Below, piece by piece: positions 1-30,752 of a DNA stretch of 30,752 bases. Both the position numbers and the translations under genes were made by a program. Below the pieces are notes generated by a model. That model made no database searches. It was not told where the DNA came from and saw only the letters and a list, made by a program, of their open reading frames with translations. How positions within the stretch are numbered: the first letter of the stretch is position 1; the number at the start of each line of letters is the position of its first letter. Location: the NCBI GenBank assembly GCA_035646995.1, contig DASROG010000569.1, positions 1 to 30,752 on the forward strand, in the 5' to 3' direction. The stretch is from Myxococcaceae bacterium (GTDB lineage: Bacteria > Myxococcota > Myxococcia > Myxococcales > Myxococcaceae).

Positions 1-570
1 CTCGAGGAGTGGGTGCGCGACCCGGGCGTCCTCCGGAGCTTCGCGAAGCACGTGAAGACCGGTGAGCCGATCCTGGCGAAGATGGTGGAGCAGCTCCGCG
101 TGGCCGAGGAGTTCGGGAAGGGCCTCGAGGTGCGGCGGCAGATGTCCCTGGCCGCCCTCAGCCTCCATCTGCACGATCGCGAGGCGCAGGGCCTGGACTC
201 CACCGCGGTCGTCGCCGAGTCGATGGAGAAGTACTGGACCTTCCCCTACGTGAAGGACACGTACCTGCAGACATCGTTCGGGCACCTGAACGGGTACAGC
301 GCGATCTACTACACGTACATGTGGTCCCTGGTCATCGCCAAGGACCTCTTCACACCCTTCGCCAGCAAGGGCGTGTTCGACCGCGAGACCGCCAACCGGT
401 ACCGCGATCGAATCCTCGCCATGGGCGGCGGAAAGCCTGCGGCGGACCTGGTGAGCGACTTCCTCGGACGGCCCTACGACTTCAAGGCCTACGAGGCCTG
501 GCTCGATCGGGGAGCGCTGCCCGGGGCCCCGAAGGGTCCGCCCCGAGCCGGCCCCGCGGCGGTGCGCTAG
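1..570 (+). CDS. M3 family (thimet oligopeptidase-like) metallopeptidase, C-terminal part; 5' end lies outside the window
   Basis: The frame is open from base 1 (LEEWVRDP...). It carries the M3A C-terminal signature FGHLNGYSAIYYTYMWS, then YRDRILAMGG and FLGRP. Stop TAG at 568-570. Confidence 0.9.
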   Translation, partial: LEEWVRDPGVLRSFAKHVKTGEPILAKMVEQLRVAEEFGKGLEVRRQMSLAALSLHLHDREAQGLDSTAVVAESMEKYWTFPYVKDTYLQTSFGHLNGYSAIYYTYMWSLVIAKDLFTPFASKGVFDRETANRYRDRILAMGGGKPAADLVSDFLGRPYDFKAYEAWLDRGALPGAPKGPPRAGPAAVR

Positions 571-573
571 CGC

Positions 574-1896
574 TCAGAGCGAGCGGAGGAAGCTGAGCAG
601 CTGCTCCTGGGACACGGGCGGCAGCGCGTCGAACGACGCCCGCGCGGCACGGGCCTCTCCCTGGTGCCGCGAGATCGCCTCCCGGAGGGTGAAGGAGAGC
701 CCGTCGTGCATCAGCCGGCTCCGCGTGCGCAGCCCCCAGAGCGGTGCGGTGCGGATCCGGTTTGCGCTCTCGGCGAACGACGCCTGCATCGCCATGAACT
801 GCGGGCCGTGGTGTTCGGGCACCGCGAGCACAATTCCATCGCCGGTGCCCACGTCGTGCATCAGGTAGTCGCTGTAGGGATGCAAGGTCCGGCTCCCGAG
901 CGCCTGGGGGACGCGGTACGCGCCATCGAACAGCGGAGTACCGGGCGGCGAGGTGGTGAGCGTGGGCGCGTGACAGACCGCGCAGCCGATGGACTCGAAG
1001 ACGGTCGAGCCGTTGCGGGCCTCCGCCGTGGCCGCCAGCCGCGCATCCCGGGGCGGAGCCTTGGTGGCGCGGATGAAGCGCGCGAACCGGTCCACGTCGG
1101 TGGCGCCGGTCTCGTCCGGACGGTCCTCCGGGTCCGGCACCGTGTCACAGAGGGAAGTCACATCCTTGGGTCGCAGTGGACTGGTGACGCCCATCTCGTT
1201 CAGGTACGCGTCCGCGGAGAACGAGAGCAGGCTCGCGTGCTCGGACTTCCACCCGAAGCGGCCCACCCACGCCCTGCTCGGTGACTCGAGCACCGGAACC
1301 AGCATCACGGTGCCACAGACCCCGAGCTCGGGCTGGCCGCACTGCCAGCGGGCGATGGCCTGGAGGAGCTCGTCCGGCACCGCCTCGACGAAGCCGTCGC
1401 CCAGGAGGCTGATCGAGATCCGGAACGCGCGGATGTTCTCCGAGTCGGGAAGGTGCTGCTGGGCGTCGTCGTCCGGGAGCTCCGCGCCGGGACAGATCGC
1501 CTTGTCGTTGATCAGCGTGCGGCCGGTGACCACCACGGTCCCGCCGGCGATGCGCACCTGGGGGAAGACGAACCTGCCCTGCGCATCCCGGTGACCGGCC
1601 CGCAGCTCGGTGACCTGGCTTCCTCCCCCTGCGACGGGGTTCTCGTGGCAGTCGCGGCACGAGTGAGCGTTGTAGAGCGGTCCGAGCCCCTCGGAGATCT
1701 CCTCCTGGGAATCGAAGGCGGCCTGATCCGCCCGGTGGGTCGCCAGGTCGACCATCCCGTTCGGGAGGCCGTCGAAGGCGGCCGGTGCGTCTCCGGAGCC
1801 CTCCGTGGGAACCGGAGCCCGGGTCGTGGCGGGGGTGTAGGGGGCGGTCGCGGTGCAGGCAGTACAGGCGAGGACCCAGCTGAGCACGCGCCACAT
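574..1896 (-). CDS. Di-heme oxidoreductase family protein (DHOR/DUF1111-like), exported or lipoprotein
   Basis: Two CxxCH motifs (CRDCH, CAVCH) and the family motifs GRFGWK, SDYLMHDVG, RTAPLWGL and MHDG. ATG at 1896 is preceded by GGAGG, so it is preferred over the ORF-track start at 1974. N-terminus is signal-like (VLSWVLAC). Confidence 0.85.
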   Translation of the reverse strand: MWRVLSWVLACTACTATAPYTPATTRAPVPTEGSGDAPAAFDGLPNGMVDLATHRADQAAFDSQEEISEGLGPLYNAHSCRDCHENPVAGGGSQVTELRAGHRDAQGRFVFPQVRIAGGTVVVTGRTLINDKAICPGAELPDDDAQQHLPDSENIRAFRISISLLGDGFVEAVPDELLQAIARWQCGQPELGVCGTVMLVPVLESPSRAWVGRFGWKSEHASLLSFSADAYLNEMGVTSPLRPKDVTSLCDTVPDPEDRPDETGATDVDRFARFIRATKAPPRDARLAATAEARNGSTVFESIGCAVCHAPTLTTSPPGTPLFDGAYRVPQALGSRTLHPYSDYLMHDVGTGDGIVLAVPEHHGPQFMAMQASFAESANRIRTAPLWGLRTRSRLMHDGLSFTLREAISRHQGEARAARASFDALPPVSQEQLLSFLRSL

Positions 1897-1992
1897 GGCG
1901 CACCTCCCTCGCGTCCGCGCTCCCCTCCCGAGACGCTGCCGGGCCCTTCTACGCCAGGGAGGACGCAGCGGCAAACGCCCGGGATGCGTGGG

Positions 1993-2466
1993 TCAACCAG
2001 GAATGACGTTCGGGGAACCCGACTTCGTTGCCGTCCACTGCACCGAGTAGGAGCAGCTGCTGGGCGCGAGCTGCTCCACCGTCACGGTCGCCTCCAGGCC
2101 GCTGACGGTGAAGCGACCGGCGATGGTGAGCCGGAAGCTCGCCGGGCTCACCACCACGGTCTTCGGGGTCGTCTGGAAGTTTCCGGCCGTATCCACCGTG
2201 CCCGAATGGCTGGTCCCTGCGTGGCTGAGCGTCAGCGACATCGCCCCCGGGGAGTGCGTCACGGTGGTCAGCGCGTCCTGCACCGCGGCGTCGGCGCAGG
2301 TGGACCCGGGCAGCAGGGCGGCGTGGGTCGGGTAGCTCCCGCCGACGGAGAGGAGATTCCCCCCGCCGCCGGCGTCGGGATTCCCACTGGATTCCTCGTT
2401 GCCACAGCCAGAGACCGCCAGTGACACGAGAAACGGCAGGAGCGACCGACGCAGGCGGGGGCGCAT
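1993..2466 (-). CDS. Hypothetical lipoprotein, predicted beta-rich
   Basis: MRPRLRR + hydrophobic stretch + lipobox VSGC, then a G/S linker and a Thr/Val/Ser-rich domain with two further Cys. The start could be 2484. Confidence 0.7.
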   Translation of the reverse strand: MRPRLRRSLLPFLVSLAVSGCGNEESSGNPDAGGGGNLLSVGGSYPTHAALLPGSTCADAAVQDALTTVTHSPGAMSLTLSHAGTSHSGTVDTAGNFQTTPKTVVVSPASFRLTIAGRFTVSGLEATVTVEQLAPSSCSYSVQWTATKSGSPNVIPG

Positions 2467-2662
2467 GGAGCTCGGGGCGAGCAACCGTCATGCCGATTCG
2501 CGACGCGCATCGAGACGGTTGGCTGCAGCGTGTGCGCGATCCGCTGCAGCGCCACAGCAAGAGCGTCGCGAGTCCGGAACGACGTTGCTGGATCCGGGAC
2601 GGGCGGCTCCTTCAGTGCTTCTCACCGCGCGCGGCGCCCCGGCACGACGCGCCCCGGTCCGT

Positions 2663-2911
2663 TCAGGCGCGCTTCTTCAGCTCGGACTGATGTTCCCGGA
2701 TGAAGGCGCGGATCTCCTCGGCCATGTCGAGCAGCTTGAGCCACTGCTCCTGGTAGAGGGTCACCGGGAAGCGACCGAGCCCATACACCGACAGCCCGCC
2801 CTTCTCGCTGACCTTCATCGAGACCGCCCCCGAGCGCCGGGCCCGGAGCGTCTCGTTCTCTGCCTTCAGTCGGTCCAGCTCTGCGCGCAGCTCGTCCTCG
2901 GCGGTGGGCAT
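2663..2911 (-). CDS. Small conserved hypothetical protein (82 aa): N-terminal coiled coil plus a KVSEKGG.SVYGLGRFPVTLY domain
   Basis: Heptad pattern ELRAELDRLKAENETLR followed by a compact, non-shadow-like sequence that I recognise as a widespread uncharacterised family. ATG at 2911. Confidence 0.8.
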   Translation of the reverse strand: MPTAEDELRAELDRLKAENETLRARRSGAVSMKVSEKGGLSVYGLGRFPVTLYQEQWLKLLDMAEEIRAFIREHQSELKKRA

Positions 2912-2999
2912 GGCGTGCAGCGTATCCGGAGGGAGGGCTCCCTGGGAGACCGGCGTCGGGAGGCGGGCAGCGCTCACCCGCTCCCCGGCACTCCGGGCC

Positions 3000-3293
3000 T
3001 CAGGGGATCGAGGCGACCACCTTGCGGAACTCGGACTCGTTGAACACCCGCAGCGTCTCGGTGCGCACGTTGCCCAGCGAGCCGAGGTTCAGCGTGAGGC
3101 GCGCCGCGGTCTCGTCGTCCGGTCCCTCGATGAGGACCACCGCGTCGTACTTCCCCAGCGCGAGGTAGAACGACTTGATCTCCGCCCCGGCGGCCTGCGC
3201 CATCTTCTTGGCCGCTTCCAGGCGTGCCGGGCTCTCCTTGATGTTGCGGATGCCCTGATCGGTGTAGCGCATCAGCGTCACGTAGGTCGGCAT
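3000..3293 (-). CDS. GYD domain-containing protein
   Basis: MPTYVTLMRYTDQG...FYLALGKYDAVVLIEGPD...GNVRTETLRVF is typical of the GYD family. RBS GAAGGAG lies upstream of ATG 3293. Confidence 0.9.
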   Translation of the reverse strand: MPTYVTLMRYTDQGIRNIKESPARLEAAKKMAQAAGAEIKSFYLALGKYDAVVLIEGPDDETAARLTLNLGSLGNVRTETLRVFNESEFRKVVASIP

Positions 3294-3457
3294 GGATCGA
3301 CTCCTTCGCGAGGCCGACGCCGGCACGCGCCAGCGCCGGTCGGGGCACAGTGGACTTCGGGCCGGCCGACCGCAAGGGAGATCCCGTCGCGCCGACCGGG
3401 CGCGCTTCGCGCAGGGGTGGATTCCGTTCCTGGCCGATCGGGTTCATTCTTGGAGCC

Positions 3458-4447
3458 ATGCGCGCGCAGGTTCTCGACCGTTCCGGGGGACCTCTCACCC
3501 TGCGTGAGGTCGACGACCCACGCTGTGGCGTGAGCCAGGTCCGGGTGGAGGTCAGCGCCTGTGGCGTCTGCCGCACCGATCTGCACGTGCTCGATGGCGA
3601 GCTTCCCCGGCCGAAGCTCCCGCTCATCCTCGGGCACCAGATCGTGGGCACGGTGGTGGAGCGCGGCGAGGGCGTGACCTCGCCGTCCGTGGGTGAGCGC
3701 GTTGGCATTCCCTGGCTCGGGTGGACGGACGGGACCTGCACGTACTGCCGTTCCGGCCGGGAGAACCTCTGCGTCGCGGCCCGATTCACCGGATACTCCC
3801 TGGACGGGGGCTACGCAGAGCAGGCGGTGGCGGACGCTCGCTTCTGCTTCCCGCTCGCGTCCGGGCTGACCGACGTGCACACGGCGCCCCTGCTCTGCGC
3901 CGGGCTGATCGGGTACCGGGCGCTCCGCCTTGCCGGCGAGGCGCGGCGGATCGGCTTCTACGGATTCGGCGCCTCGGCCCACCTCCTGGCCCAGGTGGTG
4001 GTCGCGCAGGGGATGGAGCTGTTCGCCTTCACCCGCGACGGCGACGCGCGAGGCCAGGCCTTCGCCCGTGAGCGGGGCGCGGTGTGGGCGGGAGGTTCAG
4101 GCGAGCGGCCACCGGTGCCCCTCGACGCGGCCATCGTCTTCGCCTCGGCGGGGGAGCTGGTGGTCCGGGCCCTGGAGGCGCTCGCGCCGGGAGGCACGGT
4201 GGTTTGCGCGGGGATCCACATGAGCGACATCCCGTCGTTCCCCTACGAGAAGCTCTGGGAGGAGCGGACCATCCGTTCCGTGGCGAATCTCACCCGCGAC
4301 GATGCACGGCAGTTTCTTCCCCTCGCCGCCCGGCTCGGCGTCCGCCCCGAGGTGACGGTGTTTCCGCTGGAGCAGGCCAACGAGGCGCTCCGGGCACTCC
4401 GCGAGGGGCGGTTCACCGGGGCGGCCGTCCTCACCCTCCACGGCTGA
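3458..4447 (+). CDS. Zinc-dependent alcohol dehydrogenase family protein (MDR superfamily)
   Basis: Motifs CGVCRTDLH, GHQIVG, structural-Zn DGTCTYC..GRENLC, APLLCAGLIGYRAL and GFYGFGASAH. GGAG lies before ATG 3458. Confidence 0.93.
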   Translation: MRAQVLDRSGGPLTLREVDDPRCGVSQVRVEVSACGVCRTDLHVLDGELPRPKLPLILGHQIVGTVVERGEGVTSPSVGERVGIPWLGWTDGTCTYCRSGRENLCVAARFTGYSLDGGYAEQAVADARFCFPLASGLTDVHTAPLLCAGLIGYRALRLAGEARRIGFYGFGASAHLLAQVVVAQGMELFAFTRDGDARGQAFARERGAVWAGGSGERPPVPLDAAIVFASAGELVVRALEALAPGGTVVCAGIHMSDIPSFPYEKLWEERTIRSVANLTRDDARQFLPLAARLGVRPEVTVFPLEQANEALRALREGRFTGAAVLTLHG

Positions 4448-4534
4448 GCGTTCGGCGAGGCCCGGCTCCGGAGCAGGTGGAGCTCGGCGCCGACACCGCC
4501 CCGGCGTCGACGGAGCCGTCGTCCGTGCGAGGGC

Positions 4535-7500
4535 TCAGCGGGCGAGGACGAAGGCGCAGACCGAGTCGAGCTGCAGACGGGTTCCCTCGAGCGCCTCCAC
4601 CAGCGTGCCGTGGTACGCCCGCTCCTCCTCGAGCTGGGCCTGGATCGCGGCCGGAGGCAGAGCCTGGTGTCGCAGCGCGCGCTCGAGGCGGACGAGGGAG
4701 CGGTCGCGCTCGTCCTCGAGCTTGCTCCGTGCGGCTGCCTGCATCGCCTGAAGCTGCGCGGTCGCAGCGCGCGTCGCCTCGGCCATGCCCGGGTCGACGA
4801 ACCGGGCCAGGTCCGGGAACGCCGCGCGGACCTGATCGCCCTGAAGCGAGCGCCCCTCCTCGCGGGCGAGCAGGTCGAGCAGCCGCGGCTCCAGGCCGGG
4901 CGAGCCGTCCGCTCGAGCGGTCACCGCCACCCGGATCAGGCTCTGGTCGAGCACCCGCGAGAGCTGGCGCGAGGGAACACGCGCGCCGGGGCTGGTGTCC
5001 TCCGGCTCCGGCGGGACCACGTGGAAGAGCACCTCGAGGCCACGCGCCGGCGACCCCCGATGCTGGATGCCCCGGCACCCGTTGCGGCCGTAGGGTCCGT
5101 CGCGGAGGAAGCCGAACAGCGCCTCGACGATGGCGTGACCGGTGGCGAAGAAGTCGATCTCCTCCTGCTCCACGGCCGTGTCGCGCCAGAACGTCCCCAG
5201 GACGGTGCGCTCCTCGCCCAGCTGCAGCCCGGGCAACGCCTCGACCTTGAGCGCATGTCCGAAGTGGAAGGCGCACTGAAAGGCGTCCACCTGCTCGTCG
5301 GTGTCCACGCCGATCCCCACCCGGCGCGCCAGCTCGGTGACCGTCTCCTCCAGTCGTTCGTCCAGGTCCCGGGCGATGGCCCAGAGGCCGTCCTCCAGCG
5401 AGCCCTCCCGGTCCAGCTCGAGGCCAATGCGGGCCCCGGCACGATCGACGAGGGCCTGCACCGCCTCCCGGTCGAAGCTGCGCTCGTCGAGCAGCGGGTC
5501 ATAGGCGCGGCGGATCGCCGTCCTGGCCTCGGCCACCCGCGCCGCCAGCGTGGTGCGGTAGGCGGCCCGCTCGGCGGAGGTGGCCAGCGCCAGCCCGAGG
5601 ATGCGCGGCTCGACCTCCTCCAGCACCGCGTCCAGGCCGCCCACCGTCTCGCCGAACACGCCCACCGCGTCGGCGAGAAGGGAGAGGACGTCGGAGGCGA
5701 GCGTGCCCCGGACGTCGAAGACGTGGATGTCCACCGGCTGGGTCTGGCCGATCCGGTCGAGCCGGCCGATGCGCTGCTCCATCGTCGCCGGGCTCCACGG
5801 GAGGTCGTAGTTCACGAGGTGGTGGGCGAACTGGAAGTTCCGGCCCTCTCCGCCCACCTCGGTGGAGATCAGCAGCTTCGGGCCGTCCGGATCGCGGAAG
5901 CGCGCCACCTGCCGGTCGCGATCCACCAGCGCGAGCTCGCCGTGGTAGCCCAGCGCCTCGATTCCGTCCGCAGAGAGCAGCGTCCGGAGGCTCTCCAGGG
6001 TCGCCTGCGACTCGGTGAACAGCAGGACCTTTGCGGGGGGCTCCCCCTCCCAGACGTCGGCGAGGAGCGCCCGGAGCGCCTGGTACTTCGCATCGCGCTC
6101 GGGAAGTGAGGGCGGCGAGGGAAGGACTCCGCTCGCTGCCTGGGCGAAGGCCGCCGGAGACGAGTCGAGTCGTCGCAGCAAGCCGGCGAGCGCCGCGCCC
6201 CGGACCGAGCCGGCGCGCACCGCGGCCATCACCGCGTCCCGCGCCAGCAGCTCGGCCTCGGGGGGCTCGACGACGTGTCGGTGCAACCGTCGAGGGCTGA
6301 AACCGCCCACGCGCGCACGGCGGTTCCGGACCAGCGCCTCGGAGAGGCTGTAGGTCTCGGCCAGGTGGGCGAGCAGCGCGTCGCGATCGGTCAGCATGGC
6401 GAGCTCGCGATCGTCCGGAAAGCGGGCCCGGAGAGCGCCGACGGCGGTTGCGGCCTCGGGGTCGTCTCCCTCGAGCAGGGCACGGACGGTGCGCGAGAGC
6501 GCCTCCTGCCGCTCGATGCGCGCACGGAAGGCGGCAGCGTCGGGGGCGGTCACCGGGTCGAGCAGGGCCAGGAGAGCCCGGTACTCGTCCGGGTCGAGCT
6601 GCATCGGTGTCGCGGTCAGCAGCAGGAGCCCCCAGGTGCGGGTGGCGAGCGCCTCGATGGCGGCGAACGCCTTCTCGCCCCGGAGGTGGTGCGCCTCGTC
6701 GACGATGACCAGGTCCCAGCCCGTGGCCGCCACTTCCTGGACCTCCTCCGGCGAGCGGGAGAGGAGCTCGAGGCTGGTGACCACCCGCGGGAAGCGCTCC
6801 CAGGGCGAGACGGTGGGCTCCTCGCGACGGCTGCGGGCCAGCCGTTCACCGTCCACCAGGGTGAACAGCTGCTGGAACTTGTGGAACAGCTCCGCCAGCC
6901 ACTGGACGGTGAGATGGCTGGGGGCCACCACCAGGACACGCGCGGCGAGGCCGGAGAGGCGGAGCGCGGAGAAGATCATCCCCGCCTCGATGGTCTTCCC
7001 CAGTCCCACCTCGTCGGCGAGCACGAACCGGGGCCGGCGGGCTGAGAGCACCCGCTGCACCACGCCGACCTGGTGCGGCTTGACCATCACCCGGCTGGCG
7101 AGCAGCGCCCCGAGGGCATCGTTCCGTCGCTCCTCGTCCAGCGCCAGTGCCTGCCGGCGGAGGAGGAATGCGCGCGCATCGGCCACCCGCCCCTCGCGCA
7201 GCGCGGTGAGGAGATCGGTGTCCGGCGGAGGGGCGTGGACCTCTGACTCGGGGAGCTCGTCCTCGCTCCCATCCTCGTACCGGACGACGTAGCGGCGCAG
7301 CCCGCGGCCGCCCGGCTCCTCGCCGGTGATGGTCGCCGCCCGGCCCTTGCCGGTCCGCACCCGATCCCCGGGCACGAACGGATGCGGCAGCAGCGCGTTG
7401 CCGCGGGTGGAGACCAGGGTCGGCTGCGTGCGACCGGGGAAGAGAACCTCGGCCACCGCCCCGCCCTCGAGCGTGCGGACGAGGTGGCCCACGCCCCACT

Positions 7501-7546
7501 CGGGCTGCAGGGCGTAACGAACCTTCATGCCGGGGACGAATGCCAC
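4535..7546 (-). CDS. rapA: SNF2-family helicase/ATPase, RapA (HepA)-like
   Basis: Walker A LADEVGLGKT, VDEAHH, LLLTATP, STEVGGEGRNFQ and motif VI QRIGRLDRIGQ. N-terminal Tudor-like repeats (WGVGHL...) and a RapA-like C-terminus. Start is uncertain: GTG 7546 chosen, with 7606 and ATG 7528 as alternatives. Orthology to rapA is likely but not proven. Confidence 0.85.
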   Translation of the reverse strand: MAFVPGMKVRYALQPEWGVGHLVRTLEGGAVAEVLFPGRTQPTLVSTRGNALLPHPFVPGDRVRTGKGRAATITGEEPGGRGLRRYVVRYEDGSEDELPESEVHAPPPDTDLLTALREGRVADARAFLLRRQALALDEERRNDALGALLASRVMVKPHQVGVVQRVLSARRPRFVLADEVGLGKTIEAGMIFSALRLSGLAARVLVVAPSHLTVQWLAELFHKFQQLFTLVDGERLARSRREEPTVSPWERFPRVVTSLELLSRSPEEVQEVAATGWDLVIVDEAHHLRGEKAFAAIEALATRTWGLLLLTATPMQLDPDEYRALLALLDPVTAPDAAAFRARIERQEALSRTVRALLEGDDPEAATAVGALRARFPDDRELAMLTDRDALLAHLAETYSLSEALVRNRRARVGGFSPRRLHRHVVEPPEAELLARDAVMAAVRAGSVRGAALAGLLRRLDSSPAAFAQAASGVLPSPPSLPERDAKYQALRALLADVWEGEPPAKVLLFTESQATLESLRTLLSADGIEALGYHGELALVDRDRQVARFRDPDGPKLLISTEVGGEGRNFQFAHHLVNYDLPWSPATMEQRIGRLDRIGQTQPVDIHVFDVRGTLASDVLSLLADAVGVFGETVGGLDAVLEEVEPRILGLALATSAERAAYRTTLAARVAEARTAIRRAYDPLLDERSFDREAVQALVDRAGARIGLELDREGSLEDGLWAIARDLDERLEETVTELARRVGIGVDTDEQVDAFQCAFHFGHALKVEALPGLQLGEERTVLGTFWRDTAVEQEEIDFFATGHAIVEALFGFLRDGPYGRNGCRGIQHRGSPARGLEVLFHVVPPEPEDTSPGARVPSRQLSRVLDQSLIRVAVTARADGSPGLEPRLLDLLAREEGRSLQGDQVRAAFPDLARFVDPGMAEATRAATAQLQAMQAAARSKLEDERDRSLVRLERALRHQALPPAAIQAQLEEERAYHGTLVEALEGTRLQLDSVCAFVLAR

Positions 7547-7606
7547 GTCCGGCGTTTGCTCCGCTTCGCGCGGGTGCGCAAGCGTCGCGAACGGGTCGGA
7601 AGGCAC

Positions 7607-7837
7607 GTACGACTCCGGTCCGACTTGCGCGGCGGACGGCGAACGGTGACAGCTGCTGCAGCGCTGGACGTACGCCGCCCGGCCCTCCTGCGACTCCCCG
7701 AGCGTCAGGCCGAGCTCGTTCGCTGCGAGCTCGCGCGCACGTCACCGGACGCGATCCCGACCGCGGGCCTGACCTCGAGGCAGACCTGCCGAGGGGTGGT
7801 TGCTCGACCGGCACGAGGCCGCCGGCGCCACGCCCAC
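7607..7837 (-). pseudogene. Probable decayed small c-type cytochrome (lipoprotein) gene remnant
   Basis: Manual translation gives ...GVAPAASCRSSNHPSAGLPRGQARGRDRVR*RARELAANELGLTLGESQEGRAAYVQRCSSCHRSPS. CxxCH is at 7646-7660, with the class I cytochrome c pattern G(-8)/Y(-4). There is an in-frame TGA at 7742-7744 and no intact signal peptide. Confidence 0.55.
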
Positions 7838-7897
7838 GCCGGGGGTGTGCCCGTCAGGCCGCGGTCCCGCCCGTCCTCTTCCGCCGGAACGTCTCTC

Positions 7898-17915: not shown

Positions 17916-18860
17916 ATGTGGAACCATCCTCGAGTCCGGCGCTCCCTCGGACCCGCCCTGGTGCTGGTGCTCGGCGCGGCGTGCGCTCACGGGACCGGGC
18001 CATCGGGCGCCAGGACCGTCGAGCAGGTGGACGTGGTCCCCGACTTCCTCTCCGCCTGGCAGGAGGTGCGAAACGCGCCCCGCGGCGAGCAGGTGGCCCT
18101 CACCCGGCAGACGCTCCTCGCCCGCCACCCCGAGCTCTTTGGCCCGGAGGTGTTCGGCCCCGGCGCGGCCGTCGACCGGGACCTCGAGCGTCTCCTGGTG
18201 GAGATGCCCCGCCTCGAGCCGAAGCTCCGCGCCCTCTCCGAGCGGATGCCGGGCGAGGTCGAGCGCAGCACGCGCCGCTTCCTGGACCAGTTCCCCGAGG
18301 TGGCCTGGTCGGGGCCGGTCGCGCTGAGCCTCTCCTTCAGCCAGTTCGAGGCGGTGTGGCGGACGGTGCGCGGGCGACGAACGCTCGTCCTCGGTCTGGA
18401 CGCGATCGCCTACTACCGGGGCCCGTACGCGCCGGTGGAGCCGGTGGTCCATCACGCCCTGTCCGCATCCCTGCTCCCCGCGTGGAAGGGTCCGGGACCC
18501 GTGCCGCTCTGGTGGGTGCTCTGGGAGGAAGCCTTTCCGCTGGCCGCGGTCCGCACGCTGGATCCGGAAGCGACCGACGCCGACCTCCGGCTCTCGAACG
18601 AGGGAAGGGACCCGGCTGCGCTGGCCGCGCTCGCCCGGCGGGTGCGCGGGGCGCTCGACTCGACGAAGGACTCCGACCGCCGTCAGCTCACCGGAGGAAT
18701 CGGCGCGGCAGCCGCGACCACCGGCCGCTGGCTGGCGCTCCGCGTGGGGCAGCACGTCCTGGCCGGCCGGACCCTGCACGACGCCGCACGGCTGACGGGG
18801 CCGCAGCTCCGGAGCGCCGTGGAGGGGGCGCTGGTCGCGGTGGAGCGGCCGGGGAGTTGA
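17916..18860 (+). CDS. Lipoprotein resembling putative Zn-dependent proteases (DUF2268-like) but lacking HExxH
   Basis: Lipobox LGAAC (Cys23). The pattern RFLDQFP...LVLGLDAI...HHALSA...LWEE parallels that family's RF...FP / GVD / HELFH / LWxEG layout. Confidence 0.65.
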   Translation: MWNHPRVRRSLGPALVLVLGAACAHGTGPSGARTVEQVDVVPDFLSAWQEVRNAPRGEQVALTRQTLLARHPELFGPEVFGPGAAVDRDLERLLVEMPRLEPKLRALSERMPGEVERSTRRFLDQFPEVAWSGPVALSLSFSQFEAVWRTVRGRRTLVLGLDAIAYYRGPYAPVEPVVHHALSASLLPAWKGPGPVPLWWVLWEEAFPLAAVRTLDPEATDADLRLSNEGRDPAALAALARRVRGALDSTKDSDRRQLTGGIGAAAATTGRWLALRVGQHVLAGRTLHDAARLTGPQLRSAVEGALVAVERPGS

Positions 18861-18966
18861 CCGCCCGGCCGGAGTGCGGCGCGTTCGGGGCTTCACGGCA
18901 GGTCGCGCACCGGCGGCTGCAAGGCGAGAGCGGCGGCCGCTCGAGATCGGCTGAGCTGGAGCTTCC

Positions 18967-19838
18967 ATGCTCCTCGTCCTGCTCGCGCTGCTCACCGTCA
19001 CGGATGGGGGGCCCTCCGAGCTGGAGGAGTTCAAGGCGCGGGTCAACCGACCGGTGGCCGTCACCGTGCCGGGGACGGACAGGGTGCAGGTCCTCTCCGA
19101 CCGGCCCTATGGCCCGGGCGACAAGGCGCACCGCTTCGACGCCTACCTTCCCGAGCGCCGCACGGGGAAGGCCCCGGTGGTGCTGCTGGTGCACGCGGGG
19201 TGGGCGCCGACGTGCCGTTCCGCCCGAAGGACTGGGGTCTGTACCGCTCCTGGGGGCGGCTGCTCGCGGCCTCTGGCTACCTGGCCATCGCCTTCAACCA
19301 CCGTCTCGGCTTCCCGGAACCGATGCTGGCCGAGGCCGATCAGGACCTCCTCTCGATGCTGCAGACGGTCCGGGCGCAGTCCGGATCGCTCGGAGCAGAT
19401 CCATCGCGGATCGCGCTCGTCGCCTTCAGCGCGGGAGGTCCGCTGCTCTCGCGACCGCTGAGGGAGGAGCTGCCCGGCGTCCGGGCGCTCGCGGGTTTCT
19501 ATCCCTTCCTGGATCTGAGGCTGAGCCCGCTTCACCAGAGGTTTCTGAAGCCCGACGCCGTCACGGCGTTCTCGCCCGCGGCGCAGCTTCGCACGCCGGT
19601 GGCGCGACGGATGCCGTTCTTCCTGGCCCGCGCCGGCAAGGACGCCATTCCCGACATCCTTCCCGGCATCGACGCCTTCGTTGCCGAGTCGCTCGCCGCC
19701 GGGACACCACTCAGCCTCTTCAACCATCCCGAGGCGCCGCACGGCTTCGACCACGAAGCGGGGCCGCGCACCCGGGAGGTGCGCCTCGCGTTCCTGGCCT
19801 TCCTCCAGACCCACCTCGTGGAACGCCCTCCCTCCTGA
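18967..19838 (+). pseudogene. Exported alpha/beta hydrolase (esterase/lipase-like) split by a 1-nt frameshift
   Basis: The N-half (18967 frame) ends at PVVLLVH and the C-half (19200 frame) continues ADVPFRPKDWG...AFSAGG...KD...HGFD. Adding one G at 19195-19196 restores HGG and a single 290-aa ORF. This is either a real lesion or a sequencing error. Confidence 0.8.
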
Positions 19839-20086
19839 GCCTCGCCTCCGCGCGCCGGGCGGCTGCCCGTTCCCGGCCGGCGAGCTCGGGAACGCGGGCT
19901 CGCGGTGCCAGTCGCCGCCGGCAGCCCCCGGGCGAAGCCGTGGGAAGGACGCCCGAGACCCGGGAGCGCGCGCCGGGTCGCGGGGCACGACGACCGGCTT
20001 GGCGCGCTCGCGACCCCCGTGTTAACGCCCCAGCCCCCCGAAGGAGACTGCAGAGGTTCGAGGAAGACGCCGTGGGCAACGCCGGG

Positions 20087-21010
20087 ATGTCACTCTTGCG
20101 CTTCACCTTTCTCGGCACGTCGGCCGCCCAGCCGACGATCCACCGGAACCTTTCCGGCCTGGCGGTGAAGGCGGACTCGGACCTCCTGCTCTTCGACTGC
20201 GGGGAGGGAAGCCAGCGGCAGATGATCCGCTATGGCACCGGGTTCGCGGTGGACGCGGTCTTCTTCACTCACTTCCACGCCGACCACTACCTGGGAATCA
20301 TCGGCTTCCTGCGTACGCTGGGGATGATGGGGCGGGAGCAGAAGCTGGTGCTGCACGGGCCAGTCCCCGCGAAGCGGCTGCTCAACCAAGCAGTGCACCT
20401 GGGCGTGGACCAGCTCGGGTTCCCGCTGGAGATCGTGGAACTGAAGGACGGCGACCGGATCCAGCGCCATGGGTACTCGGTGCGCGCCATCGGGGTGCAG
20501 CACCGGATCAACGCCCTCGGCTACGTCCTGGAGGAGGATGTGCGCGCCGGCCGCTTCAACCTCGAACGAGCACGGGCGCTGGGCGTCCGCGAGGGGCCCG
20601 ACTTCGGGCGCCTGCAGCGGGGAGAGTCGGTGGTCGCCCTCGACGGGAAGACGGTGAACCCTTCCGACGTGATGGGCGCCGCCCGGCCCGGCCGGAAGCT
20701 GGTGCTCTCCGGCGACACCCGGCCCTGCGAGGCCGTGGCCGAGGCAGCCCGGGGCGCCGACATCCTCATCCACGAATCGACCTTCTCCGACGACGACCAG
20801 GCCCGGGCGCTGGAGACGCGGCACTCGACGGCGCGCGAGGCCGGACGCATCGCGCAGCAGGCCGGGGCTCACCGGCTCATCCTCACCCACCTGAGTTCGC
20901 GCTACGACACCGACTTCGGGCGGCTGCTCGCGCAGGCGCGCGAGGAGTTCCAGGGGCCGATCGACGTCGCCCACGACGGGCTCACCGTCGACATTCCGGT
21001 GCGCGAGTAG
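20087..21010 (+). CDS. rnz: Ribonuclease Z (tRNase Z)
   Basis: FLGTSAAQPT, FDCGEG, THFHADH, exosite GVREGP, SGDT, HEST and LTHLSSRY. ATG at 20087 lies inside the over-extended ORF 17714..21010. Confidence 0.95.
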   Translation: MSLLRFTFLGTSAAQPTIHRNLSGLAVKADSDLLLFDCGEGSQRQMIRYGTGFAVDAVFFTHFHADHYLGIIGFLRTLGMMGREQKLVLHGPVPAKRLLNQAVHLGVDQLGFPLEIVELKDGDRIQRHGYSVRAIGVQHRINALGYVLEEDVRAGRFNLERARALGVREGPDFGRLQRGESVVALDGKTVNPSDVMGAARPGRKLVLSGDTRPCEAVAEAARGADILIHESTFSDDDQARALETRHSTAREAGRIAQQAGAHRLILTHLSSRYDTDFGRLLAQAREEFQGPIDVAHDGLTVDIPVRE

Positions 21011-21182
21011 CACCACTTTCGCCCAGGCGGGCACCTGACCAGCCTCGCCTGCGCATCCGGGACGTTCGGGACGTCGATGCGGCGGGATCGCCTCGTTCCG
21101 GGGGCGTCGCGCCACCTCCGACTCCATCGTCGTTGTTCTGAGTGGATCCTCGGATCCGAGTGGTGCTTCCGGGGGGTGGAAC

Positions 21183-21315
21183 CCGCACGAGGTGTCCCGC
21201 ACGAGGTGTCAGACAACTCGTTACCGCCTCGTCTACACAACTTGTTCACTTCCTGCCGCACGACCCGCAGGAAATGCCAGACACCTCGTTACCGGGCACC
21301 AGACGCTCGTGACCG
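21183..21315. repeat. Cluster of degenerate palindromic direct repeats, including copy 2 of the 12768 element
   Basis: CCGCACGAGGTGTC occurs twice in tandem (21183-21210). 30-mers at 21197-21226 and 21265-21294 are 25/30 identical, with a degenerate partial copy at 21300-21315. The reverse complement of 21238-21290 shares both end boxes with 12768-12819. Confidence 0.7.
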
Positions 21316-21670
21316 CCCCCGCGTGACGCTCGGGCGCGGTTTCGACGACGCATCGCGCCGGCCGGCGACTCCACACATCCAGCCCGGACCTGCGCCGGGA
21401 GCGGGCCGGCAACCCTCCCGCTGCAGCCCGGGCGCAGACCGCTGCACGACACCCGGCGCATGACGGCCGACACCTGATCCACAGTTCCTTCCAGATCCCT
21501 GTGCGCGTGGCGCCGCAGGCAACAGCGACGGAGCGAAAGGAGGTGCCGGCGCTACTGCCTGCACCCGCAAGCCCGCACACCGACAGGACGGCAATCGTGG
21601 CAGCCCTGATGCACTGCCCCTCTGCGGTTCCGCCCGGAACTCTCCGTGGCGGCAATTCGGAGGTATTGCC

Positions 21671-22066
21671 ATGCGTCGAGCCATCCTGGGTGTCTTCCTT
21701 CTTCTCGCCGCGTGTGGCGGCGATGTCCGCAGCTCGGACGGTGCGGTCAACCGTGCTCCCGGGGCCATCGACGAGCGAGCGGCCCGGGCCCGGTACCTCC
21801 TGACCTCCGCCGCGCAGGAGGTGGTCGCCTCCTTCGCCCGCTCCTACGACCAGTCCGCCCTGGACACCTGCCTGAACGCCTGGGTCGAGGAGGGGGACGC
21901 CACGATCCAGGGCGCGCCGGTGGCCAAGCCCCAGTCGGTCTTCCTCCGGCTGTTCCTCTCCCAGTGCCTCGCCGGCTCGGTGCCGGGGGACGTCCGTTCC
22001 GACGCGGCTCAGGGCCTCCGGAGCGCTTACCCCGCCGACGCCCGCATGCTCGGCATCGACCGGTAA
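21671..22066 (+). CDS. Hypothetical lipoprotein (131 aa)
   Basis: RBS GGAGG, MRR + hydrophobic stretch + lipobox LAAC, a predicted helical body and two additional Cys. Confidence 0.75.
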   Translation: MRRAILGVFLLLAACGGDVRSSDGAVNRAPGAIDERAARARYLLTSAAQEVVASFARSYDQSALDTCLNAWVEEGDATIQGAPVAKPQSVFLRLFLSQCLAGSVPGDVRSDAAQGLRSAYPADARMLGIDR

Positions 22067-22111
22067 TTCCCTGCTCCTCTCCAGCTCCCGGTAGCATCGA
22101 GGGCCGCATCC

Positions 22112-24406
22112 ATGGCGGCCCTTCGCGTCTCATGGCCCTGGGCTCTGGCCCTGGCGACGGCGTCCACGGTGGTCGCGCTGATCGCCGGTCGGTTTCCGGG
22201 ACTGCGCAACGCCGAGGACGCCGCCTACGACCTGCGCCTCACCACCTTCACCTCCCCGCCTGCCCGCGAGAAGGACATCGTCATCCTCGGCGTCGATGAC
22301 GCCACGGTGCAGGGGCTCCGGGCCAACGAGAGCTATGCGCGCGCCTGGGGCAACTGGCCCTACGCCCGCTCGCTCTGGGCGCGCGTGTTGACCCACCTCG
22401 AGGCGATGGGGGCCCGCGCGGTGGTGCTCGATTTCACCATGGACGAGCAGAGCACCGATCGCGGACAGGACGCGCTCCTGCGCGAGGCCATCGCCCAGCT
22501 CCACATCCCGGTCGCGCTCGGCTACGCGGTGAACGTTCCCTCGCAGAACGGCGAGCCGTTGCCGGCGGTGACTCCCCGGAACTGGACGGTGGAGCACCGA
22601 GCGCCCCGCGACCGCCTGAAGCCGGAGGACCCGTTCGCCCCGCCGGAGGGGACGGAGGCGCCGCCCACGCCGGAGCTGGTGGCGAGCGTTCTGGCCTTCC
22701 CGGTCCAGTCCGGGCGCCCGCTCCCCGACCTCGCGGTGGACCTGCCGGGTGCGCCGCGGACCATGCGCCACCCCGTGCCGCCGGTCGGTCCGCTGCTCGA
22801 CGTGGTGCCCGCGCTCGGGCTCGTCTACCCGGAGCCGGATCCGGACGGGAAGCTCCGCCGCACCCGATTCGCCTACAGCGATGGGAACGACCGGTACGTG
22901 ACGCTCTCGGTCGCCCTCGCCGCGGATCTGCTCGGGGCCGAGGCGCTGGTGCTCTCCCCGGGAAGGCTGCAGCTCGGGCCGCGCACCCTCGCCATCGACG
23001 CGGACGGCAGCGCGGCGCTCGACTACGCCGGAACGCTCGGACAGCGGTTCGATGCCCGGAGCCTCCTCGCGGTGGTCGACGACTCGGTCCGCCGCGAGCG
23101 GGGCGAGCCGCCGCATCTCGGTCCAGATTTCTTCCGCGGGAAGGTGGTGCTCATCGCCGGCTTCGCGGTGGGCACCTTCGACATGAAGGCCACGCCGTTC
23201 GACAGCGCGACCGTGGGAGTGGTCAAGCCCGCCACCGAGCTGGCCGCGCTCCTCGGCGGCCGCTTCATCACCCGGGCACCTTTCGCGGTGACCGCGGCGC
23301 TGGCCTTCCTCTTCGCCTTCGGCTCGGCGCTGCTCATCCTCGCCACCCGGAACGTCTGGGTGGAGGGGCTGTGGCCGCTGGCCGCGCCGGTGCTGCTCCT
23401 CCTCGGCACGGGGTGGCTCCTGGTCTCGTCCAAGCTCCACGTGGCCCTGGTGGTCCCGGTGCTCGCGGCGTCCATCACCAGCCTCGCCGCGGTGGCCGTG
23501 AACCACCTCTACGCCGACCGCGAGCGGGCCCGGGTCAAGGCGATGTTCAGCCGCTACCTCTCACCCCAGGTGGTGGATCAGCTGGTCGCTCAGCCCGAGC
23601 TGCCGCGGCTGGCCGGTGAGCAGATCGAGGTCACCGCGTTCTTCTCCGACATCAAGGGCTTCAGCACCTTCAGCGAGCGCTTCGCCCACGACCCCCAGGG
23701 GCTGGTCCGGGTGCTCAACACCTACCTCACCCGGGTGAGCGGAGTGCTGCTGCAGCACGGGGCTTGCCTCGACAAGTACATCGGTGACGCGGTGGTGTGC
23801 ATCTTCGGCGCACCGCTGCGGATGGAGGACCACGCTCGCCGGGCCTGCGCCGCCGCGCTCGACGTCCAGGCCGAGGTGGAGCGCATCCGGTCCGACTTCA
23901 CGGCCCAGGGCCTCCCGGACGTCTACACCCGCGTCGGGCTCAACACCGCGGTGATGTTCGTCGGCAACTTCGGCAGCGAGCAGCTCTTCAACTACACGGC
24001 CATGGGCGACGGGATGAACCTGGCCTCGCGGCTCGAGGGCGCGAACAAGCCGTACGGCTCGCGGATCCTCATTGGACCGCGGACCCAGGCGCTGGTGTCG
24101 GATGCGTTCGAGACCCGCGAGCTGGACCGGGTCCGGGTGGCGGGGAAGCACGAGGCAGTGGCCATCCACGAGCTGCTCGGCCGGAAGGGCGATCTCTCTG
24201 CGGCGAAGCAGGAGGTCTGCGCGCTCTATGCCGAGGGCCTCGCGCTCTGGCGCGCGGCCCGCTTCTCCGAGGCGCGCGCGGTGTTCGCCCGTGCGGTCGC
24301 GCTGGACCCGGAAGACGCGCCTTCCCGTGCGCTGCTGGCGCGGTGCGACAGGCACCTGGCCTCGCCCCCACCCGCTTTCGATGGAGTCGTCGACCTGGAC
24401 AAGTAG
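22112..24406 (+). CDS. CHASE2-domain class III adenylate cyclase with C-terminal TPR-like region
   Basis: N-terminal TM segment, CHASE2 motifs (DIVILGVDD, GNWPYARSLWA, AVVLDF, PDPDGKLRR, KVVLIA) and 3 TM helices. Cyclase motifs are FSDIKGFS, DKYIGDA and NYTAMGDGMNLASRLEG; the Lys and Thr indicate ATP specificity. The tail is YAEGLALW...DGVVDLDK. Confidence 0.92.
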   Translation: MAALRVSWPWALALATASTVVALIAGRFPGLRNAEDAAYDLRLTTFTSPPAREKDIVILGVDDATVQGLRANESYARAWGNWPYARSLWARVLTHLEAMGARAVVLDFTMDEQSTDRGQDALLREAIAQLHIPVALGYAVNVPSQNGEPLPAVTPRNWTVEHRAPRDRLKPEDPFAPPEGTEAPPTPELVASVLAFPVQSGRPLPDLAVDLPGAPRTMRHPVPPVGPLLDVVPALGLVYPEPDPDGKLRRTRFAYSDGNDRYVTLSVALAADLLGAEALVLSPGRLQLGPRTLAIDADGSAALDYAGTLGQRFDARSLLAVVDDSVRRERGEPPHLGPDFFRGKVVLIAGFAVGTFDMKATPFDSATVGVVKPATELAALLGGRFITRAPFAVTAALAFLFAFGSALLILATRNVWVEGLWPLAAPVLLLLGTGWLLVSSKLHVALVVPVLAASITSLAAVAVNHLYADRERARVKAMFSRYLSPQVVDQLVAQPELPRLAGEQIEVTAFFSDIKGFSTFSERFAHDPQGLVRVLNTYLTRVSGVLLQHGACLDKYIGDAVVCIFGAPLRMEDHARRACAAALDVQAEVERIRSDFTAQGLPDVYTRVGLNTAVMFVGNFGSEQLFNYTAMGDGMNLASRLEGANKPYGSRILIGPRTQALVSDAFETRELDRVRVAGKHEAVAIHELLGRKGDLSAAKQEVCALYAEGLALWRAARFSEARAVFARAVALDPEDAPSRALLARCDRHLASPPPAFDGVVDLDK

Positions 24407-24438
24407 ACTCTCTGGCCGCCTTCCTGGAGGGTTTTCCG

Positions 24439-24963
24439 ATGCGACAGTCAGCAGGGGTGCTGGTGCTCGTCCTGGCGGCGGGCGCGGCGTGGGCGCTCGC
24501 CCCGGGAGACCGGGTCTACGTGCGCGGCCGCGACGTGGCCGTCCTCCAGAGCGCCGCGGCCAGCGCGGCGACGCTGGTCAAGCTCCAGCCCGGTGACGCG
24601 GTGGTCTGGCGCGGCGCAGACAAGAAGAAGCCGACCTGGCACCACGTGGAGACGGCCGGGAAGAGCGGCTTCGTCTACTTCGCCAACCTGTCCACCACTC
24701 CGCCGGCGTCCGAGCTGCTCACCTCCCCGACCGGCGCGAAGACGGTCGACGCACAGGCCTTCGCCAGCTCCGGCGCCGCCGGGAAGGCGCTCACCGAGGG
24801 CGCGATCCGCTACGGCAACCAGGACGAGAAGAACAAGGGCGCGCTGCATCCGACGATGAAGGAGGCGGTTCGCCAGACCCAGACGCTGGAGGCCATCGCC
24901 GCCCAGCGCACCGATGCCGAGCTCGCCGCCCAGGTGGCCCGGGTCACCGGAGAGCCGCAGTGA
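24439..24963 (+). CDS. Secreted bacterial SH3-domain protein with helical C-terminal tail
   Basis: RBS GGAGG and a signal peptide (AWA-L). SH3b-like segment VYVRGRDVAVLQS...LQPGDAV...WHHVETAGKSGFVYFANLS. True start 24439 lies inside ORF-track entry 23797..24963. Confidence 0.8.
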   Translation: MRQSAGVLVLVLAAGAAWALAPGDRVYVRGRDVAVLQSAAASAATLVKLQPGDAVVWRGADKKKPTWHHVETAGKSGFVYFANLSTTPPASELLTSPTGAKTVDAQAFASSGAAGKALTEGAIRYGNQDEKNKGALHPTMKEAVRQTQTLEAIAAQRTDAELAAQVARVTGEPQ

Positions 24964-26042
24964 GGCGCGCGCTCCTCTCCCTGGCGATGCTGGGCCTCCT
25001 GGCCTGTGCCGCCGCCTCGGGCTTGATGAAGGGCGACACCAGCTCGATCGTCGGTGGAGTCGCCGAGTCGACCGGCACGGTGGTGGGCCTCACGCAGGAC
25101 CTCTCCAAGTGCGATCAGATCGGCGCGGCCGAGATCACCTTCGACGAGGAGCGGGCCATCGGCGGCGCGGTGGCACTCAACTGGGTGCAGCAGGGCGGCG
25201 GCCTGCTGGTGGACGTTCCCACCGGCGACGCGGCTGCGCTGGCAAGTCCCAGGACGCTCGGGATCCAGGACACGCCCCGAAACCGCCTCCACAAGTACCT
25301 GAACGTGGTGGGGAGGAACCTGGCCTCTCGCTCGACCCGGCCCACGCTGCAGTGGACCTTCGGAGTGCTGGACTCGGAGGTGGTGAACGCGGTCTCGGCG
25401 CCCGGCGGGTACGTCTTCGTGACCCGCGGGCTCCTCAAGCGGGTGAGCAACGAAGCGGCGCTGGCCGGCGTCCTCTCCCACGAGATCGCCCACGTCACCC
25501 GGAAGGACGCCTTCGCCATCTACCAGAAGACCAAGGTGGACCAGTGCAAGAGCCTCGCCTACGCCAAGGCCGGCCAGAAGGAGGGCTCGGCGGTGCTCCG
25601 CTCCTACTCGCCGGGATTCATCAACCAGGCCTACGCCGCCCTCCAGGCGTTCAGCGGCGGTGCGCTGGATCTCAACGCCGCGGCGAACAACGCGTTGCTC
25701 ACCCTGTTCAGCGACGAGTTCGTCCACCGCTATCTCGAGGGCGGCTACGCCCGCGACCAGGAGATCCAGGCGGACGCCACCGGTCTCGAGCTCACCGTGG
25801 CCACGGGGTACAGCCCGCGCGGGTTCGTGGACTTCATCGGTGCGCTGCCCCCGGGACAGAACTTCTTCGCGCACCACCCCGCGCCGAGCGACCGCGTGGC
25901 CTCGATGAAGCTGCTGCTGGGGAAGACGCGTGTCGCGACCGTGAGCTCCAGCGCGCCGGGCTCACCCTTCTCGCCGTTCAGCCAGGACGTGTCGCAGCTG
26001 CCGCTGCTCCCGCTGCGCGACGAGCTCGCCGCAGCGCGCTGA
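24960..26042 (+). CDS. M48 family metallopeptidase, lipoprotein
   Basis: GTGA overlap with the SH3 gene and lipobox LLAC. Motifs VNAVSAPGGYVFVTRGL, HEIAH (25479-25493), QEIQAD and HPAPSDR. Confidence 0.9.
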   Translation: MRRALLSLAMLGLLACAAASGLMKGDTSSIVGGVAESTGTVVGLTQDLSKCDQIGAAEITFDEERAIGGAVALNWVQQGGGLLVDVPTGDAAALASPRTLGIQDTPRNRLHKYLNVVGRNLASRSTRPTLQWTFGVLDSEVVNAVSAPGGYVFVTRGLLKRVSNEAALAGVLSHEIAHVTRKDAFAIYQKTKVDQCKSLAYAKAGQKEGSAVLRSYSPGFINQAYAALQAFSGGALDLNAAANNALLTLFSDEFVHRYLEGGYARDQEIQADATGLELTVATGYSPRGFVDFIGALPPGQNFFAHHPAPSDRVASMKLLLGKTRVATVSSSAPGSPFSPFSQDVSQLPLLPLRDELAAAR

Positions 26043-26102
26043 CCGAAATCCTCCCGACCGCGACGATCAAGAACCGCGGGGGCGAGACCCTTCCCTGAGG
26101 GC

Positions 26103-27416
26103 TCAGCGCCGCGCGGCCTCGGTCAGCGCCCGGTGGACGCTCTCCAGCGCCTTCCGGGCCTCGAGCAGCTCGGTGCGCTCGGCGGTGAGATCCGCCACCT
26201 GACGGGCGAGCGTGTCTCGCTCGACGCTCAGCACCTCGACGCTCTTGCGCAGCTGCACCCCGTCGTCGCGGAAGCGCTCCAGCTCTCCTGCCAGCCGCTC
26301 CTCCTCGGAGAGGCTGTCGGCGAGCTCCGCATCCTTCCGTGTCAGATCGGCCGCCAGGCGCTCGCGCTGCTCCCGCTCGGCTAGGGCCTGCGTCCGCGCC
26401 TCCTGGACCGCGAGCAGCGCCTCGTCCCGCTCGCCCTCCACCGACTGGAGCTCGCGTTCCAGCTCGGACAGTAAACCCGCCCGCTCCTCCATCTGCGCGA
26501 CGAGCCGGCGTGCCTCCTCCACCCGTCCGCGGGCCTCCTCGGTCGCGCGCTCGGCAGAGCGGCGGGCCACGTCGAGGTCGTGCTGGAGCGCGGCGTTGTG
26601 CTGCTTCACCTGGGTGAGCTCGGCCTGGAGGTGGGCGATGCGCTCCACGGCGAGCACGCCGGCCGCGGCCACGCTGGTGGGCAACGGCTCGGGACGCGGG
26701 TGCTCGCGCACCGTGCGGAGACGCTCCCGGAGACGCTCGCGGCGCGCGGCGGTGTCGTCGACAGCGTCCGGCGGCGCCGCCTGGCGCGCGACGGGGGCGA
26801 CGACCGTCTCGGCGCGCACCGTCGTCGACGGGCGGCCCGGAACCGCGGCGGCCGGCACGGAGACAGGCCCTGCCCCGGACGGGACAAGCCGGCGCTCGGG
26901 TGGCGCAGCGGGTGGCGCCGAGGAGCCCCGGCTCGCCGCGGACGGCGCGGAAGAGGTGGATGCACGCCCGTTCGGTCGCGCGTCGACCTCGGCCGGGCGA
27001 CGGGCGGACGGCGCAGGACCGGCGACGACCGGGGCGCGCGTGGACGCCGATCCGCTCGCCGCGGCCGCTCCCCGCACCTTGCCCCCGGCCGCCACGGTGA
27101 CCCGCTCCTCCTCCTGGAGGACCATTGGCTCGGCGGCGACCGCCGCCTCGCGCAGGGTCGCCTCGACCCGGCTCCGCGTGGAGACCTCCTCCGCATCCTC
27201 GGCGTCGCTCGCCCGCGACGCCGCGGCGAGCACCTCGCGCGCCGTGGGCGCCTCGACCTCGGCGGCTCGGGACTGGCCGGCCACCTGGGCAGCGACCTCG
27301 TACACCCAGTCCTCCTCCGTCCCCCGAGAGTCGGGAGCCACGGCGCCGGAGGGCGGACCACCGAGCTTCAGCCTCGGCTTGGCGCGGGACACGTTCTGAT
27401 CGAAGGCTTTCTTCAT
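26103..27416 (-). CDS. pomX: PomX, division-site positioning protein (ATPase-activating N-terminal peptide, disordered region, C-terminal coiled coil)
   Basis: N-terminus MKKAFDQNVSRAKPRLKL matches M. xanthus PomX as I recall it, including K13/R15. Ala/Pro-rich middle, long coiled coil, and located directly downstream of pomZ. Confidence 0.88.
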   Translation of the reverse strand: MKKAFDQNVSRAKPRLKLGGPPSGAVAPDSRGTEEDWVYEVAAQVAGQSRAAEVEAPTAREVLAAASRASDAEDAEEVSTRSRVEATLREAAVAAEPMVLQEEERVTVAAGGKVRGAAAASGSASTRAPVVAGPAPSARRPAEVDARPNGRASTSSAPSAASRGSSAPPAAPPERRLVPSGAGPVSVPAAAVPGRPSTTVRAETVVAPVARQAAPPDAVDDTAARRERLRERLRTVREHPRPEPLPTSVAAAGVLAVERIAHLQAELTQVKQHNAALQHDLDVARRSAERATEEARGRVEEARRLVAQMEERAGLLSELERELQSVEGERDEALLAVQEARTQALAEREQRERLAADLTRKDAELADSLSEEERLAGELERFRDDGVQLRKSVEVLSVERDTLARQVADLTAERTELLEARKALESVHRALTEAARR

Positions 27417-27426
27417 CGGCTCTCCC

Positions 27427-28380
27427 CTACCCCGCCCGCGCATCCGTGGCGGCCCTTACCCGTGACTGATCCAGCCGGTGCAGCACTTCCCGGAGGAACG
27501 CATCCACGTCGTGGGCGCCCTTCGAGTCCCGCTCGAAGATGAACACCGGCACGCCCTCGCTCGAGGCCTGGGCGAACTTCGTGCACTGCCGCACCAGGGT
27601 GGTCAGCAGGTATTCCGGGTAGTGCTCCCGCAGCGCGGCCAGGGCTTCCTTGGCCAGCTTGTAGGTCTGGTTGAACGCGTTGACGACGATGAACACGTGG
27701 TCGAGCACGTGGTTCAGGTCCTCTTCGAGGCTCTGCACCGTCTCGAAGAGCAGCTTCAGCCCGTGGAACGACAGGAAGTCGGGTAGCACCGGGACGAAGA
27801 GGTCCTGCGCCGCCATCAGCGCGTTCAGGTTCAGCAGCCCGAACGAGGGCGGCGCGTCGAACACCACCACGTCGTAGCGGTCGTCGATCTCCTCCACTGC
27901 CTTGCGGAGCTTGAACTCGCGGCCGGCCAGCGGCATCAGCGCCAGATCCACGGTGCTCATCCCCAGGTTGCTGGGGACGAAGTCGAGGTTGGGGAGCGGG
28001 GTGTGCTGGATGGCCTCGGACAGCGGTGCCTTGCGCACCAGCACGTGCAGCAGCGTCTTCTCGAAGTCCTCGCCCTCGTACCCGAGGCACTTCGTGGCGT
28101 GGCCCTGACTGTCCAGATCCACCAGCAGCACCGAGTAGCCCAGCTCCGCCAGGCGGTAGGCGTAGGACGTCGAGAGCGAGGTCTTGCCCGTCCCGCCCTT
28201 GAAGTTGAGGAACAGCTGCTTCCGGTGCCCGATCGGCCGCGGGTGGATCCGCAACGCCTTGCGCAGCGCCCAGAGGTCCTGGGCCGAGTAACTGTCCTGG
28301 GCCAGCGCAGACCGGAGCGACTTGGGCGGAATGCCGAGGAGCTCGGCCGTCGTCTTGGGGGTGTAGATGGGGAGATCCAT
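27427..28380 (-). CDS. pomZ: PomZ, ParA/MinD-family ATPase
   Basis: Deviant Walker A KGGTGKT, DLDSQGH, DAPP and RQCTKF. G62, K66, D90 and K268 fall at the positions of the characterised M. xanthus PomZ residues. Confidence 0.92.
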   Translation of the reverse strand: MDLPIYTPKTTAELLGIPPKSLRSALAQDSYSAQDLWALRKALRIHPRPIGHRKQLFLNFKGGTGKTSLSTSYAYRLAELGYSVLLVDLDSQGHATKCLGYEGEDFEKTLLHVLVRKAPLSEAIQHTPLPNLDFVPSNLGMSTVDLALMPLAGREFKLRKAVEEIDDRYDVVVFDAPPSFGLLNLNALMAAQDLFVPVLPDFLSFHGLKLLFETVQSLEEDLNHVLDHVFIVVNAFNQTYKLAKEALAALREHYPEYLLTTLVRQCTKFAQASSEGVPVFIFERDSKGAHDVDAFLREVLHRLDQSRVRAATDARAG

Positions 28381-28400
28381 CTCGTCAATCCTCGTGCTCG

Positions 28401-30131
28401 TCAGGCGACGAACAGCTTCGCCCCGCGCCGGACCACCTGCCCGCGCGCCGTGAGAAGTGCTGCGGCCTCGATCACCCGCTCGTCGGTGACGCCCAGCTGC
28501 GTGGCCAGGTCCAAAACCGTTCGGCCCCGCATCGAGGTGCGGAGCTCGGAGGTGATCTGGAGGCAGAGGGCCTCGTCGGCGTGGAGGCCGGCCGCGCCGT
28601 GGTCCCGGGCCGCGGGTCCGGGGGGGAGCGTCACCTGGATCGGGTCCGGCCCGGTGCGAGACGATGGTGCCGGGTCCTCGATCTCCGCGGGCATCTCGAA
28701 CCCCAAGGCCAACTCGCGCGGCTCGGCCTCCGGCTCGATGCGGGGCGGAGAACGTGTGGGCTGGCCGAGGGGCTTCGCGCGCTGCGCGAGCGGCACCGGA
28801 GGCACGGTCGCCAGCTGACGCACCTCGCGCCGCCGCTCCTCGTCGGAGAGGGTCGCGATGTGCCCCACGTCCATGCCCAGGAGGCCGGAGAGGCTCCGGG
28901 CGGCGGCGCGCCGGACCCCGAGGTCCGGATCCTCCAGCGCTCCGAGGAGCCGCGAGCGGGCCTGTTCGCCCCCGGCAGCGCCCGCGGCGAGGACCGCGAG
29001 CCGGCGGACCTCCGGATCCGGGTCCCGAGACACCTGCCGTTCGAGCTCGAGCATCCGCTCCGGGCCCAGCGACACCGCGAGGAGCGTCGTGCGGCGGCGG
29101 ACCGAGGCGTCCGCGTCGTGCGCCGCGTGCGACAGGTGCGCCGGGGCGGACTCCGGATCCAGATGGGTGATGGCCCGGAGCGCGGCGATGCGCACCACAG
29201 GCTCGGGCGCATTCAGGAGCGGCTGCACGACCGCGGCTCCCTCGCGGCTGGCCAGGGCGCGGAAGGCCTCCAGGAGCGCCACCAGCACCGTGTCGTCCCG
29301 CTCGGCGTGGAGAGCCACGGCGAGCGCCGGAGAGGCGGCGCGATCCCCGAGCGTGCGAAGGCGCTCGGCAGCCCGCGAGCGTGCGGACGGGTCGGGGCTG
29401 GACAGCTCGCGGATCGAAAAGCCGAACAGGCTCTCCTCCCCGAGCCGCGGGCTGGGCGGCACGGCGAGGCGGCCCTGCTCGAAGAGCCGCTCGGCCTCCC
29501 GGGTCACCGCGAGGAGGGTGGCCGCGGAGGACACTGACGGGGAGCCGGGCGGCGTGGAGACGCGCGGCGCCGGCGCCGGGCGGGCTGGGCCCCCTGGAAC
29601 GGGCGCGGCCGCCGGAGCGGAGGGCCCGTTTCGCGCCGCCTCGCTGTGCACCGCGACCGTCTCCAGGGCCTCGGCCCGCACCGGGTCCAGCGCCCCGGAC
29701 GGCGCGGATGGGCCGTCCAGTCGCCGCGCGGGGGCGGCCTCGAGCGCCGGGGCCCGCAGGGCGATCGCCTCGGCCCGGAGGTCGGAGATGAAGCCGGCGA
29801 GGTCGAAGTCGAGACCGGTCCCGTTCCCCTGGATCCGGGACGCCTCCAGGACCTTGCCCATCAGGCCGGCCCGCTCGGCGCGCATCGCGTCGAGCACCCG
29901 GGCGCCCTCCTCGCGGTCACGGTGCGCCCGGCCGAGCTCCACCTCCAGCTCGGCCACGCGGCGGCGAAGCTCGACCTCGCGGTGCGCGGCGGAGGCCAGG
30001 TCGGCGCGCAGGGCGTCCACCTCGGCCCGAAGGGTCGCCGCATCTGCCTGAAGCGTCTCCGAGCGTGCCTCGAAATAGACGATCTTCTCGAGCGCACTCC
30101 GGAGGAGCGCCTCTGCCCGTCCATCGCTCAC
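28401..30131 (-). CDS. pomY: PomY, coiled-coil/HEAT-repeat division protein
   Basis: N-terminal coiled coil (ALEKIVYFEAR...), Pro/Ala-rich linker, HEAT repeats (EPVVRIAAL, DASVRRR, DPEVRRLA, DLGVRRAAA) and a Pro-rich linker. Synteny with pomZ and pomX. Confidence 0.85.
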   Translation of the reverse strand: MSDGRAEALLRSALEKIVYFEARSETLQADAATLRAEVDALRADLASAAHREVELRRRVAELEVELGRAHRDREEGARVLDAMRAERAGLMGKVLEASRIQGNGTGLDFDLAGFISDLRAEAIALRAPALEAAPARRLDGPSAPSGALDPVRAEALETVAVHSEAARNGPSAPAAAPVPGGPARPAPAPRVSTPPGSPSVSSAATLLAVTREAERLFEQGRLAVPPSPRLGEESLFGFSIRELSSPDPSARSRAAERLRTLGDRAASPALAVALHAERDDTVLVALLEAFRALASREGAAVVQPLLNAPEPVVRIAALRAITHLDPESAPAHLSHAAHDADASVRRRTTLLAVSLGPERMLELERQVSRDPDPEVRRLAVLAAGAAGGEQARSRLLGALEDPDLGVRRAAARSLSGLLGMDVGHIATLSDEERRREVRQLATVPPVPLAQRAKPLGQPTRSPPRIEPEAEPRELALGFEMPAEIEDPAPSSRTGPDPIQVTLPPGPAARDHGAAGLHADEALCLQITSELRTSMRGRTVLDLATQLGVTDERVIEAAALLTARGQVVRRGAKLFVA

Positions 30132-30193
30132 CGGCCAGGCAGTGTACAGGGGTGATCCGTCGTCGCCAGTCTTGTGACACCTGCGACAGGGGG

Positions 30194-30752
30194 CTACCGG
30201 GCAGGCGTGGCCTGCTGGGGGGAAGCCTCAGGCATTCCGGGCCCCTGGGCCACGTTCCTCCCCGGGGTCGGGGGGGTCAGCGGCACGTACGCCTCGGCCA
30301 GGCTCACCGTGGTCTCGCCCACCCTCGGCGAGAGGCGCTCCGCCAGGTCACTGATGCCGTTGGCGAGATCGTTCTGGGCGGCCGCGGCCCGCCGGAGCTG
30401 CCGCTCGAGCTTGCCCATGTGCTCGTAGTGCTCGCGGTCCCGCGCGGCCTGGCCCTGCGCACTCCGGAGATCCAGGGCGAGCTCGGCGTTGGTTCGGAGA
30501 CCGTCCAGCACGCGCTCGACCAGCGCCTGCCCATCGGGGTCCAGGCCGCCCTTGGGGTACGCCTTGAGCCCGAACCGGCCGCCCACCCAGACCCGCCCCA
30601 GCTCGCCGAACCCTTCCGCCTGCCCCTCGGGGAGGTCCTCCAGGACCAGCGCCGGCGTGCTGCGGACCGGGAAGCTCGGCGACATCACCTCGAAGATCAG
30701 CGCACCGTCGCTCCGGGCCCGGGCGACCGCCACCGCCCCGTCGAAGGGGAAG
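30194..30752 (-). CDS. Hypothetical protein upstream of pomY (globular region, coiled coil, Pro-rich tail); 5' end outside the window
   Basis: The frame stays open to the window edge (FPFDGAVAVAR...). Amino-acid composition is protein-like, with a heptad segment. TAG at 30194-30196. Confidence 0.7.
   Translation of the reverse strand, partial: FPFDGAVAVARARSDGALIFEVMSPSFPVRSTPALVLEDLPEGQAEGFGELGRVWVGGRFGLKAYPKGGLDPDGQALVERVLDGLRTNAELALDLRSAQGQAARDREHYEHMGKLERQLRRAAAAQNDLANGISDLAERLSPRVGETTVSLAEAYVPLTPPTPGRNVAQGPGMPEASPQQATPAR

What the first reader, a model, noticed from the sequence alone, without database searches (positions are those of the whole stretch)
22112..26042. CHASE2 adenylate cyclase - secreted SH3 protein - M48 lipoprotein peptidase: candidate undescribed envelope signalling system
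Seen: three co-oriented, tightly packed genes (32-nt gap with RBS, then a GTGA overlap). They encode an inner-membrane receptor cyclase with a complete catalytic set and ATP-specifying K/T, an exported SH3b protein with a separable tail (AFASSGAAGKAL then helices), and a lipid-anchored M48 peptidase with intact HExxH/E/H and a long helical segment after HExxH. All three are predicted to have extracytoplasmic parts in the same compartment. Known: CHASE2 ligands are largely unknown, SH3b domains often bind peptidoglycan or proteins, and M48 lipoproteins (LoiP/BepA type) act in envelope protein quality control. I recall this trio recurring in other genome annotations but know of no functional study; this is unverified. 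Inference: the SH3 protein, or a fragment released or removed by M48, is the CHASE2 ligand, converting cell-wall or envelope status into cAMP.
Basis: partly seen in the sequence, partly recalled or inferred. Interest (0 to 1): 0.78.

Follow-up and report, generated by a model that had tools for sequence, protein, structure and literature searches.

The report
CHASE2 cyclase, SH3 protein, M48 protease operon
A membrane sensor that makes cAMP is encoded in one tight operon with a small secreted SH3 protein and a lipid-anchored zinc protease; the trio recurs in myxobacteria and proteobacteria, no paper found describes it, and it gives a testable lead on what the orphan CHASE2 sensor domain detects.

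Summary
Window 22112-26042 holds three intact, co-oriented genes:
- a 4-TM CHASE2 receptor adenylate cyclase (class IIIb, Lys/Thr) with a C-terminal TPR;
- an exported 174-aa protein (SH3T) made of an SH3b-like domain, a disordered linker carrying the near-invariant motif AFASSGAAxKAL, and a helical tail;
- an M48 lipoprotein with HExxH and Glu intact.

The gap between the first two genes is 32 nt with a GGAGGG RBS. The last two overlap by GTGA.

Across about 100 non-identical Myxococcota loci:
- M48 follows SH3T in 99 of 101, with a 4-nt start/stop overlap in 97;
- the CHASE2 cyclase precedes SH3T in 85 of 98.

I also found the trio in Beta/Gammaproteobacteria. No paper found describes it. 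This scan had already noted it 55 times on other DNA.

New here: the SH3-plus-motif module is homologous to the C-terminal payload of Rhs/YD-shell proteins, which ends right after the motif. SH3T-M48 pairs also occur without a cyclase.

Best reading (inferred, untested): M48 processes or removes SH3T, and the CHASE2 domain reads SH3T's state to set cAMP. This resembles ExoR-JspA-ExoS or CpxP-DegP-CpxA.

The parts
22112..24406 (+). CHASE2 receptor adenylate cyclase, 764 aa (P0001). TM1 is residues 2-25, the periplasmic CHASE2 domain about 26-390, TM2-4 residues 391-467, the class IIIb cyclase domain 506-682 and the TPR 704-745.
   Evidence: Translation and Pfam. The AF2 model of residues 1-470 has pLDDT 91 and pTM 0.90 with four TM helices. 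Catalytic residues are conserved.
22187..23281 (+). Periplasmic CHASE2 sensor domain (residues 26-390).
   Evidence: Pfam PF05226 covers residues 19-402. The AF2 secondary structure is alpha/beta plus a beta-rich part. There is no convincing solved structural relative.
23627..24157 (+). Class III nucleotidyl cyclase catalytic domain with D513, K555, D559, T629, N636 and R640.
   Evidence: The nearest solved domains are bacterial adenylate cyclases.
24407..24438 (+). 32-nt intergenic spacer with the RBS GGAGGG at 24426-24431.
   Evidence: The median cyclase-SH3T gap in 88 related loci is 26 nt, range -4 to 107.
24439..24963 (+). SH3T, an exported 174-aa protein (P0002). Sec signal peptide is residues 1-19 (AWA/L), the SH3b-like domain 24-80, the linker 81-106, the motif 107-118 and the helical tail 119-174.
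24757..24792 (+). Near-invariant linear motif AFASSGAAGKAL, in a stretch with pLDDT below 50.
   Evidence: Kept in 53-61 of 61 orthologues at every position but one (the 9th is T/G/V), although the proteins are only about 35-40% identical overall. Low model confidence for residues 90-118. Homologous Rhs C-terminal payloads end right after this motif.
24960..26042 (+). M48 zinc metallopeptidase lipoprotein, 360 aa (P0003). The GTG start overlaps the SH3T stop, the lipobox is LLAC with Cys16, HEIAH is residues 174-178 and the third ligand is E268.
   Evidence: The same 4-nt overlap is present in 97 of 101 related loci.

Best explanation
This is a three-gene envelope-to-cAMP signalling module.

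Shown from sequence:
- A 4-TM receptor places a roughly 365-residue CHASE2 domain in the periplasm and an intact ATP-specific class IIIb cyclase in the cytoplasm.
- An Sec-exported SH3b-like protein and an M48 zinc peptidase lipoprotein are made from translationally coupled genes, so they are co-produced in the same compartment.

Inferred:
- SH3T and M48 are a dedicated pair in which the peptidase processes or degrades SH3T.
- Cleavage most likely falls at or next to the invariant linker motif AFASSGAAxKAL, which would separate the SH3 module from the helical tail.
- The CHASE2 domain reads whether SH3T is intact and bound or cleaved and absent, and raises or lowers cAMP synthesis accordingly.
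- Envelope conditions that change M48 activity, or the availability of SH3T, would be the physiological input. Peptidoglycan binding by the SH3b domain is one possible route.

The logic matches known sensor / periplasmic accessory protein / protease circuits, here with a cyclase as output.
For: Gene arrangement in Myxococcota:
- M48 is directly downstream of SH3T in 99 of 101 non-identical loci, with a 4-nt start/stop overlap in 97.
- The CHASE2 cyclase is directly upstream in 85 of 98, with a median gap of 26 nt.
- 5 of the 13 exceptions are second SH3T-M48 copies placed behind a complete trio.
- The trio travels as a unit. It occurs with pomXYZ next door in most Myxococcaceae and without it in other families (L061, L066, L069-L071).

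Other phyla:
- A Thiobacillus MAG has SH3_3, then M48, then a CHASE2 cyclase, then an MBL/PDEase_II gene.
- 32 of 300 genomes sampled from its class carry the SH3 homologue. M48 lies next to it in 27 of the 29 other loci, and at least 17 show the order cyclase-SH3-M48.

Proteins:
- Catalytic residues of both enzymes and the lipobox Cys are conserved.
- The strongest conservation in SH3T is a 12-residue motif in a low-confidence, probably disordered linker. That is typical of a recognition or cleavage site.
- Proteobacterial partners have the same layout, with their own conserved linker motif.
- Homologous Rhs payloads stop right after the motif, which marks a natural module boundary there.
- Divergence of the CHASE2 domain tracks that of SH3T (r 0.89) and M48 (r 0.85) more closely than that of the cyclase domain (r 0.45-0.52). 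This is weak evidence.

Precedents in the literature:
- The M48+LysM lipoprotein JspA, with LppA, lowers the level of ExoR, the periplasmic inhibitor of the kinase ExoS (PMC10659215).
- CHASE2 cyclases of S. meliloti respond to a protein signal through an outer-membrane partner (PMC13001267).
- CHASE2 kinases are encoded with an exported LysM/FecR protein (PMC5192318; seen again in L147).
Against: - No interaction, cleavage or cyclase activity was tested. Everything beyond co-occurrence is inference.
- SH3T-M48 pairs exist without a cyclase, next to TonB-dependent receptors with HmuY or Big_2, or a tricorn/S41 protease. So the pair can work alone or with other partners.
- One locus has SH3T behind a different cyclase and no M48 (L132).
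- Other CHASE2 cyclases use unrelated partners.
- Translational coupling fits a stable two-subunit complex at least as well as an enzyme-substrate pair.
- The mirror-tree correlation can arise from shared phylogeny alone.
- The AF2 model of SH3T outside the SH3 domain is poor.
- No RNA data exist for this soil organism.
Confidence: 0.4

Rival explanations
1. SH3T is not the substrate but the adaptor or co-factor subunit of the M48 peptidase. This would resemble LppA for JspA, NlpI for Prc, or the TPR domain of BepA supplied in trans. Its tail would dock on M48, and its SH3b domain would anchor the complex to peptidoglycan or recruit a target. The target could be the CHASE2 domain itself or another envelope protein whose fragments CHASE2 senses.
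For: - The near-universal 4-nt overlap suggests equimolar co-production, as expected for subunits of one complex.
- JspA carries its peptidoglycan-binding LysM domain in cis and also needs a small lipoprotein partner.
- Extra M48 copies without extra SH3T occur in many loci, so one adaptor could serve several proteases.
- The pair works in non-cyclase contexts.
Against: - The most conserved part of SH3T is a short motif in a disordered linker, not a folded docking surface.
- The helical tail, the presumed docking part, is the most variable region: mean distance 1.22 against 1.06 for the SH3 domain.
- Tandem duplications usually copy SH3T together with M48.
Confidence: 0.25
2. SH3T-M48 is an autonomous envelope maintenance or protein quality-control pair. 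It is merely co-transcribed with the cyclase, for example so that its level follows the same promoter, or because both belong to one stress regulon. There is no direct signal from the pair to the CHASE2 domain.
For: - The pair occurs without a cyclase.
- M48 lipoproteins of the BepA/LoiP type are quality-control proteases (established knowledge; nearest families).
- Conserved order within one bacterial family can partly reflect inherited synteny. The neighbouring pomXYZ genes are conserved too.
Against: - The same three gene families are adjacent in a second phylum, with both gene orders, and in Myxococcota families where the surroundings differ.
- Gaps are operon-like everywhere.
- Periplasmic parts co-diverge.
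Confidence: 0.2
3. The SH3-plus-motif module is a released protein signal or effector. M48 would mature it by removing the tail, and it would act between cells. CHASE2 cyclases of the producer or its neighbours would be the receptor, and Rhs/YD-shell proteins would deliver the same module in other Myxococcota.
For: - The C-terminal payload after the DPxGL motif of roughly 2030-aa Rhs/teneurin-like proteins is homologous to SH3T residues about 20-118 (E 1e-19 to 1e-22) and ends at the motif.
- Myxobacteria are known to use protease-generated signals such as the C-signal (established knowledge, not tested here).
Against: - There is no evidence of export beyond the periplasm.
- The genes downstream of these Rhs genes are unrelated to each other. 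No tail-like gene, M48 or CHASE2 gene lies within about 7 kb.
- Only four Rhs loci were seen.
Confidence: 0.1

Closest known systems
ExoR - ExoS/ChvI with the JspA (M48+LysM lipoprotein) and LppA proteolysis branch, Sinorhizobium meliloti (PMC10659215)
   Same: - An inner-membrane sensor is paired with a periplasmic accessory protein.
- The accessory protein's level is set by an M48 lipoprotein peptidase that works with a small partner.
- A peptidoglycan-binding type of domain belongs to the protease system.
   Different: - The output here is a class III adenylate cyclase, not a histidine kinase.
- The sensor domain is CHASE2.
- The accessory protein is an SH3b-tail protein, not the Sel1-repeat protein ExoR.
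- The wall-binding-type domain sits on a separate protein.
- The genes form one operon, whereas jspA, lppA and exoR are dispersed.
- No proteolysis has been shown here.
[quoted passage not shown]
   Same: - The receptor architecture is the same: CHASE2, TM helices and a class III cyclase.
- Signal perception depends on a separate envelope protein.
- The signal is proteinaceous.
   Different: - The partner there is a beta-barrel outer-membrane protein and the signal comes from a plant.
- No SH3 or M48 genes were adjacent in the alphaproteobacterial plasmid loci I inspected.
CpxA - CpxP - DegP envelope stress circuit of E. coli (established knowledge)
   Same: A periplasmic accessory protein modulates a membrane sensor and is removed by a periplasmic protease under stress. 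This is the logic proposed here.
   Different: All the protein families are unrelated. The output is a kinase, the genes are not in one operon, and the mechanism there is shown by experiment.
RR - LysM/FecR protein - CHASE2 histidine kinase operon ('BiofilmReg', Burkholderia; PMC5192318)
   Same: A CHASE2 receptor is encoded next to an exported protein with a wall-binding-type domain. The same operon sits beside the trio's counterpart in the Thiobacillus genome (L147).
   Different: There is no protease, the accessory protein is LysM+FecR, and the output is a two-component system.
BepA, LoiP and the Geobacter M48 peptidase 3C37
   Same: They share the M48 fold and zinc site. 3C37 is the nearest solved relative (E 4e-17).
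   Different: The window's protein scores far below the BepA and LoiP equivalog cut-offs. It has no TPR domain, and it carries about 40 extra residues between HExxH and the Glu ligand.

Membership tests
CHASE2 sensor domain (PF05226) | Profile match above the curated cut-off. | tested here: met
   127.7 bits against a cut-off of 26.3, residues 19-402.
CHASE2 sensor domain (PF05226) | Extracytoplasmic loop between an N-terminal TM helix and a C-terminal TM bundle, followed by a cytoplasmic output domain. | tested here: met
   The AF2 model (pLDDT 91) has helices at 2-25, 391-412, 415-440 and 447-467 around an alpha/beta plus beta domain. The cyclase domain follows.
Class III adenylate cyclase, subclass IIIb | Two metal-binding Asp, substrate-specifying Lys plus Thr, and transition-state Asn and Arg. 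| tested here: met
   D513, D559, K555, T629, N636 and R640 are present and kept in 57-61 of 61 orthologues.
Class III adenylate cyclase, subclass IIIb | Makes cAMP from ATP. | not testable with these tools
   Needs an enzyme assay or E. coli cya complementation.
Bacterial SH3 (SH3b) domain | Match to a Pfam or NCBIfam SH3 model. | tested here: not met
   No Pfam hit. NCBIfam SH3_and_anchor gives 13.1 bits against a cut-off of 65. The proteobacterial counterpart does match SH3_3, at 35 bits.
Bacterial SH3 (SH3b) domain | SH3-like small beta-barrel fold. | tested here: inconclusive
   AF2 gives six strands at residues 24-80 with pLDDT about 80. Foldseek best hits are SH3b domains (2krs, 4krt, 9ovi), but only at E 1e-3 to 1e-2. 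Atlas feature neighbours carry SH3_3/SH3_4.
Bacterial SH3 (SH3b) domain | Binds peptidoglycan or a peptide ligand. | not testable with these tools
   Needs a binding assay.
Peptidase family M48 | Profile match, HExxH and a downstream Glu zinc ligand. | tested here: met
   91.8 bits against a cut-off of 20.3. H174, E175, H178 and E268 are invariant in 61 of 61.
BepA (NF052400) / LoiP (NF052399) equivalogs | Score above the curated cut-off; for BepA also a C-terminal TPR domain. | tested here: not met
   62.9 bits against 570, and 21.3 against 365. No TPR on the peptidase.
Bacterial lipoprotein | Signal peptide ending in a lipobox with an invariant Cys. | tested here: met
   LLAC with Cys16. The Cys column is invariant in 61 of 61 orthologues. 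Lipidation itself was not tested.
Sensor / periplasmic modulator / protease circuit (ExoR-JspA or CpxP-DegP type) | The modulator binds the sensor's periplasmic domain. | not testable with these tools
   No complex prediction or binding assay was available.
Sensor / periplasmic modulator / protease circuit (ExoR-JspA or CpxP-DegP type) | The protease cleaves the modulator and this changes sensor output. | not testable with these tools
   Only the gene linkage and the conserved linker motif bear on it.
Rhs / YD-shell polymorphic toxin payload | Domain placed after the DPxGL motif at the C-terminus of a YD-shell protein. | tested here: not met
   SH3T is a free-standing exported protein. Only its SH3-plus-motif part is homologous to such payloads.

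The most novel reading that the evidence does not exclude
The SH3-plus-motif module, freed from its helical tail by the dedicated M48 peptidase, is the direct protein ligand of the CHASE2 domain. That would be the first defined ligand class for CHASE2, and a self-made one. The homologous payloads of Rhs/YD-shell proteins in other Myxococcota would then be delivered versions of the same ligand, acting on CHASE2 receptors of other cells.
Probability: 0.12. Interest if true: 0.9.

Novelty: new variant of a known kind. Interest (0 to 1): 0.64.

Why it matters
What most CHASE2 domains sense has stayed unknown; a 2016 paper still states that no recognised factor is known (PMC5192318). The one studied case, in S. 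meliloti, points to a protein signal that needs an envelope partner.

A dedicated, co-inherited pair of an exported SH3 protein and an M48 peptidase, next to CHASE2 cyclases in two phyla, narrows the search to two concrete proteins. It also gives simple experiments: cAMP read-out, cleavage and binding. The trio is present in cultured myxobacteria (Corallococcus macrosporus DSM 14697 and Myxococcus fulvus HW-1), so genetics should be possible.

If the model holds, it extends regulated periplasmic proteolysis, known for kinases and anti-sigma factors, to cAMP signalling. It would also give a function to a widespread unnamed small-protein family and a subgroup of M48 lipoproteins.

Tried and rejected
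- Pfam and NCBIfam on SH3T gave no usable hit.
- The word-based homologue search reached only close relatives. The exhaustive profile search gave 237 representative clusters, and every one whose context I checked was myxobacterial.
- The search for related loci with the broad alignment failed for lack of a conserved stretch. With the motif AFASSGAA[TG] it returned 58 loci, all labelled Myxococcota or delta-proteobacterial MAGs. So this exact motif is lineage-specific.
- Reaching other phyla through distant M48 homologues failed. The two I checked (P0314, P0307) sit in unrelated contexts.
- Plasmid CHASE2 cyclases showed other partners or none.
- The upstream MBL-fold gene and the 131-aa ORF at 21671-22066 are conserved only within the window's genus, so I dropped them from the module.
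- Many extra 'SH3T' matches in large genomes are SH3-only hits in other proteins, not paralogues.
- Genes downstream of the Rhs homologues share no family and do not resemble the SH3T tail.
- Fold searches with the CHASE2 model found only generic TM-bundle similarity, plus a weak solute-binding-protein row at Z 5.2.
- The promoter and terminator scan found nothing, which is uninformative at 70% G+C.
- No RNA runs hold this soil sequence.
- I could not read the two M. xanthus CyaA/CyaB osmosensing papers. Whether either cyclase is the orthologue stays open.
- Searches for MXAN_0637 to MXAN_0642 found no paper.
- No complex prediction was possible with the tools.

Full report
OBSERVATION

The three ORFs are open exactly as described: 22112-24406, 24439-24963 and 24960-26042, all on the + strand.
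- The cyclase stops at 24404-24406. GGAGGG lies at 24426-24431, 7 nt before the SH3T ATG, so the gap is 32 nt.
- The M48 GTG start overlaps the SH3T TGA stop as GTGA.
- The window is about 70% G+C. It comes from a 75%-complete soil MAG of the family that holds Myxococcus and Corallococcus.

ANATOMY

Cyclase (P0001)
- Pfam gives CHASE2 at 127.7 bits, Guanylate_cyc at 68 bits and a weak C-terminal TPR.
- An AF2 model of residues 1-470, built on 34 orthologues, is very confident (pLDDT 91, pTM 0.90).
- It shows TM1 (2-25), a periplasmic domain of about 365 residues with alpha/beta and beta-rich parts, and three more TM helices (391-467). The cyclase domain is therefore cytoplasmic.
- The six class III catalytic residues are present, with the Lys/Thr pair that marks ATP-specific subclass IIIb. 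They are kept in 57-61 of 61 orthologues.
- No solved structure resembles the CHASE2 part. The sequence search hit only cyclase domains. Foldseek found nothing. The exhaustive aligner matched only the TM bundle, plus one weak solute-binding-protein row at Z 5.2.

SH3T (P0002)
- It has a Sec signal peptide (AWA/L), then a six-stranded domain at residues 24-80 with pLDDT about 80.
- The best structural matches of that domain are bacterial SH3b domains, but only at E about 1e-3. Pfam does not recognise it.
- Next comes a low-confidence linker (residues 90-118, pLDDT below 50), then short helices.
- The linker carries AFASSGAAGKAL. This is the most conserved part of the family: 11 of its 12 positions are kept in 53-61 of 61 orthologues, and the 9th varies (T/G/V), although whole-protein identity is about 35-40%.

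M48 (P0003)
- Pfam scores it at 91.8 bits.
- HEIAH, E268 and the lipobox Cys16 are invariant in 61 of 61.
- It scores far below the BepA and LoiP equivalog cut-offs.
- Its nearest solved relative is the Geobacter peptidase 3C37. Compared with that, it has about 40 extra residues between HExxH and the Glu ligand.

CONSERVATION IN MYXOCOCCOTA

A profile of SH3T found 237 representative clusters in 1.84 billion proteins. In 401 genomes sampled from the phylum:
- 152 of 171 genomes of the window's own family have a match, and 17 of 229 outside it.
- This tally includes one unpublished genome, G196. No other claim rests on it.

I fetched about 110 loci and scored them with profiles built from the window's proteins. 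Among non-identical full-length SH3T genes:
- M48 lies directly downstream in 99 of 101.
- The M48 start overlaps the SH3T stop by 4 nt in 97 of 101.
- The CHASE2 cyclase lies directly upstream in 85 of 98, with a median gap of 26 nt.
- 5 of the 13 exceptions are second SH3T-M48 copies placed behind a complete trio (L035, L040, L042, L074, L055).

The genomes are kin, so these counts are not independent events. They do span more than 20 genera and SH3T identities down to about 30%. The trio is usually followed, convergently, by pomX-pomZ (about 60 loci). It also occurs without them in other families (L061, L066, L069-L071), so it moves as a unit.

THE SH3T-M48 PAIR IS THE TIGHTER UNIT

Pairs without a cyclase sit in three other contexts:
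- behind a TonB-dependent receptor plus HmuY (L049);
- behind a TonB-dependent receptor plus a Big_2 protein (L053, L075);
- behind a tricorn/S41-type protease (L068).

One locus has SH3T behind a different cyclase (SRPBCC+DUF5939+cyclase) and no M48 (L132). Extra M48 copies without SH3T are common.

OTHER PHYLA

Earlier notes of this scan report the trio in 55 findings from at least 48 genomes. I treated these as leads and tested the point myself.
- A Thiobacillus MAG, reached by chance through a distant M48 hit, carries four tightly coupled genes. They are SH3_3 (194 aa), M48 (318 aa), a CHASE2 cyclase (734 aa) and an MBL/class-II-phosphodiesterase-like gene.
- Its second CHASE2 gene is the known RR-LysM/FecR-CHASE2 kinase operon (PMC5192318).
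- In 300 genomes sampled from that class, 32 have the SH3 homologue.
- Of the 29 loci other than the query, 27 show M48 next to it, and at least 17 show the window's own order, cyclase-SH3-M48.
- These SH3 partners have the same layout as SH3T: signal peptide, SH3 domain, Gly/Ser-rich linker, a conserved linker motif (here S.vT.tG.RGL..E) and a helical tail. ATGA or GTGA at the SH3 stop recurs.
- In contrast, alphaproteobacterial plasmid CHASE2 cyclases have FecR+TPR, or a hypothetical protein plus a ShlB/FhaC-type barrel, as neighbours. One Legionella and one Leptospira plasmid cyclase show no such accessory neighbour.

So CHASE2 receptors seem generally to work with lineage-specific exported partners, and SH3+M48 is one widespread solution.

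A NEW LINK

SH3T residues about 20-118 cover the SH3 domain, the linker and the motif. They are homologous (E 1e-11 to 1e-22) to the extreme C-terminus of four roughly 2030-aa proteins in three genomes from other Myxococcota families.
- The one scanned with Pfam (L058) has PASTA, TTR, NHL and YD-shell/RHS domains.
- The homologous part lies right after the DPxGL boundary that precedes Rhs payloads.
- These payloads end immediately after their version of the motif (for example ..SYGAGTKG-stop).
- The motif therefore marks a natural C-terminal edge of the module, and the helical tail of SH3T is an add-on.
- This is what one would expect if the tail is removed at the motif, but it does not prove it.
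- Downstream genes of these Rhs loci share no family. No tail-like gene, M48 or CHASE2 gene lies within about 7 kb.

MECHANISM

Shown: gene structure, topology, intact catalytic sites, co-production, and co-inheritance across phyla.

Inferred: M48 acts on SH3T at the linker motif, and CHASE2 reads SH3T's state to set cAMP. I give this about 0.4.

Rivals:
- SH3T is the adaptor subunit of the protease rather than its substrate (0.25).
- The pair is an autonomous envelope module that is only co-transcribed with the cyclase (0.2).
- SH3T is a released, Rhs-like protein signal (0.1).

A mirror-tree test adds only weak support, because shared phylogeny can produce it. CHASE2-SH3T gives r 0.89 and CHASE2-M48 r 0.85, against 0.45-0.52 for the cyclase domain.

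COMPARISON WITH KNOWN SYSTEMS

- ExoR-ExoS/ChvI with the M48+LysM lipoprotein JspA and LppA is the closest working analogue (PMC10659215).
- NsrA with CyaD1, CyaD2 and CyaK is the closest relative on the receptor side (PMC13001267).
- CpxP-DegP-CpxA shares the logic.

I found no paper that joins CHASE2 with M48 or SH3. Public records name the orthologues only 'SH3 domain-containing protein' and 'CHASE2 domain-containing protein'. Whether M. xanthus CyaA or CyaB, reported as osmosensing cyclases, is the orthologue could not be checked.

VERDICT

This is a real, strongly conserved, cross-phylum operon that is undescribed in the literature I could search, though this scan has seen it repeatedly. 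Its mechanism is only inferred. I rate it a new variant of a known kind of circuit, with interest 0.64.

Noticed in passing
L058 1211-7315 (+); L060 7037-13132 (-); also L057 and L059 (match ends near 7007 and 7019, - strand): Rhs-like proteins of about 2030 aa carry, after the DPxGL boundary, a roughly 110-aa C-terminal payload homologous to the SH3-plus-motif part of SH3T. The payload ends right after the motif. L058 has PASTA, TTR, NHL and YD-shell/RHS domains. Their downstream genes are unrelated to each other and to the SH3T tail.
   Followed up: partly
window 26103-30131 (- strand): The genes convergent with the trio look like pomX (446 aa), pomZ (ParA-like, 317 aa) and pomY (coiled coil + HEAT, 576 aa). 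PomX/PomZ homologues lie next to the trio in about 60 related loci. This is probably inherited synteny; a link to cell division was not examined.
   Followed up: partly
window 17714-21010 (+); L146 7095-7859 (+): An MBL-fold domain with weak Apyc1 similarity lies upstream of the cyclase, but only within the window's genus. In Thiobacillus, an MBL protein with a class-II cAMP phosphodiesterase match lies directly after the CHASE2 cyclase. Both are candidates for the enzyme that degrades cAMP.
   Followed up: partly
L049 4296-8622; L053 1-5347; L075 5925-11981; L068 3485-8496: SH3T-M48 pairs without a cyclase sit behind TonB-dependent receptors (with HmuY or a Big_2 protein) or behind a tricorn/S41-type protease.
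   Followed up: partly
L132 4649-8152: SH3T follows a different cyclase (SRPBCC + DUF5939 + Guanylate_cyc) and a 167-aa ORF. No M48 is present; a TOBE/NfeD-like ORF follows instead.
   Followed up: no
L035, L040, L042, L074/L098, L055: The SH3T-M48 pair is duplicated in tandem behind one cyclase. Many other loci carry one to three extra M48 genes without an extra SH3T.
   Followed up: partly
L147 2357-6599 (- strand): The Thiobacillus genome that has the trio also carries the RR - LysM/FecR - CHASE2 histidine kinase operon described in Burkholderia.
   Followed up: no
window 21671-22066 (+): A 131-aa ORF just upstream of the cyclase has no Pfam match and is conserved (37-66% identity) only in the window's own genus.
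   Followed up: partly
P0001 residues 26-390 (window 22187-23281): Across 34 CHASE2 domains many invariant or near-invariant positions are acidic: D40, D62, D107, E112, D120, E241, D243, D245, D257, D298 and D357. This could be a cation site or a site for a basic ligand. I could not map them on the model.
   Followed up: no
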